Notes under the pieces: generated by a model
Database searches by the model: none
What the model saw: only the letters and a program-made list of their open reading frames with translations
Told to the model about the DNA's origin: nothing
Program-made: the position numbers and the translations under genes
In this document: piece by piece, positions 1 through 64,000 of the stretch
Layout: the number at the start of each line of letters is the position of its first letter
How positions within the stretch are numbered: position 1 is the stretch's first letter
Assembly: GCA_001819605.1 (NCBI GenBank)
Contig: MHNE01000008.1
Coordinates: 13,054 to 77,053, forward strand
DNA length: 64,000 bases
Direction of reading: 5' to 3'
Source: Candidatus Portnoybacteria bacterium RIFCSPLOWO2_01_FULL_43_11
GTDB taxonomy: Bacteria; Patescibacteriota; Minisyncoccia; Portnoybacterales; UBA2143

Positions 1-235
1 AACAATTAACACTCAACATTTAACTTTTGACAAAAAAGAATTTAATTTTCTAAAAAAATTCGTGCTGTTAATTGTCAATTGTAAATTGTTAACTGTCCGT
101 GAGCTGTGCTCACGCAGACGGGCGTTACCCGCTACCCTGCTCCTTGATTAAAAATCAAGGGAGTGCCCGGACTTTCCTCTCCCGCGCTTAGAAAAAACAC
201 GGAAGCGACTATCTGGCTTACCTGCCTGGCGCTGA
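1..235 (-). ncRNA. rnpB: RNase P RNA (bacterial type A), 5' portion; continues past window start
   Basis: Minus strand reads GAGGAAAGTCCGGGCACTCCC, the universally conserved P4 motif, preceded by a P3 hairpin (CGCTT...AAGCG). A downstream GCAGGGTAGCGGGTAACGCCCG resembles the E. coli M1 GGGCAGGGUGCCAGGUAACGCCUGG. The segment is GC-rich within an AT-rich genome. Confidence 0.7.
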
Positions 236-302
236 AATCTTAAGAACTTGAACTATTTTTATATTACCATAAATAAAGTCTTTGTCAAATAATTCCGGAA
301 AC

Positions 303-737
303 CTACAAAAGCATTTGATTCCTGCCTTGGTTGTCCAAAGCTTCGTTGACTAATCTGTCCGCTTCCTGATTTTCTTCTCTTTTAATTTGCTTAAAACTTA
401 CTTTCCCAAAATCCAAAAGCAGATTCCAGATTTTAAGAAATAATTTTCCTAAATTTTCTTCCTGAATTTTATACTGATGATTTAATTGTTTGGCGACGAG
501 CTCGCTGTCTAAGCGAATTTTTATTTCCATGGTCTTGATTTTTTCTTTGCCAAATAAAGCCCTGACTTTTTTCAAGGCAAAAATCACCGCGGAATATTCG
601 GCCTCGTTATTAGTCGCTTCTTCAATGTATTCGGAATATTTTTTTGTCGGCTGATTTTTGTCGTTACAAATAACCACGCCGATAGCGGCCGGTCCCGGGT
701 TGCCCCTTGACCCGCCGTCGGTATAAATAATAATCAC
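303..737 (-). CDS. rnhA: ribonuclease HI; apparent GTG start
   Basis: N-terminal YTDGGSRGNPGPAAIG motif is typical of RNase H1; 144 aa. Confidence 0.85.
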   Translation of the reverse strand: MIIIYTDGGSRGNPGPAAIGVVICNDKNQPTKKYSEYIEEATNNEAEYSAVIFALKKVRALFGKEKIKTMEIKIRLDSELVAKQLNHQYKIQEENLGKLFLKIWNLLLDFGKVSFKQIKREENQEADRLVNEALDNQGRNQMLL

Positions 738-833
738 TAATATTTATCACGAATTCATTCCCGAATATACACGAATAATTGCTCACAAATATAATTATTA
801 TATTCGTGATAATTCGTGTAAAAATTTGAGATT
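738..833. promoter_or_regulatory. intergenic array of ATTCGTG/CACGAAT repeats in both orientations, including a 16-nt motif AATATTTATCACGAAT abutting the rnhA GTG start
   Basis: Direct and inverted copies at about 743-752, 766-772, 800-809, 811-817 and 835-841. The same 16-mer recurs at 50307-50322. Confidence 0.4.
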
Positions 834-2606
834 TTATTCGTGATTTTTCAAATCCACAATCTTCATCTGTAAGTCCCGTCTTCCGTTCCATTCGTCCACT
901 ATAAATTTAAAAACTACATCAATTTTATCGCCTGTTTTAAATCCCTTTATTTTTTCTCCCAAACCAAAACCAATGGCTTTTATTCTTTTAATTAATTTTG
1001 ACTGATGAAGCGCCGCGGTCAATTCCAGCTTTAAATGTTTTCCGTTATTGCCTACCACTTTTATATCGCTAATTTCTAGCCCTCGGACTAAAAATTTTGG
1101 CTCGGGGTTGGCTTGACCAAAAGGAGCGAAAGATTGAATCTGGTCGTAATTTTTAAAAGACATTTCATCTGCTGAAAGTTGGCTGTCAATTTCTAAGACG
1201 GGTTTTAAGTCTTCGTCTTTGAGTCCTTGATCGGCTATGGTTGAAATTAGTTTTTTGAACGGTTCTAAATTTTTTCTTAAAATATTAAAACCGGCGGCGC
1301 CGGGATGACCGCCAAAATCATTTAATAAATCAGCGCCCTTTGAAATTGCTTCAATTATATTAAATTGAGGGATACTTCGGCAAGAAGCAAGAATAAATTC
1401 TTTGTCTAAATGAAAAATAATGCTCGGCCGGTGGTATTTTTCACTGATTTTACCGGCCGCCAATCCAACCACGCCAGCCGGCCACCCCTCGTCTCCTTCA
1501 ATAATAATTTTATTAAGTTTGGAAGAATGATTTAACCGCCTTTCTATTTCCCGAATAACCCTATCTACCAGCTGTTGTCTCTGACGATTAAGCATATCTA
1601 AATGTTTGGCTATGTCTTCCGCTTCTTTCTTTGATTCAGTCATTAAAAGCTGATAAGCGGTGTTGGCGTGGTCAAGCCGATAAGCGACATTAAGCCGAGG
1701 CGCTAAAACAAAACCAAGAGAATAAGCGTCAAGATTCGTAGAAGGCGGCTCGCCGTTTAAAGAATGCTTGGTTATAGCCGGATTCAACCGGGCTATCTTC
1801 ATCAGTTCCTGAAGCCCGATTCTTTTAGTTTGAGCTAAAACTCCTAAACCGTATTTAACCAAGGTTCTGTTTTCTCCGACCAAAGGCATAACATCGGCGA
1901 TAGTGGCTAAGGCAACTAAATCCAAAAACCATTTTTCGCTCTCTTCTTTATAATAAATATTTTTAGAAACACTCTGGTAATTACTTTTTAAAAGAGCTTG
2001 AGCCAGTTTAAAAGCAACGCCGGCGCCGGCTAAGTCTTTAAAAGGATATTTATCGCCGGGCTGATGCGGATTTACGATAACTTTAGCCGCTGGCATTTTT
2101 TTTAGACAGCGGTGATGGTCAACTATAATAAATTCCGCTCCCAAGGAATTAGCCAATTTCACTTCTTTGACATTAGTGATGCCGCAATCTAAAGTAATAA
2201 TCAGTTGCGTCCCCTGACTTATTAATTCCTTAATCGCTTCTGATTTTAAGCCATGGCCTTCTCTGTTTCTGTCAGGAATATAGATATTTAAGTTTTTAGC
2301 CCCGATTCTTCTTAAAGCGGTCATTAAAATAGCGCTTGAAGAAACTCCGTCCGCGTCATAGTCTCCGTAAACTGCTATTTTTTCCTGTTTTTTAACGGCT
2401 TTCAAAATCCGACTAACCGCTTTTTTCATTCCCTTAAATAAAAATGGGTCATGAAGATCCTGCTCGTAATCAGAATTAAAAAACTCATCTATTCGCGGTT
2501 GAGTTTTTAATTCCCGATTATATAAAAGCCGTAAAACCAAAGGGCTGTATTCGGGAAATTGTTTAATAAAATTTTCCGGCGCTTTCGGTTTAAGGTGCCA
2601 GTTCAT
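834..2606 (-). CDS. recJ: single-stranded-DNA-specific exonuclease RecJ (DHH family); ORF extends to 2726 but the likely start is M at 2606
   Basis: DHH/DHHA1 motifs (AVYGDYDADGVSS, DHH, GHGL); about 590 aa. Confidence 0.85.
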   Translation of the reverse strand: MNWHLKPKAPENFIKQFPEYSPLVLRLLYNRELKTQPRIDEFFNSDYEQDLHDPFLFKGMKKAVSRILKAVKKQEKIAVYGDYDADGVSSSAILMTALRRIGAKNLNIYIPDRNREGHGLKSEAIKELISQGTQLIITLDCGITNVKEVKLANSLGAEFIIVDHHRCLKKMPAAKVIVNPHQPGDKYPFKDLAGAGVAFKLAQALLKSNYQSVSKNIYYKEESEKWFLDLVALATIADVMPLVGENRTLVKYGLGVLAQTKRIGLQELMKIARLNPAITKHSLNGEPPSTNLDAYSLGFVLAPRLNVAYRLDHANTAYQLLMTESKKEAEDIAKHLDMLNRQRQQLVDRVIREIERRLNHSSKLNKIIIEGDEGWPAGVVGLAAGKISEKYHRPSIIFHLDKEFILASCRSIPQFNIIEAISKGADLLNDFGGHPGAAGFNILRKNLEPFKKLISTIADQGLKDEDLKPVLEIDSQLSADEMSFKNYDQIQSFAPFGQANPEPKFLVRGLEISDIKVVGNNGKHLKLELTAALHQSKLIKRIKAIGFGLGEKIKGFKTGDKIDVVFKFIVDEWNGRRDLQMKIVDLKNHE

Positions 2607-2611
2607 AAAAA

Positions 2612-3778
2612 TTATTTTAGGGCTTCTATGCCCGGCAATTTCTCGCCAGCCAAAAATTGAAGCATGGCTCCGCCACCGGTGGAGATATGGCTGATTTTTT
2701 CTGTTAAACTTAACTGGCTCAAACAATTCACAGTGTCTCCGCCGCCAACTAAAGAAAAAGCCGAGCTTTGAGCAATGGCTTTTGCTATTTCTTTTGTTCC
2801 TTGAGTAAATTTCTCCGTTTCAAAAAGGCCCATCGGACCATTCCAAATAATTATTTTGGCCTGACTGATAATCCTTTTAAAAAGCTCAATAGTGTCCGGC
2901 CCAATATCTAAAATCATTTCTTCTTTTTGGGTATTGCCAACCGGGGCCACCCTGCTCGGAGCTTGACCGCTTGAATCAACAGAAACAACAACATCTACCG
3001 GAATATGAAGTTTAATATTAGTCAGCTCTAATTTTTGTACTTCCTCTACCATTTCTTCCTCAACGATTGACTTACCAATGGCCAGTCCCTTGGCACCGAT
3101 AACCGTATTGGCCAAAGCGCCGCCCAAAATTAAATCATCTGCCTTATCTAAAAAGTTCTTAATCATTTTAATTTTAGTGGAAATTTTCACTCCCCCAATT
3201 ATCACCGTTAACGGATGTTCGGGTTTCTCTAAAAGAGTAGAAAGAACTTTAACTTCTTTTTCCAAAAGTAAACCAGCGCAACTAGGTAAATATTTAGGCA
3301 GACCAACAAATGAAGCATGAGCCCGATGACTTGTGCCAAAGGCATCGTTGACATATATTTCGCCTAATTTAGCCAAACCCCGAATAAAATCTTCCTGATT
3401 ATTTTTTTCTCCCGGATAAAAACGGATGTTTTCTAATAAAATAATTTCTCCTTTTTGAAGAGCTTTCAACCTTTCTTCGACTTCCCGGCCAAGACAGTCA
3501 TCCAATTTAATAACGGGTCGGCCCAAAAGTTCTTCTAATCTTTGAGCGATTGGATTTAAACGCAAGTTCTCTATAATTTTGCCCTCGGGTCTTCCAAGGT
3601 GAGCTAAAAGAATGATTTTAGCTTTTTGGTTTAATAAATAATTTATAGTCGGAAGAGTTGCTTTTAGGCGCCAATCTTCTTTATCATCAACTCGTCCATC
3701 ATCGCCAAAAGAAACATTAAAATCAGCCCGAACCAGAACGCGTTTATTATAAAAATTAAAATCGCGGAGAAATTTCAT
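2612..3778 (-). CDS. pgk: phosphoglycerate kinase
   Basis: Full-length PGK-like sequence (RADFNV, GGGA motifs); 388 aa. Confidence 0.9.
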   Translation of the reverse strand: MKFLRDFNFYNKRVLVRADFNVSFGDDGRVDDKEDWRLKATLPTINYLLNQKAKIILLAHLGRPEGKIIENLRLNPIAQRLEELLGRPVIKLDDCLGREVEERLKALQKGEIILLENIRFYPGEKNNQEDFIRGLAKLGEIYVNDAFGTSHRAHASFVGLPKYLPSCAGLLLEKEVKVLSTLLEKPEHPLTVIIGGVKISTKIKMIKNFLDKADDLILGGALANTVIGAKGLAIGKSIVEEEMVEEVQKLELTNIKLHIPVDVVVSVDSSGQAPSRVAPVGNTQKEEMILDIGPDTIELFKRIISQAKIIIWNGPMGLFETEKFTQGTKEIAKAIAQSSAFSLVGGGDTVNCLSQLSLTEKISHISTGGGAMLQFLAGEKLPGIEALK

Positions 3779-4553
3779 AAACTCCTTTTACTATTCTTAT
3801 AAACTCGCTCGCATTAAGAGAGGCTCCTCCCACCAATAGCCCGTTCATTCCGGCTTTTTTAATGTAATCAGAGCTATTTTTGGCCGTCACGCTTCCGCCG
3901 TAAAGAATTTTTATTTCTTCGGCCAGCCGGCGGCTGTAGAGTTTGCTTAAAATTTTTTTAATAAATAATCTGGCCTGCATTGCCTCGTCAGAAGAACAGG
4001 AAACCCCGTTATTGGAACTAATGGCCCAAACCGGTTCATAAACAATAATTACATCGTTTATTCGATTGGAAGAAATACCCGCGACAGCTTTCTCTAATTG
4101 CTCTTGAACAATTAAATTCATTTCATTGAGCTGTTTCCCCTCTGAATCAAAAGTATCCTTCGTCTCTTCGCCAAGGCAAAAAATCGGCTTAAGCCGCGCT
4201 TTTAGAGCCGCTTTAATTTTTTTATTAATTATTTCGTCTGTTTCGCCGAAATATCTGCGTCTTTCAGAATGGCCGACAATAACGTACTGACAGCCTAAAT
4301 CTTTTAACATCAAAGGGGAAACTTCGCCGGTAAAAGCGCCTTTCTGCTCCCAGTGGCAATCTTGAGCGCCTAAAATAAAATTTAAAGTCTTAAGATTAAA
4401 ACCCGATAAATAAATATACGGCGGGCAAATAACGACTTCAATATCTTTTGTCAGTTTAATTCCGCCATTGATAACTTTTAAAAGATGCTCCGCTTCTTTT
4501 CTGGTAAGGGGATTGCACTTCCAATTGGCGATGATTAGTGTTTTTTTGTCCAT
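3756..4553 (-). CDS. tpiA: triosephosphate isomerase
   Basis: IANWKCN, GHSERR and YGGS signature motifs. Confidence 0.9.
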   Translation of the reverse strand: MDKKTLIIANWKCNPLTRKEAEHLLKVINGGIKLTKDIEVVICPPYIYLSGFNLKTLNFILGAQDCHWEQKGAFTGEVSPLMLKDLGCQYVIVGHSERRRYFGETDEIINKKIKAALKARLKPIFCLGEETKDTFDSEGKQLNEMNLIVQEQLEKAVAGISSNRINDVIIVYEPVWAISSNNGVSCSSDEAMQARLFIKKILSKLYSRRLAEEIKILYGGSVTAKNSSDYIKKAGMNGLLVGGASLNASEFIRIVKGVYEISPRF

Positions 4554-4560
4554 ATATATT

Positions 4561-5016
4561 TCAAATCACTGAAAAACTAAGACTAATTAAAGTAACTATT
4601 ATACCGGCTATAATAACGCCCAAAGAAATTAAAGGCAGGGCTTTTTTAAAGGGTATGTCAAAAACAAAAGCGGCCACGGCGCCGCTCCAGCCGCCGGTCA
4701 GGGGCAAAGGAATGGCCACAAAAGTAACCAAAGCTAAACCGCCCCAGACTTCAAACTGACGGCTGTGGTTTTTCCGCGTCCTTTCAAAAAGCCAGGCGAA
4801 AAATCGGTTAAAAAAATAATTATGATGGCTTAGATATTTTGATAAAGGCTCTAACAGCCAAAGAAGAAAAATCACAGGGAGAATATTACCTAATACGGCC
4901 CAAAAAAAAGCGTTCAGGGGCGAGAGATTGTAAATTCCCAAAGCCATTGGAATAGCGCCGCGCAGTTCAAAGATCGGCGAAGCCGCTATAAGAAAAGTTA
5001 TTAGTTGAGGAGGCAT
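4561..5016 (-). CDS. small integral membrane protein (small multidrug export-like)
   Basis: 151 aa with four predicted TM helices; annotated by family resemblance only. Confidence 0.45.
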   Translation of the reverse strand: MPPQLITFLIAASPIFELRGAIPMALGIYNLSPLNAFFWAVLGNILPVIFLLWLLEPLSKYLSHHNYFFNRFFAWLFERTRKNHSRQFEVWGGLALVTFVAIPLPLTGGWSGAVAAFVFDIPFKKALPLISLGVIIAGIIVTLISLSFSVI

Positions 5017-5038
5017 AAGTGGATTAGTAATGAGTAAT

Positions 5039-6031
5039 TTATTGTTTTTTCAAAAACTCCGCTGCCTTTTCCGGCTCAATGGTAGAAATCTCTATGCCGG
5101 TGCCTAATTCAAATCCGGCCCAAACCGCGGTCTTTGGCAGAATAATCAAATGCCAATGATAATGCTTATAACTTCCGCTGTCTAAGGGCGCCGTGTGAAA
5201 ATAAAAATTATAAGCCGGATCGTTAAGCCCCTGATAAATCTTGTTTAAAGCGACACGGAAAGCGTCGGTAAAAAAATCTTTTTCTTCTTCGCTCATTTTT
5301 TCAAAATAAGCCGAGTGCTCTTTGGGATAAATTCTGACTTCAAAAGAAACTTGGGAAGCAAAAGGGCAAAGAACAATAAATTTATCGTTTTCATAAACAA
5401 CGCGCTGTCCGTCTTTTATGTCCCAATCAATCATCGCGCAGTAAACGCATTTTCTATTTTTTTGATAATACATCTCCGCCCCTTCTAAACTCCCCCTTAA
5501 ATCCGGATCCATAACCGGAATCGCGATCAATTGAGAGTGCGGATGAGCCACTGTGGCGCCCGCTTCTTTTTTATGATTATGAAAAATAGAAATGTATTTT
5601 ATGAATTTTTCCTTCATCAAGTCTAAATACCTTGACTGGTAAGCGTCAATTACTTCCCTAATTTCTTCTTTGGAAAATTGAGCCATTTGTTTTTTATGAT
5701 CGCGAGTAACAATCACCTCGTGGAAACCAAGGCCGTTCATCGCTTTATTGGGGCCCTCTGTCCGTTCATTAGGCTCTTCTCCTTTAGAAAAAGCCGGATA
5801 TTTGTTGTCCACGACCAATAAACTCCATGAACCGTCCGGTTTATCGTGTCTTAATTTTATTCCTTGTTCTTCTAAAATTTTAGTTTGGCAAAAAGGACAA
5901 TCTTTTTCCAGAATCATCTCTTTGGCTCTTTTATGTTTGGCAAAAGTCTCGGGTCTTTTACCCCGACCGGTGGCAATGACCACCCAGTCATTGGAAACTA
6001 AATCTAAACGTAGTTCTGACGCGGAATTCAT
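5039..6031 (-). CDS. galT: galactose-1-phosphate uridylyltransferase-like (HIT superfamily GalT branch)
   Basis: CPFC zinc motif near the N-terminus and the AHPHSQ active-site motif; 330 aa. Confidence 0.6.
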   Translation of the reverse strand: MNSASELRLDLVSNDWVVIATGRGKRPETFAKHKRAKEMILEKDCPFCQTKILEEQGIKLRHDKPDGSWSLLVVDNKYPAFSKGEEPNERTEGPNKAMNGLGFHEVIVTRDHKKQMAQFSKEEIREVIDAYQSRYLDLMKEKFIKYISIFHNHKKEAGATVAHPHSQLIAIPVMDPDLRGSLEGAEMYYQKNRKCVYCAMIDWDIKDGQRVVYENDKFIVLCPFASQVSFEVRIYPKEHSAYFEKMSEEEKDFFTDAFRVALNKIYQGLNDPAYNFYFHTAPLDSGSYKHYHWHLIILPKTAVWAGFELGTGIEISTIEPEKAAEFLKKQ

Positions 6032-6052
6032 AAATATTTTAAATTTCTAATT

Positions 6053-6796
6053 TTAAATTTTCAATTGATACTTATCCGTAATTAAATTCCATTTAATTTT
6101 AAAAAGCTCGGCAAATGTTTTAAGATACCCCTTCCAATTGACACGGCTGTTTGGATTATTAACCCAATAAACGGGAATAATCGCTATTTTATAACCCAAG
6201 CGTCTGGCCAAAGCCAGTGCTTCAATGTCAAAACCCCAGCGGTCAATCAGGCACTTGGAAAAAATATTTTGGGCCGCTTCGGCTGAAAAAACTTTGAAGC
6301 CGCATTGAGTATCCCAGATGCCCGGCACAGCCACCAGCTGAATTAAAAGATTCGCGGAATTACCCAATTGTCTTTTTAAAAATGATTGAGACACGGCCTG
6401 TTTGGCTCCGGCCGCGTCTTTTCTGTCCCTTGAGCCGATAACCACTTCAAAGCCCTCTTTTAAAAAGGGCCATATTTTTTCCAAATGTTCCACGCTGGTA
6501 GCATTATCCGCGTCCATAAAAAGACGGTATTGGCCTTTGGCCTCAAGCATCCCCCTTCTCACCACATAACCCTTGCCGCGATTGGACTGGTTGTCAATCA
6601 GCCGTAAATTCTTAATTAAATTTTTAAAATTTTCAACTATCTTACCTGTTTTATCTTTTGAGCCGTCGTTCACCACCAAAATTTCATAGGAATAATTTTG
6701 TTTGGAAAGATAATTATCAACAGCCAGCAATGTGTTGCTGATAGACTTTTCTTCGTTGTAAGCCGGAATAATGACTGACAAATGAATTTTGTCCAT
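6053..6796 (-). CDS. family 2 glycosyltransferase (dolichol-phosphate mannosyltransferase-like)
   Basis: VIIPAYNEE...VVNDGSKD...D.D GT2 signature; likely start MDKIHLSV. Confidence 0.8.
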   Translation of the reverse strand: MDKIHLSVIIPAYNEEKSISNTLLAVDNYLSKQNYSYEILVVNDGSKDKTGKIVENFKNLIKNLRLIDNQSNRGKGYVVRRGMLEAKGQYRLFMDADNATSVEHLEKIWPFLKEGFEVVIGSRDRKDAAGAKQAVSQSFLKRQLGNSANLLIQLVAVPGIWDTQCGFKVFSAEAAQNIFSKCLIDRWGFDIEALALARRLGYKIAIIPVYWVNNPNSRVNWKGYLKTFAELFKIKWNLITDKYQLKI

Positions 6797-6875
6797 AGGA
6801 ATTATTTTAGTATAACACACTTCTCCTAATCAGCAAAATCTTGAAAATTATTTGTAGTTCTGTTAGTCTCTAATT

Positions 6876-7011
6876 AATAAGGAGGATGACTTTTGGAAAC
6901 GTGAAAAATCCCCAGCGAGGATTTTTCACTCAAGCTTCCGCTCGCTCTTTCTGCTTCGCAGAAAACCGTGCCCGCTCGCTCCAGATTGTTCCAAAAGTCA
7001 TCCTCCTTATT
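6876..7011. repeat. 136-bp GC-rich element bounded by a perfect 23-bp inverted repeat (AATAAGGAGGATGACTTTTGGAA / TTCCAAAAGTCATCCTCCTTATT) with nested internal hairpins
   Basis: Read directly from the sequence. Inner inverted repeat GTGAAAAATCC/GGATTTTTCAC, a repeated CCGCTCGCTC, and a TCTGC-ttc-GCAGA palindrome. Confidence 0.6.
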
Positions 7012-7022
7012 TAATTATTTTA

Positions 7023-8123
7023 ATGTCCAAATATCATATTATAACCTACGGATGCCAAATGAATAAATCAGACAGCGAACGGATTGCGGCTCAACTGGAA
7101 AAACAAGGCCATCAAGCGGCTCAAAAATTAGCCGAGGCGGATTTAATCGTACTCAATGCTTGTTCAGTCCGCCAATCAGCCATTGACCGGCTTTACGCCA
7201 AAATCAATCAACTCAAAACTAAAAACTCAAAACTAAAAACTATCCTGACTGGTTGTCTGCTTAAAAAAGATAGAGAAAAATTAAAAAACCAGGTTAATGA
7301 ACTCTGGCCTTTCTGCGATTTCTCCATTAAGCCGAAATATCAATCATTAAAAACAGCTTATATGCCGATTATGACCGGTTGTAATAATTTTTGCAGTTAT
7401 TGCGCTGTCCCTTATACGCGCGGCCCGGAACGCTCAAGACCGGCTAAAGAAATTATCAAAGAAGTGAAAGATTTAGTTAAAAACGGCTGTAAAGAAATTA
7501 TTTTACTGGGGCAGAATGTGAATAGTTATAATAACGTCATTCTGAGCGAAGCGAAGAATCTCGCGGCAAATAGTAAATCCACGGGATCCTTCGCTAAAGC
7601 TCAAGATGACAAATTGAAAGGGGTTAGTTTTCCCGGCTTACTCCGGATACTCAACAATATCCCGGGTGATTTCCAACTTAAATTTCTTACTTCTCACCCA
7701 AAAGATATGTCCGATGAATTGATTGAAACAATAAGCCAAAGTAAAAAAATAGCTAAAGAAATCCATCTGCCGATTCAGTCCGGCGATAATCAAATTCTTA
7801 AAAAAATGAACCGGGGCTATACGGTCAGCCATTACAAAAATCTCATAAAAAAAATCCGCCGAAAAATTCCGGAGGTTAAAATTTCAACTGACATCATTGT
7901 CGGCTTTCCCACAGAAACAAAAAAACAATTCCAAAATACGGCTCAACTGATAAAATGGGCTAAATTTGACAGCGCTTACATTGCCCGTTACTCTCCCAGG
8001 CCCGGCACTGCCGCGGCAAAACTAAAAGATAATGTGTCTAACGATGAAAAGAAAAGAAGATGGAAAATTTTACAAGACTTTTTAGACAAAAATAAAAATG
8101 GAGTAGCGAAGCGAACGAAGTGA
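7023..8123 (+). CDS. miaB: radical-SAM methylthiotransferase, MiaB/RimO family (no TRAM domain)
   Basis: N-terminal MTTase domain with the YGCQMN cysteine motif and a radical-SAM CxxxCxxC (CSYCAVPYTRG). Sits directly upstream of miaA. Confidence 0.8.
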   Translation: MSKYHIITYGCQMNKSDSERIAAQLEKQGHQAAQKLAEADLIVLNACSVRQSAIDRLYAKINQLKTKNSKLKTILTGCLLKKDREKLKNQVNELWPFCDFSIKPKYQSLKTAYMPIMTGCNNFCSYCAVPYTRGPERSRPAKEIIKEVKDLVKNGCKEIILLGQNVNSYNNVILSEAKNLAANSKSTGSFAKAQDDKLKGVSFPGLLRILNNIPGDFQLKFLTSHPKDMSDELIETISQSKKIAKEIHLPIQSGDNQILKKMNRGYTVSHYKNLIKKIRRKIPEVKISTDIIVGFPTETKKQFQNTAQLIKWAKFDSAYIARYSPRPGTAAAKLKDNVSNDEKKRRWKILQDFLDKNKNGVAKRTK

Positions 8124-8161
8124 GCTTCGCGATTATCGCGGAGCTTCGCTCCGCTACTCCA
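8101..8161. repeat. GC-rich palindromic repeat element (GGAGTAGCGAAGCGAA...GCTTCGCTCCGCTACTCC) overlapping the miaB stop; homologous copy at 45871-45931
   Basis: Both copies share end motifs GGAGTAGCG[A/G]AGCGAAG and GCTTCGCTACTCC. Confidence 0.65.
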
Positions 8162-8224
8162 GATAATAAAAAAGCGGGCCTTTATAGCCCCAAAAAGAAA
8201 AAAGGAACTGTAGAGAGTTTAGCG

Positions 8225-8520
8225 ATTATGGATGTCTATTAGGACATCCGGCTTTTCGCTACAGTTCCTGTTATTGAAATCGCAGAGGAGGCCGCTGGGC
8301 CTAGTGGATGGTGGTAAGCCGGGCGGAGGGGCCCGTACGGCCACTCTGCGATTTCGTTTTTTTTCGGCGGAGACTGCGCTTAATTATTATAGGTTAACCT
8401 GCGCTTTTCGGATAACCTACACTCAGCACAGGCCGCAGTCCCCCTCTCAAAGAACTAGGTGCCTAACTATTGCCATTATATCCATTCAAAAAACTATGTC
8501 AAGACCCTCCTCTTTTATTT
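8225..8520 (+). ncRNA. GC-rich highly structured intergenic segment (candidate ncRNA or structured repeat); identity unresolved
   Basis: Long hairpin AAATCGCAGAGG...GGCCG...GGGCC...GGCCC...CGGCC...CTCTGCGATTT followed by a T-run. Additional hairpins GGATGTCtattaGGACATCC and GGAGCattaactGCTCC. About 60% GC in an AT-rich genome, with no credible ORF. Confidence 0.35.
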
Positions 8521-8598
8521 GAATAAAATTATAAATAAAAAAAGAGGAGCATTAACTGCTCCATAAATAATTGGAATCACAGAGGAAAGAAAAAATTT

Positions 8599-9510
8599 AT
8601 GTCAAGTGGAAAACCATTTTTAATTGTTATCTTAGGACCAACCGCTTCCGGTAAATCAGCTCTGGCCATTAAATTAGCTGGCCGATTTAATGGTGAAATT
8701 ATTTCTGCGGACTCAAGACAAATTTATAAAGAAATGGATATTGGAACCGCTAAATCATTAGGGTCCGACCCTCGCGAGGGTCAGACCCTAAACTTAATTG
8801 ATATAGTCAGGCCTGATCAAGAATTTACTCTGGCTCAATATAAAAAATTAGCTATTAAAACTATCAATGATATTCACAAGCGAGGTAAATTGCCTTTTTT
8901 GGTCGGCGGCACCGGGTTATACATCTGGGCTGTTGTTGACAATCTAAAAATCCCTAAAGTTAAACCCCAGCCGGAATTAAGGGAAAAAATAGAAAAAGAA
9001 ATAAAACAAAAAGGACTAAAAAAAGTATATCAAAAACTCTTAAAATTAGACCCGGGAGCAAAACATTTTATAGAGCCGGATAATCCGCGAAGAATCATCA
9101 GAGCATTAGAGGTTTGTCTTATTACAAAAAAGCCGTTTTCCAAACAAAGAAAAAAAGGCCGAGCTCTTTTTAATGTATTGCAAATCGGCCTTAAGCCGGC
9201 CAAAAATATTTTTGATAAAAAAATAGACCGGCGAGTGGATAAAATGATCCATGCCGGTCTTATAGACGAAGTAAAAAATTTAGCCAAAAAATATAGTTTT
9301 AATCTGCCTTCAATGAGCGGCATTGGCTATCAAGAAATCGGCCGGTATTTAAGAAATGAAATTGACTTAGAAAAAGCAAAAGAACTAATAAGGCTTCATA
9401 CCCGTCAATACGCCAAGCGCCAGATAAGCTGGTTTAAGCGCGACAAAAGAATCCACTGGATAAAGAATTATCAAGAAGCGGAAAAAATAATAAAAGAATT
9501 TTTAGGATAA
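8599..9510 (+). CDS. miaA: tRNA dimethylallyltransferase
   Basis: P-loop GPTASGKS and DSRQIYKEMDIGTAK motifs. Confidence 0.9.
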   Translation: MSSGKPFLIVILGPTASGKSALAIKLAGRFNGEIISADSRQIYKEMDIGTAKSLGSDPREGQTLNLIDIVRPDQEFTLAQYKKLAIKTINDIHKRGKLPFLVGGTGLYIWAVVDNLKIPKVKPQPELREKIEKEIKQKGLKKVYQKLLKLDPGAKHFIEPDNPRRIIRALEVCLITKKPFSKQRKKGRALFNVLQIGLKPAKNIFDKKIDRRVDKMIHAGLIDEVKNLAKKYSFNLPSMSGIGYQEIGRYLRNEIDLEKAKELIRLHTRQYAKRQISWFKRDKRIHWIKNYQEAEKIIKEFLG

Positions 9511-10959
9511 AAAATCTTTTAAAATTTTACTCACAATTTGCGGATTAGCCTTGCCTTTACTTTCCCGCATTACTTGGCCGACCAAGAATTGTAAAGCGTT
9601 TTCTTTGCCCGCTCTATAATCTTTTACTGATTGTTCATTGTTTTTTATAACTTGTTCAACTATTTTTGTCAATTCATCCTCACTGCTCACCTGTTTAAGC
9701 CCTTTATCTTCAATAATATGAGTCGGGTCAGCGCCGGTTAAAAACATTTCTTTTAAAACAAGCTGGCCAGCGGAGCTGGAGATCTCTCCTTTTTCAATCA
9801 AAACAATAAATTCAGAAAAATTCTCGGCTGTAATTTTTTCCGGCAAACTATAATCAATAATTTTTAAAACGTCGGCAATCCGGGGAATTTCAGTTAATAA
9901 ATAATTAGCGGTTAATTTATATAATTTTTGAAGAGAAAGTTTTTCCTTAGCTTCCTCTGTCTGATTAAATTCAGAGCAAACCCCCTCAAAATAATCGGCT
10001 GATTTTTTTTGATTAACTAAAATCTCAATGTCTTTTTCCGGCAGTTGATATTCCTTTTTAAATCTTTCCCGGCGAGCTTGCGGCAACTCCAAAATAAGAT
10101 TTAAGATTTTAGATTTAAGATTAAAGATTTTGAGCGGCGGCAAGTCCGGCTCCGGAAAATAACGGTAATCTTCCGCTTCTTCTTTAGTTCTTTGAGAAAA
10201 AGTTTTTTGCTTATTATCGTCCCAGCCGCGGGTTTCCTGAATTATTTTCTCGCCGGATTCCAATAAATCCGCTTGTCTTTTGATTTCGTATTCTATGGCC
10301 CGCTCCACTGACCTAAATGAATTAAGGTTTTTAACTTCTACTTTCGTGCCGAGTTTTTTACCCGAGTCCTTAAGCGATATATTCGCTTCCACTCGCATCT
10401 GCCCCTTTTCCATATCAGCGTCAGAAACCCCTAAATATCGTAAAATCAACTGAAGTTCTTGGCTAAATTGCCGCGCTTCTTGAGCCGTTGTAATATCCGG
10501 TTCCGTTACCAATTCCATTAAAGGCACGCCGGCCCGATTAAAATCAACCAAGGAATAATCAGCGCCTTTTGAGTGGATTAATTTTCCGGTGTCTTCTTCT
10601 AAATGAATCCGCGTAATCTTGATTTTTCGGCCGTTTATTTCTAAAAAACCATTCACTGATAATGGCTTATCGTATTGAGAAATTTGATAGCCCTTGGGCA
10701 AATCCGGATAAAAATAATTTTTGCGGTCAAACTTGGAGAATTCCGGAATTTCGCAATTTAGAGCCAAAGCGGTTTTTAAAACATATTCAACTGCTTTTTG
10801 GTTAATAACGGGCAAACTTCCGGGCTGACCAGTACAAATCGGGCAAATATAAATATTCGGCTCTTGAGCCGTTGGGTTATTCGGGCAATCGCAAAACATT
10901 TTGCTCTCTGTTTTTAATTCCGCGTGAATCTCAAGACCGATAGTTGGCTGATATTTCAT
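9502..10959 (-). CDS. gatB: Asp-tRNA(Asn)/Glu-tRNA(Gln) amidotransferase subunit B
   Basis: MKYQPTIGLEIHAEL N-terminus and a GatB/YqeY C-terminus; the ORF start is trimmed to the conserved M. Confidence 0.9.
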   Translation of the reverse strand: MKYQPTIGLEIHAELKTESKMFCDCPNNPTAQEPNIYICPICTGQPGSLPVINQKAVEYVLKTALALNCEIPEFSKFDRKNYFYPDLPKGYQISQYDKPLSVNGFLEINGRKIKITRIHLEEDTGKLIHSKGADYSLVDFNRAGVPLMELVTEPDITTAQEARQFSQELQLILRYLGVSDADMEKGQMRVEANISLKDSGKKLGTKVEVKNLNSFRSVERAIEYEIKRQADLLESGEKIIQETRGWDDNKQKTFSQRTKEEAEDYRYFPEPDLPPLKIFNLKSKILNLILELPQARRERFKKEYQLPEKDIEILVNQKKSADYFEGVCSEFNQTEEAKEKLSLQKLYKLTANYLLTEIPRIADVLKIIDYSLPEKITAENFSEFIVLIEKGEISSSAGQLVLKEMFLTGADPTHIIEDKGLKQVSSEDELTKIVEQVIKNNEQSVKDYRAGKENALQFLVGQVMRESKGKANPQIVSKILKDFLS

Positions 10960-11033
10960 AATTTTTTTCTTAATACAAAAAAGGCTTTCTAAGTTCAAGT
11001 TTATTTTAAACCAGAAAGCCCTTTGGGTCAATT

Positions 11034-11930
11034 TTAGCTCCGTTGACTAGCCAAAAAGACATTTTTCAAAAGCAAGGCTACTGTCAACGGCCCCACTCCG
11101 CCGGGCACTGGCGAAAGCCAACCGGCTTTTTCTCCTACGCTTTCTTTATCAATATTGCCGATGGCTTTTTTGTCTTTTTTAATAAACCCGGCGTCAATCA
11201 AGACAACTTCCTTTTTAATCATTGAGCCCTTAATAAAATTTGGCTTATTCAAAACCGTAATTAAAACATCTGCCTTTTTAACAATATCTTTTATGTCCTT
11301 TTTGTCAAATAAATTATATTCAATCTTTAAGCTGTTTATCTTAAAAAAATCTTTCAATACCCGGCCAAAGACATTTGAATTAACCAAAGCCAATATTTTT
11401 TTATTTTTAAAATTTTTGCCTGATTTTTTAAGAGCGGTTAAAATCGCCGAGGGTAAAACCGGAAAAAAATAAGGTGTCCCCTTTTTTAATAATTTTCTGT
11501 TTAATTTATGAAAACCGTCAATGTCTTTTTTGGGACTGATTGACTGAATAATTTTTTCCGTTTTTAAACCAGTCGGCAGAGGCAATTGAACAATAATGCC
11601 ATCAACTGATTTGTCTTGGTTAAAGTCTTTTATCCTCTGGATAATTTTTAATTCTTTGGCGTTTTTTTGAAATCTTTCCTCAATAACTTCGAGGCCGATT
11701 TTTTCCGCCGCTTCTTTTTTCAATTTAACATAAAGCTCTGAAGCGGGATTTTTACCGACCATGACTATCGCCAATCTAAGTTTCTTTTTATTTTTTTTTA
11801 CCCCGCACTTTTCAAGAGCTATTTTTCTTGATGCCGTAGGCATCGAATACTTGAAAGGTGCGGGGCTTATTTTATTTTTTAAGTCCAGTAAAATTTTCTC
11901 CGCCTCTTTTTTACCATTGAAAATCTTCAT
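11034..11930 (-). CDS. folD: bifunctional methylenetetrahydrofolate dehydrogenase/cyclohydrolase
   Basis: VGKNPASELYVKLK and DGIIVQLPLP motifs. Confidence 0.85.
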   Translation of the reverse strand: MKIFNGKKEAEKILLDLKNKISPAPFKYSMPTASRKIALEKCGVKKNKKKLRLAIVMVGKNPASELYVKLKKEAAEKIGLEVIEERFQKNAKELKIIQRIKDFNQDKSVDGIIVQLPLPTGLKTEKIIQSISPKKDIDGFHKLNRKLLKKGTPYFFPVLPSAILTALKKSGKNFKNKKILALVNSNVFGRVLKDFFKINSLKIEYNLFDKKDIKDIVKKADVLITVLNKPNFIKGSMIKKEVVLIDAGFIKKDKKAIGNIDKESVGEKAGWLSPVPGGVGPLTVALLLKNVFLASQRS

Positions 11931-13182
11931 ATATGGGAAATCTTTTAACTATTTTTCTAACCTCTGATTTAATTTGTTTTTTGATTTTTTGGCTGTTAAT
12001 GTTTTTTATCAATTCCGACATTAAACGGGCAACCTGTCTCGCCTCCTTTTCTTTAAGTCCTCGCGTGGTTATGGCCGGCGACCCTATTCTAACGCCTGAA
12101 GGATTATAAGGCGGCCGAGTATCAAAGGGAATGGCGTTTCTGTTAATATAAAGACCAACTTTACCTAATTCGTCTTGAATTATTTTAGAATCTCCAAAAG
12201 AAGAGACGTCAATAACCATCAAATGATTATCAGTGCCGTTGCTAATTACTTTTAGACCCTGCTTTAAAAATTCGTCAGCCATAATTTTACCGTTTAAAAT
12301 AACTTGTTTCTGATATTTTTTAAAGGAAGGATTCATCGCTTCTTTTAAACAAACCGCTTTGGCGGCAATCACATGCTCTAAGGGCCCGCCTTGAATGCCG
12401 GGAAATACGCCTGAATCAATTTTTTGCGCTAAAGTTTTCTCTTTTGGATTCAGTCGGTCTTTTATTTTTGACAAAATCAAGCCGCCGCGGGGGCCGCGCA
12501 AAGTTTTATGAGTGGTCGTTGTCACCACATCGCAATAAGGAAATGGCTGGGGATGAAGCCCGGCAATAACCAAGCCGGCAATATGAGCAATGTCAGCCAT
12601 TAGATACGCCTTGACTTCGTCGGCAATCTCGCGGAATTTCTTAAAATCAAGCTTCCTTGAATAAGAAGTAGTGCTGGCTAAAATTAATTTTGGCCGAAAT
12701 TTCAAGGCCGCTCTTCTTACTTCTTTAAAATCAATCAATTCAGTTTTCCTATTAACGCCGTAGTAGGAAAAATTATAAATTTTTCCGGAAAAATTAACCT
12801 TTGAACCATGAGTTAAATGTCCGCCGCAAGAAAGGTCAAAGCCCAAAATTTTTTCACCGGAGCCAACCAAAGCCAGATAAACAGCCGCGTTGGCTTGAGC
12901 GCCGGAATGGGGCTGAAGATTGGCGTGCTCCGCTTTAAAGAGTCTCTTCGCCCGCTCAATGCCTATGCTTTCAATTTTATCAATAAATTTATTGCCGCTG
13001 TAATATCTTTTTCCCGGGTAGCCCTCGGAATATTTATTGCTTAAAGGAGTAGCCATGGCCGAAAGAACGGCCGGGCTCGCGTAATTTTCCGAAGCAATCA
13101 AAACCAAGCCGTCTTTTTGACGCTCAATTTCTTTTTTGATTAAATTATAAATTTGCGGGTCGGTTTTTTTGAGATTTTTCAT
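11911..13182 (-). CDS. glyA: serine hydroxymethyltransferase
   Basis: LIASENYASP and T(T)THKTLRGPRGG PLP-lysine motifs. Confidence 0.9.
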   Translation of the reverse strand: MKNLKKTDPQIYNLIKKEIERQKDGLVLIASENYASPAVLSAMATPLSNKYSEGYPGKRYYSGNKFIDKIESIGIERAKRLFKAEHANLQPHSGAQANAAVYLALVGSGEKILGFDLSCGGHLTHGSKVNFSGKIYNFSYYGVNRKTELIDFKEVRRAALKFRPKLILASTTSYSRKLDFKKFREIADEVKAYLMADIAHIAGLVIAGLHPQPFPYCDVVTTTTHKTLRGPRGGLILSKIKDRLNPKEKTLAQKIDSGVFPGIQGGPLEHVIAAKAVCLKEAMNPSFKKYQKQVILNGKIMADEFLKQGLKVISNGTDNHLMVIDVSSFGDSKIIQDELGKVGLYINRNAIPFDTRPPYNPSGVRIGSPAITTRGLKEKEARQVARLMSELIKNINSQKIKKQIKSEVRKIVKRFPIYEDFQW

Positions 13183-13187
13183 AAAAA

Positions 13188-13727
13188 CTAAACTTGCTTT
13201 TCTTTTTTCTTGGCCGTCACCCTTCCTCCCTGCCATTGGCCGCGGTATAAGTTGGTCTTGCCTTTAACCTGAAAAAACATCGCGTGCGCTACCCTTGCTC
13301 CCAATTCTATTTTTACTTCGCATGGACCTAAATTAGCAATGGCAAAAGTTAATTCGCCGCAATACCCGGGAGAACAAGTGGCGGTAAAAAGCATTAAGCC
13401 GGAGCGAAAAAGAGTAGTTCGCGGCGTAAAAAGAATTAAAATATCTTGTGGGGTATTAACTTTCTCAATTGTTTTCATTAAATAATAAGAGCCGGGCTTA
13501 AAAATAAAACTGGTTTTTTTCTTTTCGTTAAATTTGGCCGCTAATTTCGCTTCCGGCGTTTTTCTGTCGTCAATCCCCAAAAAACTTTTTCCCTTAATTT
13601 TATAAACTTCTCCCAGCCGCAAATCAAAACCAGCGCCTTCCGGATTGGTTAATTCGCGCTCGGAAAGATTTTCCACTAATTTCTTTTCTTTAACTAATTT
13701 TAATAATTGATCCACCCCTAAAATCAT
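13188..13727 (-). CDS. dcd: dCTP deaminase (dUTPase fold)
   Basis: GAGFDLRLG and RSGLM...CSPGY...ELTF...NLG align with E. coli Dcd RLGLMVH...DPGWSG. Confidence 0.75.
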   Translation of the reverse strand: MILGVDQLLKLVKEKKLVENLSERELTNPEGAGFDLRLGEVYKIKGKSFLGIDDRKTPEAKLAAKFNEKKKTSFIFKPGSYYLMKTIEKVNTPQDILILFTPRTTLFRSGLMLFTATCSPGYCGELTFAIANLGPCEVKIELGARVAHAMFFQVKGKTNLYRGQWQGGRVTAKKKEKQV

Positions 13728-13728
13728 T

Positions 13729-14217
13729 TTATAGTTTCTTCTCTAAAGTGACAAAGGCATATTTATAAGGATTTTCTTTATCGGGTTGATTTTCAATTCT
13801 CTCCGTCTCTTTCCAGTCATCCCAATCAAATTCTGGAAAATAAGCATCACCGCTAAAATCATGATGTATCAAGGTCAAATACATTCTATTAGCCAGAGGT
13901 AAAAACTGTTCATATATTGAAGCGCCGCCGACAATCATTACCTCCTCATTTCCTTTTACTTTATCCATTACCTCTTTTATGGAATGGGCAATAATACATC
14001 CTTGTTGACGAAAATTAATGTCCTTGGTTAAAATAATATTAGTCCGACCGGCCAAGGGCTTTCCGATAGATTCAAAAGTCCTCTGCCCCATTATTATTGG
14101 TTTCCCAATTGTCAATTCGCGAAAATGCTTCATGTCCGCTGGTAATTTCCAAGGCAAAAAGTTTTTTGTCCCGATAACGCGATTATTGCCTATGGCAACA
14201 ATAATTGAAATAATCAT
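13729..14217 (-). CDS. folA: dihydrofolate reductase
   Basis: IIVAIGNNRVIG..LPW and GRRTFESIG motifs; 162 aa. Confidence 0.9.
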   Translation of the reverse strand: MIISIIVAIGNNRVIGTKNFLPWKLPADMKHFRELTIGKPIIMGQRTFESIGKPLAGRTNIILTKDINFRQQGCIIAHSIKEVMDKVKGNEEVMIVGGASIYEQFLPLANRMYLTLIHHDFSGDAYFPEFDWDDWKETERIENQPDKENPYKYAFVTLEKKL

Positions 14218-14307
14218 AAATATTGTCTTTTTTATCTATTATTGATATTATAATATAAAATGATATTTTACAATATTTTTAAGTATTAAATAGAATCACT
14301 ACATCAT

Positions 14308-14850
14308 ATGAAAGTACAAAAAAATTCCGTTATTTTGGATTATCAGGAACTAAAAAGAAATATTGACGCTCATAAAATTTTGGGCCATAGGATTATCTGC
14401 ACCGTAGGATCTTGGGATATGCTTCATATAGGTCATTTGCGATATCTAATAGAAGCAAAGAAACGCGGGGATGTGCTTATAGTGGGGGTTGATAGCGACC
14501 GGGGAATTAAGTTATATAAAAAAAACGAACTTAGACCCATTATTCCTCAAGAAGAAAGAATGGAAATGCTCAAATATCAAGAATGCGTTGACTATATTAC
14601 TCTGATTGACGACATTGACGATGACGGAAAATGGCAATACGAACTGATAAAAATAATTAAGCCCCATATTTTTGTTACTATTCCTGAAAGTTATCCCGAA
14701 GAACAAATTCAAGATATTAAGTTACATTCTGACGAAGTTTTAATTCTGCCCCGGCAAGCTGAAAATACTTCCACTACGGAAATTATAGAAAGAATGATAA
14801 AAAAACATGTTGAGGCGCTACTCTCCAATATAACCAAAAAAGGACAATGA
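14308..14850 (+). CDS. cytidylyltransferase-like nucleotidyltransferase (TagD / RfaE domain-II family)
   Basis: HIGH-type motif VGSWDMLHIGHLRYL and C-terminal ISTTEIIERM as in glycerol-3-phosphate cytidylyltransferase. Confidence 0.7.
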   Translation: MKVQKNSVILDYQELKRNIDAHKILGHRIICTVGSWDMLHIGHLRYLIEAKKRGDVLIVGVDSDRGIKLYKKNELRPIIPQEERMEMLKYQECVDYITLIDDIDDDGKWQYELIKIIKPHIFVTIPESYPEEQIQDIKLHSDEVLILPRQAENTSTTEIIERMIKKHVEALLSNITKKGQ

Positions 14851-15287
14851 CGAGATTTGTTAATATAAAATACGCAAAGGGGAAAGAATATAAAAAAGTA
14901 ATAAAAAAAATAGCCTTAACAGGCAAATGTCCTTTTTGCAAAGAAAATTTTAAATACCACAAAGAGCCGATTCTTAGGAAAAATAACGGTTGGTTTCTAA
15001 CACACGATAGTTGGCCATACAAAAACAGCCAATATCATCTTATTATTATCGGAGAAAAACATAGAGAACAATTTAATGAATTAACAAAGAAAGATTTTGA
15101 AAGTGTGGCTAATTTAACACAATGGGCAATAAAAAAATACAATATTAAAGGAGGTGCTCTGGCTACGAGATTCGGCGACACAAATTTTACCGGCGCTTCT
15201 GTCGCTCATATCCATTTTCACATAATTTCTCCGAAGCAAGATAAAAAAAGAGAAGGTTCAAAAGTGGTGAACTTCCCCATAGGATAA
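14847..15287 (+). CDS. HIT-family (histidine triad) protein
   Basis: HIHFHIISP histidine triad near the C-terminus. Confidence 0.7.
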   Translation: MTRFVNIKYAKGKEYKKVIKKIALTGKCPFCKENFKYHKEPILRKNNGWFLTHDSWPYKNSQYHLIIIGEKHREQFNELTKKDFESVANLTQWAIKKYNIKGGALATRFGDTNFTGASVAHIHFHIISPKQDKKREGSKVVNFPIG

Positions 15288-15302
15288 TAAACTCTAATTT
15301 AA

Positions 15303-16124
15303 TTAAACGCCTACTTCAGCTTTAATCGGCGGATGAGGATCATATCCCTCTAATTTAAAATCTTCGTAATCAAAATCGAAGATGTTTTTTATTTCAGAAT
15401 TTAAAATCATCTTGGGCAAGGTTTTTGGTTCACGGGTTAACTGCAGTTTCGCCTGCTCTATGTGATTAAGATAAAGATGGGTATCGGATAAAGTATGGAT
15501 AAACTCATTGGCTTTTAATCCTGTCGCCTGCGCCATCATCATTAAAAGCAGTGAATAAGAAGCGATATTAAAAGGAACTCCCAAAAACACATCGGCGCTC
15601 CGCTGAAAAAGATGTAAAGATAATTTTCCTTGCGCGACGAAAAATTTAAAAAAACAATGACAAGGGGCGACAAAGACTTTGTCAACATCTTCCGGATCCC
15701 ATGAAGTGACTACTAAACGTCGGGAGTCTGGAAACTTTTTTATTTCTTCAATCGCTTCGCTTATTTGATCAATTATTCCGCCATCTCTCTTTTTCCACCG
15801 GCGCCACTTTTCTCCGTAAATCGGACCCAATTCTCCGGGCGGGTTCCCGTATTTAGCGCATGCCTCCGGAGTTGCCCATTCGTCCCAAATACTTACCCCA
15901 TGGTCCTTTAAATATTTAACATTAGTATCGCCTTTTAAAAACCAAAGCAATTCATAAATAATTGCTTTTAAATATACTTTCTTGGTAGTCAACAAAGGAA
16001 AACCATTGTCCATCTTAAATCGCATCTGATAACCGCAAACAGCAATATTCCCCACTCCTTGAGGATCTCCTTTTCTCTCTCCGTTTTCTAAAACATGTTT
16101 TAATAAATCTAAATACTGCTTCAT
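15303..16124 (-). CDS. thyA: thymidylate synthase
   Basis: Conserved ThyA sequence with C(H)CF..FQ and GVPFNIASY motifs. Confidence 0.9.
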
Positions 16125-16200
16125 GCTTTAATTTTATTATAAAAAACAAAGAGAGTCAATTACCTTCTCCCTCTCTAAATGTTAAACAACAAATGCGCTT

Positions 16201-16246
16201 ACAACCAGAAAAAATAAATCAACTTTAATTTATTTTTTCTGGTTGT
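16201..16246. terminator. perfect 19-bp-stem hairpin (ACAACCAGAAAAAATAAAT-caacttta-ATTTATTTTTTCTGGTTGT) overlapping the dCMP deaminase stop; probable bidirectional terminator
   Basis: Perfect inverted repeat read directly; T/A runs in both arms. Confidence 0.55.
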
Positions 16247-17072
16247 ACAAAACACGCGTAATTTTAATTCCAACCGCTTCTAAAACTTTTCTTGCGTCAA
16301 AATTAGAGCCGCCTTCCGCGAAATAAATGTTTTTTATACCGGAAAGCGCAATAAGTTTAGCGCAAACAGGACAAGGAAAAGTAGTAACATAAAGCGATGT
16401 TCCTTTAAGTGAAATGCCTTTTTTAGCGGCCTGGGCAACAATATTTTCTTCAGCATGAATTGTACTTGCTAAATCATGCCTTTCTCCGGCTTTGAAAAAA
16501 TCGCGCACTTCGCCAACCTGATACGGCGTATGGTCGCTTGGTAAATCTTTATTATTTCCCCAAAGAATAATTTTTTTATTTTTAACCAATACTGCTCCGA
16601 TTTGTCGCCACCAATCGCTACTCCTTTCGGATTCTCTGTACGCCTCTTTCATTGTTTTAATATCAAAAGAATTTTTGGAAGATATGATATCTTTTAATGG
16701 TTTTTGAGTCAATACCAACTCTTTGTCCCATCGTAAAAAAACTGACTGCCATTCTATTTTTTTCCCCCTTAAATATTTCTGCGCTAAGTTGCGGGATATC
16801 TCGTCCTGAATAAGAATTATCTCTCTATCTCCCAGTTTTTTAAAATTATTTTTAGAAAGAACTAAAATATTCTTAAAACCAATTTTATCTAATAAATCTC
16901 TTACTGTATCAACATCTAATGAAGCGATGTCCGGCTTTATCTCTAAAAGTTCTTTTTGGAGCTTTTCGTCAATTATATATATATTGGAAATTTTATTTAA
17001 ATTCTTTTTAAAAAAATCTAAATAACCTTTATGTATTACAGAAATATGAAGAATAAGATTTTTTTTCTTCAT
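16230..17072 (-). CDS. dCMP (cytidine/deoxycytidylate) deaminase domain with a ~140-aa N-terminal extension
   Basis: HAEENIV...PCPVCAKLI zinc-binding deaminase motifs in the C-terminal half. Confidence 0.75.
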   Translation of the reverse strand: MKKKNLILHISVIHKGYLDFFKKNLNKISNIYIIDEKLQKELLEIKPDIASLDVDTVRDLLDKIGFKNILVLSKNNFKKLGDREIILIQDEISRNLAQKYLRGKKIEWQSVFLRWDKELVLTQKPLKDIISSKNSFDIKTMKEAYRESERSSDWWRQIGAVLVKNKKIILWGNNKDLPSDHTPYQVGEVRDFFKAGERHDLASTIHAEENIVAQAAKKGISLKGTSLYVTTFPCPVCAKLIALSGIKNIYFAEGGSNFDARKVLEAVGIKITRVLYNQKK

Positions 17073-17084
17073 AAGAATAATATT

Positions 17085-17507
17085 TTACTCCACCACAATC
17101 CCCATACTCCTCGCCGTGCCTTCTATTATTCTTACTGCCTCTTCCACGGAATTTGCGTTTAAGTCTTCCATCTTTTTTTCAGCAATTTGCTTAACTTGTT
17201 CTTTACTGACTTTGCCTACTTTATTTTTATGGGGCTCTCCGGAACCTTTGTCAAGACCGGCCGCTTTTTTAAGAAGAAAGGAGGCCGGCGGAGTTTTTAA
17301 TTTAAAAGTATAGGTCCGGTCCTCGTAAACCGTAATTTCAACCGGAATAATATCGCCGGATTTATCTTTAGTCGCCTCGTTAAATCGGCTGCAAAATTCA
17401 GAAATATTTAAACCGTGCTGGCCCAAAGCCGGTCCGACCGGCGGCGCCGGGTTGGCCTGTCCGGCCGGAATCTGCAACTTTACGATTGTTTTAATGGGTT
17501 TTGCCAT
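17085..17507 (-). CDS. rplK: 50S ribosomal protein L11
   Basis: [23 protein letters not shown] motif. Confidence 0.9.
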
Positions 17508-17511
17508 AAGT

Positions 17512-18054
17512 TTATAATTTCTTTACCTGCAAGAAATCAAGCTCCACCGGCGTTTCCCGTCCAAACATAGAAACCAAAACTTTAATCTTTCCTCGGGCTT
17601 CGTCAATTTCAGAGATCTTTCCGTCAAAGTCTTTAAACGGGCCGTCGGTAATTTTTACCGGATCCCCTATTGCCACATCAATTTTATACTTGGGCTCTTC
17701 AACGCCCATTCTTTTTTGAATGGTTTTTATTTCATCCGGAGAAATCGGGGTCGGCACAGTGCCGGCGCCGATAAAGCCGGTTACCCTGGGAGTATTTCTC
17801 ACCACATACCAGGAATCGTCGGTCACTACCATTTCCACCAAAACATAGCCCGGATAAATTTTTTCTTCAACTATCTGTCGTTTGCCCGCTTTAATCTTAA
17901 TCTTTTTTTCTGTCGGCACCAAGACATTAAAAATCTTATCTTCCATTCCCATGCTTTCAATTCTCTGCTTTAAATTTCTGGCCACGGCTTCTTCATAGCC
18001 GGAATATGTATGGAGAACATACCAATTTTTTCCTTGTTCTACTTGTTTCGGCAT
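17512..18054 (-). CDS. nusG: transcription antitermination protein NusG
   Basis: [14 protein letters not shown] domain and C-terminal KOW (GPFKDF.GKI). Confidence 0.9.
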
Positions 18055-18057
18055 AAT

Positions 18058-18258
18058 TTATATCACAAATTTATTCAATAACCAGGTAAACAAAAAATCC
18101 AAGCCGCCTAAAAAAGCGGCTACGGCCAAGCTAAAACCAATCACAATCAAAGTATATTTAATCGTATCCTGCCGCGTTGGCCAAGTCACCCGCTTTAATT
18201 CAATCCTGACTTCTTTAAGAAAATTAATCGCTTTTGACGGTAAACTTGTAATATTCAT
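18058..18258 (-). CDS. secE: preprotein translocase subunit SecE
   Basis: 66 aa with a single TM; conserved secE-nusG-rplK order. Confidence 0.8.
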   Translation of the reverse strand: MNITSLPSKAINFLKEVRIELKRVTWPTRQDTIKYTLIVIGFSLAVAAFLGGLDFLFTWLLNKFVI

Positions 18259-18367
18259 TGGATTTAAAAACCCCGTCAGGGGTTATTTAATTCTATCTTA
18301 GGACTGAATAAAAACTCTGTCAACCCCCTGTGAATCGGTTAAACGTCGGGTGTTAGTTGTCAGAGGA

Positions 18368-20296
<1,929 letters not shown>

Positions 20297-20299
20297 TCA

Positions 20300-22351
20300 T
20301 TATTTTCTTACTTCCCATCCCCCTTCATTTTCCAAAACCGAAACAATCTTATTATGAATTTTCTCAATTTCTTCATTAGTCAAGGTATGGTCATCGGCCT
20401 GATAAATAATGTGAAAAGCCAAATTCTTTTTAGCTTCTCCAATTTCTTCTCCCTCATAAATATCAAATAAATCCACATCCTGAACCAATGCTCCGCCGGC
20501 TGTTTCAATTAAATTTAAAACTTCTTCTACTTTGGCAGCCGGCTCAACAAGGATCGCGATATCCCTTACAACCGCCGGGTATTTTGAAGGCGGCAAATAT
20601 TCCCTTTCTTCCGTGGCTAATTTCACTAATTTCTCAAAATCTATTTCAAAACCGGCTGCTCGCGATTCAATGCCCAGTCCTTTTAGAACTTCCGGATTTA
20701 TTTCTCCCAGCCAGCCGAGCGAATCTTCGCCGACTTTTATTTCAGCCCTTCTTCCCTGATGAAATAAATCTAAAATTCGGAATCTGGAATCTGAAATCTG
20801 ATCGCTATACCAAATATCGCTAATCCGCAACTTATTTAAAAGAGAATCAACTACCCCTTTTAAACTGTAAAACTCTTGGGCCTCTTTTGGTTTATTTTTC
20901 AAAGCGAAAATTCCGGCCGCTCTTTTTATCTCTTCTTTTTCAAATACTTTTCCTATCTCAAATAATTTTATTTCGTTAAAAAACCTCGAATTGTCCTTAA
21001 CATTCTTTAATAAATTTAATATTAAATTTGGCCGTAAATATCTTTGTTCCTGACTGACCGGATTTTCTACTTCAATTAAATCTGAAATTTGCTCGCCCAT
21101 TACCTGTTTTTCACTGATAAACGAATAATTGTAGACCTCACTAAAGCCAACGCCGATTAAAATTTCTCTTATCCTGTTTTCGTAAAACAAAGATTCATTT
21201 CGCTCCGGCAATATTAAAACAGCAGTTGGTAATTGGGCCGGAATTTTTTCATAGCCGTAAACGCGGCCAATTTCTTCAATCAAATCTTCGGGAAGAGTTA
21301 TATCCATTCGCCGGGTAGGTATTGTAATGCGTAATGCGTAATTTGTAACGCGTAACTCAAAACCCAATTCTTCTAAAATATTTTTAATCTCTTTTATTGA
21401 AACATCAATTCCTAATAATCTTTTAGCTTTTTCTATTTCAAGTTTTATTGTTTTTGGCTTTATTTTCTTTGGATAAATATCAATCATTCCTTGAATAACT
21501 TTTCCTCCTCCTATTTCTTGAATTAAACCAGCCAGCCGATCAATGGCTTCTGACGCCAAATTAGGGTCAAAGCCCTGTTCAAAACGGATTGAGGATTCTG
21601 TGCGCAGTCCCAGTTTCTTTGAAGTTTGCCGGATATTTATCGGAGAAAAATTAGCCGACTCTAAAATAATATTTTTCGTGTTCTGGCTGATCTCCGCTTT
21701 TTTCCCTCCTTTAATGCCGGCAATGGCCAAAGGTTCCCGTATATCACTAATAACTAAAATATCCTGATCAAGCTCGTATTTTTCATTTTCTAAAGTAGTA
21801 ATTTGTTCTCCTTTCTTCGCCCTTCGAACAACAATTCCCTTTTCAACTTTATCAAAATCAAAAGCGTGCAGCGGCTGACCAGTTTCAAACATTACGTAAT
21901 TTGTCGCGTCAACTATATTATTAATAGACTTCTGCCCGATTGCTTCAAGCCGCTCTTTTAACCACTTAGGCGAAGGAGCGACTTTGATGTCAGTTATCAC
22001 CCGGGCGCAGTAACGCGGACATAAATTTTTATCCTGAACCTTTACTTCTAAAAAATCTTTTATCTTTTGCGATTTATCTTCTTTTAACGGAGTCCTGCCT
22101 TTAGGCAGAGAATTGTCTCGCCCTAAAGGGCGGTCTCCAATTATCACTGCTATTTCTCTGGCAACTCCAATATGGCTCAAACAATCATGCGTCCGATTAG
22201 GCAAGACATCAATATCCAAAATCCAGTCGCTGCCTTTTTTCTCCGTTCTTTCCACCTCAAAACTATGCATTGTTAAAACTTCAACCAGTTTTTCTGGAGT
22301 AGGAAGCTTTCCTATAAAAAAAGATTGTAGCCAGTTATAACTTACCTTCAT
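20300..22351 (-). CDS. pheT: phenylalanine--tRNA ligase beta subunit
   Basis: 683 aa with B3/B4, B5 and FDX-ACB domains (IYPK, FHIIYQADD). Confidence 0.9.
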   Translation of the reverse strand: MKVSYNWLQSFFIGKLPTPEKLVEVLTMHSFEVERTEKKGSDWILDIDVLPNRTHDCLSHIGVAREIAVIIGDRPLGRDNSLPKGRTPLKEDKSQKIKDFLEVKVQDKNLCPRYCARVITDIKVAPSPKWLKERLEAIGQKSINNIVDATNYVMFETGQPLHAFDFDKVEKGIVVRRAKKGEQITTLENEKYELDQDILVISDIREPLAIAGIKGGKKAEISQNTKNIILESANFSPINIRQTSKKLGLRTESSIRFEQGFDPNLASEAIDRLAGLIQEIGGGKVIQGMIDIYPKKIKPKTIKLEIEKAKRLLGIDVSIKEIKNILEELGFELRVTNYALRITIPTRRMDITLPEDLIEEIGRVYGYEKIPAQLPTAVLILPERNESLFYENRIREILIGVGFSEVYNYSFISEKQVMGEQISDLIEVENPVSQEQRYLRPNLILNLLKNVKDNSRFFNEIKLFEIGKVFEKEEIKRAAGIFALKNKPKEAQEFYSLKGVVDSLLNKLRISDIWYSDQISDSRFRILDLFHQGRRAEIKVGEDSLGWLGEINPEVLKGLGIESRAAGFEIDFEKLVKLATEEREYLPPSKYPAVVRDIAILVEPAAKVEEVLNLIETAGGALVQDVDLFDIYEGEEIGEAKKNLAFHIIYQADDHTLTNEEIEKIHNKIVSVLENEGGWEVRK

Positions 22352-23325
22352 TAGAACTGTTTGAGAAATCTCAAATCCCCGGAATAAAATAATCTGATAT
22401 CGTCAATCTTGTATTTGATCATGGCTAATCTGTCTAAACCCATGCCAAAAGCAAAGCCCTGCCAAAGATTAGGATTGTATTTCACGGCCTTTAAAACATT
22501 AGGATGAACCATACCGGCGCCCATTAACTCAAGCCAGTCTCCTTTACCCCTTTTTATGTCTATTTCAAACCCCGGCTCAACAAAAGGAAAATAACTTGGT
22601 CTCAAACGGATTTTAATTTCCGGGCCGAAAAATCTTTTAAAAAACTCCTGTAAAATTCCTCTGAAATGAGCCGCGGAAACATCTTTGTCAATCATTAATC
22701 CTTCTATCTGATAAAACTGAACATCATGAGACGCGTCAGTGGCTTCGTGACGAAAAACCCGTCCGGGCGCGATAATTCGCAAAGGAGGATTATGGCTTTC
22801 CATGTAACGAATCTGGACTGGTGAGGTATGAGTGCGCAAAAGCAGTTTTTTGTTTTTTAACCAAAAAGTATCGGTCATGTCTCTGGCCGGATGTTCCGGC
22901 GGCGTGTTTAAAGCGTCAAAATTATAATATTCCGTTTCCGCTTCCGGACCTTCGGCCACTGTAAAACCCATTGATTGAAAAATTTCTTCCGCCTGTTGTC
23001 TGATTTTTGTAATCGGATGAAAGTGGCCAAGAGCCGGTAAAATTCCCGGGGCCGTAATGTCAATCCATCCGTCCTGAACTTCGGATTTTAGATTTCTGAT
23101 CTCTGATTTTTTTTGATTAAAAATATTTTCTAATTCCAGTTTTATTTGATTGGCTAATTTACCTTTCTCGCGGCGTTCTTTTTCCGGTAAATCTTTTAAG
23201 GAACGCAAAACAGCCGTTAATTCGCCTTTGCGGCCAAGAAATTGTCTATATAATTCTTCAAGAGTTTTTAAGTCTTTAGCCCCTTGTATTTCTTTAAGGG
23301 CTTTTTGTTTTAATTCGTTAAGCAT
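22351..23325 (-). CDS. pheS: phenylalanine--tRNA ligase alpha subunit
   Basis: Class II aaRS motifs (FRHEATD, GAGMVHP, GLDRLAM). Confidence 0.9.
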   Translation of the reverse strand: MLNELKQKALKEIQGAKDLKTLEELYRQFLGRKGELTAVLRSLKDLPEKERREKGKLANQIKLELENIFNQKKSEIRNLKSEVQDGWIDITAPGILPALGHFHPITKIRQQAEEIFQSMGFTVAEGPEAETEYYNFDALNTPPEHPARDMTDTFWLKNKKLLLRTHTSPVQIRYMESHNPPLRIIAPGRVFRHEATDASHDVQFYQIEGLMIDKDVSAAHFRGILQEFFKRFFGPEIKIRLRPSYFPFVEPGFEIDIKRGKGDWLELMGAGMVHPNVLKAVKYNPNLWQGFAFGMGLDRLAMIKYKIDDIRLFYSGDLRFLKQF

Positions 23326-23356
23326 AAAACAAAAATTATTCTGGTTAGGTTAATTT

Positions 23357-23728
23357 TTAATTCCTCCTCATTGCCCACCACTCCGCTAATCCCGCTATGG
23401 CCAATAAAGACAAAACATTCCACCAAGCCAGTATCTTTTGGCTTTGTAAAAACATGGCGCCGACTAAAATAACAGCCAAAAGAATCCCCTGCCGAAAAGA
23501 TACATTGGCTTGTCTTATGGTAATGCCCCGCCTATGGCTGACTCTTCTTATAAAAAAACCGATTAAAAATAAAGCGCCGCTAAATCCGATAAAAAGACTT
23601 AGATAAAACAAAGCCAAAACAGGTAAATTACTATTTGATGGTTCAAGATAAATTAAAATAGCCGCCAGCGAGGCCCAAGCCAGCAAAGTGGCCAAAGCCA
23701 TACCGACCACATAAATCCGCATGCCCAT
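23357..23728 (-). CDS. hypothetical integral membrane protein
   Basis: 123 aa with four hydrophobic helices. Confidence 0.5.
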   Translation of the reverse strand: MGMRIYVVGMALATLLAWASLAAILIYLEPSNSNLPVLALFYLSLFIGFSGALFLIGFFIRRVSHRRGITIRQANVSFRQGILLAVILVGAMFLQSQKILAWWNVLSLLAIAGLAEWWAMRRN

Positions 23729-23819
23729 ATATTTATATTTTACTCTTTTTTATAGATTAAGACAAGAGTCAGCAAAGATAAAAAACTTGCCTAATTAAAT
23801 TTTTTTGTTATAATAAAAA

Positions 23820-23892
23820 CGCGGGGTGGAGCAATTGGAAGCTCGCTGGGCCCATAACCCAGAGGTTGCCGGTTCGAGTCCGGCCCCCGCAA
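23820..23892 (+). tRNA. tRNA-Met(CAU), initiator-like
   Basis: Cloverleaf with anticodon loop CCCATAA, three consecutive G:C pairs in the anticodon stem, a C1:A72 mismatch, and T-loop GGTTCGAGTCC. No CCA encoded. Confidence 0.8.
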
Positions 23893-23914
23893 CATAAATT
23901 TTTCGCTTTACTAC

Positions 23915-23991
23915 GCCGGGGTAGCTCAACTGGTTAGAGCGTCTGACTCATAAGCAGAAGGTTGTGGGTTCGAGCCCCACCCCCGGTACCA
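23915..23991 (+). tRNA. tRNA-Met(CAU), elongator (or Ile2/lysidine type)
   Basis: GCCGGGGTAGCTCAACTGGTTAGAGC..CTCATAA..GGGTTCGAGCCCCAC..ACCA with an encoded CCA. Confidence 0.8.
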
Positions 23992-23992
23992 T

Positions 23993-24068
23993 GGAGCCGT
24001 AGCGTAGCCCGGTTTAACGCATCTGCTTGTCACGCAGAAGATCGTGGGTTCAAATCCCATCGGCTCCG
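23993..24068 (+). tRNA. tRNA-Asp(GUC)
   Basis: GGAGCCGTAGCGTAGCCCGG..anticodon loop TTGTCAC..GGGTTCAAATCCCATCGGCTCCG. Confidence 0.8.
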
Positions 24069-24235
24069 CCTTTGCCCGCCATAGCTGGCTTCGGCGGACG
24101 CAGTCCGCCAGAAGAACGCGACGGCGGGATTCGCCCGCCATAGCTCCGATAACACCGGAGCGAAGACGACCCGATTTCTATGTTTGAGCCATAAAAACCA
24201 GTATTTAAAGTGCTGGTTTTTTGATTTTAAAAATG
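24069..24235 (+). repeat. GC-rich tRNA-like remnant region with a 13-nt direct repeat (GCCCGCCATAGCT x2), hairpins, and a terminal terminator-like hairpin
   Basis: Direct repeats at 24073-24085 and 24131-24143. T-arm-like GGCGGGATTCGCCCGCC. CCAGTA..TGCTGG followed by TTTTTT. Confidence 0.45.
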
Positions 24236-24253
24236 ATATACTAAAGATAGATT

Positions 24254-24481
24254 ATGGCAAAACCATACTACAAAAAACCTAAATTTGAACTCTATTTAGC
24301 CGACTCTCTTGAGCTTTTAAAAAAGTTTAAGGACAATTCAGTGGATATGATTTTTGCTGATCCTCCCTATTTCCTTTCAAGCGGCACTTTCACCTGTCAA
24401 AATGGCAGAATGGTCAGCGTTAAAAAAGGAGACTGGGATATGAGCAATGGGATAAAAAAAGATTTTGATCTCCACTTTTGA
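24254..24481 (+). pseudogene. truncated N-terminal fragment (75 aa) of a beta-class DNA N6-adenine/N4-cytosine methyltransferase (CcrM/HinfI-like)
   Basis: SVDMIFADPPY motif IV followed by GDWD, closely matching the CcrM N-terminus. The ORF terminates without motif I (FxGxG). Confidence 0.7.
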
Positions 24482-25221
24482 ATGATATGAAGCAACACGA
24501 AGCAGTAATAAAAGTAATGAAACAAAATGGTGGATTTGCGACACTTGGGTATCTAAACCAAGAAGTTTTGAAGGTACCCGATGTTGAGTGGAAAACAAAA
24601 ACACCTTTTGCGAGTATTCGCCGTATTGTTCAAGACGAGCGATTTTTCTTTAAAATTAAGCCAGGACTGTGGGCGTTATTGTCGCACAAAAATAAGTTGC
24701 CGCAAGACATACTGCCGACCGATATGATGCCTAAGCAGGAGCAGGAGCTTTTCAATCATAGTTATTATCAAGGTTTGCTCGTTGAAGTCGGGAAATTGAA
24801 GCGGTATGAAACTTTTGTACCAAATCAAGATAAGAACAAGCGATTCTTAGGAAAGACGCTTGGAGAAATAAGCTCGCAAACGGATTTTTACCAATTTGGC
24901 TACGACCACATTGTACGAAAGGCGAAAACTATTGACGTTTGCTGGTTCAATGTCCGAAAAATGCCAAGCGTGCTTTTTGAGGTTGAACACTCAACGGATA
25001 TCCAAAATTCACTTCTAAAATTTGTGGAATTACAGGACTTCAACACCAACTTTTTTATAGTTGCAGACAAGGCGAGAAAAGCAGAATATACAGGAAAACT
25101 GGCACTCAACGCTTTTGACCCAATCAAAGAGCGTGTGCAGTTTATAGATTACGATAAATTATCCAAATGGCATACAAAAACTTTTGAGATTGCCAGTGTG
25201 GAAAATAGTCTAATTTTTTAA
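24478..25221 (+). CDS. HARE-HTH domain protein with a C-terminal putative PD-(D/E)xK-like nuclease domain (restriction-endonuclease-like)
   Basis: N-terminus GGFATLGYLNQEVL...TPFASIRRIVQDERFFFKIKPGLWAL fits the HARE-HTH pattern. C-terminus TIDVCWF...VLFEVEHS is a candidate nuclease core. Confidence 0.5.
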   Translation: MNDMKQHEAVIKVMKQNGGFATLGYLNQEVLKVPDVEWKTKTPFASIRRIVQDERFFFKIKPGLWALLSHKNKLPQDILPTDMMPKQEQELFNHSYYQGLLVEVGKLKRYETFVPNQDKNKRFLGKTLGEISSQTDFYQFGYDHIVRKAKTIDVCWFNVRKMPSVLFEVEHSTDIQNSLLKFVELQDFNTNFFIVADKARKAEYTGKLALNAFDPIKERVQFIDYDKLSKWHTKTFEIASVENSLIF

Positions 25222-25222
25222 T

Positions 25223-25766
25223 ATGGAAATTACCATTAGCCCGTTTTTCGCAAAACTTATTTTACGACTTAATCCGTTTCGTCGCGCTTTTGTGATGTGC
25301 AAAGGATACAGCGATGACTACGAGAATTTTACCGAACTTGTGTGGGAAGATGACAAAGATTTGGATTTTTACGACCGAGAGACCTACCCCAAATTTCAGC
25401 TATGGTTGCTTTAACCATTCATTTTTTGAAAGTCATTGCTGGAACAAATTAAAATCAATGATCTTTTGCGCGGTTATGTGGCACGGAAAAAATTCCAAAA
25501 AGGCAGAACTATTAGAAGTTGAAAGTTTAGATTTTGCCGAAGATGATCAGCTAATAAATGAAATCAAAGTAGACTATGATCTTATTAGAAAAAAATTAAT
25601 TAAGCATGGTTTTGAAAGCTTAACGGGCAAAGACGGAAAATGGATTCAGACCAGAACAAAAGGGACAGGTGGGATAAATCCACGAACGGGCAAACGCCGT
25701 CCGATTACCCGCGCGTTTTACGCAAGAACAAAATTAGTAAAAAAGATTTTTGAAATGGGAAGATAA
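25223..25766 (+). pseudogene. disrupted gene (two overlapping frames); the second frame carries a Vsr/DUF559-like FSYGCFNH...HC motif
   Basis: ORFs 25223-25414 and 25314-25766 overlap in different frames; the NFSYGCFNHSFFESHC motif resembles the Vsr FxxGCFWHxHxC. Confidence 0.35.
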
Positions 25767-25830
25767 ATCGTTCTAAAACAAAAAGGTCGGTATTAAATTT
25801 ATAAATTTGGTATAATTCTTAATTATTGAG

Positions 25831-26064
25831 ATGAAAAAATATAAAGTCAGTTTAGCATTAAAAATTCCAGCTAATTTTGAAATTGAAATTAATACCAGCA
25901 CAAAGAAAAAAGCGTTGGAAAAGGCGTTAGAAAAATATCACAACGGAAAATTTAATGAGAAAGATATAACGGATCCTGATTGGGGTAACATAGAATTAGA
26001 CATAAACGAAAATAGCAATATAGATGATATTGGCAATGGTATTTTTATTGAAGAGATAAAATAA
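25831..26064 (+). CDS. small acidic hypothetical protein
   Basis: 77-aa ORF in the accessory islet; no recognisable motif. Confidence 0.35.
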   Translation: MKKYKVSLALKIPANFEIEINTSTKKKALEKALEKYHNGKFNEKDITDPDWGNIELDINENSNIDDIGNGIFIEEIK

Positions 26065-26132
26065 ATTTTCAAAAACACTGCTCGTATCAAAAAAGCCCTT
26101 TTGGGGCTTTTTATCTTTCAGGCCATTAATCT

Positions 26133-26678
26133 TCAAAGCGCCATTAAATCTTCAAGGGCTCTTTGATAAATTTTAACGGCGTTTTCAGCGTCTTGACGGG
26201 TGAGGCGGAAATCCGGGTCATGAACAATATTATTCCTGATTTTATGGGCCTGCCAAATCGCGTCAATGTTGGCGATTTGAGCTGAAGTGATTTGCTTTAG
26301 TCTCTCGCCCATATTGTCTCCTTTGTAGCCGGATTTTTTTAGAATATTGTCAAGGATTTTATCCGCTTCAATAATGGCTAATTTTAAATTACTTTCCTCC
26401 CCGCTCTCCAATTTCTTCAAAACCGCGCTCCATTCCCTACTCATTCTTCTTTTTGGCCGGCTTGACGCGCCAACGCTTTTAGTTACTATCTGAACCGAAT
26501 TTTTTATGTCAACCCTTAACTTAATAATCAAAAAAACCAAAGCCGCGAAAAGCATAAAAGAAAGCATTAAAGAAAAACTTTTAATAAATAAAAATGTCCT
26601 CCCCCAATCTGAAGAAGTAAAATGGATTGAAAAATAATCGTAAAGATTAAGAAGTAAAGTCCTCATAAGCTTGAGCAA
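26133..26678 (-). CDS. membrane-anchored protein with a C-terminal domain resembling the DUF4145 HEPN family (Rx4HD motif)
   Basis: N-terminal hydrophobic helix. C-terminus AIIEADKILDNIL...IWQAHKIRNNIVHDPD carries the R-x4-H HEPN signature, recognised by consensus-from-memory resemblance to DUF4145. Confidence 0.55.
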   Translation of the reverse strand: MLKLMRTLLLNLYDYFSIHFTSSDWGRTFLFIKSFSLMLSFMLFAALVFLIIKLRVDIKNSVQIVTKSVGASSRPKRRMSREWSAVLKKLESGEESNLKLAIIEADKILDNILKKSGYKGDNMGERLKQITSAQIANIDAIWQAHKIRNNIVHDPDFRLTRQDAENAVKIYQRALEDLMAL

Positions 26679-28074
26679 TGTCTAAAATTTTCTCTTCGTC
26701 AAAATGTTTGCCGATAATCTGAAGACCGATTGGCAACTGACCGACTTTCCCGCAAGGGATAGAAACAGCCGGCGCTCCGGCTAAATTTATCGGCACTGTA
26801 AAAATATCTGATAAATACATTTGCAACGGGTCGTCTATTTTTTCTCCGATTTTAAAAGCCGGTGTTGGCGAAACCGGCGTCATTATAACATCCACTTTTT
26901 TAAAGGCCTCGTCAAAGTCTTTTTTAATTAAAGTCCGCATTTTTTGAGCTTTTAAATAATACGCTTCATAATAGCCGGCTGACAAAGCGTAAGCGCCAAG
27001 CATTATTCTTCGCTGCGGCTCGCTTCCAAAACCATGCTGGCGCGTCTTTAAATAAACTTCTAAAAGATTATCCCCTTTTTCTGAAAGTCCGTATTTTATC
27101 CCGTCGTAGCGGGCTAAATTTGCCGAGACTTCAGCCGGCATAATAATATAGTAAGCGGCCAGAGCGTATTCGGTATGAGGCAAACTCACCTCTATAATTT
27201 CAGCGCCCATTTTTTCAAATTTAGAAATTGCTTTTTTGATTACTTCTTCTACTTCCGGGTCTAAACCCTTAATAAAATATTCTTTGGGCAGACCAATTTT
27301 TAAATCTTGTAACTTGAAACTTGAAACTTGAAACTTGTTTTTGAATTCTACGCTTGTTGAATCCAGCCCATCTTTTCCGCTAATTGCTTCTAAAACAATT
27401 TTTGCGTCTTTGGCGGTTTTGGTTATTGGCCCAATCTGGTCCAAAGACGAAGCCATGGCCATGAGTCCATATCGCGAAACCCGGCCGTAAGTTGGTTTTA
27501 AACCGACCACGCCGCAAAAACTGGCCGGCTGGCGAATTGAGCCGCCGGTGTCAGAACCAAGAGCGTAAATACACTCATTGGCGGCTACTGCCGCGGCAGA
27601 ACCGCCGGAGCTTCCGCCCGGCACCCTTTCCAAATCATGAGGATTTCTGGTAATTCCAAAAGCGGAATTTTCCGTAGAAGATCCCATGGCAAATTCATCC
27701 AAATTTGTTTTCCCGACTATCACGGCTCCGGCTTTTTTAAATTTTTTAATTACCGTAGCGTCATAAGGCGCGATATGATTTTCTAAAATTTTTGAAGCGG
27801 CCGTGCATTTTACGTCTTCAACTAAAATAACATCTTTAACAGCTACCGGGATTCCTTCTAAAACTCCTATTTCTTCTCTTTTTTTAATTTTCTCATCAAC
27901 TTTTTTCGCTTGCTCTAAAGCCAAGTCTTCAGTAACGGTTAAATATGCCCCAATATCTTTGTCTCGTTTTTTAATCTGCTCTAAAACAGCCTCAGTCAAC
28001 TCTCCTGCGGAAAAATCTTTATTTTTGAGACCCTTATGCGCTTGTTGAATAGTTAGTTGGTTTAATGACATCAA
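26647..28074 (-). CDS. gatA: Glu-tRNA(Gln) amidotransferase subunit A
   Basis: Amidase signature GGSSGGSAAAVA; 475 aa. Confidence 0.95.
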   Translation of the reverse strand: MMSLNQLTIQQAHKGLKNKDFSAGELTEAVLEQIKKRDKDIGAYLTVTEDLALEQAKKVDEKIKKREEIGVLEGIPVAVKDVILVEDVKCTAASKILENHIAPYDATVIKKFKKAGAVIVGKTNLDEFAMGSSTENSAFGITRNPHDLERVPGGSSGGSAAAVAANECIYALGSDTGGSIRQPASFCGVVGLKPTYGRVSRYGLMAMASSLDQIGPITKTAKDAKIVLEAISGKDGLDSTSVEFKNKFQVSSFKLQDLKIGLPKEYFIKGLDPEVEEVIKKAISKFEKMGAEIIEVSLPHTEYALAAYYIIMPAEVSANLARYDGIKYGLSEKGDNLLEVYLKTRQHGFGSEPQRRIMLGAYALSAGYYEAYYLKAQKMRTLIKKDFDEAFKKVDVIMTPVSPTPAFKIGEKIDDPLQMYLSDIFTVPINLAGAPAVSIPCGKVGQLPIGLQIIGKHFDEEKILDIAQAYEDFTS

Positions 28075-28097
28075 GAATTTTTAAATATTTTGAATTT

Positions 28098-28388
28098 TTA
28101 TAGAATCGCTTTCACCTTCACATATCCATCCCTTCTCTTTGGCGCTAATTTTAATATCTTTTCCCGCTGTTCTCTGTTTGTATCCCCTGCCCTGTCTTCC
28201 CTCATCACATTTTGAAGTCCGGTAATATGGGCGGTTGGTTCAACTCCCTTTGTATCCACTTCATTCAATTTTTCCACAAAACCCAAAATAGAAGAAAGTT
28301 CTTTTCCGAATTTCTCCTTTTCTTTTTCCGTTATTCCCAGCCGCGCCAACTTCGCCACATGTTCAACCTGTTGTTTGGAAAGTTTCAT
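28098..28388 (-). CDS. gatC: Glu-tRNA(Gln) amidotransferase subunit C
   Basis: 96 aa; VEHVAKLARLGITEKE..FVEKL motif. Confidence 0.85.
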   Translation of the reverse strand: MKLSKQQVEHVAKLARLGITEKEKEKFGKELSSILGFVEKLNEVDTKGVEPTAHITGLQNVMREDRAGDTNREQREKILKLAPKRRDGYVKVKAIL

Positions 28389-28490
28389 TTTAACTGATTT
28401 TATATTAACAATTTTAAATTAAAGAAGCAACCTAAAAGCCAGCCAAACGGCTGGCGCTTTTTTTATGTTTCGGGTTTCAGGAATTATCTT

Positions 28491-30563
28491 TTAGGTTTTC
28501 ATAATTTTCAAAAACTCTTTCTCGTCAATAATTTTTACTCCCAACTTCTTCGCTTTATCAAATTTTCCGCCCGGCTCTTTACCCACAACAACGAAATCAG
28601 TTTCTTTAGAAACTGAACCGGAAATATCGCCACCTAAGCCCCTTATTTTTTCTTTGGCTTCATCGCGGGTCATTGATTCTAATTCGCCGGTCAAGACAAA
28701 AATTTTATCTTTAAACTTTAAACTTAAAACCTGAAACTTGGGTAATTGAATCCGGAGATTAGCTTTGTCTAATTTTTCTAAAAGTTTGAGGTTGTGTCTA
28801 TTATGGAAATAATCATAAATGCTTTGACCAACCACCGGCCCAATATCTTGGATATTCTGTAAATTTTCTAAAGAAAATTTATTGTAAAATTTAATCAAAT
28901 CATTTATGTTTCGGATTTCGGATTTTGTATTTCGGATTTCCTGCGAAAACATGATGGCTGTTTCTTCACCAACATGTCTAATCCCTAAAGCGTAAATAAA
29001 TTTAGCCAAAGGGATTTTTTTACTTTTTTCAATCGCTTCAACCAAATTCTTGGCCGATTTTTCCGCGAATCTTTCTAGGGGCGCTAAATCTCCTTCTTTT
29101 AAAGCGAAAATATCAGCCGAGTCATTCACCAAACCCTCATCCATTAATTGATTAATAATTTGGGGGCCTAAGCCGACAATATCAAAACCTTTTTTGGAAA
29201 TAAAATGTTCAATTTGTTCTTTTTGCCGGGCTCCGCACTGATTATTGGAACAGCGATGAATTGCCTCGCCGGCCGGTTTAATAACTTTGGCGCCGCAAAC
29301 CGGACATTTTTCAGGCATCTGAAATTTCTTTTCATGGCCGGTTCTCATTTTCTTTAAAACTTTAACTATGTCCGGAATCACATCCCCGGCCCGCTGGATA
29401 ATCACGGTATCGCCTATCCGAACATCCAGCCGCTTAATCTCGTCTTCATTGTGAAGCGTGGCCCTGGTAATGGTCGTGCCGCCCAGCCGCACCGGTTTTA
29501 AAAAAGCCACCGGAGTCAAGGCGCCGGTCCGGCCCACCTGAACAATAATATTTTCCACAATAGTGGTCGCTTCTTTTCCCGGAAATTTAAAAGCGATTGC
29601 TCCTCTTGGCGCTTTGCCAACCACGCCTAATTTTTCAAAAATATTATTGTTATTTACGCTCACCACTATCCCGTCTATTTGGTACGGCAGTTTTTCCCTT
29701 TCTCTTTTTACTTTTTCATAAAAATCAATAACTTCTTTTAAGTTTTTAGAATATTGACCATTGTCGGTCTTAAATCCCAAACATTCGGCAATCTGATGCT
29801 CTTCCTTATGAGTCTTTTGGCCTAAATCCGTGATAATGTCGTAAGCCAAGAAATTTAATTGGCGTGAGCCGGCTATTTTAGAGTCAAGCTGTCTGATGCT
29901 TCCGGCCGCGGTATTTCTTGGGTTGGCGTAAAGCGGCTCGCCTTTTTTCTCCCTTTCCTGATTAATTTTTTCAAAGGATTTAGCGGTCATATAAACTTCG
30001 CCGCGCGCTTCAATCTCGCCTTTATGAATTAAGGCCTGAACTTTCTCTGTTATTTCTTGAGAAGCTAATTTCCGGTGAATTTCTATTCTTAAAGGAATAG
30101 AAGAAATAGTTTTCAAGTTTTGACTGACATCTTCGCCGATTTTTCCGTCGCCGCGCGTTGAACCTTCGCTTAAAATTCCATTTTTATAAACCAAACTAAT
30201 GGCAAAGCCGTCAACTTTCAATTCCGCGAAATAATCTATTTTTTTATCAGGCGCTAATTTCTGAATTCTCTCCCGCCAAGATTCTAATTCTTCCGGGCTA
30301 AAAGCGTCTTCCAAAGAAAGCATCGGAGTTTTGTGTCTGACTTTTTTAAATTTATCCAAGGGCTTACCACCCACCCGCTGGGTCGGCGAATCAGGAGTGA
30401 TTAATTCCGGAAATTGTTTTTCTATTTGTTCTAATTCATGCTTTAAAGAATCAAGAGCCGCGTCGCTGATTTCCGGCTTATCTAAAACATGATAAAGATA
30501 ACGCTGGCGATCAATCTCCTTCCTTAATTGATCAATCCTTTTTCGAGCTTCTGGTTTAGTCAT
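28491..30563 (-). CDS. ligA: NAD-dependent DNA ligase
   Basis: KxDG adenylation motif (ELKVDGFAISL), Zn-finger CPVCGA, HhH and C-terminal BRCT. Confidence 0.95.
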   Translation of the reverse strand: MTKPEARKRIDQLRKEIDRQRYLYHVLDKPEISDAALDSLKHELEQIEKQFPELITPDSPTQRVGGKPLDKFKKVRHKTPMLSLEDAFSPEELESWRERIQKLAPDKKIDYFAELKVDGFAISLVYKNGILSEGSTRGDGKIGEDVSQNLKTISSIPLRIEIHRKLASQEITEKVQALIHKGEIEARGEVYMTAKSFEKINQEREKKGEPLYANPRNTAAGSIRQLDSKIAGSRQLNFLAYDIITDLGQKTHKEEHQIAECLGFKTDNGQYSKNLKEVIDFYEKVKREREKLPYQIDGIVVSVNNNNIFEKLGVVGKAPRGAIAFKFPGKEATTIVENIIVQVGRTGALTPVAFLKPVRLGGTTITRATLHNEDEIKRLDVRIGDTVIIQRAGDVIPDIVKVLKKMRTGHEKKFQMPEKCPVCGAKVIKPAGEAIHRCSNNQCGARQKEQIEHFISKKGFDIVGLGPQIINQLMDEGLVNDSADIFALKEGDLAPLERFAEKSAKNLVEAIEKSKKIPLAKFIYALGIRHVGEETAIMFSQEIRNTKSEIRNINDLIKFYNKFSLENLQNIQDIGPVVGQSIYDYFHNRHNLKLLEKLDKANLRIQLPKFQVLSLKFKDKIFVLTGELESMTRDEAKEKIRGLGGDISGSVSKETDFVVVGKEPGGKFDKAKKLGVKIIDEKEFLKIMKT

Positions 30564-30632
30564 ATACTCTTAATTATAATCTGGTTGCCATTAAAAATAA
30601 AGATGATATAATCTAAATACGAAATCTTTAAA

Positions 30633-30760
30633 TTAACCTAATTTCTAATTAACCTAATTGACCTAATAAAATCCCAATAACCAATGACTAAAATTAGACA
30701 TTAGAAATTCAAGAATTAGACATTGATTAGAAATTAGATATTAGAAATTAGAAATTTTTT
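30633..30760. repeat. divergent ligA/dnaE intergenic region with degenerate tandem repeats (AACCTAATT x3; ATTAGAMATT x5)
   Basis: Read directly: ttaacctaatttctaattaacctaattgacctaat...attagacattagaaattcaagaattagacattgattagaaattagatattagaaattagaaatt. Confidence 0.5.
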
Positions 30761-33700
30761 ATGCGTTTTACCCATCTTCATGTCCACTCTCATTTCAGTC
30801 TCTTAGATGGTCTTCCCAAAATAGACCAGCTTTTGGATTACTGCCATGAACTTAAAATGAGTTCTATCGCTTTAACCGACCACGGCTCTCTGTATGGAGC
30901 GGTGGAGTTTTTTCAAAAAGCCAAAAAAAGAGGAATTAAATCAATAATCGGAAGCGAGATGTATCTGGCCCCCAACGGCATGCGCCAAAGACGGCCGAGT
31001 ATTGACGATAAACGATATCACTTGGTTCTTTTGGTTAAAGATAAGGAGGGATACCGGAATTTAGTAAAATTAACCACCAAAGCTTATTTGGAAGGTTTTT
31101 ATTATAAGCCGAGAATTGATAAGGAATTACTTAAAAAACATTCGGCCGGCTTAATCGGCTTGACCGCCTGTTTAAGCGGAGAAATCCCCAGAGCCATCAC
31201 TAATGGCCGCCTTGACGAAGCGGAAAAAATCGCTCTGGAATATCAGGAAATTTTCGGCCCGGGAAATTTTTATCTGGAACTGGAACATCACCCGGGCCTT
31301 GAAAAGCAAAAAATAGTCAATCAAGAGCTGATTAAAATAGGTAAAAAACATCAAATTCCTTTAGTGGCTACAAATGATGTTCACTATCTTAAGCCCGAAG
31401 ACGCGGAAGCTCAAGATGTTTTAATGGCTATTAACACTGACAAAAAAGCCACTGATGAAAATAGATTAACAATGAAAAGCGATAACTTTTCCCTTCGTTC
31501 GCCGGAAGAAATGAGCGAATTATTTAAAGAAGCGCCGTCAGCGATTACCAATACCCAAAAAATCGTTGAACAATGCAGTTTTGAATTTGAGTTAGGAAAA
31601 ATTCAATTCCCTCATTTTGAAGTGCCAAATGGCCAGACCCCGGACGAATTTCTTAAAAATCTGTGTTTTCAAGGACTTAAAAAACGTTACCAAAATATCT
31701 CAAAAGAAATTTTAGACAGGCTGGATTACGAGCTATCGGTTATCAAACAAACAAAACTCGCTTCTTATTTTTTAATCGTTCAGGATTTTGTCAACTGGGC
31801 CAAATCCCAAAATATTGTCGTGGGCCCGGGCCGTGGCAGCGCGGCCGGTTCTCTGGTTTCTTTCCTTTTAAATATTACCGATGTTGACCCGATAAAATAT
31901 AATTTACTTTTTGAGCGCTTTCTCAATCCGGATCGCATTGAAATGCCTGATATTGATTTGGATTTTGCCGATGATAGGCGAGACGAAGTAATTGAATATG
32001 TCAGAAATAAATACGGCGAAAATCATATGGCGCAAATTATTACTTTTGGGACAATGGCGGCCCGAGCCGCGGTCCGCGATGTGGGCCGCGCCTTAAATTA
32101 TCCCTATAGTTTCTGCGACCAGATAGCCAAAATGATTCCCTTTGGCTTGACTTTGGAAAAAGCCATCTATGAATCCCAGGAACTTCATAAAATTTATGAG
32201 TCGGACGAATCGGCTAAAAGATTGATTGATATGGCCAGAAAACTTGAGGGAGTGGCGCGGCACGCTTCCACTCACGCGGCCGGCGTGGTTATTACCAAAG
32301 AAAATATTGATAATTTAGTCCCCCGCCAGCATCCCACTCAAGACGACCAGACAATTGTCACCCAATACGAAATGTATTCCATCGGCGATTTAGGCCTTTT
32401 AAAAATGGATTTTCTCGGCCTTAAGACCTTAACCGTTATTCAAAACACGGTTAATCAAATCAGAGAACGGCTTGGCCAAAAAATTAATCTGGACGGCCTC
32501 CCCTTAGACGATAAAAAAACTTTTAAATTATTCAGGGAAGCTAATACCACCGGCGTTTTTCAACTGGAAAGCGGGGGCATGAAAAGATATTTAAAAGATT
32601 TAAAACCAACTCAATTTGAAGACATTATGGCGATGGTGGCTCTTTATCGGCCCGGGCCAATGGAGTTTATTCCGGAATTTATCGCCAGAAAACACGGCAA
32701 AAGAAAAATCAAGTATCTTCATCCGAAACTTAAACCGATTCTGGAAAACACATACGGAATCTGCGTTTATCAGGAGCAATTAATGCGCATTGCCCGCGAT
32801 TTAGCCGGCTTTACTCTGGGAGAAGCCGATGTTTTAAGAAAAGCGGTTGGCAAAAAAATCAAAAAACTTTTAGACGAACAGAAAGAAAAAATGATTGAAG
32901 GAATGGTTAAAAATGAAATTGAACCGGAAACCGCAGAAAAGATCTGGCAGTTTATTGAGCCTTTTGCCCGTTACGGCTTTAATCGGGCCCACAGTTGCTG
33001 TTACGCCACTATCGGTTATTGGACCGCTTATCTAAAAGCTAATTTTCCCACTGAATTTATGGCCGCTTTAATGACTTCCGAACAAAACGATATTGAGAGA
33101 ATCGCTTTTTTGGTTAATGAATGCCGGCAAATGGACATCAAGGTGTTGCCGCCGAACATCAACGAAAGCGAAGAAAATTTTACGGTGGTCGGCGACAGCC
33201 AGATTCGCTTCGGCCTTAAGGCAATAAAAAATGTCGGCCATAATATTGTCAGAACCATTGTTTCTGAAAGAAAAAACCTCGGGCAATTTAAATCAATTAC
33301 TGATTTTGTTGAGCGGGTTCAGTCAAGGGATCTGAATAAAAAATCCATGGAAAGTTTGATTAAATGCGGGGCGTTTGATAATTTCGGCGAGAGAAATCAG
33401 TTACTGGCCAGCTTGGAACAAATCCTTAATTTAGCGCGGGAAATCCAAAAAGCCAAACAGAGCAACCAAATCAGCTTATTTGAAAACCAGCCTTCAGTTG
33501 GCGTATCTTCCTTTATTCTTCAGGAAGTGGCGGCCGCCGCTAAAAAAGAAAGACTGACTTGGGAAAAGGAACTGCTCGGCCTCTATGTTTCAGAACACCC
33601 ATTAGAAGATTATCAAGAAAAAATAAATCACGAGACCACTCCCCTAAAAAACCTTTCAAAGGAGCTAAACGGACAACAAATTATTATCGGCGGAATTATC

Positions 33701-33919
33701 AATAAAATTCAGAGAATCAATACCCGCGCCGGCCGGCCAATGCTTTTTGTGGGAATAGAAGATTTAACCGGCAGTATAGAGGTTTTAGTTTTTCCGTCCG
33801 TGCTTGAACAAACCTCAACTACCTGGCAGGAAGACAGAATAGTTATGGTCAGAGGCCGCTTAAGCGACCGGGGCGGAAAGTTGAATCTTTTGTGCGATAG
33901 TGTTAAAGTAATAGAGTGA
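30761..33919 (+). CDS. dnaE: DNA polymerase III alpha subunit
   Basis: N-terminal PHP domain (HLHVHSHFSLLDG), polymerase core and OB fold; 1052 aa. Confidence 0.95.
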   Translation: MRFTHLHVHSHFSLLDGLPKIDQLLDYCHELKMSSIALTDHGSLYGAVEFFQKAKKRGIKSIIGSEMYLAPNGMRQRRPSIDDKRYHLVLLVKDKEGYRNLVKLTTKAYLEGFYYKPRIDKELLKKHSAGLIGLTACLSGEIPRAITNGRLDEAEKIALEYQEIFGPGNFYLELEHHPGLEKQKIVNQELIKIGKKHQIPLVATNDVHYLKPEDAEAQDVLMAINTDKKATDENRLTMKSDNFSLRSPEEMSELFKEAPSAITNTQKIVEQCSFEFELGKIQFPHFEVPNGQTPDEFLKNLCFQGLKKRYQNISKEILDRLDYELSVIKQTKLASYFLIVQDFVNWAKSQNIVVGPGRGSAAGSLVSFLLNITDVDPIKYNLLFERFLNPDRIEMPDIDLDFADDRRDEVIEYVRNKYGENHMAQIITFGTMAARAAVRDVGRALNYPYSFCDQIAKMIPFGLTLEKAIYESQELHKIYESDESAKRLIDMARKLEGVARHASTHAAGVVITKENIDNLVPRQHPTQDDQTIVTQYEMYSIGDLGLLKMDFLGLKTLTVIQNTVNQIRERLGQKINLDGLPLDDKKTFKLFREANTTGVFQLESGGMKRYLKDLKPTQFEDIMAMVALYRPGPMEFIPEFIARKHGKRKIKYLHPKLKPILENTYGICVYQEQLMRIARDLAGFTLGEADVLRKAVGKKIKKLLDEQKEKMIEGMVKNEIEPETAEKIWQFIEPFARYGFNRAHSCCYATIGYWTAYLKANFPTEFMAALMTSEQNDIERIAFLVNECRQMDIKVLPPNINESEENFTVVGDSQIRFGLKAIKNVGHNIVRTIVSERKNLGQFKSITDFVERVQSRDLNKKSMESLIKCGAFDNFGERNQLLASLEQILNLAREIQKAKQSNQISLFENQPSVGVSSFILQEVAAAAKKERLTWEKELLGLYVSEHPLEDYQEKINHETTPLKNLSKELNGQQIIIGGIINKIQRINTRAGRPMLFVGIEDLTGSIEVLVFPSVLEQTSTTWQEDRIVMVRGRLSDRGGKLNLLCDSVKVIE

Positions 33920-33942
33920 ATTGACAACTCGCCACGAATGTT

Positions 33943-35667
33943 ATGCCCTCCTCTGAAATAGAAATAATTCGTCATTCCTTAGCTCATGTTTTAGCGGCCG
34001 CGGTCCGGGAAATATTCTCCGGGACTAAATTTGGTATTGGCCCGGTTATTGAAAACGGGTTTTATTATGATTCTGACTTACCTATTCCCCTTACCCCGGA
34101 AGACCTGCCTAAGATAGAAAAGAAAATGAGAGAACTGATCAAAAAAAATATTGCCTTTGAGAAACAGAAAATCTCAAAAGAAGAAGCTAAAAAACTATTT
34201 AAAGATCAGCCCTATAAATTAGAACTCATCAATGAACTAAAAGAAAAAGAAGCAACTATCTATAAATCAGGAGATTTTATTGATTTGTGCCGCGGCCCTC
34301 ATATCAAATCAACTAAAGAAATCAATCTGGACGCTTTCAAAATAACTAAAATAGCCGGCGCTTACTGGCAAGGCGATGAAAAAAATCCAATGCTGACCAG
34401 AATTTATGGAGTGGCTTTTGACAATAAAAAAGATTTGGATAATTATTTAAAAAACCTTGAAGAAGCAGAAAAAAGAGACCACCGGCAACTGGGCCAAAAA
34501 TTGGACTTATTTCATATTGACGAAGAATTTGGGGCCGGCTTGCCGCTTTGGCACCCAAAGGGCGCTCTTTTAAGACAGATTATTGAAGACTACTGGATTG
34601 GTGAACATTTAAAAAACGGCTATGAATTATTAAGAACGCCTCATATTGCCCGCTTGGGCCTCTGGCAAAAATCGGGACACTGGGATTTTTATCGGGAAAA
34701 TATGTATTCGCCGATGGATATTGAAAATGAAAAGTATATTGTTAAGCCCATGAACTGTCCCGGACATATTTTAATTTATAAAACGCATATCAGAAGCTAC
34801 CGGGATTTGCCGCTTCGCTGGGCAGAATTAGGCACTGTTTATCGCTATGAACGTTCTGGGGTTTTGCACGGGCTTACGCGGGTGCGCGGTTTTACCCAAG
34901 ACGACGCTCATACTTTTTGCGCTCCGGAGCAACTCGGCCAAGAAATTGATTCCACTATTAAATTCGGCCTAAAAATGCTAAAAACTTTTGGTTTTAAAGA
35001 GTATGATATCTGTCTTTCAACGCGGCCGGAAAAATATGTAGGCGCTCTCAAAAACTGGGAAAAAGCTACCAAAGCGCTTGAATATGCTTTAAAAAAACAA
35101 GGGTTAAAATATCAGGTTGATCCGGGCGAAGGAGTTTTTTACGGACCAAAAATTGACATTAAAATTAAAGATTCTTTGGGCCGGGCCTGGCAATGCACTA
35201 CCATCCAAATTGATTTTAATCTGCCGGAAAAATTTGCCGTTGCTTATGTGAATCAAAAAGGTAAAAAACAACAGCCGATTATGATTCACCGCGCCTTACT
35301 CGGCTCCTTAGAACGTTTCACTGGAGTTTTAATTGAACACTACGCCGGCGCTTTTCCAGTTTGGCTTTCGCCGGTCCAAGCCTGGATTATTCCAATAGCC
35401 AACCGCCATAATAAATACGCTGATAAAGTCAATCGGCAACTGACGGCCCATAATTTACGACTGGAAATAAAAAATGAAAACGAAACGGTTTCAAAAAGAA
35501 TCCGCGAAGGCGAACTCCAAAAAATACCCTACATGCTGGTAGTCGGCGACAAAGAAGAAAAAGCCAAATCAGTCGGAGTCAGAGACAGGAAAAAAGGCGA
35601 CATTGGCATGATGAAAATTGAAAAATTTATAGAAAAAATCACTAAAGAAATAAAAAATAAAAAATAA
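33943..35667 (+). CDS. thrS: threonine--tRNA ligase (short form lacking the N-terminal TGS domain)
   Basis: Editing-domain start, class II motifs (FRYE, HRA..GS.ER), and the anticodon-binding domain. Confidence 0.9.
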   Translation: MPSSEIEIIRHSLAHVLAAAVREIFSGTKFGIGPVIENGFYYDSDLPIPLTPEDLPKIEKKMRELIKKNIAFEKQKISKEEAKKLFKDQPYKLELINELKEKEATIYKSGDFIDLCRGPHIKSTKEINLDAFKITKIAGAYWQGDEKNPMLTRIYGVAFDNKKDLDNYLKNLEEAEKRDHRQLGQKLDLFHIDEEFGAGLPLWHPKGALLRQIIEDYWIGEHLKNGYELLRTPHIARLGLWQKSGHWDFYRENMYSPMDIENEKYIVKPMNCPGHILIYKTHIRSYRDLPLRWAELGTVYRYERSGVLHGLTRVRGFTQDDAHTFCAPEQLGQEIDSTIKFGLKMLKTFGFKEYDICLSTRPEKYVGALKNWEKATKALEYALKKQGLKYQVDPGEGVFYGPKIDIKIKDSLGRAWQCTTIQIDFNLPEKFAVAYVNQKGKKQQPIMIHRALLGSLERFTGVLIEHYAGAFPVWLSPVQAWIIPIANRHNKYADKVNRQLTAHNLRLEIKNENETVSKRIREGELQKIPYMLVVGDKEEKAKSVGVRDRKKGDIGMMKIEKFIEKITKEIKNKK

Positions 35668-37238
35668 TGCCCATACTTTCTCAACCAACCGAAGAACTTA
35701 TCCAGGAATTTAAAAGATTTATTTTGACCAAGCCGGAAGAAGGCTCAACTATTCATGTTGACTACATTGCCAGCAAAGTAGCCAGTTTTTACGAACGGAT
35801 CAGAAAGATTTTAGATTATCAGGAAGAACATCTTCTTAGAAAAAATGCCATTGACCGCATGCTTAAAAGAAGATTAATTCTTCAGACAAATAATAAAGGC
35901 GGAATGGCCGAATCTCTAATCTGCGAACTAATCAGGGCCGGCTATCTGCCAAACGACGCCATTCCTGAAAGCGAAATCGGGGCCGTGGAATTAATTATCA
36001 GTAAATATGTATTCCTTATTGATGCTTCGGCTGATCTGCCTCAAAAACAAAGAGAAGGAACATTCAATTGGCTGATTAGCTTGGCCTCTTGCGAGATTGA
36101 AGAAAAATTAGCCCCCCCTCATAAAGACCAAGCCTTGGCTGATTATATGTACGCGGTAATCAAAGAAAGAATCGTTTTAAGAAATACGAATTTAAACCAG
36201 GATGAAAAAGATACGCAAGTCTTTATCGCCATTCAAAAAGCGCTTCTTCGAACTGATCGCGCTTTATTGAATTACCGGCTCCTTAAGTGGCACTATCCCG
36301 AATGGACTCAAACAGACCAGCAGTTTTTAACTGAAATAATCCCTCAAATCGCTTCTATAAAACTTGCCCTATCCCAAAAAATAGATCATCCTTTAGGGCC
36401 AAAATTCTTTAAAATCTGCAATCAATACAACACTCCTTATCTCGTTTTGGGCGATGTGCTTTTGGAAAATTCTGACGCCTTAAATCAGCCGGAAAGACTG
36501 GAAGATTTAATCAAAGAAGCCTATCAGGAAAGGTATAAACGTTCTAAAAATAAATTGCGCCGGGCCGCTGTTTTAAGCACTCTTTCTATTTTTGTGACTA
36601 AAATACTTTTGGCCTTGGCCATTGAAGTGCCCTTTGATCTTTATATCGCCCATCAGCTTATTCTTCTTAATCTCGGCATTAATATTCTCTTTCCTCCTCT
36701 TTTAATGTTTTTAATCGTTAAAAGCATCAAGCCGCCAAAAGAGGAAAACGCGCAAAAGGTCGTTTTGGAAGTAATGAAAATAACCTATCAGACAAAAACT
36801 CAAGACCAATATGAAATAAAAACAGTTGTTGAAAGGAACGTATTTTTAAGAGGAATAATTAACCTGTTCTATCTAATTACATTCCTCGTCACTTTTGGTT
36901 TAATTATTTGGGCGTTGGATAAACTAAATTTCAGTTGGCTAAGTATGGTTATTTTCCTTGTTTTTATCTCTTTAATCTGCTTTGCCGGCTTGAGAATCCG
37001 CCAACGTTCCAAAGAATTAAGCGTGGAAAAAGAAAAAGAGAGCGGCTGGGTCTTCTGGATTGAACTTTTCGCCTTGCCTTTAGTCCGCGTAGGCAAATGG
37101 CTGTCAAATCAATGGACGCGGTTTAACATATTAGTGGTTATTTTTGATTTAATTTTGGAAGTGCCATTTCAAATTTTTGTGCAATTTTTAGAAAATTGGC
37201 GCCGCTTTCTTAAGGAGAAAAAAGAAGAAATACAATAA
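35667..37238 (+). CDS. hypothetical protein with a soluble N-terminal domain and C-terminal TM helices, translationally coupled to thrS and atpB
   Basis: 523-aa ORF whose start overlaps the thrS stop and whose end overlaps the atpB start. Confidence 0.45.
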   Translation: MPILSQPTEELIQEFKRFILTKPEEGSTIHVDYIASKVASFYERIRKILDYQEEHLLRKNAIDRMLKRRLILQTNNKGGMAESLICELIRAGYLPNDAIPESEIGAVELIISKYVFLIDASADLPQKQREGTFNWLISLASCEIEEKLAPPHKDQALADYMYAVIKERIVLRNTNLNQDEKDTQVFIAIQKALLRTDRALLNYRLLKWHYPEWTQTDQQFLTEIIPQIASIKLALSQKIDHPLGPKFFKICNQYNTPYLVLGDVLLENSDALNQPERLEDLIKEAYQERYKRSKNKLRRAAVLSTLSIFVTKILLALAIEVPFDLYIAHQLILLNLGINILFPPLLMFLIVKSIKPPKEENAQKVVLEVMKITYQTKTQDQYEIKTVVERNVFLRGIINLFYLITFLVTFGLIIWALDKLNFSWLSMVIFLVFISLICFAGLRIRQRSKELSVEKEKESGWVFWIELFALPLVRVGKWLSNQWTRFNILVVIFDLILEVPFQIFVQFLENWRRFLKEKKEEIQ

Positions 37239-37936
37239 TGGAAATTCATTTATCAGCCGAAGAAATCTTCGGCTTAAAAAATTTTAATATTACCAATACG
37301 CTGATACTATCCTTTGTTATCACATTGGGCTTTTTGTTTTTTTCTAAAATAATTTCTTCCCGACTGAAGCTTGTTCCCTTAAGATGGCAGAATTTTTTTG
37401 AGGCCCTAATTGAAACGATTCTTAATTTTATGGAAAGTGTCTTGGAAGACAAAAAAAAGGCCAGAAAATTTTTCCCCTTAGTGGCGACTATCTTTATTTT
37501 TGTTATTCTTTCCAATTGGCTGGAAGTTCTGCCGGGCCTCGGCAGTATTTTCCTGCGCTCTCCAAGCAGCGACCTAAACTTTACCTTGGCTATCGCCATA
37601 TCAGCCGTTATCAGCATCCAAGTCTTTGGTATTTTAAGCATTGGTTTCATTAAATACGGCAAACGTTTTATAAATTTTTCAAGTCCGATTAATTTTTTTG
37701 TCGGTATTTTAGAAATAATCAGCGAAGCGGCCAAGATTATTTCTTTTTCTTTCCGGCTTTTTGGCAACATCTTTGCCGGCGAAGTGCTTTTAATCGTCGT
37801 CTATTTTTTAGCGCCCTATATTCTCCCCCTGCCTTTTATGTTTTTGGAAATATTTGTCGGCTTTATCCAAGCCTTGGTTTTTTCAATGCTCACTTTGGTT
37901 TTCCTAAAAATTGCCACCGTTGAAGTTGAACATTAA
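37238..37936 (+). CDS. atpB: ATP synthase F0 subunit a
   Basis: Conserved RLFGNIFAGE with the essential Arg; multi-TM. Confidence 0.85.
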   Translation: MEIHLSAEEIFGLKNFNITNTLILSFVITLGFLFFSKIISSRLKLVPLRWQNFFEALIETILNFMESVLEDKKKARKFFPLVATIFIFVILSNWLEVLPGLGSIFLRSPSSDLNFTLAIAISAVISIQVFGILSIGFIKYGKRFINFSSPINFFVGILEIISEAAKIISFSFRLFGNIFAGEVLLIVVYFLAPYILPLPFMFLEIFVGFIQALVFSMLTLVFLKIATVEVEH

Positions 37937-38077
37937 GCTTGATTTTCGTAATGAAATCAGTATAATTAAAACAACGAAGGTCGTATAAATTAAATCAAAA
38001 TTCAAATCCCAAAAATCAAAATGTAATTTTAAATTTTATTTTTGCATTTTGATTTTTACATTTTGAATTTTTTTATC

Positions 38078-38305
38078 ATGGACATAGAATCAATCAAACT
38101 CTTAGCTTCGGCTATGGCTATAGTCGGCGGCTCTATCGGCCCGGCCCTAGCTATCGGCTGGCTGGCAGGAAAAGCAATGGACGCCATTGGCAGAAATCCG
38201 GAGGCGTCATCCAAAATTCAGACTTCAATGATTTTAGCCATCGCTTTTGCCGAAGCCATTGCCATTTACGCGCTGGTTATCGCGCTGATTATTAAGTTTG
38301 TTTAG
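38078..38305 (+). CDS. atpE: ATP synthase F0 subunit c
   Basis: Two-helix proteolipid with GPALAIG...AIAFAEAIAIYALVIAL (conserved carboxylate E). Confidence 0.85.
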   Translation: MDIESIKLLASAMAIVGGSIGPALAIGWLAGKAMDAIGRNPEASSKIQTSMILAIAFAEAIAIYALVIALIIKFV

Positions 38306-38331
38306 AAAATTAAGGAGCTTTATTTTTTAGC

Positions 38332-38838
38332 ATGGAACTCTTACTGGAAAAACTTGGCCTTGAGCCGCATATTCTTCTTGCTCAAATAATTAATTTTTTG
38401 ATTCTAATTTTTGTTTTGCGCAGATTTCTATACAAACCTTTAATTAAATTTTTAGACAAAAGAAAAGACATTATTGAAAAAGGATTAAATGACGCTCAAA
38501 AAGCCAAAGAGGAATTAAGTAAAATCCAGACTATAAAAGAAGAAAAAATTATTGAGGGTGAAAGAGAAGCTGATAAAATCATAGAAAAATCCAAAAAAAC
38601 GGCCGAACAAAAAAGCGGCTTGATTTTAAAAGAAACGCAGGAAAAATCCGAAGGCATAATCAAAGAAGCGAAACAAATGGCCGAAGAAGAAAAAAAGGAA
38701 GCCAAGCAAAAACTCAAAGAAGAAATTCGCGATTTGGTCTTTCTCGTCTCTTCCAAAATTTTGGAAAAAAATATCGGCCAGAAAGAAAATGAAGAGATTA
38801 TAAATCAGCAATTGAATTTATTGAATAAGAAAGTTTAA
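38332..38838 (+). CDS. atpF: ATP synthase F0 subunit b
   Basis: N-terminal TM followed by a long charged coiled-coil; position in the operon. Confidence 0.8.
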   Translation: MELLLEKLGLEPHILLAQIINFLILIFVLRRFLYKPLIKFLDKRKDIIEKGLNDAQKAKEELSKIQTIKEEKIIEGEREADKIIEKSKKTAEQKSGLILKETQEKSEGIIKEAKQMAEEEKKEAKQKLKEEIRDLVFLVSSKILEKNIGQKENEEIINQQLNLLNKKV

Positions 38839-38853
38839 TTCATATTTTTTACT

Positions 38854-38934
38854 ATGCCCATCAAAGAATTTTTTAGACCGACAAATAAATCAACTTTATA
38901 TTGGCTCATTTTGGGAGCGGTGGTTAAATTTTAA
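38854..38934 (+). pseudogene. 26-codon remnant duplicating the 5' end of the gene at 40113 (part of the 63-bp direct repeat 38863-38925 = 40122-40184)
   Basis: 62/63-nt identity: aaagaattttttagaccgacaaataaatcaactttatattggctcattttgggag[c/t]ggtggtt. Confidence 0.7.
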
Positions 38935-39037
38935 ATTGTAATTTTTAACTTTTCCACTCTGCTAGTTTTTAAATTTACTGTTTCATTTTTTGTTTCAAAA
39001 TGATACAATTACGAATAATATATGATACAATTAAATC

Positions 39038-40111
39038 ATGGAAAAAGTTTATAAATTAACTAAACGACAACTAAATATCCTTGAATTTATCAAAAAAAAT
39101 GGTGGAGCAAGCAATCAGGAAATTAAAAACCGCCTTAAAGAAACTTTTGAAGACATCTCAAGAATTACAATAGTCCGCGACATTAATCTCCTTTTAAAAA
39201 ATAAGCTAATAGATAGAAAGGGTAAGGGAAGAAATGTCCGCTATGAAGAATTTATAAAAAGCGCGGTTTTAGCTTATTTTGATGTTGAGGAATATTTTAA
39301 AAAAGGGCCAGATGAAAGAAAGTTGACTTTTGAATATTTTAATTTTAGGATATTTAGCCAGTTTAAGGAAATTTTCACAGAAGAAGAACTAAAAAATTTA
39401 AAGACGCTAAACGACGGCTACAAAAAAAGAATCAAGAAACTATCGCCCGCGATTTTAAAAAAAGAGTTTGAAAGATTAACCATTGAATTAAGCTGGAAAT
39501 CATCTCAAATTGAAGGAAATACCTACTCTTTGATAGATACGGAGATTCTTATAAAAGAACATAAAGAAGCTGAAGGTCATAAAAAAGAAGAAGCGATAAT
39601 GATTTTAAACCATAAAAAAGCGCTGGATTATATTCTAAACAAAAAAAGCGACTTTAAAAAAATAAATCTGCGAAAAATTGAAAACATACAAAATTTAATA
39701 GTTGACAATCTTGGAATATCAAAAGGAATTAGGAAAAAACTGGTTGGAATCGTGGGGACAAGATACAAGCCGTTAGACAATGAATATCAAATCAAAGAAG
39801 CCTTAGAAAAAATGATAAAAATTATAAACAATTTTAAAGAACCGTTTTCTAAGGCGCTCGCGGCGATTCTGATGATTTCATATATCCAGCCGTTTGAAGA
39901 CGGCAATAAACGAACCGCTCGGCTTTTAGGCGACGCTTTGCTTTTAGCTTACGGCGCCTGTCCCCTTTCTTTCAGAAGCGTTAATGAAACGGACTACAAG
40001 AAAGCGGTAATTATTTTTTACGAACAGAATAGCGCGAGATTTTTCAAAGAATTATTCATCCAGCAATTTGAATTCGCAATTAAAAACTATTTTCTGTTAG
40101 AAAATCAATAA
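39038..40111 (+). CDS. HTH (winged-helix, DeoR-like) - Fic/DOC family protein with a degenerate Fic motif (QPFEDGNKRTAR)
   Basis: N-terminal HTH (LNILEFIKKNGGASNQEI...ITIVRDINLL). C-terminus IQPFEDGNKRTAR corresponds to the canonical HPFx(D/E)GNGRxxR with H->Q and G->K. Confidence 0.7.
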   Translation: MEKVYKLTKRQLNILEFIKKNGGASNQEIKNRLKETFEDISRITIVRDINLLLKNKLIDRKGKGRNVRYEEFIKSAVLAYFDVEEYFKKGPDERKLTFEYFNFRIFSQFKEIFTEEELKNLKTLNDGYKKRIKKLSPAILKKEFERLTIELSWKSSQIEGNTYSLIDTEILIKEHKEAEGHKKEEAIMILNHKKALDYILNKKSDFKKINLRKIENIQNLIVDNLGISKGIRKKLVGIVGTRYKPLDNEYQIKEALEKMIKIINNFKEPFSKALAAILMISYIQPFEDGNKRTARLLGDALLLAYGACPLSFRSVNETDYKKAVIIFYEQNSARFFKELFIQQFEFAIKNYFLLENQ

Positions 40112-40112
40112 T

Positions 40113-40802
40113 ATGAATCTAAAAGAATTTTTTAGACCGACAAATAAATCAACTTTATATTGGCTCATTTTGGGAGTGGTGGTTTTGGTTGCGGGAGGAG
40201 TAATTTGGTGGAGTTGGAATATAACTTCAAAAATCACTGATAGTGAACCTTTGGTTATTCCGAAAACAGAACTCAAAAATAATCAACCTATTGACACTTC
40301 AACTTGGAAAACTTATCGGAATGAGAAGTATGGGTTTGAGGTAAAATATCCGGAAGATTTCACAATTAACGAACGTCTTGGCGGTGGAGAGCAAAATCCA
40401 AACGCCGTTTACTTTAGATCAAAAAGCGATGATTTTTTTATAAAGATTGATAATGGTTATCAAGAGGTAGATCTACTTCCTTTCAAAGACTATGCTATGC
40501 AAATATCTAAAAATGCTTGCGACGCAGATGGTCCAAGCAGTTCTATGCATTGTGAAGAGATATCCGAACTTTCTCCTTTTAATGACATTCGAGTGGCACC
40601 AGCTTATGAAATTTATTTGAATGAAATTATACAAATGCGGGGCAAAAGTAATACACAAAGAACAAAAGGACCAATCATAGCCATCGACATAAGTATTCAC
40701 ACACAAGGTTTGACTAGAGGATTATTTATAAATTTACAAGGTAGCTCTAATAATGAAGAGATGATTAAAAAAATAGCTGCTACCTTTAAATTTATAGAAT
40801 AA
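40113..40802 (+). CDS. hypothetical secreted or membrane-anchored protein (N-terminal TM/signal anchor)
   Basis: 229 aa; hydrophobic segment LYWLILGVVVLVAGGVIWW followed by a soluble domain containing Cys residues. Confidence 0.5.
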   Translation: MNLKEFFRPTNKSTLYWLILGVVVLVAGGVIWWSWNITSKITDSEPLVIPKTELKNNQPIDTSTWKTYRNEKYGFEVKYPEDFTINERLGGGEQNPNAVYFRSKSDDFFIKIDNGYQEVDLLPFKDYAMQISKNACDADGPSSSMHCEEISELSPFNDIRVAPAYEIYLNEIIQMRGKSNTQRTKGPIIAIDISIHTQGLTRGLFINLQGSSNNEEMIKKIAATFKFIE

Positions 40803-40879
40803 TTTTTACCTTGTTAAATAGTCGCAAAGCGAATTTAACGGGGTGAATTTTAAAATTATTGGTTACTCGTCACTTATTT

Positions 40880-41326
40880 ATGCGATACACTTCAAAACAA
40901 TACGCCAAAGCGCTTTGGGAAGTTTGGGAGGAAAAATCGCCGGATAAAAGAACGGCGGTTTTGGGCAGGTTTATAAAACTTCTGAAAAAACAAAGGGCGA
41001 TGAAAAAACTGGACTTTATTATCCAAGAGCTTGAAAAAATTTATTTAATAAAGAATAATTTATTAAAAGCCGGAATAACAGCCCCTTTCCCGCCTTCTAA
41101 GATATCGCTTGAACGGATTAAAAAACTTGTCCCGCATCTTTTTACGGCACAGCAAAAAGGTGCGGGATTTATTTCTTCTTTTTATAAACATCGGCCTGAT
41201 AAAATTATTTTAGAACAAAAAATTGATAAAAATCTAATCGGCGGATTTCAAATTAAAGTAAACGATTATTTAATAGACGGGAGCGTTAGAAATATGTTGG
41301 TAAAATTAAAAAAAACTAATCTATGA
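40880..41326 (+). CDS. atpH: ATP synthase F1 delta subunit (OSCP)
   Basis: YAKALWEV N-terminus and C-terminal [10 protein letters not shown] pattern; lies immediately upstream of atpA. Confidence 0.7.
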
Positions 41327-42837
41327 ACCTCATCATTGAACAATTAAAAAAACAGATAGAAGGATTTAAAAAAGAGCAGGAAATTTCCGAAACCGGCCGC
41401 GTTTTGACTTTAAATGACGGGGTTTGTTCTCTTTCGGGCTTAAATAACGTCTTAATGGGAGAACTCATCTTATTTGAAAAAGACAAAGAAGAAGTTTTCG
41501 GCGTGGTTTTAAATTTGGAAGAAGATTTGGTCGGTGCGATAATTTTGGGCGATTTTACCAAACTCAAGGAAGGCGACATTGCCAAAAGAACGAAAAAAGT
41601 GCTTTCCATCGGCGCTTCCAAAAATTTCATTGGCCGGGTTATAAATCCCTTGGGCGAGCCGCTGGATAAAAAAGGAGAAATAAAATACGAAAAAACCGAA
41701 CCTTTGGAAAAAATAGCTCCCGGAGTGTTAAAAAGAGAACCGGTCAATACCCCTCTTCACACCGGCATTAAATCCGTTGACTCTATGATCCCCATTGGCC
41801 GGGGCCAAAGAGAGCTTATTATCGGCGACCGGCAAATCGGAAAAACCGCTTTGGCGATTGACACAATCATCAACCAAAAACAGGATTCTTTAAAAACTCC
41901 CGTTTGTATTTATGTGGCTATTGGCCAGAAAAGCTCAAAAATTGCCGGAATTGTTGAAAAATTAAAAGAAAAAGGCGCGATGAATTATTCTATCGTGATA
42001 TCGGCAAGCGCTTCAGACCCGGCTCCGCTTTGGTATATCGCCCCATACGCCGGCTGCGCTTTGGGAGAATATTTTATGGACAAAGGCGAAGATGTTTTAA
42101 TTGTCTATGACGATTTATCAAAGCACGCTTGGGCTTACCGCCAGATTTCTTTGCTTTTAAGGCGGCCGCCGGGAAGAGAAGCTTACCCGGGCGATGTTTT
42201 TTATCTCCATTCCCGGCTTTTGGAAAGAAGCGCGAAGCTAAGCTTTGAACTCGGCGGCGGCTCTATTACCGCTCTCCCGATTGTGGAAACCCAGGCCGGC
42301 GATGTTTCAGCTTACATACCAACCAATATTATTTCCATTACTGACGGCCAAATTTACTTGGAGCCGGAGCTTTTTTATCAGGGAATCAGGCCGGCTTTAA
42401 ATGTGGGGCTTTCCGTGTCGCGGGTCGGCTCCGCGGCCCAGACCAAAGCGATGAAAAAAGTGGCTGGCAAGCTCCGTCTTGATTTGGCTCAATTCAGAGA
42501 ATTAGCCAGCTTTGCCCAGTTTAGCTCGGATTTAGACGAAATCACCAAACAAAAAATTGACCGGGGCCAAAGAGTTACGGAAATTCTAAAACAAAGGCAG
42601 TACGCTCCCCTGTCTTTTGAAAAACAGGTCTGTATTCTTTACGCGGCCACTCAAGGAATGTTAGACGACATTGAAGTTTCAGAAATTAAAAATTTTGAAA
42701 ATAAATTTCTGGAGCATCTGGAAAATCAAAATGCAGAATTTCTAAAATCGTTGAGAGAGAAAAAAGACTTAACCGACGAATTGGAAAAAGAACTAAAAAA
42801 TATTATTGAAAATTTTAAGAAAGTTTTTAGAAAATAG
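41323..42837 (+). CDS. atpA: ATP synthase F1 alpha subunit
   Basis: P-loop GDRQIGKT and conserved alpha-subunit sequence; 504 aa. Confidence 0.95.
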
Positions 42838-42839
42838 AT

Positions 42840-43799
42840 ATGGCTCTCAACACTAAAGACATCAAAAGAAGAAGAAAATCAATTTCCAATATTGGCCAGA
42901 TTGCCAAAGCAATGGAGGTTGTTTCAGTGACTAAAATGAGACGAAGCCAAGCTATCGCTTTGGCTACGCGTCCTTATACCCGTGAAGCAATGGAGATTTT
43001 AAAAACCATCAGCCAGAGAACAGACCCGGCTTTTTCTTATTTCTTGGAGCAGAGGCCGGAACAAAAAATAGCCGTCTTGCTTATAAGCGCCGACAAAGGA
43101 CTATGCGGCGGATTAAACAGCAATATTTTCCGTAAAACAGAAGAGATTTTAAACCAACACCCGGATTCTCAAATTGATTTTGTGGTTATTGGCAAAAAAG
43201 GAGCTGAATGGTGCGAGAGGAAAAAATTAAATGTCATAAAATCTTTTTTTAGTTTCGGCGACTATGTTGATTTTGAACAAACCGCGCCGGTTTCGGAATT
43301 TATCATTAATATTTTTAGAGCCCGAAAACACGACGCGGTCTTCGCAATTTACACAAATTTTTTAAGCGCCTTAAAACAGGAAGCAACCGCTAAACTGATT
43401 CTCCCTTTAAAAGAAGAAAGTTTAAAAGAAATAATCACCTCTATCGTGCCGACTTACGGCAGATTCGCCAGTGTAAATCACGGAGAACCGTTCTCCGTTT
43501 TAACGGAGAACGGTTCTCCGCTAGATAAAAAGTTTAAATGGGAATTTGAATATAAATTTGAGCCGGATATAAAAATCATTTTAGACGACCTTTTGTATAA
43601 TTTAACGCAGGTGGAAATTTATTATGTGATTTTGGAAAGCAACGCTTCCGAGCATTCGGCCAGAAGAATGGCTATGAAAAACGCTTCTGACAACGCGGAA
43701 AACATTATCAAAGACTTAAATTTGCTCTATAATAAAGCCAGACAAGCGGCCATCACTCAAGAAATCAGCGAAATCGCCGCCGGAAGCGGCGGGGTATAA
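42840..43799 (+). CDS. atpG: ATP synthase F1 gamma subunit
   Basis: N-terminal IKRRRKSISNIGQIAKAMEVVS and C-terminal ITQEISEI.AG motifs. Confidence 0.85.
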   Translation: MALNTKDIKRRRKSISNIGQIAKAMEVVSVTKMRRSQAIALATRPYTREAMEILKTISQRTDPAFSYFLEQRPEQKIAVLLISADKGLCGGLNSNIFRKTEEILNQHPDSQIDFVVIGKKGAEWCERKKLNVIKSFFSFGDYVDFEQTAPVSEFIINIFRARKHDAVFAIYTNFLSALKQEATAKLILPLKEESLKEIITSIVPTYGRFASVNHGEPFSVLTENGSPLDKKFKWEFEYKFEPDIKIILDDLLYNLTQVEIYYVILESNASEHSARRMAMKNASDNAENIIKDLNLLYNKARQAAITQEISEIAAGSGGV

Positions 43800-45182
<1,383 letters not shown>

Positions 45183-45183
45183 A

Positions 45184-45432
45184 ATGAACAATTTTCTCTT
45201 AAAAATCATCGGTCTCAAAGAGACCCTTTTTGACGGAAGGGCGGTTTCGGTTAATCTTCCCTCTTCCGAGGGCGAACTGACTATTTTAAAAGACCATTTG
45301 CCTTTAATTACCGCCCTAAAAAGAGGTAAAATTAAAGTTAGAGACGAAAACAATCAGGAACATCTTTTTGAAATTCAAAGAGGTTTTTTAGAAGTTAACC
45401 CGAATAAAGTGACCATTTTAAAACATGAATAA
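45184..45432 (+). CDS. atpC: ATP synthase F1 epsilon subunit
   Basis: 82 aa beta-sandwich N-domain (L.I..P...F.G.V..V..P...GE..IL.H); position in the operon. Confidence 0.75.
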   Translation: MNNFLLKIIGLKETLFDGRAVSVNLPSSEGELTILKDHLPLITALKRGKIKVRDENNQEHLFEIQRGFLEVNPNKVTILKHE

Positions 45433-45877
45433 CCACTCCCATAAATTGCCACAGGCCATAGTTCTTTCCTGCATTGATTTTCGTTTTCACGAAAAATTAA
45501 AGCGGGCGCTAAAAAAGGAAAAAATAAATTCTTATGACCTAATATGCTTGGCCGGCGGAGCGAAAAATCTGGTGAGTCCGAATAAAAAAATTTATCAACA
45601 GATTGTCATTGATAACATTAAGCTGGCTCAAAAACTTCACAAAATAAAAACGGTTGTTTTGTGTAATCACATAGACTGCGGCGCTTACTTGCCCGCCGAC
45701 TTGTCCGCCAAAGCTTCAGCGTCGGCGGAAGTATTGGCGCAGACGGGCGGCGGCAGCAGTCAATTCAAAAATCAAAACGAAGAAACAAAGTTCCATCAAG
45801 CTGAACTAAAAAAAGCGGGGAATTTATTAAAAAAATTGTTTCCTGCTTTAAGAATAAAAGTTATCTTGCTGGAGTAG
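45425..45877 (+). CDS. beta-class carbonic-anhydrase-like protein
   Basis: CIDFR and HIDCGA resemble the beta-CA CxDxR / HxxCG zinc-ligand motifs; overlaps the atpC stop. Confidence 0.45.
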   Translation: MNNHSHKLPQAIVLSCIDFRFHEKLKRALKKEKINSYDLICLAGGAKNLVSPNKKIYQQIVIDNIKLAQKLHKIKTVVLCNHIDCGAYLPADLSAKASASAEVLAQTGGGSSQFKNQNEETKFHQAELKKAGNLLKKLFPALRIKVILLE

Positions 45878-45931
45878 CGGAGCGAAGCTCCGCATCTATT
45901 GCGAAGCTCGCTTTGCTCGCTTCGCTACTCC
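45871..45931. repeat. second copy of the GC-rich palindromic repeat (GGAGTAGCGGAGCGAAGCTCCGC...GCTTCGCTACTCC) overlapping a gene stop
   Basis: Shares both termini and internal GAGCTTCGC/GCGAAGCTC blocks with 8101-8161. Confidence 0.65.
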
Positions 45932-45943
45932 AAAATAGAAACA

Positions 45944-45976
45944 GGGCGCTTCGGTTTTGCTGAAGCGCCCTTTTGT
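45944..45976 (+). terminator. rho-independent terminator of the atp operon (GGGCGCTTC-ggttttgct-GAAGCGCCC + TTTTGT)
   Basis: 9-bp GC-rich stem followed by a T-run. Confidence 0.65.
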
Positions 45977-45977
45977 G

Positions 45978-46172
45978 CTAAACTTCGATTAGTTTTTGAT
46001 GCTGTTTTAAAAAATTCTTAATCTCTTTTCTTCTCCCGATAACAACAAGCTCTTGATCTCCGGGAGGACCGATTAGATTCACCGCCGGTCCATAGGGAAT
46101 TGAGATATCGGCTGGATTTATTATCTGTCCTTTTTTAACCTTAAAACATTTAACTTTCCTTCGAAAAAACAT
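45978..46172 (-). CDS. small hypothetical protein, possibly AbrB/MazE-like swapped-hairpin fold
   Basis: 64 aa; VKKGQIINPADISIP...GDQELVVIGRRKEI loosely resembles MazE/AbrB. Confidence 0.3.
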   Translation of the reverse strand: MFFRRKVKCFKVKKGQIINPADISIPYGPAVNLIGPPGDQELVVIGRRKEIKNFLKQHQKLIEV

Positions 46173-46244
46173 TTTCTCTCCCTCCTATAAAAAAGTTAAT
46201 AACCTCTCAATTTTTCGTGTACTGTCCATACTAATACACCTATT

Positions 46245-46988
46245 CTACAATTTTGTCAATACCTCCCCTTTTTCAGTCACGGCCACCGTCTGCTCAAAAT
46301 GAGCTGACAGAAAGCCATCTATTGTTTCAAAACCAAAGCCGTCTTTGGATTTTTTTAATTTCCAGTCGCCCATAGTGACCATTGGCTCAATAGCCAAAAC
46401 CATACCCGGTTTTAGTTCCGGGCCCTTGTGGCGTTTGCCAAAATTGGGGATTTCCGGCGCTTCGTGAAGCTTCCGGCCAATACCATGGCCGCAAAGCTGA
46501 CGCACCACATTAAATCCCTGACCTTCAACATAACTCTCTACAGCTTGGGAAATATCGCCAATGTGCTTGCCCGGCTTAACCCGACTAATAGCTCTTTTAA
46601 GGGCTTTTTTAGTTATCCTGATTAATCGGCCGGCTTCCGGAGAAATTCTACCAACCGGAACGGTTATCGCCATATCTAAATAAAATCCTTTATAAAGAAT
46701 ACCTAAGTCTAAACTTACAATATCGCCCTCCATAAGCCGGCGCTTTGAAGGCGCTGAATGGACAATCTCTTCATTTATTGAAGTACAAAGAACAGCCGGA
46801 AATCCCTGATAGCCCTTAAAAGCCGGCTTTACTCCATATTTAAAAACCAGTTCTTCTGTTAGCTGGTTTAGTTCTTGGGTAGAGATGCCCGGCTTTGCTT
46901 TACTTTTTAACTCTTCCATAATCTTAGCCAGGACCCTACCGCCTTCTCTCATTATTTTGATTTCTTCCGAGGTTTTAATAGGTATCAT
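46245..46988 (-). CDS. map: type I methionine aminopeptidase
   Basis: Metal ligands D..D..H..E..E in the pita-bread fold (CGHGIG, VLAIEPM); 247 aa. Confidence 0.95.
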   Translation of the reverse strand: MIPIKTSEEIKIMREGGRVLAKIMEELKSKAKPGISTQELNQLTEELVFKYGVKPAFKGYQGFPAVLCTSINEEIVHSAPSKRRLMEGDIVSLDLGILYKGFYLDMAITVPVGRISPEAGRLIRITKKALKRAISRVKPGKHIGDISQAVESYVEGQGFNVVRQLCGHGIGRKLHEAPEIPNFGKRHKGPELKPGMVLAIEPMVTMGDWKLKKSKDGFGFETIDGFLSAHFEQTVAVTEKGEVLTKL

Positions 46989-47014
46989 CTTTTAAAATAC
47001 AAGCTCAATAAGTG

Positions 47015-47160
47015 AGGAAATATGTCTTTTGACGACATAGAATTTCGAACAGGCATGGTTCCGAGCTCCGCCAGTTGGCGGAGCGAGGAGAGCGAGAAAT
47101 TATAACGAGCAAAATCCCTCGCTGTGGAATTTTGCGCAGCTGAAAAGTATATCGTCCCGC
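47015..47160. repeat. GC-rich structured spacer between map and adk, related to the GAGCTCCGC/GCGGAGCGA repeat family
   Basis: Hairpins TATGTC..GACATA, CTCCGCC-agtt-GGCGGAG and GCGAGG...CCTCGC; k-mers shared with 8101-8161 and 45871-45931. Confidence 0.5.
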
Positions 47161-47163
47161 TTA

Positions 47164-47847
47164 TCATCCTACAACCTCCAAAATATCTTTATGTACATCT
47201 TCAATGCTCTGCTCTCCTTCCACCTCTTTTATTTTTAACCCCTCTTCTTTAAAATACTCTATTAACGGCTTTGTTCTTTCTTCGTATTCTTTTAACCTTA
47301 CTTTAATATTTTCTTTTTTGTCGTCTTCCCGGACAACTAATTTAGCGCCGCACTTGGGACATTGAGTAAGTTTTTTGGTTTCTTCCGAAGGAAAGATTGG
47401 ACGACGGCACTCTGAACAAGTTCTTCTTCTGGTGTTTCGCCAAATCGTCTGCTCTTTGCTCAACTTAATTAAAATAATCTGAATATTTTTCGGGTCGTAT
47501 AATTTTTTAAGAAGCGGGATAAGTTCTTTTCCTTCGTATAAAGTCCGCGGTGAACCAACCAAAAGTAAACTCTTACCTTGATTAGCCAGCTTTTCTATTT
47601 CTTGCTTAACCCAAAAGGCAACTACCGCCGGCGTCCAGAGAATGCCTTTTTCAGAAAGCTTTTTTTCTTGAGCTAAAGAATATTTTTGGCCATCAATAAC
47701 TACGCAGTCGCCTTTCTTGGCTTGCTTTAATTTGGCCTCCCCAATCTTACTTGTCTCAAAATAAAATAAGCCCAATTTTTCGGCCAGTAATTCCGCTTGC
47801 GTGCCCTTGCCAGAACCCGGCGGGCCAATAAGAATAATTACTTTCAT
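47164..47847 (-). CDS. adk: adenylate kinase (zinc-binding lid)
   Basis: P-loop GPPGSGKGTQ and lid CSECRR...CPKCG. Confidence 0.95.
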   Translation of the reverse strand: MKVIILIGPPGSGKGTQAELLAEKLGLFYFETSKIGEAKLKQAKKGDCVVIDGQKYSLAQEKKLSEKGILWTPAVVAFWVKQEIEKLANQGKSLLLVGSPRTLYEGKELIPLLKKLYDPKNIQIILIKLSKEQTIWRNTRRRTCSECRRPIFPSEETKKLTQCPKCGAKLVVREDDKKENIKVRLKEYEERTKPLIEYFKEEGLKIKEVEGEQSIEDVHKDILEVVG

Positions 47848-47885
47848 TAGATTAAATCTTATAACTTAGACGTAAGAAATCCGAG

Positions 47886-48017
47886 CGTTGTTTACACTAC
47901 CGTCTGTCATTCCCGCGAAAGCGGGAATCCAGTATGCTTATTTTGGCTCTGATGCTTATACTATTTGGTGCCCGCCTTCGCGGGCATGACAGGTCTATAA
48001 CAAAAGTGTAAACAACG
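47886..48017. repeat. ~132-bp imperfect palindromic element between adk and secY, with 13-bp terminal inverted repeats CGTTGTTTACACT/AGTGTAAACAACG and internal GC hairpins
   Basis: Left arm CTGTCATTCCCGC-GAAA-GCGGGAAT is roughly the reverse complement of right arm TGCCCGC-CTTC-GCGGGCATGACAG. Confidence 0.6.
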
Positions 48018-48032
48018 CGTTAAATTCCTACG

Positions 48033-49316
48033 CTAAAATCCCTCGTAATCCCTCATCACTAACTGACTTTTTATCTGACGCACGGTCTCTAAAACCACGG
48101 AAACAACGATTAAAAGCGCGGTGCCGCCGATGACAAAGCCAAAAGCAGTGATGCCGGTAGCGCCCTGAACGACTGAAGGCAGAACCGCTATGGTGCCCAA
48201 AAACACGGCGCCGAAAAGTAAAACTCTGTTTAAAATATAATAAAGAAAACTTGAAGTTGATTGGCCCGGCCGAATGCCCGGAATAAAGCCACCCATTTTT
48301 TGCAGATTATTTGCCACATTCTTTGGGTCAAAAGTAACGGCCGTGTAAAAAAAAGTAAAAAGAACCACTAAAATAAAATAAGATACGCCGTAAAACCAAG
48401 GATTCTGAAAAGCGTTGCTGATAAAACGAGCCGCGTTGGCCAGCCAAGCGGTGCTTGAAGCGGACAAGAAATTAGCCACCATGCCCGGAAAAAGCATAAT
48501 TGACAAAGCGAAGATAATAGGAATAACGCCGGCCGGATTAACGTTTAAAGGAAGATAAGTGGAAACGCCGCCGTAGACCCGATGACCGCGAATCCTTTTA
48601 GCGTAAGAAACCGGAATATTTCTCCGGCCTTCAGTAATAAAAACCACGCCGGCCGTAATAATCAAAGCTAAGACAAAAAAAGCAAGGTAAGACGGAATTT
48701 TTGACGGCTCGTAAGTAATGGCTAATTCTCTGATGGAAATAGGCACGCCGGCCACGATGCCGGCAAAAATCAAAAGAGAAACGCCGTTGCCAATACCTTT
48801 TTCTGAAATTAATTCACCCAGCCACATTAAAAATACAGCCCCGGCCGTAATCATTAAAATAGAGGTTATCCATTGAGTAATGGAAAAACTGCCGGTAATA
48901 CCCTGCCTAGTTAAAATAGTCAGCATTCCATAAGACTGGAGAGCGGCCAAGGGCACGGTCAGCATTCGCGCGTATTGATTGAATTTATGCCGGCCCGCTT
49001 CGCCTTCTTCTTTATAAAGGGCTTCCAGTTGAGGAAAAATCATGGTCAAAAGCTGCATAATAATAGTGGCTGTGATATAAGGACCCAGCCCTAACATAAT
49101 AATAGACATATTACTCATGGCGCCACCGGTAAAAATATTTAAAAGGCCGAATAATTGATTAGCTCCAAAAAACTGCCGGAGTCTCTCGGAGTCAATGCCC
49201 GGCACCGGAACATTGGCCGCAATCCGAAAAACAACCAAAATAAGCAAGACAAAAATTATTTTCTTGCGGAGATCTTTAATTTTAAATATTTGGATGACTT
49301 TTTGATACCAACGCAT
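48033..49316 (-). CDS. secY: preprotein translocase subunit SecY
   Basis: 10-TM SecY with conserved plug and loop motifs (GRRNIPV, GIMPIYI-like). Confidence 0.95.
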   Translation of the reverse strand: MRWYQKVIQIFKIKDLRKKIIFVLLILVVFRIAANVPVPGIDSERLRQFFGANQLFGLLNIFTGGAMSNMSIIMLGLGPYITATIIMQLLTMIFPQLEALYKEEGEAGRHKFNQYARMLTVPLAALQSYGMLTILTRQGITGSFSITQWITSILMITAGAVFLMWLGELISEKGIGNGVSLLIFAGIVAGVPISIRELAITYEPSKIPSYLAFFVLALIITAGVVFITEGRRNIPVSYAKRIRGHRVYGGVSTYLPLNVNPAGVIPIIFALSIMLFPGMVANFLSASSTAWLANAARFISNAFQNPWFYGVSYFILVVLFTFFYTAVTFDPKNVANNLQKMGGFIPGIRPGQSTSSFLYYILNRVLLFGAVFLGTIAVLPSVVQGATGITAFGFVIGGTALLIVVSVVLETVRQIKSQLVMRDYEGF

Positions 49317-49328
49317 AAATTTTTCGCT

Positions 49329-49805
49329 TTACAAAATCAATCCGCCCGCTTTTTTGATTTTTTCCGCGGCGCTTCTTGATAAATCTAAATTTTTAAATTT
49401 TAGATTTTTGAGTTTTAATTCCCCTTTGCCTAAAATTTTTATTTTCGGAGTTATTTTCTTTCTTATTTTACTGATTAAGCCCTTCTTAAGCAAGCTCTCA
49501 AACGAGACAATCTCATTGTCTTTGAATCTTTTACCAATATCTCTTAAATTGATAATAGCCGGTTTTTGACGCAGTCTGAATAACTTAACGCCCTTTTTTA
49601 TTTCTGTCTTTTTGCCCGCGCCGCGCTTCTTGGGAAAACTTTTTAAAGGTATGGTGCCGCCAGCCAGACTAATTCGCGGTTTTCTGCCGGCCCGGGATTT
49701 TTGCCCTTTTATGCCACGGCCGGAATAAGTTCCGCGTTTGCCGCCGCGGCCAACCCGCTTTCTTTTTTTATCATAATGTTTCGGTTTTAGTTCGTGTAGT
49801 TGCAT
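49329..49805 (-). CDS. rplO: 50S ribosomal protein L15
   Basis: KRVGRG.G...GRG.KGQKSR motif. Confidence 0.9.
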   Translation of the reverse strand: MQLHELKPKHYDKKRKRVGRGGKRGTYSGRGIKGQKSRAGRKPRISLAGGTIPLKSFPKKRGAGKKTEIKKGVKLFRLRQKPAIINLRDIGKRFKDNEIVSFESLLKKGLISKIRKKITPKIKILGKGELKLKNLKFKNLDLSRSAAEKIKKAGGLIL

Positions 49806-49836
49806 GAAAATAAAATAATCTAATTAGAATAATTTT

Positions 49837-50304
49837 TTAAGATTTATTTAAGATTTCGGATTTTAAGCTTTTTAGCGCTTCTATCGCTGCCTTAGCGTTA
49901 TTTAGTTTATTCTTGGTTTTTCCTAAAATTTTAGCGGAAATACTTTCAATACCGACTAAATCGCAAACTACCCGAACGGCTCCGCCAGCCACTAAACCGC
50001 GGCCCCGAGGAGCCGGTTTTAATAAAACTTTAGCGCTGCCGTATTTCGCCTCAACCGAATAAGGAATAGTTCCACTTAACAAATGAACTTTAATCAAGTG
50101 TTTTCTGGCTTTTGCCGTTGCTTTGCCTACGGCTGAAGTAACATCTTGTCCTTTGGCCGCGCCTACGCCGACTTTCCCGTTTTTATTGCCAATAACAACC
50201 ACGGCCCGAAACCTAAACCGCCGACCCCCGGCCACCACTCTGGTTACGCGAGCAACATCCAACAATTTAGATTCGTATTCGGTTTTCTCAATATTATTAC
50301 TCAC
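49837..50304 (-). CDS. rpsE: 30S ribosomal protein S5 (apparent GTG start)
   Basis: RVTRVV.GGRRFRFRA and IGVGAAKG motifs. Confidence 0.9.
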   Translation of the reverse strand: MSNNIEKTEYESKLLDVARVTRVVAGGRRFRFRAVVVIGNKNGKVGVGAAKGQDVTSAVGKATAKARKHLIKVHLLSGTIPYSVEAKYGSAKVLLKPAPRGRGLVAGGAVRVVCDLVGIESISAKILGKTKNKLNNAKAAIEALKSLKSEILNKS

Positions 50305-50390
50305 AAATATTTATCACGAATCTATTCACAAATATTCACTAATATTTTATTCGAGTTTATTAGTGAGAAAATTAGTGATTATATTCGCGA
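50305..50390 (-). promoter_or_regulatory. intra-operon spacer carrying the conserved 16-mer ATTCGTGATAAATATT (minus-strand sense) immediately 5' of the rpsE GTG start, plus CACAAATAT copies
   Basis: The same 16-mer precedes the rnhA GTG start (739-754); it is a TGnTAAAT-type extended -10 candidate. Confidence 0.45.
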
Positions 50391-50741
50391 TTAAAAATCT
50401 AGTCCTCCTTCCCTTGCTCCTTCAGCCGCTGCTTTAACTCTTCCGTGATACTTATAGCCGCCTCTGTCAAAAACAACTTCTTTAATGCCTTTCTCTAATG
50501 CTTTCTTGGCGATTAATTGCCCCGTTTCATAAGCTGTCTTGATTTTCCCCGTTTCGCTTTTCTTTTTTATCTCTAAATCGTTAACGCTTATTAAGGTGCG
50601 TCCTTTATCATCGTCTATTAACTGCCCGTAAATATGCCGGTTGCTGCGAAAAACAGAAAACCGTGGACGTTTGGCTGTCCCAAATGTCTTAGCCCGAATG
50701 CGCTTATGCCGTCTATGTCTTTTTTTCTGCTTATTTCGCAT
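50391..50741 (-). CDS. rplR: 50S ribosomal protein L18
   Basis: R.R.K..G...RPRLSVFRSN.HIY.Q.ID pattern. Confidence 0.9.
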
Positions 50742-50753
50742 AAAGAATTAAAA

Positions 50754-51293
50754 TTAAGCCGCCGCCGCTTTCTTTCCCGCCTTTCTTCTGACTATCTCTC
50801 CCAAATAATGAATCCCTTTGCCTTTATAAGGCTCTGGTTTTCTTTTGGCCCGAATATCAGCGGCTATTTGTCCGACTAATTGCTTGTCTATGCCGGAAAC
50901 CGTAATCATATTTTTCTCCATTTTAAATTCAATGTCTTTGGGCGCCTCAACTTCCACCGGATGAGAATAACCTAAATTCAAAACCAACTTATTACCTTGA
51001 AGCGAAGCCCGATAACCAACCCCTTCAATTTCTAATTTCTTTTCAAATCCCTCGGTTACGCCTTTAATCATATTAAAAATCAGGACCCGGAAAAGCCCCC
51101 ACAAAGCGCGGATGCTTTTGGTTTCTTTAATTGGATTAATTCGCAATTCTTTGTCTTTTAATTCCACTTTAATCTCCGGCTTTATCTTTTGAGATAATTC
51201 GCCTTTCGGGCCTTTAACCATAATTAAATCTTCGCTGATTTTAACCTCAACATTTTCCGGAATTTTAATTGGTTGTTTACCGATTCTGCTCAT
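50754..51293 (-). CDS. rplF: 50S ribosomal protein L6
   Basis: MSRIGK.PI.IP..V.V tandem alpha/beta domains. Confidence 0.9.
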   Translation of the reverse strand: MSRIGKQPIKIPENVEVKISEDLIMVKGPKGELSQKIKPEIKVELKDKELRINPIKETKSIRALWGLFRVLIFNMIKGVTEGFEKKLEIEGVGYRASLQGNKLVLNLGYSHPVEVEAPKDIEFKMEKNMITVSGIDKQLVGQIAADIRAKRKPEPYKGKGIHYLGEIVRRKAGKKAAAA

Positions 51294-51336
51294 ACTGTTG
51301 TTAAAATTTGTGACTGCGAATTTTTGGACAAAATTT

Positions 51337-51726
51337 TTACCACACCTCGCAAATCACTTCGCCTCCTAATCCCCTTTTTCTCGCTTCTTTATCAGTTATT
51401 AGTCCTTCGGGAGTGGAAATAACAGCCAAACCGTATCCCTGCTTTATCGGCCGAATCATATTTTTATTTAAATAAATTCTCTGACCGGGTTTGCTGATTC
51501 TTTTTAATTTATTTATAACCGGTTTTTTATTTTTATATTTTAATTTTATCTCAATAATCTTTTTTATTTTTCTTCCCTGAATCAACACTCCCTCGACTAA
51601 ACCTTCTTTTTCTAAGATTTTAGCCAGATTCAATTTAAACTTGGAAAATGGAATACTTACCGTCTCGTGCGAGACGGCTTGAGCATTACGGATGCGAGTT
51701 AACATGTCGCTGATTGGATCGGTCAT
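51337..51726 (-). CDS. rpsH: 30S ribosomal protein S8
   Basis: DPI(S)DMLTRIRNA start and C-terminal GGE..C.VW. Confidence 0.9.
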   Translation of the reverse strand: MTDPISDMLTRIRNAQAVSHETVSIPFSKFKLNLAKILEKEGLVEGVLIQGRKIKKIIEIKLKYKNKKPVINKLKRISKPGQRIYLNKNMIRPIKQGYGLAVISTPEGLITDKEARKRGLGGEVICEVW

Positions 51727-51748
51727 AATTTTTTTGTTATTTTAAAAA

Positions 51749-51934
51749 TTACCAGCTGCTTTTTTTTATTCCCGGAATTTCTCCGCGGTTGGCTAATTCT
51801 CTAAAGCATATCCGGCATAAATCGAACTTTCTCATATAAGCCCTCTTTCGGCCGCAGCGAAAACAACGCCGAATAATTCGGGTGGAAAACTTGGGCTTTC
51901 TTTGCGCTTTAATGACTAATGCCTTTCTGGCCAT
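51749..51934 (-). CDS. rpsN: 30S ribosomal protein S14 type Z (zinc-binding)
   Basis: 61 aa with CxxC...CxxC (RCFRCGR...CRICFRE). Confidence 0.9.
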
Positions 51935-51940
51935 ACTAAT

Positions 51941-52477
51941 TTATTTTATAGGAAAACCCAATAGCCGCAACAGTTCAACTCCTTCTTCCCTTGTTTCGGC
52001 CGTGGTTTTCACGCAAATTTCCAAACCAAATATATTTCTCGCGCTTTCAGCGGAAATCTCCGGAAAAATAATTTGTTCTTTTATGCCGATAGTTAAATTG
52101 CCGTTCTTGTCAATTGATTTTCCTTTTAAACCGCGAAAATCTCTGCTCCGAGGCAGGGCTGTATTAATCAATCTCTCCAAAAAATCATACATTCTTTGGC
52201 CCCGAAGATTAACCGCCAAACCAACTATCATCCCTTTTCTTGTCTTAAAAGTCGCAATGGCTTTTTTAGCTGGTCGGGGAGTTGGTTTTTGTCCGGTAAT
52301 TAAAGCTAAATCTTTTGCTATTTCATCTTGTATCTTTTGGTCTTTTAAGGATTTACCAATACCGGTATTAACTACGACCTTTTCAATTTTAGGCGCGGCC
52401 AAATCATTCTTGTAGCCAAATTTTTCTCTCATTGCCGGAATAACTTGTTTTCTGTATTTATCTTGTAATTCTGACAT
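51941..52477 (-). CDS. rplE: 50S ribosomal protein L5
   Basis: Conserved L5 sequence; position in the operon. Confidence 0.9.
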   Translation of the reverse strand: MSELQDKYRKQVIPAMREKFGYKNDLAAPKIEKVVVNTGIGKSLKDQKIQDEIAKDLALITGQKPTPRPAKKAIATFKTRKGMIVGLAVNLRGQRMYDFLERLINTALPRSRDFRGLKGKSIDKNGNLTIGIKEQIIFPEISAESARNIFGLEICVKTTAETREEGVELLRLLGFPIK

Positions 52478-52496
52478 ATAATTTTATTAAAATCGT

Positions 52497-52802
52497 TTAA
52501 ATCTCCTGTCCGCATTTCCTGCACATCCTATATTTATTCCCTTCAATTAATTTATAACCAATCCGACCGGCTTGTTTACATTTAGGACAGACTAATTTAA
52601 CGTTAGAAACATCAATCGGCTTAGGAATTTCAACAACTTGTCCTTTTTCACCCTCTCTTTTTGGCCGACGGTGTTTTTTAATGACATTCACTCCTTCAAC
52701 TGTAATCTTTCCTTGTTTGGGAAAGACCTCTGAAACTTTTGCTTTCCTGCCGCGGTCCTTGCCGGTAATAACTAAAATTGTATCGTTTTTTTTGATTTTC
52801 AT
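52497..52802 (-). CDS. rplX: 50S ribosomal protein L24
   Basis: KOW domain KIKKNDTILVI.GKDRG; C-terminal CxxC...C..CG insertion. Confidence 0.85.
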   Translation of the reverse strand: MKIKKNDTILVITGKDRGRKAKVSEVFPKQGKITVEGVNVIKKHRRPKREGEKGQVVEIPKPIDVSNVKLVCPKCKQAGRIGYKLIEGNKYRMCRKCGQEI

Positions 52803-52806
52803 AAAT

Positions 52807-53172
52807 TTACAAAACCTCCGGCGCTAAAGAAGCTATCTTGTCAAAACCTTTTTCTTTTAATTCCCGCGGCACCGGACCAAAGATTCGACCGCCTTTGGGA
52901 TTTAGACCGTCTAAAATAATCGCGGCGTTGTCGTCAAAACGGATATACGACCCGTCAGACCGGCGAAAGGATTTTTTTTGCCGGGCAATAACCGCTTTTA
53001 CCACATCTCCTTTTTTAACGGCTTTGCGCGGCTCCGCTTCTTTTACTGAAGCGACAATAATATCTCCTATTCTCGCGTAACGGCGCCGCGTTCCGCCCAA
53101 AACCTTAAAACACCGAATTCTCTTGGCGCCGGTATTATCCGCCACTTTTAAATTTGTCCCTGCTTGTATCAT
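52807..53172 (-). CDS. rplN: 50S ribosomal protein L14
   Basis: MIQ..T.L.VADN.GA....CI.V.GG start. Confidence 0.9.
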
Positions 53173-53195
53173 AATCTTGAAACTTAAAACATATT

Positions 53196-53483
53196 TTAGG
53201 TTTTAGAAATCGCAATCCATCTTTTATCCCTACTCATCGGCCGGCATTCCTGAATAACTGCCTTATCCCCAATTTTATATTCATTTTTTTCGTCATGCGC
53301 TTTATATTTTTTTGTCACCTTATATCTTCTCTTGTATTTAGGGTGCTTCTTTAATCTGGTTACAACTACAACTATAGTCTTATTCATTTTATCTGAAAAT
53401 ACTATCCCTTTTAAAAGACGGGCTTTAGCTTTGGTTTGCGGCTGACGGTTATCCTTTTTATTGTCCATTAGATTTTTCTCCAT
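53196..53483 (-). CDS. rpsQ: 30S ribosomal protein S17
   Basis: OB-fold with [14 protein letters not shown] and K.HAHDE.N....GD.V.I.E.RP.SK.K.W. Confidence 0.85.
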
Positions 53484-53658
53484 TTTTTAATATAGTTAAA
53501 ATTCTCGCTATATCTTTACGGGTCTCTCTAATTTCTCTTACGTTTTTAATTTTCTTTGAGGCTAAATCAAATCCAAACTGACCAAGTCTTTGTTTTTTTT
53601 CGGTCAGCAAGCTCCTTATTTCCCTTCCGGATTTTTGGCGAATTTCTTTGATTTTCAT
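53458..53658 (-). CDS. rpmC: 50S ribosomal protein L29
   Basis: 66-aa helical protein; KIKEIR..S..EL...L pattern. Confidence 0.85.
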   Translation of the reverse strand: MKIKEIRQKSGREIRSLLTEKKQRLGQFGFDLASKKIKNVREIRETRKDIARILTILKNGEKSNGQ

Positions 53659-53746
53659 AAATCTCTAATTAATCTCTAATTTTATCTCTAATCATCACAA
53701 ATATCTATAATTATTAGAGAGAATTCGGGATAGAATTTAGGTTTGA
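53659..53746. repeat. rpmC-rplP spacer with three tandem ~11-nt repeats (ATCTCTAATTA-like) and a CACAAATAT motif copy
   Basis: aaatctctaattaatctctaattttatctctaatcatcacaaatatct read directly. Confidence 0.5.
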
Positions 53747-54151
53747 TTAGCGAGTAATAAATTTCGTCTTGACTGGCAATTTATGTTCGGCTCTTCTCAT
53801 GGCTTCTCTGGCTATTTCTTCTGACACTCCATCCATTTCAAAAAGAATCCGACCCGGCTTAACCGGAAAAACATAATGGTCAACACTGCCTTTTCCGCCG
53901 CCCATCGGCACTTCTGTCCCTTTCTTTGTAATCGGCTTATCAGGAAAAACCCTAATCCAGATTTTTCCTCCTCTTTGAACATATCTTGTCATAGCCCGCC
54001 TGGCCGCTTCAATTTGCCTAGCCGTCAACCATTTAGTCTCTAAGGACTTAAGCCCAAAAGCGCCAAAAGTCAGCTCCGCGCCCCGGGTTTCTTTTCCTCT
54101 TGACCTGCCTTTTTGCCATTTTCTATGTTTAACTTTTTTAGGTGATAACAT
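53747..54151 (-). CDS. rplP: 50S ribosomal protein L16
   Basis: [16 protein letters not shown] start; the ORF is trimmed to the conserved M. Confidence 0.9.
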
Positions 54152-54152
54152 A

Positions 54153-54803
54153 CTACAGCACCTCCCCTTTATATATCCAGACCTTAACTCCCACCGTCCC
54201 GTAAGTAGTGTAAGCGGTAGCTTGAGCGTAGTCAATATTGGAACGCAAGGTCTGAAGGGGAATTTTCCCAGTTTTTGACGATTCTCTTCTGGCTATGTCT
54301 GCTCCGTTCAATCGTCCTTTGATAGTTATCTTAGCCCCCTCTACCTCTTTATTTTGTTTAATTCTATCTAAGGTTCGCTTCATCACTTGGCGATAAGGCA
54401 ATCGTCTTTCTATCTGGTCGGCTATTCCTTGGGACACTACCGCGGCCTGACTCTCCGGCTGTCTGATTTCCTCTACTTCTAACTGTAATTCCGTTTTAGA
54501 TAATTGAGGGTCTTGTTTTTGGATAATTTTCTTTATTTCTTTCTTAAGGTCTTCTATGCCGCTGCCGCCCCGGCCAATCACCAAACCCGGCCTCGCCGTA
54601 TGAATGATGATTCTTAAAGAATTTGCCAAACGCTCTATTTCCACCTGACTTACTCCTGCTTTACCCAACTTTTTCATAATAAAACTCCGCAGTTCAATAT
54701 CCTGCCTTAAGAATTTTTTATATTTTTTTCTGTCAAACCAGCGGGACTGCCAATTTTTTGTGATACCCAAACGGAAAGCTAATGGATGAACTTTTTGTCC
54801 CAT
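54153..54803 (-). CDS. rpsC: 30S ribosomal protein S3
   Basis: MGQKVHP..FRLG..K.W KH domain; 216 aa. Confidence 0.9.
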
Positions 54804-54804
54804 A

Positions 54805-55338
54805 TTATATGCTCTTTCTCCTAAATATTTTTCTCGCTATGTCTTTAAATCCCTTCTTTCTGGGAATAACCTTCTCCGCTTTTTTGACTTTTAACCGCTT
54901 CTTTTTAAGGGGTTTAACCGCTGATTTTTCTTTTTTTTCTTCTTCCGTCTCAATCTTTTCTTCTTTTTTTTCGGCCTTCTTTAACGGCTTTTCTCTTTTA
55001 ACCATTCCAGCCCTTTCGCTTAAAACAATTGTGATATGGCTGGTTCTTTTTAAGATTGGCGTAGCCCGGCCCATGGCTCGCGGCAAAGAACGTTTTAAAC
55101 TCGGCCCGGGATCAACCATGATTTTAGAGATGTAAAGATTTTCTCTGGATAAATTGAAATTATGCTCGGCGTTTGCTATGGCTGAATTCAAAAGTTTTAA
55201 AATCGGGCCAGCCGCTCTTTTGGACAGAAACTTAAGCTGGACTTTTGCTTCTTCGGTCTCCATGCCCCTGATAAGATTAGCTACCAGTCTGACTTTTCTG
55301 GGAGATATTCTTAAGTGTCTTAATTTGGCTGTAATCAT
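54805..55338 (-). CDS. rplV: 50S ribosomal protein L22 with a ~65-aa K/E-rich C-terminal extension
   Basis: N-terminal L22 core ([21 protein letters not shown]); low-complexity lysine-rich tail. Confidence 0.85.
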
Positions 55339-55640
55339 TTTGCCGCTTCTTTTTCCCGCGCCGCCGTTTCCTGTTCTCTCTGCATTTTACCGCCGTGCCT
55401 GGTAAATTTGCGGGTTGGAGAAAATTCGCCTAATTTATGACCAACCATTTCTTCGGTAACATAAACCGAGATATGTTCTCGACCATTATGGACTCCAAAA
55501 GTAAATCCAACCATTTCCGGCGTAATCGTCGAAGCTCGGGCCCATGTCTTGATAACGGTTTTATCGCCCGACCTTAATTTAGCCACCTTCTTTAATAGCT
55601 TGACATCTACATATGGACCCTTTTTAAGACTTCTGCTCAT
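55335..55640 (-). CDS. rpsS: 30S ribosomal protein S19
   Basis: MSRSLKKGP(Y)VD..L..K and GHK.GEF..TR.F..H motifs. Confidence 0.9.
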
Positions 55641-55642
55641 GT

Positions 55643-56470
55643 TTATTTCCTTCTTTTTAATATCATCTTATTGCTCCATTTTTTCTTTTTTCTTGTCTTT
55701 ACTCCGTAAGCCAGTTTACCCCAGGGCGTTTTCGGACCTCTTCTCAAGCCAATGCCTGTCCGACCTTCGCCTCCGCCATGCGGATGATCAACCGGATTCA
55801 TGGCCGAACCGCGAACCGTGGGTCTTCTGCCCATCCAACGGGAACGGCCAGCCTTGCCAATCACCACCGTATTATGCTCCGGGTTGCTCAACTGACCAAT
55901 ACTCGCGAAACAATTCTCTTTAACCATTCTAACTTCGCCTGAAGGAAGTTTCAAATGGGTATAGCCGCCTTCATTGGCTAAAACTTGGGCGCTTGAGCCG
56001 GCTGACCTGACAATCTGGCCGCCCCGGCCCGGTAAAAGTTCTATATTATGAACTTGGGTGCCTGTCGGAATGTTTTTCAGCAACAGACGATTACCTGTTT
56101 TTAAAGCCGCTTTCTCCCGACAAATTATCTCTTGGCCAACTTCCAAATTATGAGGAGCTAAAATATATCTTTTTTCTTTGTCCGGATATTCAATCAGAAC
56201 GATAAAACAGCTCCGATTGGGGTCGTATTCCAAGGCAATAACTTTAGCGGGAATATCCATCTTATCAGTTTGTTTAAAATCAATCAACCGATATTTTCTT
56301 TTATGGCCGCCGCCTTTATGCCGCACCGTGATTCGTCCTTTGTGGCCGCGGCCGGCTTTCCTGATTAATTTTCTGGTCAGTTTTTTTTCCGGTTTTTTCT
56401 TGGTGAGTCCCGAATAATCAATGCCGGTCATCTGCCTTCTCGATGGTGTGGTTGGTTTGTAGTGTTTCAT
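55643..56470 (-). CDS. rplB: 50S ribosomal protein L2
   Basis: GRN..G.IT.RH.GGGHKR.YR and [13 protein letters not shown] motifs. Confidence 0.95.
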
Positions 56471-56473
56471 ATA

Positions 56474-56920
56474 TTATCTTGGCATTATTTCAATCTTTTC
56501 CCCTTTTGCCAAAGTCACAATAGCTTTTTTAAAACCCTTTTTTGATCCCCCTTTCCATCCTTCTGTCCGGCCCAATCTCCGCCTTTTCGGCACAATACGG
56601 ACTATATTTACTTTCTCTACCTTGACTCCGTAAAGACTCTCAACGGCTTTTTGAACTTCGGTTTTATTGGCTCTTGGATAAACTTTAAAAATATATTTGT
56701 TGTTTTCCGCCAAAGCCGCGGCTTTTTCGGTAATGTGGGGCGCTTTAAGAATGCGATAAACATCAGTCTTTGGTTTCCCGATAATTTTTTTTGACTCTAT
56801 TGATTTAGGCTTCTCGTTTGATTTTTCCTCCACTCTTTGAGCTCCTGATTTCTTTGGGTTTTTTTTAAGTTTGCTTAATAAAGACATATTTAGAAATTTA
56901 TTTAAGATATGTTTTCTCAA
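56474..56920 (-). CDS. rplW: 50S ribosomal protein L23 with an N-terminal K-rich extension
   Basis: L23 core (I..P.ITEK....E.N.Y.F.V...A.K.E.K.A.E..Y.VKV..VN). Confidence 0.8.
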   Translation of the reverse strand: MRKHILNKFLNMSLLSKLKKNPKKSGAQRVEEKSNEKPKSIESKKIIGKPKTDVYRILKAPHITEKAAALAENNKYIFKVYPRANKTEVQKAVESLYGVKVEKVNIVRIVPKRRRLGRTEGWKGGSKKGFKKAIVTLAKGEKIEIMPR

Positions 56921-57575
56921 TCACTCCCACCGCCTCCTGCGGCATCAAAAGATATTTAAACGATAAAATATCTACCACATTCAAACTATCAGCTCTGATT
57001 ATTTTTATTTTAGGAATATTTCTCGCGGCTCGAATAATTTTTACATTAGAGGCCGGTAAAACAATTAAAACGCCTGGAGTCCTGCCTTTAGGCAGAGACT
57101 CTTTGTCTTTATTTCTGACTGAAGCTAAGACTCTAAATATATTTCTAAGGATTTCAAACATCTTTTTTGTTTTAGCTTCAACTAATTCCAATTTATCCAA
57201 TAAAACAAACTCTTGATCTCTAACTTTTGACGACAAAGCCATGAAAAGGGCTTTTCTTTTCATTTTTTTATTGATTTTTTTAGAAAATACCCGCTCTTTG
57301 GTCGGCCCAAAAGTTACGCCTCCGCCTTTCCAAATTGGCGAGCGGATTGAACCGTGTCTGGCCCGACCCGTGCCTTTTTGCCGCCACGGCTTTTTCCCGC
57401 CGCCCCTGACTTCGCTTCTGTCTTTAGTATGAGCCAAAACCTGCCTTTTATTTGCCATTTGCGTCACGACGGCCTGATGCACTAAATCATTATTCATTTT
57501 CACGTCAAAAATTTCAGAGGGGAGCTCTGCTTTTCCGATTTCTTTGCCTTGCTGATTGTAAATATTGACAAGCAT
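56898..57575 (-). CDS. rplD: 50S ribosomal protein L4
   Basis: 225 aa; KPWRQKGTGRAR and FGP.PR motifs. Confidence 0.9.
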   Translation of the reverse strand: MLVNIYNQQGKEIGKAELPSEIFDVKMNNDLVHQAVVTQMANKRQVLAHTKDRSEVRGGGKKPWRQKGTGRARHGSIRSPIWKGGGVTFGPTKERVFSKKINKKMKRKALFMALSSKVRDQEFVLLDKLELVEAKTKKMFEILRNIFRVLASVRNKDKESLPKGRTPGVLIVLPASNVKIIRAARNIPKIKIIRADSLNVVDILSFKYLLMPQEAVGVIEKTYLK

Positions 57576-57592
57576 TTTATTGTTGATATAAT
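57565..57592 (+). promoter_or_regulatory. consensus sigma70-type promoter (TTGACA-N16-TATAAT) on the plus strand, inside the 5' end of rplD (coded on the other strand)
   Basis: ttgaca at 57565-57570 and tataat at 57587-57592, read directly. Confidence 0.6.
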
Positions 57593-57641
57593 TTATTTGC
57601 TGTAGTTTAAGTAACTTAATAATTTAAAGGAGGTGTCACTA

Positions 57642-57842
57642 ATGGATTTTGGATCTTCTCTGCTAGACCTATTAAGTGTCTATATCGTAATAGGGGTTCT
57701 CTTTTTAGTTATTGGTTTGCTAATACCTCGAACCCCCCTCTATTCTGACGGAAAACAATTTTGTATGATAATGGGAGGAGTGGTACCGCTTGCTGGAACA
57801 ATCTTTGTGTTATTTATTTTTTTCTTACAATTCTTACAATAG
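57642..57842 (+). CDS. small hydrophobic two-TM protein (about 67 aa) with a strong SD (AAGGAGG)
   Basis: AAGGAGGTG lies 8 nt upstream of the ATG; two predicted TM helices (VYIVIGVLFLVIGLLI; VVPLAGTIFVLFIFFL). Confidence 0.5.
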   Translation: MDFGSSLLDLLSVYIVIGVLFLVIGLLIPRTPLYSDGKQFCMIMGGVVPLAGTIFVLFIFFLQFLQ

Positions 57843-57864
57843 CTTTTAAAGAAAGGAGAAATAA

Positions 57865-58137
57865 ATGAAACAGAAAAACGGAGAAAAAATGTGCCTTACT
57901 TGGTGGAAAAGTGATAAACACTATTCTCTCGATTCATACGACTACGGTGAAGACGATGTCAGAGAAATTATTGGAGAAGTAACCTTAACTAGCGACGCAA
58001 ACAATCTTATCACAGCGTTAATTCTATTAACAGGTATTACAGACGCAGATTGCCAAGAACTTACAGACCCTATCAACGAAATCATTACCAAATACATCAA
58101 GCTAGTCTTAGAAAAACAACATCAGCCTGCTTTTTAA
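57865..58137 (+). CDS. small acidic cytoplasmic protein (90 aa) with a strong SD
   Basis: AAAGGAGAAATAA upstream of the ATG; D/E-rich; lies in the same unit as 57642-57842. Confidence 0.5.
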   Translation: MKQKNGEKMCLTWWKSDKHYSLDSYDYGEDDVREIIGEVTLTSDANNLITALILLTGITDADCQELTDPINEIITKYIKLVLEKQHQPAF

Positions 58138-58159
58138 AATCTATTTCGTCACCATCTCG

Positions 58160-58197
58160 GCACCGGCTCAACGCAGTCGGTGCTTCTCTTTTTTTAT
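58160..58197 (+). terminator. rho-independent terminator (GCACCG-gctcaacgcagt-CGGTGC + TTCTCTTTTTTT)
   Basis: 6-bp GC stem followed by a T-run directly after the 90-aa ORF. Confidence 0.6.
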
Positions 58198-58217
58198 TCT
58201 AAATTTTTAAAGAGTTT

Positions 58218-58862
58218 TTACCCCCTCACTTCCAACAATGTCCCTTTTCTGCCCGGCACCGCGCCTTTGATGGCCAGTAAATTATTTTCTTTATTCACCT
58301 TGATTATTTTCAGACCTTTAATAGTCACTCTGTCGCTCCCCATTCTTCCGGCCATTTTTTTGCCCTTCCAGACCCTTTCCGGAAAAGACGAACCAATTGA
58401 GCCGGGCGCCCGCAAAGTATGCTTTGTTCCGTGGCTGGCTGGCCCGCCTTTAAACCCATGCCGTTTAACCACCCCCTGAAATCCTTTGCCCTTGGAAATT
58501 CCGCTTACTTTTACCTCGTCCCCCTCTTTAAAAACATCAACCGTAATCTCGTCGCCTAATTTTAATTCCGGCTTCTCTATTCTAAACTCTCTTAAATATC
58601 TTGTTCCTGAATTTTGAGATTTGAGATTTGAGATTTGAGATTTTTCAAGATGGCCCTTTAAGGACTTGCTAATATTCTTAAGTTTCTTTTTTCCAAACCC
58701 GACCTGAATTGCTTCGTATCCGTCTTTTTCTTTGGTCTTAATTTGAGTGATAAAGCACGGCCCGGCTTCAACAAGCGTCACTGGAATCACCCGACCATTT
58801 TCATCAAAAACCTGCGACATGCCTAATTTTTTTCCAAGGATAAATTTCATTTTACCAATCAA
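58218..58862 (-). CDS. rplC: 50S ribosomal protein L3
   Basis: KLGMSQVF, conserved L3 sequence; 214 aa. Confidence 0.9.
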   Translation of the reverse strand: MIGKMKFILGKKLGMSQVFDENGRVIPVTLVEAGPCFITQIKTKEKDGYEAIQVGFGKKKLKNISKSLKGHLEKSQISNLKSQNSGTRYLREFRIEKPELKLGDEITVDVFKEGDEVKVSGISKGKGFQGVVKRHGFKGGPASHGTKHTLRAPGSIGSSFPERVWKGKKMAGRMGSDRVTIKGLKIIKVNKENNLLAIKGAVPGRKGTLLEVRG

Positions 58863-58888
58863 AAAGTCGGGATTAGCCCGACTTTTTG
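58862..58888. terminator. hairpin AAAAAGTCGGG-atta-GCCCGACTTTTT between rpsJ and rplC (terminator/attenuator-like on either strand)
   Basis: 8-bp stem flanked by A/T runs, read directly. Confidence 0.45.
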
Positions 58889-58988
58889 GCTAAATAATAA
58901 ATTGTAACCCTCAATTCAAAAATATGCTTTTAACTTTGAATTGTAATTTTTCATTTTTAATTTTGAATTTTTAATTTAGAAATTAAAA

Positions 58989-59324
58989 TCACATTTTAAT
59001 TTCAATATCCACGCCAGCCGGTAAATTCAAATTCGTCAGAGAATCAATTACTTTTGAATTCGGGTTTAAAATATCAATCATCCGCTTATGAACCCGCATC
59101 TCGTACTGCTCTCTTGAATCCTTATGGACAAAAGTGGAACGGTTAACAGTGTATTTATGAATCTGGGTCGGCAAAGGAATCGGCCCGCTGATTAAAGCGC
59201 CGTAACGAGTGGCTGTCTCAATAATCTGCTTAACCGACTGATCAATCACTTTATGGTCGTAAGCCCGAATCTTAATTCTAATCCTTTGTTTAATTTCTTC
59301 TTCTTTCTTTTTAGTTGCTGCCAT
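58989..59324 (-). CDS. rpsJ: 30S ribosomal protein S10
   Basis: [12 protein letters not shown] and GPIPLPT motifs. Confidence 0.9.
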
Positions 59325-59350
59325 TGTAAAAGAATTATTGTCAAATCAAA

Positions 59351-60550
59351 TTATTTCTCTATTTTTGTCACTACCCCGGCTCCCACGGTCTTGCCGCCTT
59401 CTCTTATGGCGAATCTCTGTTTTTCTTCCAAAGCAACCGGAGAAATCAGTTTTACCTTTAGATTAACCGTGTCCCCGGGCATAACCATTTCCGTGCCTTC
59501 AGGCAAAGTAACCTCGCCGGTTACATCAGTGGTCCGGATATAGAATTGCGGTTTATAACCTTTAAAGAAAGGAGTATGCCGGCCGCCTTCTTCTTTGGTT
59601 AAGATATAAATTTCGCCCTCAAATTCATTATGCGGAGTCACGCTCGCGGGCTTGGCTAAAACTTGTCCTCTTTCAATATCCTCTTTCTTTATTCCCCGCA
59701 ATAAAACCCCGGCATTGTCCCCGGCCCGACCTTCATCTAAAGACTTGTTAAACATTTCAATGCCGGTAACCACTGTCTTTTGAGTGTCTTTTAATCCGAT
59801 AATCTCGACCTCTTCATTAGTTTTAACTATTCCTCGTTCAATTCGGCCGGTAACCACCGTGCCCCGACCTTCAATGGAAAAGATATCCTCAATCGGCATT
59901 AAGAATGGTTTTTCCACATCGCGAACCGGCTCTGGAATATTTTCATCCACTGCTTTAATTAAATCTAAAATTGGTTTGCACTTCGGGCAATCCTCTTTTG
60001 CATCAGTACACTCTAACGCCTGAAGAGCTGAACCGCGAATAATGGGAGTTTTATCTCCGTCAAATTCGTATTTATTCAAAAGTTCGCGAATCTCCTGCTC
60101 CACCAAATCAACTAATTCCGGGTCGTCTGCCTGATCAACTTTGTTTAAAAAAACGACTAAAGACGGCAACCCCACCTGACGGGCCAAAAGAATATGCTCT
60201 CTTGTCTGTGGCATGGGGCCGTCCGGCGCTGAAACCACTAAAATAGCGCCATCCATCTGGGCCGCGCCGGTAATCATATTTTTAATGTAGTCGGCGTGTC
60301 CCGGGCAATCAATGTGGGCGTAATGGCGGTTGGCGCTCTCGTATTCAACATGAGAGACTGAAATAGTTAATCCCCGCGCTTTTTCCTCCGGGGCTTTGTC
60401 AATGTCGTCAACCCCTTTTTCTTGAGACTTAAAACCAGCCGCTTTTAAGCATTTTAAAATAGCGGCGGTCAAAGTCGTTTTGCCGTGGTCAACATGACCA
60501 ATGGTCCCCACATTAATATGGGGCTTAGTGCGTTCAAATTTTTCTGCCAT
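59351..60550 (-). CDS. tuf: elongation factor Tu
   Basis: [18 protein letters not shown] and NKVD motifs; 399 aa. Confidence 0.98.
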
Positions 60551-60717
60551 TTTTCTCTTGAAACCCGAAACATAAAACTTGAAACTTTATTTCAAGTTTT
60601 ATTTTTCAAGCTCAAACATTAAGTTAATTATCGGTTTAATGTTTTAAACTTATCAAAAAAGCCCTCGTTTGTCAACCTCTTTCTTAAATTTCTGTCTTTG
60701 GGATTTAATTTTTATCT

Positions 60718-60969
60718 CTAAAACGGCAAGTCCTCAACCTTGACTTCGTCTTCGGGAACTATTTCTTCCAAATTATTTTCGTTTGGATTTTTGAGTCCGG
60801 CAATATCCTGATTAACTTTTTCTATTTCCGTGCTTTCGGACGGATTATCTTTTTCTAACAAATTCTCGTAATCTTTCATTTTCATCACCACATACATCGG
60901 TTTATCGTTCTCTATTATAATACACTTTCCGCTGTCTTTTTGCAATATATTTTTAATAGTTTTCCACAT
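60718..60969 (-). CDS. small acidic hypothetical protein between fusA and tuf, with weak Phd/YefM-antitoxin-like N-terminus
   Basis: 83 aa; KCIIIENDKPMYVVMKMKDYENLLE resembles the YefM beta-alpha pattern; start lies 2 nt after the fusA stop. Confidence 0.35.
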   Translation of the reverse strand: MWKTIKNILQKDSGKCIIIENDKPMYVVMKMKDYENLLEKDNPSESTEIEKVNQDIAGLKNPNENNLEEIVPEDEVKVEDLPF

Positions 60970-60970
60970 A

Positions 60971-63100
60971 TTACTTCTTTCCTCCGCTAATTACTTCCTC
61001 CGCCACATTCTTTGGCACTTCCTCATAACGGCTGAACTCCATAGTGAATGTGGCCCGACCTTGAGTCATAGAACGCAAACGGGTGGCATAGCCAAACATT
61101 TGAACCAAAGGCACTTTGGCGTCTATCACTTTCATCCGACTGATTCCTTCTCCTCTATCCTGCATCTCTTCAATTCTGCCTCTTTTGGAATTAATATCGC
61201 CAATAACATCGCCCATAAAATGCTCCGGAGTCACTGCTTCAAGCTTCATAGTCGGCTCTAATAAAATTAAGTTGGCTCTTTTTACCGCGGCTTGAAGAGC
61301 CATTGAGCCGGCAATTTTAAAAGCCGCTTCCGAGGAATCCACATCGTGATAAGAACCGTCATAAAGAGTCGCTTTCAAATCCACTAAAGGATAACCGGCC
61401 AAAACGCCTTTGTCCATAGCTTCTTTAATTCCTTTTTGAACAGCCGGAATAAATTCATGGGGAATAATCCCGCCTTTAATCGCGTCAACAAATTCAAATC
61501 CCTTACCCTGCTCCTGCGGCTCAACCCTTAACCAAACATGGCCATATTGACCCCGGCCGCCGGTCTGGCGAATATATTTCCCTTCCGCTTCGGCCGTTCC
61601 TTTTATTGTTTCTTTATAAGCCACTTGAGGCGCGCCGACATTAGCCCCCACTTTAAATTCCCTCAACATTCTATCAACAATTATCTCCAAATGCAATTCA
61701 CCCATGCCGGAAATAATGGTCTGACCGGTTTCAATGTCGCCTTTAATGCGAAAAGTCGGATCTTCTTCGGAAAGCCGCCTTAGGGCAATACCCATTCTTT
61801 CCTGATCGGCTTTTGTTTTTGGCTCAATAGCTATTGAAATAACCGGTTCCGGGAAAATGATTTTTTCCAAAATTATCGGGTGGTCCGGGTCACAAAGAGT
61901 GTCGCCGGTTGTGGTCGCTTTTAAACCAACCGCGGCCCCGATGCCGCCGGCGTAAATCTCTTTCACCTCTTCCCGCTTATCAGCATGCATTCTTAAGATG
62001 CGGCCGATTCTTTCTTTCTGACCGGAACTGGAATTTAAAATATAAGAACTGCTGTTTAAAATACCGGAATAAACCCTAAAAAAGGTCAGCTGACCCACAA
62101 AAGGATCTGTGGCCACTTTAAAGGCCAAAGCCGAAAACGGCGCTTCGTCTTTTGACTCGCGAATCATCTTCTTTTTTTCGTCTTTTGGATCAAAACCCTC
62201 AATCGGCGGCAAATCTATTGGCGAAGGCAAATAATCTATTATCCCGTCTAAAAGCAATTGAACGGCTTTATTTTTAAGGGCTGAACCGCAAAAAACCGGC
62301 ACTAATTGATAGTTGATAACGGCTTGCCTCAAAACTCTTCTTAAATCTTCCTCGTTAATTTCCCGTCCTTCCAAATATTTTTCCAATAATTGTTCATCCT
62401 GTTCGGATATTTTTTCCACCAATTCTTTTCTTATTTCCATAACGCCCGCTTTTAATTCGTCTGGAATTTCTTCTTCAAACACATTCTCTCCGAAATCACC
62501 CTGAAATTTATAGGCCTTTATTCTGATTAAATCTATCACTCCCTCGTGCTTATCCTCCAAACCAATCGGAATCTGAACGGCTATTGCGTTAGGAGTCAGT
62601 CTTTCCAAAATAGACTGAAAACTTTTTTCAAAACTGGCGCCGGTCCGATCCAGTTTATTAATAAAGCAAATACGGGGCACTTTGAATTTATCCGCCTGAC
62701 GCCAAACCGTCTCTGATTGCGGCTCTACCCCGGCCACGCCGTCAAAAACAACCACGGCGCCGTCTAAAACTCTTAAAGAGCGCTGGACTTCCACGGTAAA
62801 ATCAATATGGCCGGGCGTGTCAATGATGTTAATCTGATATTCTTCCTTTTTTTCTTTATTACCGGATAAATATTTTCGCGGCGTCCAAAAGCAGGTCGTG
62901 GCCGCTGAAGTGATAGTGATGCCTCTTTCTCTTTCCTGCGCCATCCAGTCCATAATCGCTTCGCCCTCGTGAACCTCGCCGATTTTATGGGAAACGCCCG
63001 TATAAAAAAGCACCCGTTCACTAACGGTCGTTTTCCCGGCATCAATATGAGCGATGATGCCAATGTCCCTAATTTTCTCAATCGGATACTGCCGCGGCAT
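60971..63100 (-). CDS. fusA: elongation factor G
   Basis: [17 protein letters not shown] and NKLD motifs; 709 aa with five domains. Confidence 0.98.
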
Positions 63101-63273
63101 AAACCCAATCTACCAAATTAAAATAAATTTATCAACCCCGCGCCTTTTAAGGATAAGCAAATTCACAAAGTGAATTTGTTTTTTAATAAAAATCCTCAAT
63201 AGGTGCGGGGTCAAGCCTAAAAATAAAAAACCAGGTCGGCTGAAAAAACCGCCTCGTTCTTTTAAAAGTGAAA

Positions 63274-63639
63274 TTACAGAATTTTAACCACGCCTTCTCG
63301 AATAATTATCAATTTGTCCTCTAATTTCTTCAATTTAAACTTCTTTAGAAAAGGAATTAAATAACGAATAACATTCTGCGGAGATTGATCTCTTAATCTT
63401 AATAAAATAACGCCTCTGTGTTTCTGATGAAATTGATGGATAAGATTTCCAAAATCTTTATCATGAGTAATAATAATCCGTTTTTGTTTCTCGGCCAATT
63501 TCAAAATTTCTTCGTCATTCATAGCGTAAAATTTATTCTCTCCGATACCCAAAACATCAAAACCTTTGTCTCTTAGGGTTTTAATAACTATCGGAGCGAT
63601 ATTTTCGTCAGCTATAAAACCCTTCATAAAATCAAGCAA
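63274..63639 (-). CDS. DUF5615 (Mut7-C/PIN-like) putative toxin
   Basis: FIADENIAP.VIK.LR.KGFDV...D.EIL.LA..QKRIIITHDKDFGNL......H.GVILLRL matches the DUF5615 consensus pattern. Confidence 0.6.
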   Translation of the reverse strand: MLDFMKGFIADENIAPIVIKTLRDKGFDVLGIGENKFYAMNDEEILKLAEKQKRIIITHDKDFGNLIHQFHQKHRGVILLRLRDQSPQNVIRYLIPFLKKFKLKKLEDKLIIIREGVVKIL

Positions 63640-63847
63640 AAACTAATTCTTCACGCTTGACTGTCTTGGCCGCGTAATCAATGGCCGCTAAAACATCGGC
63701 TTTTTTAAGACGGGGATATTCCTCGACGATTTCTTCAACGGTCATTCCAGAAGCCAAAAGCTCCAATATAAACTCAACGGAAATGCGAGTTCCTTTTATA
63801 ATCGGTTTGCCGCCAAATATTTTTTTATTGTAAGTAATGCGGTTCAT
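63632..63847 (-). CDS. DUF433 putative antitoxin
   Basis: GGKPIIKGTRISVEFILELLASGMTVEEIVEEYPRLKKADVLAAIDYAA matches the DUF433 consensus pattern; overlaps the downstream gene by 8 nt. Confidence 0.6.
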   Translation of the reverse strand: MNRITYNKKIFGGKPIIKGTRISVEFILELLASGMTVEEIVEEYPRLKKADVLAAIDYAAKTVKREELVFA

Positions 63848-63883
63848 ATATTTAATTCTACCAAATCAAAATAAATTGATCAA

Positions 63884-64000
<117 letters not shown>

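Follow-up and report, generated by a model that had tools for sequence, protein, structure and literature searches.

GTAG-tagged REP doublets of REPIN type at two gene ends in a Candidatus Portnoybacteria genome

The two doublets and their anatomy

To our knowledge, work on REP/REPIN-RAYT systems has been confined almost entirely to Proteobacteria and a small number of other cultured groups, in which the systems are described as long-term residents. A GTAG-tagged REP is defined by a stem of 5-13 bp, a loop of 2-20 nt and an unpaired GTAG at one end (Di Nocera 2013). These REPs recur tens to thousands of times within a genome, mostly outside genes, occur as head-to-head heterodimers with unlike loop lengths, lie downstream of ORFs or between convergent ORFs and can provide the TAG of their tag as a stop codon (PMC3733652). 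Doublets of inverted REPs, in which a short spacer joins the two units into a single long hairpin, were named REPINs by Bertels and Rainey (PMC3116915, PMC3337134). In REPIN systems, the REP sequences also flank a RAYT gene, usually present once in that genome, and a set of near-identical copies within the genome points to recent replication. REP/RAYT systems are described as mostly vertically inherited (10.1101/2022.05.22.493013).

Here, we describe two related hairpin elements, called family F1 for simplicity, in a stretch of 64,000 nt (the whole stretch is indicated as the window throughout). The MiaB protein encoded in the window recurs unchanged in four Rifle aquifer MAGs of Candidatus Portnoybacteria, as OGZ35588.1, OGZ37156.1, OGZ37695.1 and OGZ38802.1, and the same DNA is present in GCA_001821675.1 (contig MHNC01000049), which confirms that the host belongs to the CPR.

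A blastn search within the window aligned the two copies at 56 of 64 bases (88%, E = 1.9e-13), and a repeat finder returned the same pair as the longest inverted pair of the window (64 nt, 88%). Copy 1 has the sequence TGGAGTAGCGAAGCGAACGAAGTGAGCTTCGCGATTATCGCGGAGCTTCGCTCCGCTACTCCAG and copy 2 is its reverse-complement relative (Table 1). Their homology ends abruptly beyond TGGAGTAGCG...CGCTACTCCAG, and in the pairwise alignment one end of the element has 16 invariant bases and the other 25. The first-pass annotation had placed two related GC-rich copies at 8101-8161 and 45871-45931 and given their GC content as 55-60% against about 38% for the genome; the pair was recovered with slightly wider borders, and the contrast in composition held (57.8% for the element vs 39.3% for the window). 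Its view of the pair as a repeat was right as to kinship; in orientation, the copies are reverse complements and not direct repeats. It had also noted related k-mers in the stretches 6900-6985 and 47060-47130. Using nhmmer --max, the best result there was E = 99 (47078-47095) with nothing in 6900-6985, and in blastn neither stretch resembled the element, any of the fetched loci or its counterpart; the copies are therefore two, not four. The segment 6876-7011 is a unique 136-nt hairpin, and 47060-47130 falls within a 60-codon ORF that has 4-nt overlaps with adk and map at its ends. Searches with blastn-short and with nhmmer (filters off) revealed no third F1 copy, full or partial, in the 64-kb window, and no additional copy was found in 14 kb beyond it in the same genome (extensions of 9.1 kb and 5 kb), which gives two F1 doublets in 78 kb searched of perhaps about 1 Mb.

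Each copy is built from two units, A and B, with the sequences GTAGCGGAGCGAAGCTCCGC and GTAGCGAAGC...GCTTCG. In a stem analysis with 6-nt arms, all four units in the window consisted of a GTAG and a perfect 6-bp stem closing a loop of 3 or 11 nt, within the ranges given above for GTAG-tagged REPs. The units are arranged head to head with their stems 9 nt apart and their GTAG tags pointing outward, so that the doublet has the two inverted REPs, the short spacer and the single long hairpin of a REPIN. The two units differ by one compensated stem pair (A:T in B vs G:C in A); the long dimer hairpin bears an A·C mismatch and the own stem of each unit is perfect. Compared with shuffled controls, the predicted folds of the two copies were very stable both as RNA (-40.1 and -38.4 kcal/mol, z = -7.2 and -5.8) and as DNA (-24.1 and -23.3 kcal/mol, z = -6.6 and -5.5).

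Table 1. Coordinates of the F1 doublets, their units and the neighbouring terminator-like hairpins in the window.
Feature	Position	Strand	Details
F1 REP doublet (REPIN-type), copy 1	8099..8162	+	64 nt, TGGAGTAGCG...CGCTACTCCAG; overlap with miaB is the last 25 nt of miaB
Copy 1, unit B	8103..8129	+	GTAG 8103-8106, arm CGAAGC 8107-8112, loop GAACGAAGTGA 8113-8123 (11 nt), arm GCTTCG 8124-8129
Copy 1, unit A, inverted	8139..8157	-	GTAG 8157-8154, arm CGGAGC, loop GAA, arm GCTCCG
Terminator-like hairpin with T-run	8176..8190	-	14 nt from copy 1
F1 REP doublet, copy 2	45869..45932	-	orientation opposite to copy 1; located where the Pro_CA_2 gene (+) and a 64-aa ORF (-) converge
Copy 2, unit A	45874..45892	+	GTAG 45874-45877, then CGGAGC-GAA-GCTCCG
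Copy 2, unit B	45902..45928	-	GTAG, arm CGAAGC, loop GAGCAAAGCGA, arm GCTTCG
Terminator-like hairpin, 13 bp	45943..45971		TTTTGTG after the hairpin; distance from copy 2 (downstream) 11 nt

We interpret each 64-nt element as a head-to-head heterodimer of GTAG-tagged REP units, i.e. as a non-autonomous element of the REPIN type, and assign this reading a probability of about 0.8. Other classes of repeat were considered and rejected: a template/variable repeat of a DGR (the substitutions that distinguish the copies are not adenine-specific, and 37.7 kb separates the two), integron attC sites (there are no R'/R'' core sites) and inverted repeats bounding an invertible 37.7-kb segment (contig L128 is collinear across copy 2).

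Gene ends and the same sites in related lineages

The miaB ORF (7023-8123) ends inside copy 1, with its TGA stop (8121-8123) in the loop of unit B, and the last seven MiaB residues (GVAKRTK) are encoded by the element; MiaB orthologues have other C-termini (...ILESRL and ...KNQKEKV). The Pro_CA_2-family ORF (45425-45877) uses as its stop the TAG of GGAGTAGCG at 45875-45877, i.e. the tag of copy 2, which also encodes the last two residues (LE). The initial proposal that both copies overlap the stop codon of the upstream gene and contribute its last codons thus proved correct at both loci. The further proposal that the element is probably the terminator failed: on the plus strand no T-run follows either element (AGATAATAAAAAAG comes directly after copy 1, AAAATAGAAAC after copy 2), terminator-like hairpins are found 10-15 nt downstream, and the terminator scan assigned these other hairpins, not the elements, as terminator-like. 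The copies are thus not the terminators and would lie in 3' UTRs, a placement that for copy 2 follows from the separate hairpin downstream of it.

The terminator-like site beyond copy 1 (8190->8176) belongs to a candidate minus-strand transcript (about 8468 to 8170) with a 12/12 sigma-70-like promoter at 8502->8475; because of this minus-strand site, copy 1 also lies at a convergent 3'-3' junction. Both copies are thereby located at ORF 3' ends in convergent junctions, the extragenic position downstream of ORFs known from GTAG REPs. In such a 3' UTR the hairpin would be transcribed and may influence mRNA stability. No Rfam family matched at the gathering threshold in the whole window or at E <= 5 in 6700-8700 except for chance hits, which were miRNA-like hairpins (22.8 bits vs a gathering score of 82).

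The site of copy 1 was compared with those of relatives. A syntenic contig (L251, MiaB 70% identical) has a miaB-miaA spacer of 33 nt that does not contain the element; since this "empty site" belongs to a distant relative, the exact insertion point of copy 1 is a putative one. In another Portnoybacteria contig (L247, MiaB 76% identical), a doublet of a different REP family, TGGAGTCCCGGCTTTAGCCG...CTGCCTAAAGGCAGGAATCCAG, is present at exactly the same point, and the downstream flank is conserved. This doublet belongs to family F2 (GGAGTCC, a 4-bp stem and a TTTA loop), whose units flank a Buchananbacteria RAYT, are also present in the window and are inserted in frame in the essential genes pheT and rplD. 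A third doublet is REP-like by form only. The turnover at the miaB 3' site, where two families occur in sister lineages, and the in-frame pheT and rplD insertions would speak for REPs that are still dynamic in streamlined CPR genomes. P0122 (354 aa) and P0244 (143 aa), first taken as candidate alleles with an empty site, were discarded as alternative start-codon calls with the same C-termini.

Copy 2 was present in every related contig examined (L002-L011, L128 and L146), and no presence/absence polymorphism was seen within this lineage set. In L146, the most diverged contig (aligned stretches 82-95% identical), 62 of 64 bases of copy 2 are kept vs 39 of 45 in the adjacent spacer, a weakly informative comparison; L003 and L128 are about 100% identical locally and hence uninformative on any extra conservation of copy 2. 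The two substitutions in the element of L146 are uncompensated and break a stem pair.

Relatives in other genomes and linkage to RAYT genes

A two-ended pattern scan over 185,579 species genomes yielded 76 loci in many phyla, only a subset of which carry the F1 inner sequence and about 8 of which are expected by chance (our estimate from pattern length and collection size). In the JGI metagenomes, the unit A 20-mer matched at least 120 stretches. Both scans together gave at least 60 full-length doublets, at least 53 of them distinct, in which the termini are conserved and variation lies in the spacer and in the B loop, with loop lengths from 3 to >40 nt. The unit stems across loci were CGGAGC/GCTCCG (n=182), CGAAGC/GCTTCG (n=109) and CAGAGC/GCTCTG (n=4), which are compensatory variants, and the tag context GAGTAGCG is common to several REP families. 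On several contigs there are 2-6 copies, and A and B units were also found singly or as tail-to-tail dimers. In the IMG/VR viral contigs the specific 20-mer had no match, and a 15-mer gave 34 single chance matches (three of three inspected were not elements), indicating that the family is not phage-borne in this collection.

The closest relatives are on an Omnitrophota-labelled MAG contig (L088, 90% over 71 nt), in another Portnoybacteria (L072), in unclassified MAGs (L070, L081) and in Omnitrophota (L066). At all seven loci compared directly with the window, the element was the sole shared sequence and the flanks were unrelated. These data bear on whether the two copies could be independent intrinsic terminators or regulatory RNA hairpins whose likeness is convergent rather than due to common descent, as their position at gene 3' ends and their high stability would suggest. 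Against this stand the 88% identity over 64 nt, which includes loop and spacer bases and ends at sharp edges, the 90% match to the Omnitrophota MAG element devoid of flanking homology, the missing T-tract and the missing Rfam match; the cross-genome family refutes convergence, and we give it next to no weight.

The element also has features expected of a classical MITE, i.e. a deletion derivative of a DDE insertion sequence that is moved in trans and makes target-site duplications: it is short and dispersed, and its termini TGGAGTAGCG / CGCTACTCCA are 10-bp inverted repeats. The first-pass annotation had called it REP/MITE-like and suggested a check for TA/TTA duplications at the copy boundaries; among 35 distinct insertions, none had a target-site duplication. 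The T (28/35) and the A (23/35) that border the element are complementary rather than direct and simply lengthen the palindrome. The termini are the GTAG tags of the two REP units, singlets and tail-to-tail dimers exist, and the transposase genes found next to F1 units were all of the Y1/RAYT type, which together make a MITE highly improbable. What stood of that description was the dispersed, possibly mobile, REP-like hairpin repeat, now sharpened to a head-to-head GTAG-REP heterodimer (REPIN) whose units flank RAYT genes elsewhere.

This linkage was observed in the genomes of L066, L122 and L232, where F1 units adjoin a RAYT gene as in described REPIN systems. In L066, a truncated ORF matching NF047646 (REP_Tyr_transpos, E = 9e-14) has an F1 doublet 40 nt away from its 3' end; full-length homologues of this ORF have 174 aa, match PF01797 and contain the motifs HUH (NHYH) and YIHNN. 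In L122 and L232, exactly the F1 A and B units form arrays on either side of the RAYT gene, with an A unit that matches that of the window at all of 23 nt; the unit A 23-mer of the window, GGAGTAGCGGAGCGAAGCTCCGC, is identical to the REP flanking the RAYT in L122. Scores against NF047646 were 100.7 bits for the RAYT P0001 and 102.7 bits for that of L232 (curated cutoff 80). Around a RAYT of lower similarity (L231, 41% identical), the units are of the GGAGTAGCAG type, indicating that at this distance the tag context GGAGTAGC is kept and the stem changes. CPR MAGs contain RAYTs above the same cutoff as well (P0070 of Patescibacteria, 102.2 bits; P0112 of Buchananbacteria, 95 bits), each flanked by its own REP-like units. 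With the IS200 model, P0070 and P0112 reached 24-26 bits vs a cutoff of 55, and the F1-linked RAYTs gave no IS200 match at all.

None of the RAYTs flanked by the exact F1 REP is of CPR origin; they were found in MAGs labelled Omnitrophota and on unlabelled contigs. No RAYT was detected by hmmsearch in the 78 kb of this genome (window and extensions; best E = 1.2), and no P0001-like RAYT labelled Portnoybacteria was among the 120 listed of 1350 RAYT matches. The contigs on which RAYTs and F1 REPs occur together are very short (726-1825 bp), and a Portnoybacteria RAYT could therefore be unassembled or unbinned.

Origin, present activity and comparison with known systems

By analogy with the REP/RAYT literature on E. 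coli and Pseudomonas, the REP units would act as single-stranded DNA hairpin substrates of RAYTs (HUH/Y1). The RAYT would bind the hairpin and cut at the GTAG tag, and the doublet may then be copied or moved in trans, leaving no target duplication. In the window, two old copies (12% diverged) would have inserted at convergent gene ends between stop codon and terminator, and each insertion would have created a new stop codon, altering only the last residues of the protein (seven in MiaB, two in Pro_CA_2). It was presumably a RAYT that placed the copies in this genome.

As to present activity, two copies in 78 kb at 12% divergence do not look like an actively replicating REPIN population, in what is a small sample for judging one. 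They might be immobile relics of an old arrival, with no RAYT left in the streamlined genome, and be kept for a host function, i.e. a stable 3'-UTR stem-loop that keeps 3' exonucleases off the miaB and Pro_CA_2 mRNAs or has an insulating role in convergent transcription. This proposal is compatible with a REP origin and concerns present activity only. The low copy number, the divergence and the lack of a RAYT in 78 kb agree with it, as do the placement of both copies between stop codon and terminator at convergent junctions and the retention of copy 2 in contigs with aligned stretches down to 82-91% (in L146 better than the spacer). On the other hand, transcription and an effect on the mRNA are candidate properties, the changes in L146 break a stem pair uncompensated, L251 does with a 33-nt spacer and no hairpin, and the search covered 78 kb of perhaps about 1 Mb. 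On balance we regard retention for a host function as a tentative, somewhat doubtful proposal.

The REPIN-type heterodimer is shared across phyla: Portnoybacteria and an Omnitrophota-labelled MAG have the same unit A across 23 nt and doublets that are 90% identical as a whole, and in other Omnitrophota-labelled MAGs these units flank the RAYT. RAYTs 47% identical to each other differ clearly in their REP stems, yet the F1 REP is shared, which raises two possibilities: either a REPIN-RAYT system has recently passed between phyla of ultra-small groundwater bacteria, or its REPINs persist or are mobilised in trans in a genome of about 1 Mb lacking its own RAYT. We consider this reading rather unlikely. 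The near-identity of the Portnoybacteria and Omnitrophota REPs hints at horizontal spread of a mostly vertically inherited system, and the sharing of F1 between these groups is the one point of possible wider interest. At least two REP families are present in this CPR genome of roughly 1 Mb and 39% GC, showing that streamlining does not exclude such repeats. F1 hairpins rewrite the ends of ORFs, as in MiaB, and create spurious small ORFs. REP hairpins probably break metagenomic assemblies, given the 0.7-1.8 kb RAYT contigs of the family, and could serve as strain markers.

Among known systems, the REPINs and GTAG-REP dimers (PMC3116915, PMC3733652) are closest. They share with F1 the inverted REP stem-loops with outer GTAG, the short spacer and the one long hairpin, a heterodimer whose units are unlike in loop length and in one stem pair, the position after ORFs or between convergent ORFs, the TAG stop, units flanking a RAYT and the absence of target-site duplications. 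F1 differs in its host, Candidatus Portnoybacteria, in the two diverged copies seen vs a near-identical population, with no cognate RAYT found in 78 kb, and in its specific tag context GGAGTAGCG with a GCGAAGC-type mini-hairpin core. The REP/BIME system of E. coli with its RAYT (TnpA-REP; Nunvar 2010, PMC2817692; Messing 2012, PMC3479197) likewise has GTAG 5' of an imperfect palindrome, an HUH/Y1 gene flanked by its own REPs and both head-to-head and tail-to-tail dimers, whereas F1 has shorter stems (6 bp), a different RAYT clade (NHYH ... WE ... YIHNNC, 174 aa) and hosts of other phyla.

The subterminal hairpins of IS200/IS605 elements and the non-autonomous derivatives of these elements resemble F1, whose hairpins would likewise be recognised as single-stranded DNA by a Y1 HUH transposase, and they also lack a target duplication. 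Unlike in IS200/IS605, however, the linked proteins score above the RAYT cutoff and below that of IS200, there is no tnpB and the gene is not itself repeated. The Rickettsia palindromic elements (RPE) and the intragenic GTAG/CGTC REPs (PMC3733652) recall the F2 units in frame in pheT and rplD, whereas the F1 copies are not intragenic and overlap ORF ends only. The claim that a hairpin repeat family of this sort had not been described in CPR genomes agrees with our literature search, which returned no paper joining REP/RAYT with CPR or Patescibacteria, although the kind of element as such is well known. The F1 doublet is thus a known kind of element in a new host group, the CPR.

F2 units within coding genes and at the miaB 3' site

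The units of the second REP-like family of the window (F2) consist of GGAGTCC, a 4-bp stem and a TTTA loop. Two occurrences lie within coding genes (see table). The doublet in pheT is translated in frame at approximately residues 71-88, in the linker ahead of the B3_4 domain, and the lone unit in the ribosomal protein L4 gene is identical to the pheT unit over 23 nt. Units of the F2 type also border the RAYT (REP-associated tyrosine transposase) gene of a Buchananbacteria locus (L245). In another Portnoybacteria contig (L247, MHNB01000022), an F2-type doublet was found at 5030-5083, at a miaB 3' position exactly matching that of the window's F1 element, a 64-nt head-to-head doublet of GTAG-REP units. 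The flank downstream of the F2-type doublet is conserved, and a single site has therefore been used by two REP families in sister lineages. As a separate observation, MiaB of the window carries an additional segment, NNVILSEAKNLAANSKSTGSFAKAQDDKLKGVSF, at residues ~160-195 (window 7500-7620), in place of which orthologues with 76% and 70% identity have a shorter, dissimilar stretch.

Coordinates and sequences of REP-like elements, hairpins and putative transcription signals in the window.
Feature	Position	Strand	Sequence	Context
F2 doublet	22089-22138		GGAGTCCTGCCTTTAGGCAGAGA...TCTCGCCCTAAAGGGCGGTCTCC	pheT ORF (20300-22351, - strand)
Lone F2 unit	57076-57099		GGAGTCCTGCCTTTAGGCAGAGA	ribosomal protein L4 ORF (56898-57575, - strand)
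Third REP-like doublet	47904-47992		CTGTCATTCCCGCGAAAGCGGGAATCCAG ... CTGTCATGCCCGCGAAGGCGGGCACC	nested in 47871-48032
136-nt hairpin	6876-7011		AATAAGGAGGATGACTTTTGGAA / TTCCAAAAGTCATCCTCCTTATT	perfect 23-bp arms
Putative promoter	8502->8475	-	TTGACA-16-TATAAT (perfect)	miaB-miaA spacer
Terminator-like site	8190->8176	-		miaB-miaA spacer
Long hairpin	8205-8270			miaB-miaA spacer
Long hairpin, then T8	8270-8350			miaB-miaA spacer

Other palindromes and the miaB-miaA spacer

A third REP-like doublet sits in a larger palindrome with 28-nt arms in the adk-secY interval, and its unit is also present in two unrelated metagenome contigs (L207 and L133). The 136-nt hairpin separates the divergent glycosyltransferase and miaB genes; no second copy was found in the window or the fetched loci. 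The miaB-miaA spacer (8163-8598) is 475 nt long, compared with 33 nt in a syntenic relative (L251). Its promoter and terminator-like site on the - strand, together with two long hairpins, suggest a candidate - strand RNA of ~290 nt, for which no Rfam match was obtained.

The NCBI contig MHNC01000049, which contains the same DNA, differs from the window only at 4093-4158 (6 bases versus 64 in the window) and at 9416-9533 (34 versus 116), the latter difference splitting miaA in the NCBI gene calls. Both differences are probably scaffold gaps.

RAYT genes amid F1 arrays

In two metagenome contigs (L232, 800-1850, and L234, 540-1690), a RAYT gene is surrounded by F1 units and doublets in dense arrays, and a PIN/PhoH gene follows. 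These two contigs share the RAYT-PhoH synteny with L066, L122 and L123 (Omnitrophota-labelled).

Follow-up and report, generated by a model that had tools for sequence, protein, structure and literature searches.

Nucleases with a HARE-HTH winged helix have been described as the restriction enzymes of N6-adenine (N6A) restriction-modification (R-M) systems, in which HARE-HTH is proposed to be a modified-base reader (PMC4738411). Modification reading by HARE-HTH is a proposal, and the literature is split between adenine and cytosine marks. R.NmeDI, the namesake of the NmeDI_C domain, is a classical type II enzyme (PMC2095814). Among winged-helix fusion endonucleases, adjacent methyltransferases are inactivated by frameshift, and the members tested cut Gm6ATC DNA (PMC11037411).

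The locus compared with these systems is a 2-kb insert adjoining tRNA-Asp in a Patescibacteria genome, within the 64-kb stretch of DNA analysed here (the window). It is a fairly ordinary defence islet, and its nuclease belongs to a family usually found without a linked protective methylase. A previous sequence-only reading had recorded features that are real and labelled several of them wrongly; its observation is partly confirmed and its interpretation partly supported.

The insertion slot at tRNA-Asp

Positions 24071-26088 of the window are an insertion that contains no integrase gene. The slot extends from the 3' end of tRNA-Asp to the terminator of the gatC-gatA-HEPN operon, and the following features frame it:

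23787-23814, + strand: promoter-like site before the tRNA cluster, TTGCCT-16-TATAAT with TG (consensus scan, pattern match only)
23820-23893, + strand: tRNA-Met(CAT), initiator-like (ARAGORN, Rfam)
23915-23991, + strand: second tRNA-Met(CAT) (ARAGORN, Rfam)
23993-24070, + strand: tRNA-Asp(GTC), its 3' end the left anchor of the islet (ARAGORN, Rfam)
24071-24175, + strand: GC-rich structured element with two 16-mer copies (24071-24086 and 24130-24145), strain-specific (folding, repeat search)
24175-24194, + strand: start remnant of a 159-aa membrane ORF of the islet backbone, tttctATGTTTGAGCCATAA (match to L226)
24193-24227, + strand: intrinsic terminator-like hairpin and T run, closing the tRNA transcription unit
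24212-24245, + strand: backbone sequence directly before the cargo, common to L226
25831-26064, + strand: 77-aa acidic ORF of the islet backbone (nucleotide match to L226)
26089-26113, no strand assigned: terminator hairpin, right edge of the islet, common to the islet and the convergent gatC-gatA-HEPN operon (read from sequence)
26133-26678, - strand: membrane-anchored HEPN-domain protein, 181 aa, core gene after gatA

ARAGORN and Rfam both bear out the three tRNAs (Met, Met, Asp) reported earlier, with Rfam scores of 58.9-69.1 bits across the cluster (23820-24070), and their order is unchanged in the relatives L009 and L010. The proposal of a variable defence islet inserted at tRNA-Asp is also upheld. 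In L009, the closest relative with an empty site, tRNA-Asp runs directly into the terminator, and the counterpart of the 26089-26113 hairpin abuts the tRNA gene. The same slot holds other R-M cargo in L010, L012, L226 and L227; this is an MjaI R-M system in L226 and a DpnII-family restriction enzyme in L227, and at the far edge the 3' end of tRNA-Asp is repeated, over 13 nt in L226 and 11 nt in L227. Parts of the L226 backbone recur in the window: the remnant at 24175-24194 agrees at 13 of 15 bases with the beginning of a 159-aa ORF located after tRNA-Asp in L226, the stretch at 24212-24245 is 88% identical over 34 nt to L226 2935-2968, upstream of the MjaI restriction gene, and the 77-aa ORF (the small acidic ORF already noted) has 80% nucleotide identity to a frameshifted L226 copy that adjoins different R-M cargo. 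The empty site, the alternative cargo with its tRNA-Asp 3'-end copies and the shared backbone together indicate insertion. As homologs of the 77-aa ORF are missing from every other nuclease locus compared, we assign this ORF, from these matches, to the islet backbone, outside the nuclease cassette.

The GC-rich stretch directly 3' of tRNA-Asp had been taken for a tRNA-like remnant. It is GC-rich and folded (z -4.5 versus shuffles), but gave no ARAGORN or Rfam match, and it was not found in relatives or in any other locus compared. The duplicated 13-mer described in it, GCCCGCCATAGCT, occurs exactly twice in the window (24074-24086 and 24133-24145; chance expectation ~0.03) and extends to a 16-mer with 15/16 identity. 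Its interpretation as an att boundary was rejected, since a window search found no third copy at the far edge of the islet.

Beyond the right edge lies the membrane protein once likened to the DUF4145 HEPN family and put forward as a partner of the nuclease. The HEPN assignment stands, backed by family-level Pfam matches and by fold, whereas a Pfam scan gave no match to DUF4145; translation probably begins at the ATG at 26666, for a length of 177 aa. The gene lies directly after gatA in 6/6 relatives (L009, L010, L012, L226, L227 and same-strain contigs), an order kept also where the cassette is absent. Synteny thus marks it as a resident operon gene, outside the islet and no partner of the nuclease.

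A four-ORF cassette spread across phyla

At 24254-25766, the cargo is a single copy of a cassette of four ORFs that has spread horizontally and is found repeatedly, in the same truncated form, across phyla. From 5' to 3' it comprises:

24254-24481, + strand: 75-aa N-terminal stub of a CcrM-like beta-class N6-adenine methyltransferase (PADLOC, NCBIfam)
24487-25221, + strand: intact 244-aa nuclease, N-terminal HARE-HTH winged helix and C-terminal NmeDI_C domain of PD-(D/E)XK type
25223-25414, + strand: 63-aa acidic ORF, stand-alone gene directly after the nuclease (homologs, pN/pS)
25416-25766, + strand: C-terminal two thirds of a MutH/Sau3AI-like nuclease (NCBIfam, alignment with full-length versions)

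The sequence-only reading was right that a dead CcrM-like DPPY methyltransferase accompanies an intact nuclease. The stub matches PADLOC MTase_II (7e-21, profile positions 2-68 of 260) and NCBIfam CcrM (8e-7); it contains motif IV (DPPY) and lacks the HPTQKP and FxGxG motifs. Its break point, '...FEFHL(E)*', is identical in seven other copies (L024, L025, L026, L028, L033, L036 and L045). The best 120 of its 189 database matches are all 58-124 aa long, a range within which stub lengths fall into classes.

The nuclease would have 247 aa if it started at the TTG at 24478. It has 5397 homologs in the database, and PF27126 (NmeDI_C) was assigned to it through the precomputed matches of these homologs, being recorded for the best 120 of the 5397; PADLOC REase_II is matched at 1e-5 to 2e-7. 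The HARE-HTH label holds at family level, the domain being detected in 31/32 diverse relatives (best E 1.3e-5), but the window protein alone (E 0.049) falls below the Pfam threshold. Acidic and lysine residues invariant among relatives make D150, E165, E167 and K178 candidate catalytic residues. In the structure model (pLDDT 58) the winged-helix part is confident; fold searches with this model gave only winged-helix matches and did not confirm the PD-(D/E)XK fold. Proteins at least 55% identical to the window nuclease occur in more than 10 phyla and on an archaeal plasmid, in unrelated gene neighbourhoods. Raw pN/pS is 0.07-0.25, with pS saturated.

Downstream, a frameshifted Vsr-like gene had been proposed. 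Pfam and NCBIfam scans of the ORFs gave no Vsr signal, and the region is actually the stand-alone 63-aa gene followed by the MutH/Sau3AI-like piece (NCBIfam Sau3AI 1.7e-5, MutH 0.025). Of the loci compared, 17 have a homolog of the 63-aa ORF directly after the nuclease; short proteins make up nearly all of the 52 cluster representatives of its family, and raw pN/pS is 0.11-0.35. These data argue that it is a genuine gene and, within this clade, a conserved partner downstream of the nuclease. The MutH-like frame is open from an ATG at 25314, overlapping the 63-aa ORF. Alignment with the full-length versions of L059 and L076 (Pfam MutH 6e-11) shows that the catalytic E-x-K segment has been deleted, a truncation identical in L025 and L026, with pN/pS of about 0.2.

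The islet had been called 'decayed', a misleading term: divergent copies keep the stub, the 63-aa ORF and the MutH-like piece open, at a raw pN/pS of 0.1-0.35 and with pS saturated. Low non-synonymous change at saturated synonymous divergence is not free decay. Homology between copies begins at the start codon of the stub and ends at the last stop codon, and the non-coding flanks no longer align. The window copy and that of L024 share 63% identity in the stub and 90% in the nuclease; the two trees disagree, which indicates recombination at the junction.

Methyltransferase loss and the proposed action of the nuclease

In a census of 81 species-level nuclease loci, methyltransferases of two modelled families were sought within 3 kb. 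A full methyltransferase was present in 13 loci and only fragments in 26, while 42 had neither family; among these 42, only 4 neighbour proteins matched another DNA methyltransferase family. The 68/81 loci without a full methyltransferase fit the earlier idea of a methyltransferase-independent, type IV-like nuclease. Methyltransferases adjoining the nuclease are cut on the side that faces it. One, in L070, is split (profile position 228|233); in L101 the upstream DpnM-like gene continues into unrelated sequence, in L103 it appears, by eye, to lack its last ~25 residues, and in both loci the downstream methyltransferase lacks its N-terminus.

Our preferred reading, held tentatively, is that of a stand-alone restriction nuclease without a linked methyltransferase, most likely modification-sensing (type IV-like). 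The nuclease would be the working part of the cassette: its winged helix would sense whether a short site is methylated, the mark probably being N6-methyladenine and its context possibly of the GATC type, and the PD-(D/E)XK domain (D150, E165, E167, K178) would then cut. An active flanking methyltransferase would make the enzyme attack the cell's own DNA, which in this type IV-like reading is why the flanking genes are truncated. The 63-aa protein would be a conserved accessory. The stub may mainly supply a promoter and translational coupling, as its stop codon overlaps the start region of the nuclease. The GATC theme is a lead only, suggested by MutH/Sau3AI-like neighbours, a DpnM/Dam-like neighbour (best PDB match 2dpm, 1e-42), the DpnII-family enzyme in the same slot of L227 and a GATC observed/expected ratio of 0.38 in the window. 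The 13 loci that retain a full methyltransferase speak against the type IV-like reading, and purifying selection on the stub and the MutH-like piece is outside what it accounts for.

A serious rival, although we rate it as unlikely, is a classical type II enzyme whose target is the unmethylated site and which N6-adenine methylation blocks. Protection of the genome would then come from an unlinked methyltransferase that shares this specificity (a Dam- or CcrM-type orphan, for instance), and the linked one, being redundant, would have eroded. This agrees with the published roles of HARE-HTH nucleases (PMC4738411) and of R.NmeDI itself (PMC2095814). Among the 13 loci, six from Planctomycetota, in which a full methyltransferase comes after the nuclease, resemble classical type II systems, with an upstream HTH controller gene confirmed in L089; in L044, L046 and L064 an intact CcrM-like methyltransferase lies directly upstream. 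Nuclease and HARE domain are highly conserved (at least 55% identity to the window protein) with and without a methyltransferase, which would argue for one shared biochemistry. Against this stand the 68 loci above, and in L095, L096 and L052 the full methyltransferase already adjoins another restriction-enzyme gene. Ordinary R-M decay loses the restriction gene first, but here the methyltransferase is repeatedly lost, and transfer of a solitary gene between distant phyla would kill recipients without a matching methylase. The 64-kb window, the only part of the genome covered, yielded no further DNA methyltransferase.

Alternatively, the nuclease and a small downstream ORF could form a toxin-inhibitor (abortive-infection-like) pair, in which a small, mostly acidic protein replaces the methyltransferase and its loss on infection would free the nuclease. 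In 60/82 loci the nuclease is followed, no more than a few bases on, by an ORF of 50-90 aa. These ORFs come from at least six unrelated families, mostly of pI 4-6; such families occur in 43/68 loci without a full methyltransferase versus 1/13 with one (Fisher p = 4e-4, uncorrected for phylogeny). The 63-aa ORF of the window is under purifying selection, but profile scans placed it in no known family of antitoxins or immunity proteins, a small ORF is missing from about one locus in four, and unrelated proteins would all need to inhibit a near-invariant nuclease. We regard such a pair as improbable.

Less probable again is a selfish homing-type or gene-trap cassette that disables R-M operons, the flanking fragments being its landing target. 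The truncation of R-M genes on both sides towards the module (window clade, L070, L101, L103), the start-to-stop limits of homology and recombination at the stub-nuclease junction would suit it. However, the methyltransferase junctions vary (profile positions about 95, 112, 127, 141 and 228) and define no single homing site, 42/81 loci have no R-M remnant, no intron was detected in six loci scanned, and only 2/81 nuclease copies contain a stop or frameshift, unlike the life cycle of homing-endonuclease genes.

It is very doubtful that the islet is functionless wreckage of an old R-M system, its nuclease ORF open by chance or recently inactivated: the methyltransferase lacks its SAM-binding half, the MutH-like piece its catalytic motif and the islet an integrase, but all four ORFs are open with pN far below saturated pS, though the non-coding flanks are unalignable, and the nuclease is conserved across phyla with its acidic and lysine residues invariant. 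A cooperating defence pair of nuclease and membrane HEPN, 0.9 kb apart and both correctly assigned, is hardly credible and already contradicted by the synteny described above, the two genes being convergent with a terminator between them and HEPN homologs occurring in 0/80 other nuclease loci.

The stand-alone, modification-sensing reading has a precedent in the winged-helix fusion endonucleases, 87% of which have no methyltransferase neighbour (PMC11037411).

A variable slot beside the tRNA cluster

The following features were located around the tRNA cluster of the window, whose overall G+C content is 39% and whose homologs, by their named organisms, suggest a Patescibacteria (CPR) genome.

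Features around the tRNA cluster
23787-23814, promoter-like site upstream of the tRNA cluster
23820-23893, tRNA-Met(CAT), called by ARAGORN and Rfam
23915-23991, tRNA-Met(CAT), called by ARAGORN and Rfam
23993-24070, tRNA-Asp(GTC), called by ARAGORN and Rfam
24071-24175, GC-rich stretch of 105 nt
24193-24227, terminator hairpin
24254-24481, stub ORF, 75 aa, N-terminus of a CcrM-like methyltransferase
24487 (or 24478) to 25221, nuclease ORF, 244 (or 247) aa
25223-25414, 63-aa ORF
25314-25766, open frame that contains the MutH-like piece and partly overlaps the 63-aa ORF
25831-26064, 77-aa ORF
26089-26113, second terminator
26133-26678, minus strand, membrane protein of 181 aa whose start overlaps the end of gatA

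All three tRNA genes named in the sequence-only reading of this DNA are real. The gene order dnaE, ligA, gatC, gatA and membrane protein, followed convergently by tRNA-Asp/Met/Met, a 123-aa protein, pheS, pheT and gyrB, is conserved in relatives with membrane proteins 51-84% identical to that of the window. In one of their loci, L009 (membrane protein 67% identical), the terminator adjoins tRNA-Asp directly, so the site is empty there. The same slot holds an unrelated 127-aa ORF in L010 and a CopG-like gene in L012, which also has a LAGLIDADG gene between tRNA-Asp and tRNA-Met. The slot of L226 (72%) contains an ORF for a 159-aa membrane protein, a restriction enzyme of MjaI type (PF09568, 3e-69) and an N6_N4 methyltransferase, together with a counterpart of the window's 77-aa ORF that is frameshifted and 80% identical in nucleotides, and what is left of the 3' end of another restriction gene; the slot of L227 (84%) contains a DpnII-family enzyme (PF04556, 2e-8). 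Copies of a tRNA-Asp 3' end lie beside the terminator in both, 13 nt of the ancestral type (catcgtccccgcc) adjoining it in L226 and 11 nt of the window type in L227. An empty or variable slot and tRNA-end copies in relatives confirm the idea of a tRNA-linked islet, and the suggested comparison of the tRNA-Asp flank with relatives reveals an insertion in a variable slot.

Backbone pieces in the window comprise the first four codons of the 159-aa ORF (24180-24194, by comparison with L226), 34 nt before the cargo (24212-24245, 88% identical to L226) and the 77-aa ORF common to L226. No direct repeat of the tRNA 3' end was found at the right edge (26065-26089), and no integrase or recombinase ORF in 24071-26088 or in the L226 islet.

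Several further observations concern this region. The restriction-modification (R-M) genes in the tRNA-Asp slot lie in the region 810-3550 of L226 (MjaI-type) and 790-1296 of L227 (DpnII-type). The tRNA-Asp now resident in L226 does not share its body with the ancestral one; the 13-nt remnant is the latter's surviving 3' end, and it looks as if the islet had brought its own tRNA copy along. The free-standing LAGLIDADG ORF of L012 spans 8049-8996, and the DnaE gene of L009 (1-2944) has an intein bearing a LAGLIDADG domain. Between pheS and the tRNA cluster, the window encodes a 123-aa multi-pass membrane protein (23357-23728, minus strand) with no family match; an ORF of similar size occupies this position in relatives too.

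The GC-rich element (24071-24175; ~66% G+C versus 39% for the window) lies within the tRNA transcription unit, between tRNA-Asp and the terminator, and folds much better than its shuffles (z -4.5). It carries GCCCGCCATAGCT twice (24074-24086 and 24133-24145; 0.03 copies expected) and two 16-mers, and its GGCGGG can pair with either GCCCGCC copy, the pairings being mutually exclusive. The element had been taken for a tRNA-like remnant; this view, and that of any other known RNA, was rejected, as neither ARAGORN nor Rfam recognises the stretch, even when it is searched by itself with E as high as 10. The 13-mer is not an att site either: the att-like repeats lie in the relatives and do not include it, and as a marker of a far att boundary it was discarded, with two adjacent copies only and none at the right edge. 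Nothing similar to the element was found elsewhere in the window, in 100 loci or in relatives. A metagenome scan with CCGCCATAGC-N40-55-CCGCCATAGC yielded no relative among ~70 matches inspected; these were mostly glycine/tyrosine-rich coding repeats and tandem arrays, so the scan is uninformative on this element, which may be the scar of earlier integrations or a small RNA.

Downstream of the islet, the minus-strand membrane protein (26133-26678) has the four-helix fold and R-x4-6-H motif of the HEPN superfamily. The window protein does not match DUF4145 (PF13643); among 32 relatives, 4 do so (best 1.9e-5) and 15 match HEPN_Cthe2314. Its N-terminal membrane helix and the absence of an MNT partner set it apart from the HEPN toxins of HEPN-MNT pairs, YutE/DUF86 and DUF4145. 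A membrane-anchored HEPN protein with an invariant RNxxxH is fixed directly behind gatA in many Patescibacteria (the window, L009, L010, L012, L226 and L227), and those of its 154 homologs with a named source all come from Patescibacteria or unclassified bacteria. The fixed place behind gatA gives it the look of a housekeeping-operon gene, not an island gene, and the functional pairing of nuclease and HEPN protein proposed earlier is rejected on synteny. The gene should be annotated as belonging to the gatCA operon, its product being a putative membrane-tethered HEPN RNase inside the Glu-tRNA amidotransferase operon.

The HARE-HTH nuclease and its relatives

The cargo of the islet represents one copy of a cassette found widely. 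A total of 5397 database relatives of the nuclease were found (E <= 0.001), the best 120 of which are 77-93% identical to it. Precomputed hits recorded for the homologs place PF27126 (NmeDI_C) on all 120 listed, and also on the 244-aa product called at the same position on same-strain contigs. The C-terminal domain matches the PADLOC REase_II model (351 positions, the length of NmeDI) at 1e-5 to 2e-7, and the candidate catalytic residues D150, E165, E167 and K178 are invariant in 32 sequences. By these sequence criteria the domain is assigned to NmeDI_C. A PD-(D/E)XK fold is predicted from profiles and motifs; the AlphaFold2 (AF2) model is poor here and leaves it unconfirmed by structure. No sequence relatives of the nuclease, DpnI included, were detected among solved structures.

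At the N-terminus, the window nuclease scores below the gathering threshold for HARE-HTH (PF05066; E 0.049, 14.5 bits against a gathering score of 25.9), and 31 of 32 diverse relatives match this family (best E 1.3e-5). The HARE-HTH assignment made in the sequence-only reading therefore holds at the family level, with the single window sequence sub-threshold. Residues 1-75 are modelled confidently by AF2 (pLDDT about 80-90) as winged-helix like, and their fold matches include the RNA polymerase delta subunit; the public name of one nuclease homolog begins 'HTH H...'.

Species-representative genomes contained 189 relatives, and the loci of 80 of these were examined. They belong to Patescibacteria, Omnitrophota, Elusimicrobiota, Nitrospirota, Desulfobacterota, Planctomycetota, Ignavibacteria, Acidobacteriota and a genome labelled Pacearchaeota; the nucleases are 55-90% identical to the window protein and their housekeeping neighbourhoods are unrelated. 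A phage or plasmid origin was rejected: there was no match in 50,697 phage records or IMG/VR, and the plasmid matches are distant apart from one on a Halobacterium plasmid at 50% identity.

Truncated restriction-modification genes around the nuclease

The nuclease is intact, as had been claimed, as well as strongly constrained and horizontally mobile; it usually has no linked methyltransferase and often stands among truncated R-M genes. We took a census of the window and the 80 nuclease loci with two methyltransferase families modelled. A full N6/N4 methyltransferase was present within 3 kb at 13 of 81 loci, fragments only at 26 and neither modelled family at 42; at these 42 loci, the 139 neighbour proteins include only 4 with a match to a different DNA methyltransferase family. 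A full methyltransferase is thus missing from the 3 kb around the nuclease at 68 of the 81 loci, and neighbouring methyltransferases are truncated. The window lacks the linked intact methyltransferase of a type II R-M system, and no other DNA methyltransferase was found within its 64 kb. At L095, L096 and L052, another restriction gene already stands beside a full methyltransferase.

R-M genes beside the nuclease are as a rule truncated at the end nearest to it, in the window clade as elsewhere. The CcrM-like methyltransferase gene of locus L070 (1-2702) is split, with profile positions 40-228 on the upstream and 233-286 on the downstream side; between them lie a nuclease module and a truncated small ORF, as well as a further nuclease C-terminus, itself partial, and another two small ORFs. 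This looks like successive insertions into one methyltransferase gene. An upstream DpnM/Dam-like gene runs into unrelated sequence in L101 (best PDB match 2dpm, 1e-42) and, judged by eye, apparently lacks its last ~25 residues in L103; both loci have a second, downstream methyltransferase without its N-terminus. Self-splicing introns were discarded as an explanation of the split methyltransferases, no group I or II intron being found in L070, L059, L058, L101, L082 or L049.

The window's stub is indeed, as first read, the N-terminus of a CcrM-like methyltransferase truncated at residue 75; a full-length relative in L064 matches CcrM (6pbd, 8e-45). It covers profile positions 44-110 of 289, retaining DPPY ('DMIFADPPY') and lacking HPTQKP and FxGxG, and with everything beyond residue 75 missing it does not have the full motif set of a beta-class methyltransferase (PF01555, CcrM-like). 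The break point '...FEFHL(E)' is common to L024, L025, L026, L028, L033, L036 and L045, and at this break the stop lies 1-5 nt ahead of the nuclease ATG or overlaps it. Other methyltransferase copies end at ~58-72 or 95-108 residues, or past HPTQKP at ~204-229. The best 120 of 189 stub homologs are all 58-124 aa long, with none of full length among those listed.

Behind the nuclease, a frameshifted Vsr-like gene had been proposed. Neither ORF matches PF03852 (Pfam and NCBIfam, E up to 1), and the region comprises two genes, the 63-aa ORF and a MutH/Sau3AI-like piece. The family of the 63-aa ORF has 52 cluster representatives, short proteins nearly throughout, and its homologs lie directly 3' of the nuclease in 17 compared loci. 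The frame 25416-25766 encodes the C-terminal part of a protein resembling MutH/Sau3AI; its Sau3AI match (1.7e-5) does not reach the curated cut-off. L059 and L076 have full-length versions (172-183 aa) that score above the Pfam MutH threshold (6e-11), and that of L059 matches the structures of Sau3AI (4pxg) and MutH (2aoq); their E-L-K segment is deleted in the window, L025 and L026 alike. The window piece aligns with the C-terminal half of MutH/Sau3AI, including Q-x-R-T-K-G and R-A-F-Y-A-R, but the catalytic E-x-K segment is gone, so it is not to be counted as an active member. A split methyltransferase, made up of the stub, the 63-aa ORF and the downstream ORF as one enzyme, was discarded: of the downstream pieces, one belongs to a small-protein family of its own and the other is MutH-like. 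A frame is open for 100 nt upstream of the MutH-like piece (25314-25414), where it shares the DNA with the differently framed 63-aa ORF; the tblastn matches there are by-products of the conserved 63-aa ORF and lend no support to a longer MutH-like gene.

Raw pS between cassette copies is 0.55-0.9 (saturated). The stub has a raw pN of 0.04-0.24 and the nuclease one of 0.04-0.20; the 63-aa ORF shows 0.08-0.25 and the MutH-like piece ~0.15. A stop within the frame occurs in only 4 of ~37 stub comparisons. The non-coding flanks show no alignment whatever from one copy to another, and conserved cassette ends or terminal repeats were rejected on this ground. Saturated pS, low pN, few stops and unalignable flanks together show purifying selection on all four frames, apparently acting on the stub and the MutH-like piece also in their truncated form. 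The remnants, described at first as decayed, are therefore not the outcome of random decay. Between the window and L024, the stub is 63% identical and the nuclease 90%. The stub and nuclease trees disagree, indicating recombination at their junction, and recombination with intact genes could contribute to stub conservation. For genome annotation, the 'pseudogenes' here are parts of a conserved cassette, and 'Vsr' is MutH-like.

Proposed mode of action and comparison with known systems

Our tentative reading, which may well be correct, is that the nuclease is a stand-alone, type IV-like (modification-sensing) restriction enzyme. Its HARE-HTH domain would sense the modification state of the nuclease's site, and the enzyme would act alone. 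The closest argued precedent, on which this reading draws, is that of the winged-helix fusion enzymes needing Gm6ATC. A GATC-type context for the nuclease is suggested only indirectly, by MutH/Sau3AI-like and DpnM-like neighbours and by the DpnII-family enzyme in the L227 slot; GATC stands at 0.38 of expectation in the window, with CTAG, TCGA and ACGT equally depleted. Over the 64 kb, the corresponding ratios are 0.23 for CTAG, 0.25 for TCGA and 0.37 for ACGT, and GANTC is not depleted (0.86). Such palindrome depletion is consistent with prolonged exposure to a number of restriction systems, among them the MjaI (CTAG) and DpnII (GATC) types of the relatives.

The main rival, which we consider rather unlikely, is a classical enzyme blocked by methylation, with an unlinked methylase providing the protection. 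It draws support from operons at six Planctomycetota loci, where a full methyltransferase from a different family comes after the nuclease and where, in L089, an HTH controller-like gene upstream of the nuclease was confirmed. Loci L044, L046 and L064 also favour it; the search for other methylases covered 64 kb of the genome. By the census, the nuclease is a stand-alone gene, as type IV enzymes are, at all but the 13 loci with a full methyltransferase.

There is also a more far-reaching scheme, which we regard as unlikely. The nuclease and small ORF would form a promoterless mobile module that lodges in R-M operons and disables methyltransferase and restriction genes, turning a methylating locus into a methylation-hunting one in the style of DpnII to DpnI. 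The stub and the dead MutH-like piece would then have been kept by selection for newly acquired roles, for instance in controlling expression, in targeting DNA or as homology arms when cassettes are exchanged.

The small ORFs that come directly after the almost invariant nuclease (L024-L103) are 50-90 aa long and mostly acidic. They represent no fewer than six unrelated families and occur at 43 of the 68 loci without a full methyltransferase versus 1 of the 13 with one (p = 4e-4, not corrected for phylogeny). That nuclease and small ORF are a nuclease-inhibitor pair seems improbable to us, and a selfish module invading R-M systems very improbable.

Pfam already lists the protein family, and earlier work describes HARE-HTH nucleases from N6A R-M systems. 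A non-exhaustive literature search found no description of the combination seen here, that is, a mostly orphan clade, recurrent flanking R-M truncation, selection on truncated ORFs and variable small downstream ORFs. If the enzyme truly works alone, it would be a very widespread restriction nuclease (5397 relatives; 189 species-representative hits), spread over Patescibacteria, Nitrospirota, Planctomycetota, Ignavibacteria, a Pacearchaeota-labelled genome and a haloarchaeal plasmid. Its HARE-HTH would also be the first candidate open to testing as a bacterial HARE-HTH domain that reads DNA methylation, a role long proposed for this domain, including in human ASXL proteins, and to our knowledge never shown. 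The repeated truncation of adjacent methyltransferases is a concrete case of conflict between methylating and methylation-dependent defence. The practical yield for annotating the window genome is modest.

Among known systems, the type II enzyme R.NmeDI of Neisseria meningitidis works alongside a linked methyltransferase; its recognition sequence is RCCGGY, with cleavage on either side of the site (PMC2095814). The window nuclease has the same C-terminal nuclease domain (the source of PF27126; PADLOC REase_II). R.NmeDI differs in its length of 351 aa and its other N-terminal part, where the window nuclease has HARE-HTH, and in its working linked methyltransferase, in place of which the window has a 75-aa stub of N6-adenine type. 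HARE-HTH-endonuclease fusions were described as restriction components of N6A R-M systems by Aravind & Iyer (2012), as relayed in PMC4738411, where HARE-HTH is proposed as a modified-base reader in such systems. Architecture and association with N6-adenine methyltransferases are the same here, but the window clade is mostly solitary and its adjacent methyltransferases are truncated.

The winged-helix fusion type IV enzymes (DpnI, FcyTI, HhiV4I and others) depend on N6-methyladenine and need Gm6ATC; 87% of them lack a neighbouring methyltransferase, and adjacent ones are frameshifted (PMC11037411). HARE-HTH was judged more likely to be a reader of a cytosine mark in the same work (PMC11037411). 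Both groups combine a winged helix with a nuclease, stand alone at similar frequencies (87% there, 84% here) and have inactivated methyltransferases next to them. They differ in the extra helix of HARE-HTH and, for DpnI, in the reversed domain order of the window nuclease and the lack of detectable sequence similarity.

In Streptococcus pneumoniae, one locus holds either DpnII (methylase and restriction genes) or the methylase-less DpnI with a small gene. The tRNA-Asp slot is reminiscent of this arrangement, with a DpnII-family enzyme in L227 where the window has its orphan nuclease. The window proteins are unrelated to DpnI, however, GATC specificity is a lead only, and the methylase-less cassette of the window retains dead R-M fragments.

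Follow-up and report, generated by a model that had tools for sequence, protein, structure and literature searches.

The gene located at 26133..26666 on the minus strand of the window, by which is meant the whole stretch of 64,000 nucleotides that was analysed, is best explained as a housekeeping gene rather than as a mobile abortive-infection effector, and as a lineage-wide core gene of the Parcubacteria-type Patescibacteria. It encodes a protein with an N-terminal transmembrane helix and a C-terminal HEPN-like domain, and it lies directly downstream of gatA, which codes for the amidase subunit of the tRNA-dependent amidotransferase. The role tentatively assigned to the protein, at somewhat less than an even chance, is that of a membrane-anchored, cytoplasm-facing housekeeping HEPN protein that would be coupled with the amidotransferase, would bind RNA, and would cut it where its motif is intact. 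The domain and the general architecture are already known. The family, its status as a core gene, and its linkage to gatA are new, and no description of it was found in the literature on HEPN domains in connection with Patescibacteria, CPR, Parcubacteria, or gatA.

The open reading frame, as called mechanically, extends over 26133..26678 on the minus strand and corresponds to 181 residues beginning at a TTG codon at 26678. Both this frame and the C-terminal sequence quoted in the first-pass annotation are present in the minus-strand translation, and the residue numbers given here follow the 181-residue frame. The start is probably the ATG at 26666, which leads to a coding sequence of 177 residues (26133..26666, stop codon included), because the homologues begin with the residues MRT and these match the ATG. 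That the gene is real is far beyond chance. The gatA reading frame closes with E-D-F-T-S-stop at 26647, where the HEPN gene has already begun, and the two genes share 20 nt, counted from the ATG at 26666: ATGAGGACTTTACTTCTTAA. An overlap of about 30 nt with gatA had been assigned to the 3' end of the gene. The overlap does exist (32 nt from the TTG and 20 nt from the ATG), but it is the 5' end of the HEPN gene that runs into the 3' end of gatA. Given that start and stop overlap, translational coupling to gatA is probable. Approximately 20 nt past the stop codon of the HEPN gene there is a hairpin (26090..26112, minus strand) with a 9-bp stem, a GC core, and a U-run, which is the probable terminator of the gatC-gatA-HEPN unit. 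It is the only element retained in the centroid fold, and the overall z-score is weak (-1.0). The hairpin was not listed by a scan for consensus terminators, probably because its T-run is absorbed into the stem.

Upstream of the HEPN gene and on the same strand are gatA (26647..28074, minus strand; Pfam Amidase, 4.7e-160) and gatC (28098..28388, minus strand; Pfam GatC, 1.3e-25), the latter being the first gene of the unit. A promoter-like site at 28511..28483, within the end of ligA, and a GC-rich bidirectional hairpin at 28438..28455, between ligA and gatC, are matches to consensus only; together they suggest that gatC-gatA-HEPN can be a transcription unit of its own, of which the HEPN gene would be the last member. 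In the classical gatCAB operon, gatB sits after gatA. That operon is split in the window, and the HEPN gene holds the slot behind gatA. The third amidotransferase subunit is encoded in full length at 9502..11031 (minus strand), approximately 15 kb away from gatC-gatA. It was located by tblastn with a sequence of Bacillus subtilis GatB as the query, and the match (E 8e-134, with 47% identity across residues 1-469) is of a quality that validates itself. On account of this full-length gatB, the notion was dismissed that the HEPN protein stands in for an absent GatB or for the tail domain of GatB.

The association with gatA is strict. Eighty-six loci were in hand, two of which carry no upstream DNA, and in 83 of the remaining 84 gatA lies directly upstream of the HEPN gene on the same strand (the 83 include three pairs of contigs that are nearly identical). 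Three of three additional divergent members are likewise positioned directly downstream of gatA, and gatC precedes gatA in most loci. The lone exception is L053 (5..1069 on a 1.6-kb contig), where the 3' end of gatB lies upstream across a gap of 28 nt, pointing to the gene order gatCAB-X in the genome concerned, X being the HEPN gene. In three divergent relatives (38-52% identity) the gene follows directly after gatC-gatA on the same strand, with ligA, trpS, or mreB before gatC and with a CopG gene with LAGLIDADG, a Mur ligase gene, or an integrase gene after the HEPN gene. Same-strand adjacency to gat genes was thus observed across divergent genomes. The distance from the gatA stop codon to the HEPN start, measured from the first in-frame ATG at 76 loci, ranges from -35 to +344 nt; the genes overlap at 31 of these loci, and at 64 of them the start lies within 27 nt. 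At one locus (L088, 1769..4570) a foreign gene encoding a 116-residue 23S_rRNA_IVP/bAvd protein splits gatC from gatA, and gatA and the HEPN gene are still adjacent. On the downstream side, no gene family recurs across 71 loci, the largest cluster being pheS in 11 of the 71 at a distance of more than 1 kb, and no antitoxin or sensor partner recurs beside the HEPN gene. An MNT gene does not appear as its neighbor in any of the gene tables. No second copy of the HEPN gene occurs within any fetched locus.

A word-indexed search yielded 154 relatives of the HEPN protein, none with a Pfam domain, and the organism names attached to these matches are all Patescibacteria (Wolfebacteria and Paceibacterota, for example) or unclassified bacterium. 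An exhaustive HMM search, covering 1.84 billion representatives at 50% identity, identified 3,391 clusters (50% identity) with E<=1e-3, 2,734 with E<=1e-10, and 735 with E<=1e-30. Among the best 150 of the 3,391 representatives, almost all are 145-211 residues in length, mostly 165-200, and one is a fragment of 120 residues. In a collection containing one genome per species, at least 549 stretches encode a relative. The loci taken for study were the best-scoring 80 of these at least 549, a sample in which the most divergent members are under-represented. All of the titled records among the 80 are from Patescibacteria or an unclassified bacterium, and the lineages include Portnoy-, Wolfe-, Lipton-, Harrison-, Nealson-, Terry-, Azam-, and Sungbacteria, Spechtbacterales, and Minisyncoccia, the closest of the 80 being a Portnoybacteria sequence with 73% identity. 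Two relatives, P0027 and P0112, carry conflicting source labels, namely "DNA polymerase III delta prime subunit" versus "YutE (UPF0331/DUF86)". The polymerase label, attached to one relative, is almost certainly wrong.

The polypeptide chain contains one hydrophobic segment, a strongly hydrophobic transmembrane helix formed by residues ∼30-52 (26523..26591, minus strand), as had been claimed at first pass. Exactly one such segment was observed in 246 of 247 full-length members, with a mean Kyte-Doolittle value of 2.8 over 19 residues. In these same 247 proteins the N-terminal tail of ∼27 residues is variable and slightly acidic, with a net charge of -0.7, and the 25 residues past the transmembrane helix have a net charge of +2.8. 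The lysines and arginines past the helix outnumber those of the whole tail in 94% of the members. On the basis of this charge bias and the positive-inside rule, the protein is predicted to adopt an N-out/C-in topology, in which the tail points outward and the C-terminal domain is cytoplasmic. The distance between the transmembrane helix and the motif described below is constant at 92 ± 2.4 residues.

The HEPN domain has been defined by four helices, an Rx4-6H motif that ends helix 3, a polar residue (N/D/H) following the arginine, and a conserved acidic residue in helix 2, typically within Ex3[KR] and close to the motif (PMC3710099). Both the superfamily layout and an Rx4-6H motif with a polar residue, Asn, after the arginine are found in the protein under study. 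The C-terminal domain, which is predicted to be cytoplasmic, extends from residue 76 to residue 181 (26136..26453, minus strand) and displays a HEPN-like, four-helix architecture. The helices in the AF2 model are delineated by residues 76-92, 95-115, 138-153, and 161-177, with an insert at 116-137. Both models are confident: that of the whole protein has a pLDDT of 90.9, and that of the domain alone has a pLDDT of 93.4 and a pTM of 0.87. The motif itself, HKIRNNIVH (H145-K-I-R148-N149-N-I-V-H153; 26220..26246, minus strand), is of the Rx4H type with Asn following Arg 148 and an additional histidine upstream. In the AF2 models helix 3 closes at its C terminus with R148-N149-x3-H153.

An unfiltered alignment of 41 sequences revealed eight invariant residues, Trp 83, Ala 101, Gly 120, Leu 127, His 145, Arg 148, Asn 149, and His 153, and yields the signature H-x2-R-N-x3-H. 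Over 334 members Arg 148 is conserved in 96%, Asn 149 in 93%, His 153 in 86%, and His 145 in 95%. An acidic patch in helix 2, I-I-E104-A105-D106 (IIEAD; 26361..26375, minus strand), is retained to a similar extent in the 334 (Glu 104 96%, Ala 105 97%, and Asp 106 94%). It would be the counterpart of the acidic residue conserved in helix 2 of HEPN domains, but it does not show the precise Ex3[KR] spacing.

A Foldseek search of the PDB with the whole model gave 1wty, 2hsb, 1ufb, 5yep, and 1wol as the best matches (probabilities up to 1.00, E 0.07-0.4). With the domain model, 11 of the 12 top matches belong to the HEPN superfamily, with TM scores up to 0.66; those to HEPN proteins include 1wty, 5yep, 1ufb, 7bxo, 7ae6, 6m6u, 6m6w, 2hsb, and MtlR (6kcr). 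The best match of a domain-only profile to the PDB is the HEPN toxin 8xdj, with RN..H aligned to RN..H (E 0.22, non-significant), and the whole-protein profile returned only spurious transmembrane or low-complexity matches. No single fold or profile match to the PDB is significant (E 0.07-1.3).

The HEPN protein itself matches neither PF13643 nor any other HEPN family in Pfam, even at E<=10, so that the profile search proposed for the assignment to DUF4145 came out negative, and scans against Pfam, NCBIfam, PADLOC, and PHROG gave nothing meaningful. Its weak matches to DUF4559 and DUF922 were rejected as noise. When 41 relatives were compared with Pfam, the weak matches included HEPN_Cthe2314 for 17 of them, Swt1 for six, DUF4145 for four (counted at E<=1), Ymh for three, and RiboL-PSP for two, and these five HEPN-clan families are among the commonest weak Pfam matches across the set. 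A single relative, P0092, scores above the gathering cut-off of PF13643, with 25.0 bits versus 23.1 bits over positions 8-88 of the 88-position profile; the window protein and most relatives lie below that threshold. One relative bears the JGI label "YutE/DUF86", which is a HEPN family. A tblastn search of plasmids with the HEPN domain of a relative, seeking annotated DUF4145 proteins, retrieved nothing. The support for a HEPN assignment is transitive, given that it is the relatives, and not the window protein, that match HEPN profiles. The description of the C-terminus as resembling DUF4145 stands insofar as motif, fold, and the matches of the relatives are HEPN-like and closest to the DUF4145 type; as judged from the sequences and the predicted models, the region is a divergent DUF4145-like HEPN domain but not a formal member of PF13643.

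The catalytic histidine is not maintained throughout the family. Among the best 150 of the 3,391 representatives the R-N-H triad is intact in 95, His 153 is replaced in 41 (∼27%; by Tyr in 17 and by Asn, Arg, Lys, Ala, Glu, or Gln in the rest), and Arg 148 is replaced in 14. Better kept in the same 150 are Trp 83 (146), Gly 120 (148), and Glu 104-Ala 105-Asp 106 (139-146), or 93-99%. In a set of 342 sequences His 153 is missing from 46, of which 43 keep Trp 83 and Glu 104, and 41 keep Asp 106. A few of the histidine-less variants lack the arginine as well, and the E-A-D patch and Trp 83 are mostly retained. Three loci encoding histidine-less variants (L074, L076, and L081) and the contig P0113 still place the gene behind gatA; cleavage is therefore not a universally conserved function of the family. 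Judged from these alignments, binding rather than cleavage may be the conserved role, and a binding role, whether toward RNA or toward GatA, accords better with the pattern of conservation than catalysis does. Catalysis by the window protein itself is plausible on the strength of its motif.

These same observations give weight to the alternative that ranks next to the preferred reading, doubtful as it is on balance, in which the protein is a non-catalytic partner of GatA. Its HEPN-like domain would tether or regulate GatCA(B), or hold tRNA at the membrane, and the Rx4H motif would not be the center of an RNase but a relic or a site at which a ligand binds. In keeping with such a role, gatA and the HEPN gene form the tightest pair, often overlapping and kept even where gatC splits off; the loss of His 153 accompanied by retention of Trp 83, Gly 120, and the acidic patch is what would be expected, as is the unchanged synteny of the histidine-less variants; and inactive HEPN domains that are employed for binding are known (PMC3710099). 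It is harder to reconcile with the high conservation of Arg 148, Asn 149, and His 145 and with the full motif, which is intact in the window genome and in 97% of the closer relatives of the window protein.

In the preferred reading, that of an RNA-binding housekeeping protein coupled with the amidotransferase, the protein spans the membrane once, with its short tail outside and its divergent DUF4145-like HEPN domain in the cytoplasm. [quoted passage not shown] If it resembles other HEPN proteins, it would be dimeric and would bind RNA, its most plausible substrates being tRNAs. Where H-x2-R-N-x3-H is intact, RNA could be cut by the metal-independent HEPN mechanism, again by analogy. The functional link to GatCAB is an inference from position, and membership in the operon could be incidental.

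If it were incidental, the protein might serve as a general membrane-associated housekeeping endoribonuclease in the turnover or processing of mRNA, rRNA, or tRNA, as a functional analogue of membrane-anchored RNase Y or, in eukaryotes, of Ire1, with its position behind gatA a matter of expression only. An N-terminal transmembrane anchor joined to a nuclease-type domain that is cytoplasmic and whose motif is intact, a uniform architecture, and the status of a core gene would all be compatible with this, and RNA processing at the cytoplasmic face of the membrane has been proposed for other transmembrane HEPN proteins (PMC3710099). We consider it unlikely, however, since adjacency to gatA is strict down to ∼35% identity as the other neighbors change, for which convenience of expression alone is an inadequate account, and since the catalytic histidine is gone from about a quarter of the best-scoring representatives.

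A bolder proposal, and a distinctly unlikely one, is that the protein constitutes a fourth, hitherto unrecognized and membrane-anchoring component of the amidotransferase in Parcubacteria, which would dock GatCA(B) together with misacylated Glu-tRNAGln or Asp-tRNAAsn at the membrane. Members with an intact motif would in addition serve in quality control, as RNases that cleave these tRNAs upon failure of amidation. If true, this would mean that a HEPN nuclease has been domesticated for the fidelity of core translation.

The first-pass annotation had placed the gene next to a defense islet. There is indeed a remnant of a type II restriction-modification system nearby (24254..25221, plus strand), but it is truncated, lies on the opposite strand, and occupies a variable slot. 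Its methyltransferase fragment (24254..24481) is limited to the N-terminal 75 residues of a type II enzyme, including the DPPY motif (PADLOC MTase_II, 7e-21), and it is overlapped by 4 nt by an open reading frame of 247 residues with a weak match to REase_II (1e-5). The latter ends at 25221, ∼900 nt beyond the 3' end of the HEPN gene and on the far side of the hairpin at 26090..26112, and the open reading frames that follow it at 25223..26064 gave no matches. In relatives the slot contains other cargo, including CopG with LAGLIDADG, an integrase, and a Mur ligase. A cluster of tRNA-Met, tRNA-Met, and tRNA-Asp genes (23820..24070, plus strand) borders this variable slot between the HEPN gene and pheS, and may have served as an insertion hotspot for the remnant. 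The HEPN gene does not belong to this islet.

That the protein is instead an abortive-infection or toxin effector of the adjacent islet, an RNase of the HEPN type that is tethered to the membrane and would kill the cell upon phage infection, is very improbable in spite of the restriction-modification remnant and of the many HEPN and DUF4145 proteins that are defense or toxin components (PMC3710099), for the PADLOC and PHROG scans are without a match, the remnant is separated from the gene by strand, hairpin, and variability, no antitoxin- or sensor-like neighbor recurs, and the gene occurs as a single copy per fetched locus at a fixed core-operon position, with at least 549 species-level matches. 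The defense reading, as put forward at first pass, is largely refuted by synteny. The case carries a warning that an Rx4H protein in the vicinity of a restriction-modification remnant is not automatically a defense gene.

Of the known HEPN families, DUF4145 (PF13643, HEPN clan) is the nearest, and is similar in its four-helix layout, in the "G-x-x-L..." insert, and in the x-R-N-x3-H sequence that ends helix 3. In DUF4145, too, the motif is only "mostly conserved" (PMC3710099). Typical DUF4145 proteins are fused to, or encoded beside, restriction, helicase, or Abi modules, whereas the members of the gatA-linked family are stand-alone and anchored by a transmembrane helix, and all of the named or titled records examined are from Patescibacteria.

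[quoted passage not shown] The gatA-linked family resembles these groups in its single transmembrane helix and its predicted cytoplasmic HEPN domain. It differs from them in that it has neither a globular N-terminal domain nor a Zn ribbon, and the WP signature is present within the first 70 residues of only seven of 334 members. None of the 2013 groups had been linked to gatCA or to Patescibacteria.

The HepT toxins of the MNT-HEPN systems (DUF86; 5yep, 6m6u, 7ae6, and 8xdj) are among the best structural matches, together with 1wty and 1ufb, and a HepT toxin provides the best PDB profile match of the gatA-linked family. Some HepT toxins cut tRNA. Unlike these toxins, the gatA-linked protein is membrane-anchored and resides in a core-gene context, and none of its loci carries a gene for an MNT antitoxin in the vicinity. 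With respect to its anchor, the protein can be compared with RNase Y of the Firmicutes, a core-gene product in which a single N-terminal transmembrane anchor precedes a cytoplasmic RNase domain. The likeness is one of layout and by analogy only, for the catalytic domains are unrelated (HD/KH versus HEPN).

Most HEPN domains on record belong to toxins, CRISPR effectors, and abortive-infection systems. The present family of approximately 3,400 clusters, for which there is no Pfam, NCBIfam, PADLOC, or PHROG model, is instead fixed in a core translation operon, and its host genomes are minimal ones in which nearly all retained genes are likely to be of importance. Should the link to GatCAB prove functional, the protein would represent an accessory subunit not known before or a step of tRNA-directed control in indirect Gln/Asn-tRNA synthesis, and it would provide a bacterial case of a conflict-system nuclease recruited to housekeeping. 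Eukaryotic examples of such recruitment are Las1, Swt1, and Ire1. Although eukaryotic, kinase-coupled or of other architectures, and related at the superfamily level only, the KEN domain of Ire1/RNase L and C6orf70 follow the same logic as that envisaged for the gatA-linked family, in which a HEPN nuclease is stationed at a membrane and serves in housekeeping or under stress (PMC3710099).

Follow-up and report, generated by a model that had tools for sequence, protein, structure and literature searches.

Why is the ATP synthase operon of a Candidatus Portnoybacteria genome from groundwater split by accessory DNA, and is the nearly perfect 63-bp direct repeat that brackets a Fic gene there the scar of that gene's arrival? 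Few classical mobile elements are known from Patescibacteria, whose genomes are tiny, and the ways in which these bacteria acquire and trade accessory genes are poorly understood. The locus lies in a stretch of 64,000 nucleotides, called the window below, where an islet has atpB, atpE and atpF on its upstream side and atpH and atpA on its downstream side. Its features are as follows.

38332..38838, + strand: atpF (ATP synthase b subunit), the final operon gene ahead of the islet (Pfam ATP-synt_B, 81 bits).
38839..40879, + strand: accessory islet of 2041 bp within the atpF-atpH spacer, delimited by comparison with L037 and L202/L203.
38854..38953, + strand: apparent stub of a leader-bearing PsbP-like gene, containing repeat copy 1 (38863-38925), recognized by its match to the state B stub and the L198 3′ UTR.
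38967..39037, + strand: Fic promoter/operator block, conserved at loci with 57-84% identical Fic.
39038..40111, + strand: HTH-Fic gene, 357 aa (Pfam Fic, PF02661, 45.7 bits against a cut-off of 24, E = 1.2e-11).
40113..40802, + strand: 229-aa membrane-anchored PsbP-like gene with repeat copy 2 (40122-40184) at its 5′ end, identified by ORF and signature.
40177..40879, + strand: population-polymorphic segment, the body of the 229-aa gene with its own 3′ UTR, defined by the state B contigs.
40880..41326, + strand: atpH (delta subunit), where the operon resumes (Pfam OSCP, 54.6 bits).

The extent of the insertion is given by relatives with an empty site. Nucleotide homology between the window and L037, a sister species (84% identical in atpF, 92% in atpA and 86% in atpG), stops at 38832 and picks up again at 40879, and the atpF-atpH spacer is 33 nt long in L037 and 3 nt in L202/L203. 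Since atpF adjoins atpH in these two related lineages, the entire block 38839-40879, with the stub, the HTH-Fic gene and the 229-aa gene, is an insertion. The order atpBEFHAGDC with atpF next to atpH is kept in L037, L202 and other loci, whereas 2041 bp lie between the two genes in the window, and the atpE-atpA span is 3.0 kb here versus 0.8-1.5 kb at more than 60 other loci. The initial annotation, which saw atpB-E-F parted from atpH-A-G-D-C by accessory DNA, is therefore correct on this point. It had also allowed that atpF might be followed directly in relatives by either atpH or the 229-aa gene; the former is the case at the empty sites and the latter is not. Indeed, the 229-aa gene cannot be regarded as a native neighbour of the operon, being missing from the empty-site relatives and present or absent within the population (state B contigs L012, L016 and L017). 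No leader sequence whatever is found at the empty sites.

The islet is co-oriented with the operon, and no terminator-like site was found across 38839-40879. Transcription of atpH-atpC would thus be possible by read-through, and also from the Fic promoter, which may be how accessory DNA within one of the most conserved operons is apparently tolerated.

The repeat itself is as the initial annotation described it. Between the segments 38863-38925 and 40122-40184, 62 of 63 positions agree, the exception being a C/T difference at 38918/40177, and similarity reaches weakly back to 38850/40109 (76 nt, 91%), the ATG standing in the same register in both copies. The downstream copy opens the 229-aa ORF at 40113-40802, the upstream copy forms part of a 26-codon remnant reading MPIKEFFRPTNKSTLYWLILGAVVKF*, and the 357-aa HTH-Fic ORF, preceded by its own twofold TGATACAATTA sites, is the only gene between the copies. 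A search for further copies of the 63-mer, proposed at the same time, revealed none beyond these two within the 64-kb window; the 55-nt core of the repeat occurs exactly twice there, against zero expected from 100 shuffles. We also asked whether the repeat belongs to a described family of RNAs or folds into a structure; Rfam gave no match, and the folding z-scores were -0.25 and -0.63.

That the two copies were created in assembly, by a repeat-mediated mis-join or by two strains collapsed into one contig, deserves attention because several assemblies break exactly within copy 2 (contigs L018, L019 and L026-L028 all stop at 40176) and short bubble contigs exist (L008-L010), which indicates that assemblers struggle at this place. 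However, the two-copy arrangement is found again at 99.6-100% identity in NCBI MAGs, JGI assemblies and MEGAHIT assemblies of ENA, made with different assemblers from more than 10 samples, and this recurrence excludes an artefact for practical purposes. The 63-nt repeat is also shorter than the final k of 141, and both population states contain unique sequence beyond what a mis-join could create; such an origin is hardly credible.

What the repeat consists of became clear from the genes on its two sides: the Fic gene is flanked by two related surface-protein genes, one of them reduced to a stub, and the repeat is the leader that they have in common. The surviving 229-aa protein has a hydrophobic N-terminal segment and the signature WKTYRNEKYGFEVKYP...TFKFIE. 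It matches Pfam PsbP_2 at 5e-4 with 20.6 bits, under the cut-off of 27, and many homologues with the WKTYxNxxYGF...STFKF signature carry PF18933, a PsbP-like extracytoplasmic domain family. The leader is common to several paralogous genes (P0005, P0007 and the gene in L198) at 85-95% nucleotide identity, and is therefore a family module rather than a unique target sequence. A wider role as a widespread N-terminal module was considered and dropped, as most short high-identity matches turned out to fall on WKTYRNEKYGF, a signature inside the domain, and the leader itself is found in few proteins.

In the 26-codon ORF at 38854-38934, 72 nt of leader are followed by part of a D-type 3′ UTR. This stub is also found in the downstream position, in the co-existing haplotype called state B, where 55 nt of stub tail stand in place of 40177-40879 and the flanks are 99.7-100% identical to the window (contigs L012, L016 and L017). 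The upstream stub and this downstream stub are identical at 83 of 83 positions and have the same junction. The tail of the state B stub aligns with the 3′ UTR that follows the intact 295-aa gene in L198 (z 7.7; 0/500 shuffles) and does not match the UTR of the 229-aa gene (z 0.07). By these alignments, the stub is a leader gene whose body has been deleted: the upstream PsbP-like gene would have lost its whole body, so that the leader was joined out of frame to the 3′ UTR and a 26-codon ORF was left.

The 229-aa gene is present or absent within a near-clonal population. The backgrounds of states B and C are 99.7-100% identical, and their sole differences lie between 40177 and the ATG of atpH. 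In L198, of which the available sequence begins inside Fic, the order is Fic, an intact 295-aa leader gene, the D-type UTR and atpH; the D-type UTR adjoins atpH in L222 and L197 as well. The order Fic-leader gene-atpH thus appears from sequence comparison to be older than the stub. The leader gene upstream of Fic is, on similar grounds, apparently old too: the atpF-Fic spacer of L117 consists of a leader start (z 6.0) and a 229-type UTR (z 8.7), an MPI-type start immediately 3′ of atpF being common to the window and L117 (17/19, z 6.0), and in L029 an intact 292-aa leader gene lies directly 5′ of a Fic region that is 91% identical in DNA.

Because the Fic-leader gene-atpH order would predate the stub, the present repeat points to recent recombination of the flanking paralogues, not to an original insertion scar. 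Our main reading, to which we give a probability of roughly 65%, is that the islet is made of a Fic cassette flanked by two leader-bearing PsbP-like genes and that the repeat stems from a recent exchange between these paralogues. The HTH-Fic cassette would be a self-contained unit, about 1.15 kb long and including a promoter and palindromic operator of its own, and the two membrane-anchored genes, one on each side, would share a 5′ leader of roughly 70 nt coding for the signal anchor. Recent exchange between the copies, by gene conversion or by duplication of the stub, rather than recent arrival of Fic, would account for the near perfection of the repeat. The downstream position would be the exchange point, where homology is provided by the leader on the left and by the atpH start on the right, and recombination, probably following DNA uptake, would have placed the stub, the 229-aa gene or the 295-aa gene in a single slot of close relatives; the window, with the 229-aa gene, would carry a derived allele. 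The stub may have come to stand upstream of Fic through gene conversion or duplication, or because the cassette was re-inserted.

The identity of the two copies has a sharp boundary: the start-codon zone has 5 mismatches in 9 positions, versus 0 in 83 in the core (p = 2.6e-6). A diverged start zone beside an identical core may be produced by homology-facilitated illegitimate recombination, and preferential gene conversion of repeat centres fits it equally well.

The initial annotation took the repeat for the trace of a duplicative insertion or recombination. A direct footprint of Fic insertion would mean that a leader already in place received the cassette and that 63-100 nt of this leader were duplicated in the process, whether through repair of breaks with a wide stagger or through Campbell-type integration of a circle that had a single copy of the leader. 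Such a history is unlikely in our estimation, yet it draws on several observations. State B has exactly the layout target-cassette-target, bordered by native sequence at either outer edge, and the lengths between the repeats and the position of the right copy fit other repeat-bracketed Fic loci, where the repeats are arbitrary pieces of target and the bracketing is enriched (10/67 vs 4/570, p = 6e-8; see below). On the other hand, the duplicated unit holds a species-specific deletion junction, one formed in the downstream position, and Fic is already linked in L198, a diverged lineage, to atpH and an intact leader gene, and in L117 to atpF. Over their first 9 nt the copies disagree at 5 positions and the next 83 are identical, which suggests a later exchange and not a simple duplication, and the leader is wholly absent from the empty sites. 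A gapped exact pattern run on JGI metagenome contigs matched neither the predicted pre-insertion allele, atpF-single stub-atpH without Fic, nor any other intermediate that lacks Fic and has just one stub or one 229-aa gene, and Fic is present in all 22 of the 22 contigs examined in exact atpF contexts of the same species. Thus the earlier proposal stands as far as a recombination footprint in the broad sense is concerned, and bracketing repeats are indeed enriched in this Fic family, but the evidence speaks against the upstream copy having arisen by target duplication on the arrival of Fic.

A slot with exchangeable contents might also be the site of programmed surface-protein variation of the pilin or shufflon type, in which bodies are swapped behind a constant signal-anchor leader. 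At least three bodies (none, 229 aa and 295 aa) stand behind one leader in one slot of close relatives, the same leader is paired with different bodies elsewhere (292 aa in P0005 and 135 aa in P0007) while keeping 85-95% of its nucleotides among paralogues, and the proteins are predicted to be extracytoplasmic. We nevertheless consider this improbable, as a recombinase is absent in or beside the islet, the window holds no silent-cassette array and only two leader copies per 64 kb, a dead stub is among the alternatives, and the differences in state that were demonstrated are between genomes rather than inside a clone; the data are explained by ordinary homologous recombination.

The Fic protein at the centre of the islet is non-canonical. 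A winged helix occupies about aa 5-72 at its N-terminus (weak profile matches), and the inhibitory motif SSQIEG lies N-terminal of the core in the same chain, as is the case for class II Fic proteins; SS[QRKH]IEG is kept in all 120 of 120 Fic matches. The core motif QPFEDGNKRTAR, starting at 39887, departs from the canonical AMPylating motif HxFx(D/E)GNGRxxR in that the catalytic His is absent: its Gln is aligned to the catalytic His of FICD, the chains of which match at E = 5e-8. The QPFxDGNKR core is unchanged in 106/120 homologues and at 79/80 loci. With His replaced by Gln and the second Gly by Lys throughout the family, AMPylation as in SoFic or FICD is doubtful. Among PADLOC profiles, SoFic matches at 4e-18 (63.8 bits) and PDC-S04 at 9e-17; none of the NCBIfam models reached its cut-off against HTH-Fic, and no small partner gene beside Fic is conserved across loci.

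Degenerate TAATTGTTTCA-type sites lie near 38975-38997 in the promoter/operator block, followed by TGATACAATTA at 39001-39011, which includes an extended -10, and again at 39023-39033; TAATTGTATCA is the exact reverse complement of TGATACAATTA. TGnTACAAT is seen at 54/70 Fic loci, and the block of L029 is 91% identical to that of the window. The N-terminal HTH probably binds this palindromic operator, which is conserved throughout the family, and represses its own gene.

The family is very large, with more than 8000 database clusters and 63-100% identity among the matches listed. It shows horizontal mobility among Patescibacteria, and related Fic genes adjoin varied housekeeping genes, such as atp, S10 ribosomal, uvrA, rpoD-tRNA and mur genes. 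Direct repeats bracket 10 of 67 related Fic genes, versus 4 of 570 controls (odds ratio about 25, p = 6e-8). They are 25-78 nt or, at the widest, 25-83 nt long and different at each locus, being derived from the 5′ ends of uvrA, GT2 or livH-like genes, the 3′ ends of upstream genes, a promoter or terminator hairpins. The length between them is 1095-1182 nt at 10 of 11 loci (L183 has 1424), the window giving 1176 and 1196, and the right copy begins 0-27 nt past the Fic stop at most loci.

From this pattern, HTH-Fic(QPFxDGNKR) and its operator might constitute an undescribed small mobile cassette of about 1.1-1.2 kb that duplicates 25-100 nt of its target without transposase, integrase or inverted ends. 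We put this forward only tentatively, and the same applies to the idea that the cassette passes from one lineage to another and inserts at gene boundaries, in many cases within or beside core operons. No transposase is encoded, Fic being the sole ORF between the repeats, no recombinase ORF is present within the islet, and no terminal inverted repeats linking the cassette ends were found. Targeting of tRNA genes in the manner of integrative elements was considered and rejected, a tRNA lying next to Fic in just 3 of 60 loci, as was recent transposition, the exact Fic proteins P0154 and P0195 each occurring in a single context (13-19 contigs). Only one Fic is encoded in the 64-kb window, and the L031 Fic beside an S10 operon, tried as a second copy in the same genome, was discarded because the window's own S10 ribosomal proteins are 39-65% identical. 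A search of the literature on Fic in Patescibacteria or CPR atp operons gave nothing relevant and no prior description.

The locus is of interest in that surface-protein genes are swapped among near-identical genomes via a common coding leader, next to a strongly conserved, horizontally transferred Fic family without the catalytic histidine that is frequently bracketed by long target duplications. If these duplications arise at insertion, the cassette is mobile without a known mobility enzyme, which would imply a new insertion mechanism (staggered-break repair, template switching or a trans-acting factor) or a part of the non-canonical Fic itself in mobility. If true, it would provide a concrete system in which to study gene gain in uncultivated bacteria and to ask what function a histidine-less Fic protein has.

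Among known systems, SoFic is a toxic Fic protein with a role in abortive infection and a small downstream antitoxin (PMC12249575). HTH-Fic resembles SoFic and the class II Fic proteins (FICD-like AMPylases; PDC-S04) in its Fic fold by Pfam, in SSQIEG, which conforms to (S/T)xxxE(G/N), in the attached winged helix and in being a single-gene module at variable genomic spots. It differs in having QPFxDGNKRxxR instead of the HPFx(D/E)GNGRxxR of SoFic and FICD, and in possessing an N-terminal HTH and no conserved small downstream partner gene.

The Doc (death-on-curing) kinase toxins of the Fido superfamily have the motif HxFx(D/N)(A/G)NKR, and the Lys in the N-K-R part is shared by HTH-Fic. Unlike Doc, HTH-Fic has neither the His nor a Phd-like antitoxin gene; it possesses the inhibitory motif of class II and an HTH domain, at a length of about 357 aa.

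The Fic cassettes, with locus-specific repeats of 25-83 nt, recall IS1634/IS1549, which make long target duplications of variable length. Those elements have a DDE transposase and terminal inverted repeats and multiply within genomes, whereas the Fic cassette has neither transposase nor inverted ends and each exact copy occurs in a single context; of the hallmarks of an insertion sequence, only target-derived direct repeats are present. The islet does not resemble an integrative element either, having no recombinase and no fixed att target, and its repeats are locus-specific.

The islet also resembles replacement-type islands, flexible islets exchanged by homologous recombination between conserved flanks: near-identical genomes have alternative contents in one slot with conserved anchors on either side, sister species lack the islet, and assemblies fragment at its borders. 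It differs from them in that its slot is within a core bioenergetic operon and in that one anchor is the cargo family's own 5′ coding leader.

The two direct 63-bp copies noted in the initial annotation lie at 38863-38925 and 40122-40184 and differ by a single mismatch (62/63 positions equal). Within the 64 kb there are exactly two occurrences of their 55-nt core, against 0 expected by chance, and an ATG stands nine bases 5′ of each copy in identical register. The copies lie in an islet between atpF and atpH, arranged as follows.

37238-37936, atpB, upstream of the islet (Pfam)
38042-38305, atpE, upstream of the islet (Pfam)
38332-38838, atpF, upstream of the islet (Pfam)
39038-40111, HTH-Fic gene, 357 aa, between the repeat copies (Pfam)
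40113-40802, 229-aa ORF, sub-threshold Pfam match to PsbP_2 only
40880-41326, atpH, downstream of the islet and followed by atpA (Pfam)

This layout was recovered at 99.6-100% identity from two NCBI MAGs (Candidatus Portnoybacteria, Rifle aquifer), JGI assemblies and many ENA MEGAHIT assemblies, and an assembly artefact is therefore ruled out. An Rfam search and folding gave no RNA family or structure that would account for the repeat. No terminator-like site was found within the islet (38839-40879), and its genes share one orientation, so that transcription would be expected to read through it. Further downstream, a 150-aa Pro_CA_2 gene (putative carbonic anhydrase-like; 45425-45877) overlaps the end of atpC, is present in all same-species contigs and is apparently transcribed together with the atp genes.

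With the gamma subunit as query and one genome per species, 80 atp loci were collected. In a sister species (L037; 84, 92 and 86% identical to the window in atpF, atpA and atpG, respectively), a 33-nt spacer separates atpF from atpH, and nucleotide homology with the window ends at 38832 and restarts at 40879. The corresponding spacer is 3 nt in a Hainich relative (L202/L203; atpH 73%), and the stretch from atpE to atpA, 3.0 kb in the window, measures 0.8-1.5 kb in over 60 further loci. Therefore, the entire 2041 bp (38839-40879) are accessory, the 229-aa gene included, and constitute an insertion relative to sister lineages. The empty sites agree with the initial proposal that accessory DNA splits the atp operon, but the inserted block is larger than was proposed; the 229-aa gene, once taken as a native neighbor, is missing from the spacers of both relatives.

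Other insertions were encountered in these loci. L037, which is without the Fic islet, carries a 2.9-kb insertion of its own (1474-4351) between a 523-aa gene and atpB; it encodes an N-terminally anchored protein of 821 aa, and in the window the two flanking genes abut at 37238. L197 (ERZ4903125 k141_1813389, 460-1340) has an atpH 94% identical to that of the window, but two genes, a 23S_rRNA_IVP-family member (123 aa) and one of 130 aa, come next where window-type atpH overlaps atpA; this is another insertion point within the operon, distinct from that of the islet. Inserts between atpA and atpG, of 5.4 kb in L038 (Ryanbacteria MHNO01000009.1, 2561-8001) and 2.0 kb in L040 (VMFT01000008.1, 4330-6361), contain matches to the PsbP-like domain signature. 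Accessory DNA within atp operons may be recurrent in Patescibacteria. In L003 (GCA_001819655.1, MHNG01000010.1, 8728-10232), atpG is called as two overlapping pieces of 211 and 295 aa, and about 560 bp (window 42864-43423) occur twice by BLAST, probably as a scaffolding duplication of that assembly.

Exact look-ups of the Fic protein revealed three contigs (L012, L016, and L017) where atpH comes after Fic without the 229-aa gene, in flanks 99.7-100% identical to the window. In this arrangement, state B, the downstream copy of the leader (the ~70-nt 5′ coding start, a signal anchor, common to a family of membrane-anchored PsbP-like genes, in which the repeat sits) runs on as ...GGGAGCGGTGGTTAAATTTTAAATTGTAATTTTGGCTTTTCATTTTTAACTTTTGACTTCTT-ATG(atpH), forming a second 26-codon stub equal to the upstream copy at 83/83 positions. 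Several contigs stop exactly at 40176, the point where state B diverges from the window's allele, state C; short bubble contigs bear the 229-aa gene alone, and Fic is on all contigs with this exact atpF. Within the species, Fic is fixed and the variable part is the body of the downstream gene, which undergoes allelic exchange between two limits, the leader and the start of atpH. Homologous recombination following DNA uptake would be the likely route. The upstream stub (window 38946) is without 13 nt, GGCTTTTCATTTT, present in the state-B downstream stub (L012 5772-5784); this indel has ATTTT at both sides, as slippage would give.

In a Rifle relative (L198-L201; atpH 80%), the 3′ end of Fic is followed by an intact 295-aa gene starting with MNLKQFFRPTNKSILYWLILGAVV, a 3′ UTR and atpH. 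From the stop codon on, the state-B stub tail aligns with this UTR (z 7.7; 0/500 shuffles) and not with that of the 229-aa gene (z 0.07). Therefore, the stub is a leader gene of that kind whose whole body was deleted, so that the leader runs out of frame into its own UTR. Contigs of two closer relatives, L222 (atpH 97%) and L197, begin with the same kind of UTR leading into atpH; hence this junction is ancestral, and state C, which has the 229-aa gene and another UTR, is the derived state. Because the upstream copy in the window bears the same deletion junction, it received its sequence from the stub once the deletion had occurred, by copying or conversion (presumably gene conversion or duplication). 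Directly after the ATG, the two copies are mismatched at 5 of 9 bases, followed by 0 mismatches in the next 83 (p = 2.6e-6), a step that is a sharp recombination boundary. The repeat is a recombination footprint, as first suggested, but in its present form it is younger than the Fic insertion.

In the more diverged L117 (atpB 79%, atpF 69%, Fic 84%), Fic likewise directly follows atpF, and the spacer between them is made up of the start of a leader (17/19, z 6.0) and, fused to it, a UTR like that of the 229-aa gene (z 8.7); another gene that has lost its body occupies this position. Two further truncated leader ORFs lie 3′ of Fic (4219-4480), an MPI-type one joined to the duplicated last 15 nt of Fic and a short leader-like one reading MTFKKTNKKLWL*, and are the trail of past recombination events. 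In L029, an intact 292-aa leader gene (P0005) lies immediately 5′ of the Fic region, whose DNA is 91% identical to that of the window, within an array of similar genes next to an MNT/HEPN pair. At least five arrangements of the same modules were found, with L029 counted separately. Leader genes have long flanked Fic on both sides, and the 63-bp repeat is best explained as the leader that the Fic-flanking paralogues share, recently homogenised, rather than as the scar of Fic arrival. MNT/HEPN or HepT-type toxin-antitoxin genes lie near several Fic cassettes and PsbP-like arrays (L029 1038-1734; L034/L035; L120 3416-3850), which hints that such spots collect defence or addiction modules.

The Fic protein has more than 8000 database relatives; identity ranges from 63 to 100% among the 120 matches listed, which represent many Patescibacteria classes. 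In a survey of 80 metagenomic loci (51-84% identity), contexts were non-syntenic and often housekeeping: uvrA, Mur ligase, rpsS and rplD (S10 operon), rpoD with tRNA-Asn, GT2, and a LivH-like permease. Cassettes within or bordering the S10 operon of other lineages include L136 (925-2741, upstream of rpsS, with a 37-nt flanking repeat) and L031/L119 (1416-4268; in L031, 5′ of rplD). The window and L031 share 80% identity in Fic but just 39-65% in five ribosomal proteins, which indicates horizontal transfer. Bracketing repeats are family-wide as well: locus-specific direct repeats of 25-78 nt flank Fic in about 11/67 testable loci, with an excess (10/67) over a control of 570 equally spaced sequence pairs drawn at random from these loci (4/570; odds ratio about 25, p = 6e-8). 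They are arbitrary pieces of the target, namely 5′ ends of downstream genes (uvrA, GT2, livH-like), 3′ ends of upstream genes, a promoter and terminator hairpins. The inter-repeat length is 1095-1182 nt in 10 bracketed loci and 1424 nt in L183, compared with 1196 nt in the window and 1176 nt in state B. Neither transposase nor integrase was found among the ORFs, nor inverted repeats at the cassette ends; adjacent tRNAs are rare, and two exact Fic proteins, followed over 13-19 contigs, each gave one context and no second. Therefore, the cassette is mobile over evolutionary time, not proliferating.

The paired TGATACAATTA upstream of Fic, reported initially, was found again as a feature of the whole family. 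TAATTGT(T/A)TCA sites are followed by a first TGATACAATTA (their reverse complement, overlapping an extended -10) and by a second before the start codon; TGnTACAAT occurs in 54/70 loci. This conservation makes the pair most likely an autoregulatory operator, through which the HTH domain would control its own gene. The core motif QPFxDGNKR is found in 79/80 loci and in 111 of the 120 matches listed (106 exactly QPFEDGNKR), and reads QPFEDGNKRTAR in the window (39887-39922). Gln, aligned onto the catalytic His of FICD, replaces that residue, and a Doc-like Lys is present. The motif change, together with a conserved class II inhibitory motif, SS[QR]IEG, suggests a conserved, non-AMPylating function.

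No NCBIfam model scored above cut-off for the Fic protein, and the nearest PADLOC models are SoFic and PDC-S04. SoFic acts as an AMPylating toxin in abortive infection and is paired with a small antitoxin (PMC12249575). In the present protein, the lack of the His speaks against such chemistry. No prior description of Fic in Patescibacteria or CPR atp operons was found in the literature. Long, variable duplications (8-514 bp), without a mechanistic model, have been described for IS1549/IS1634 (PMC2266710), the only precedent that was found; those elements encode transposases, unlike the Fic cassette, and it is a real possibility that the cassette is a new type of mobile element. The known kinds at this site are the flexible islet and the Fic-type cassette, and the locus is rated as a variant of both.
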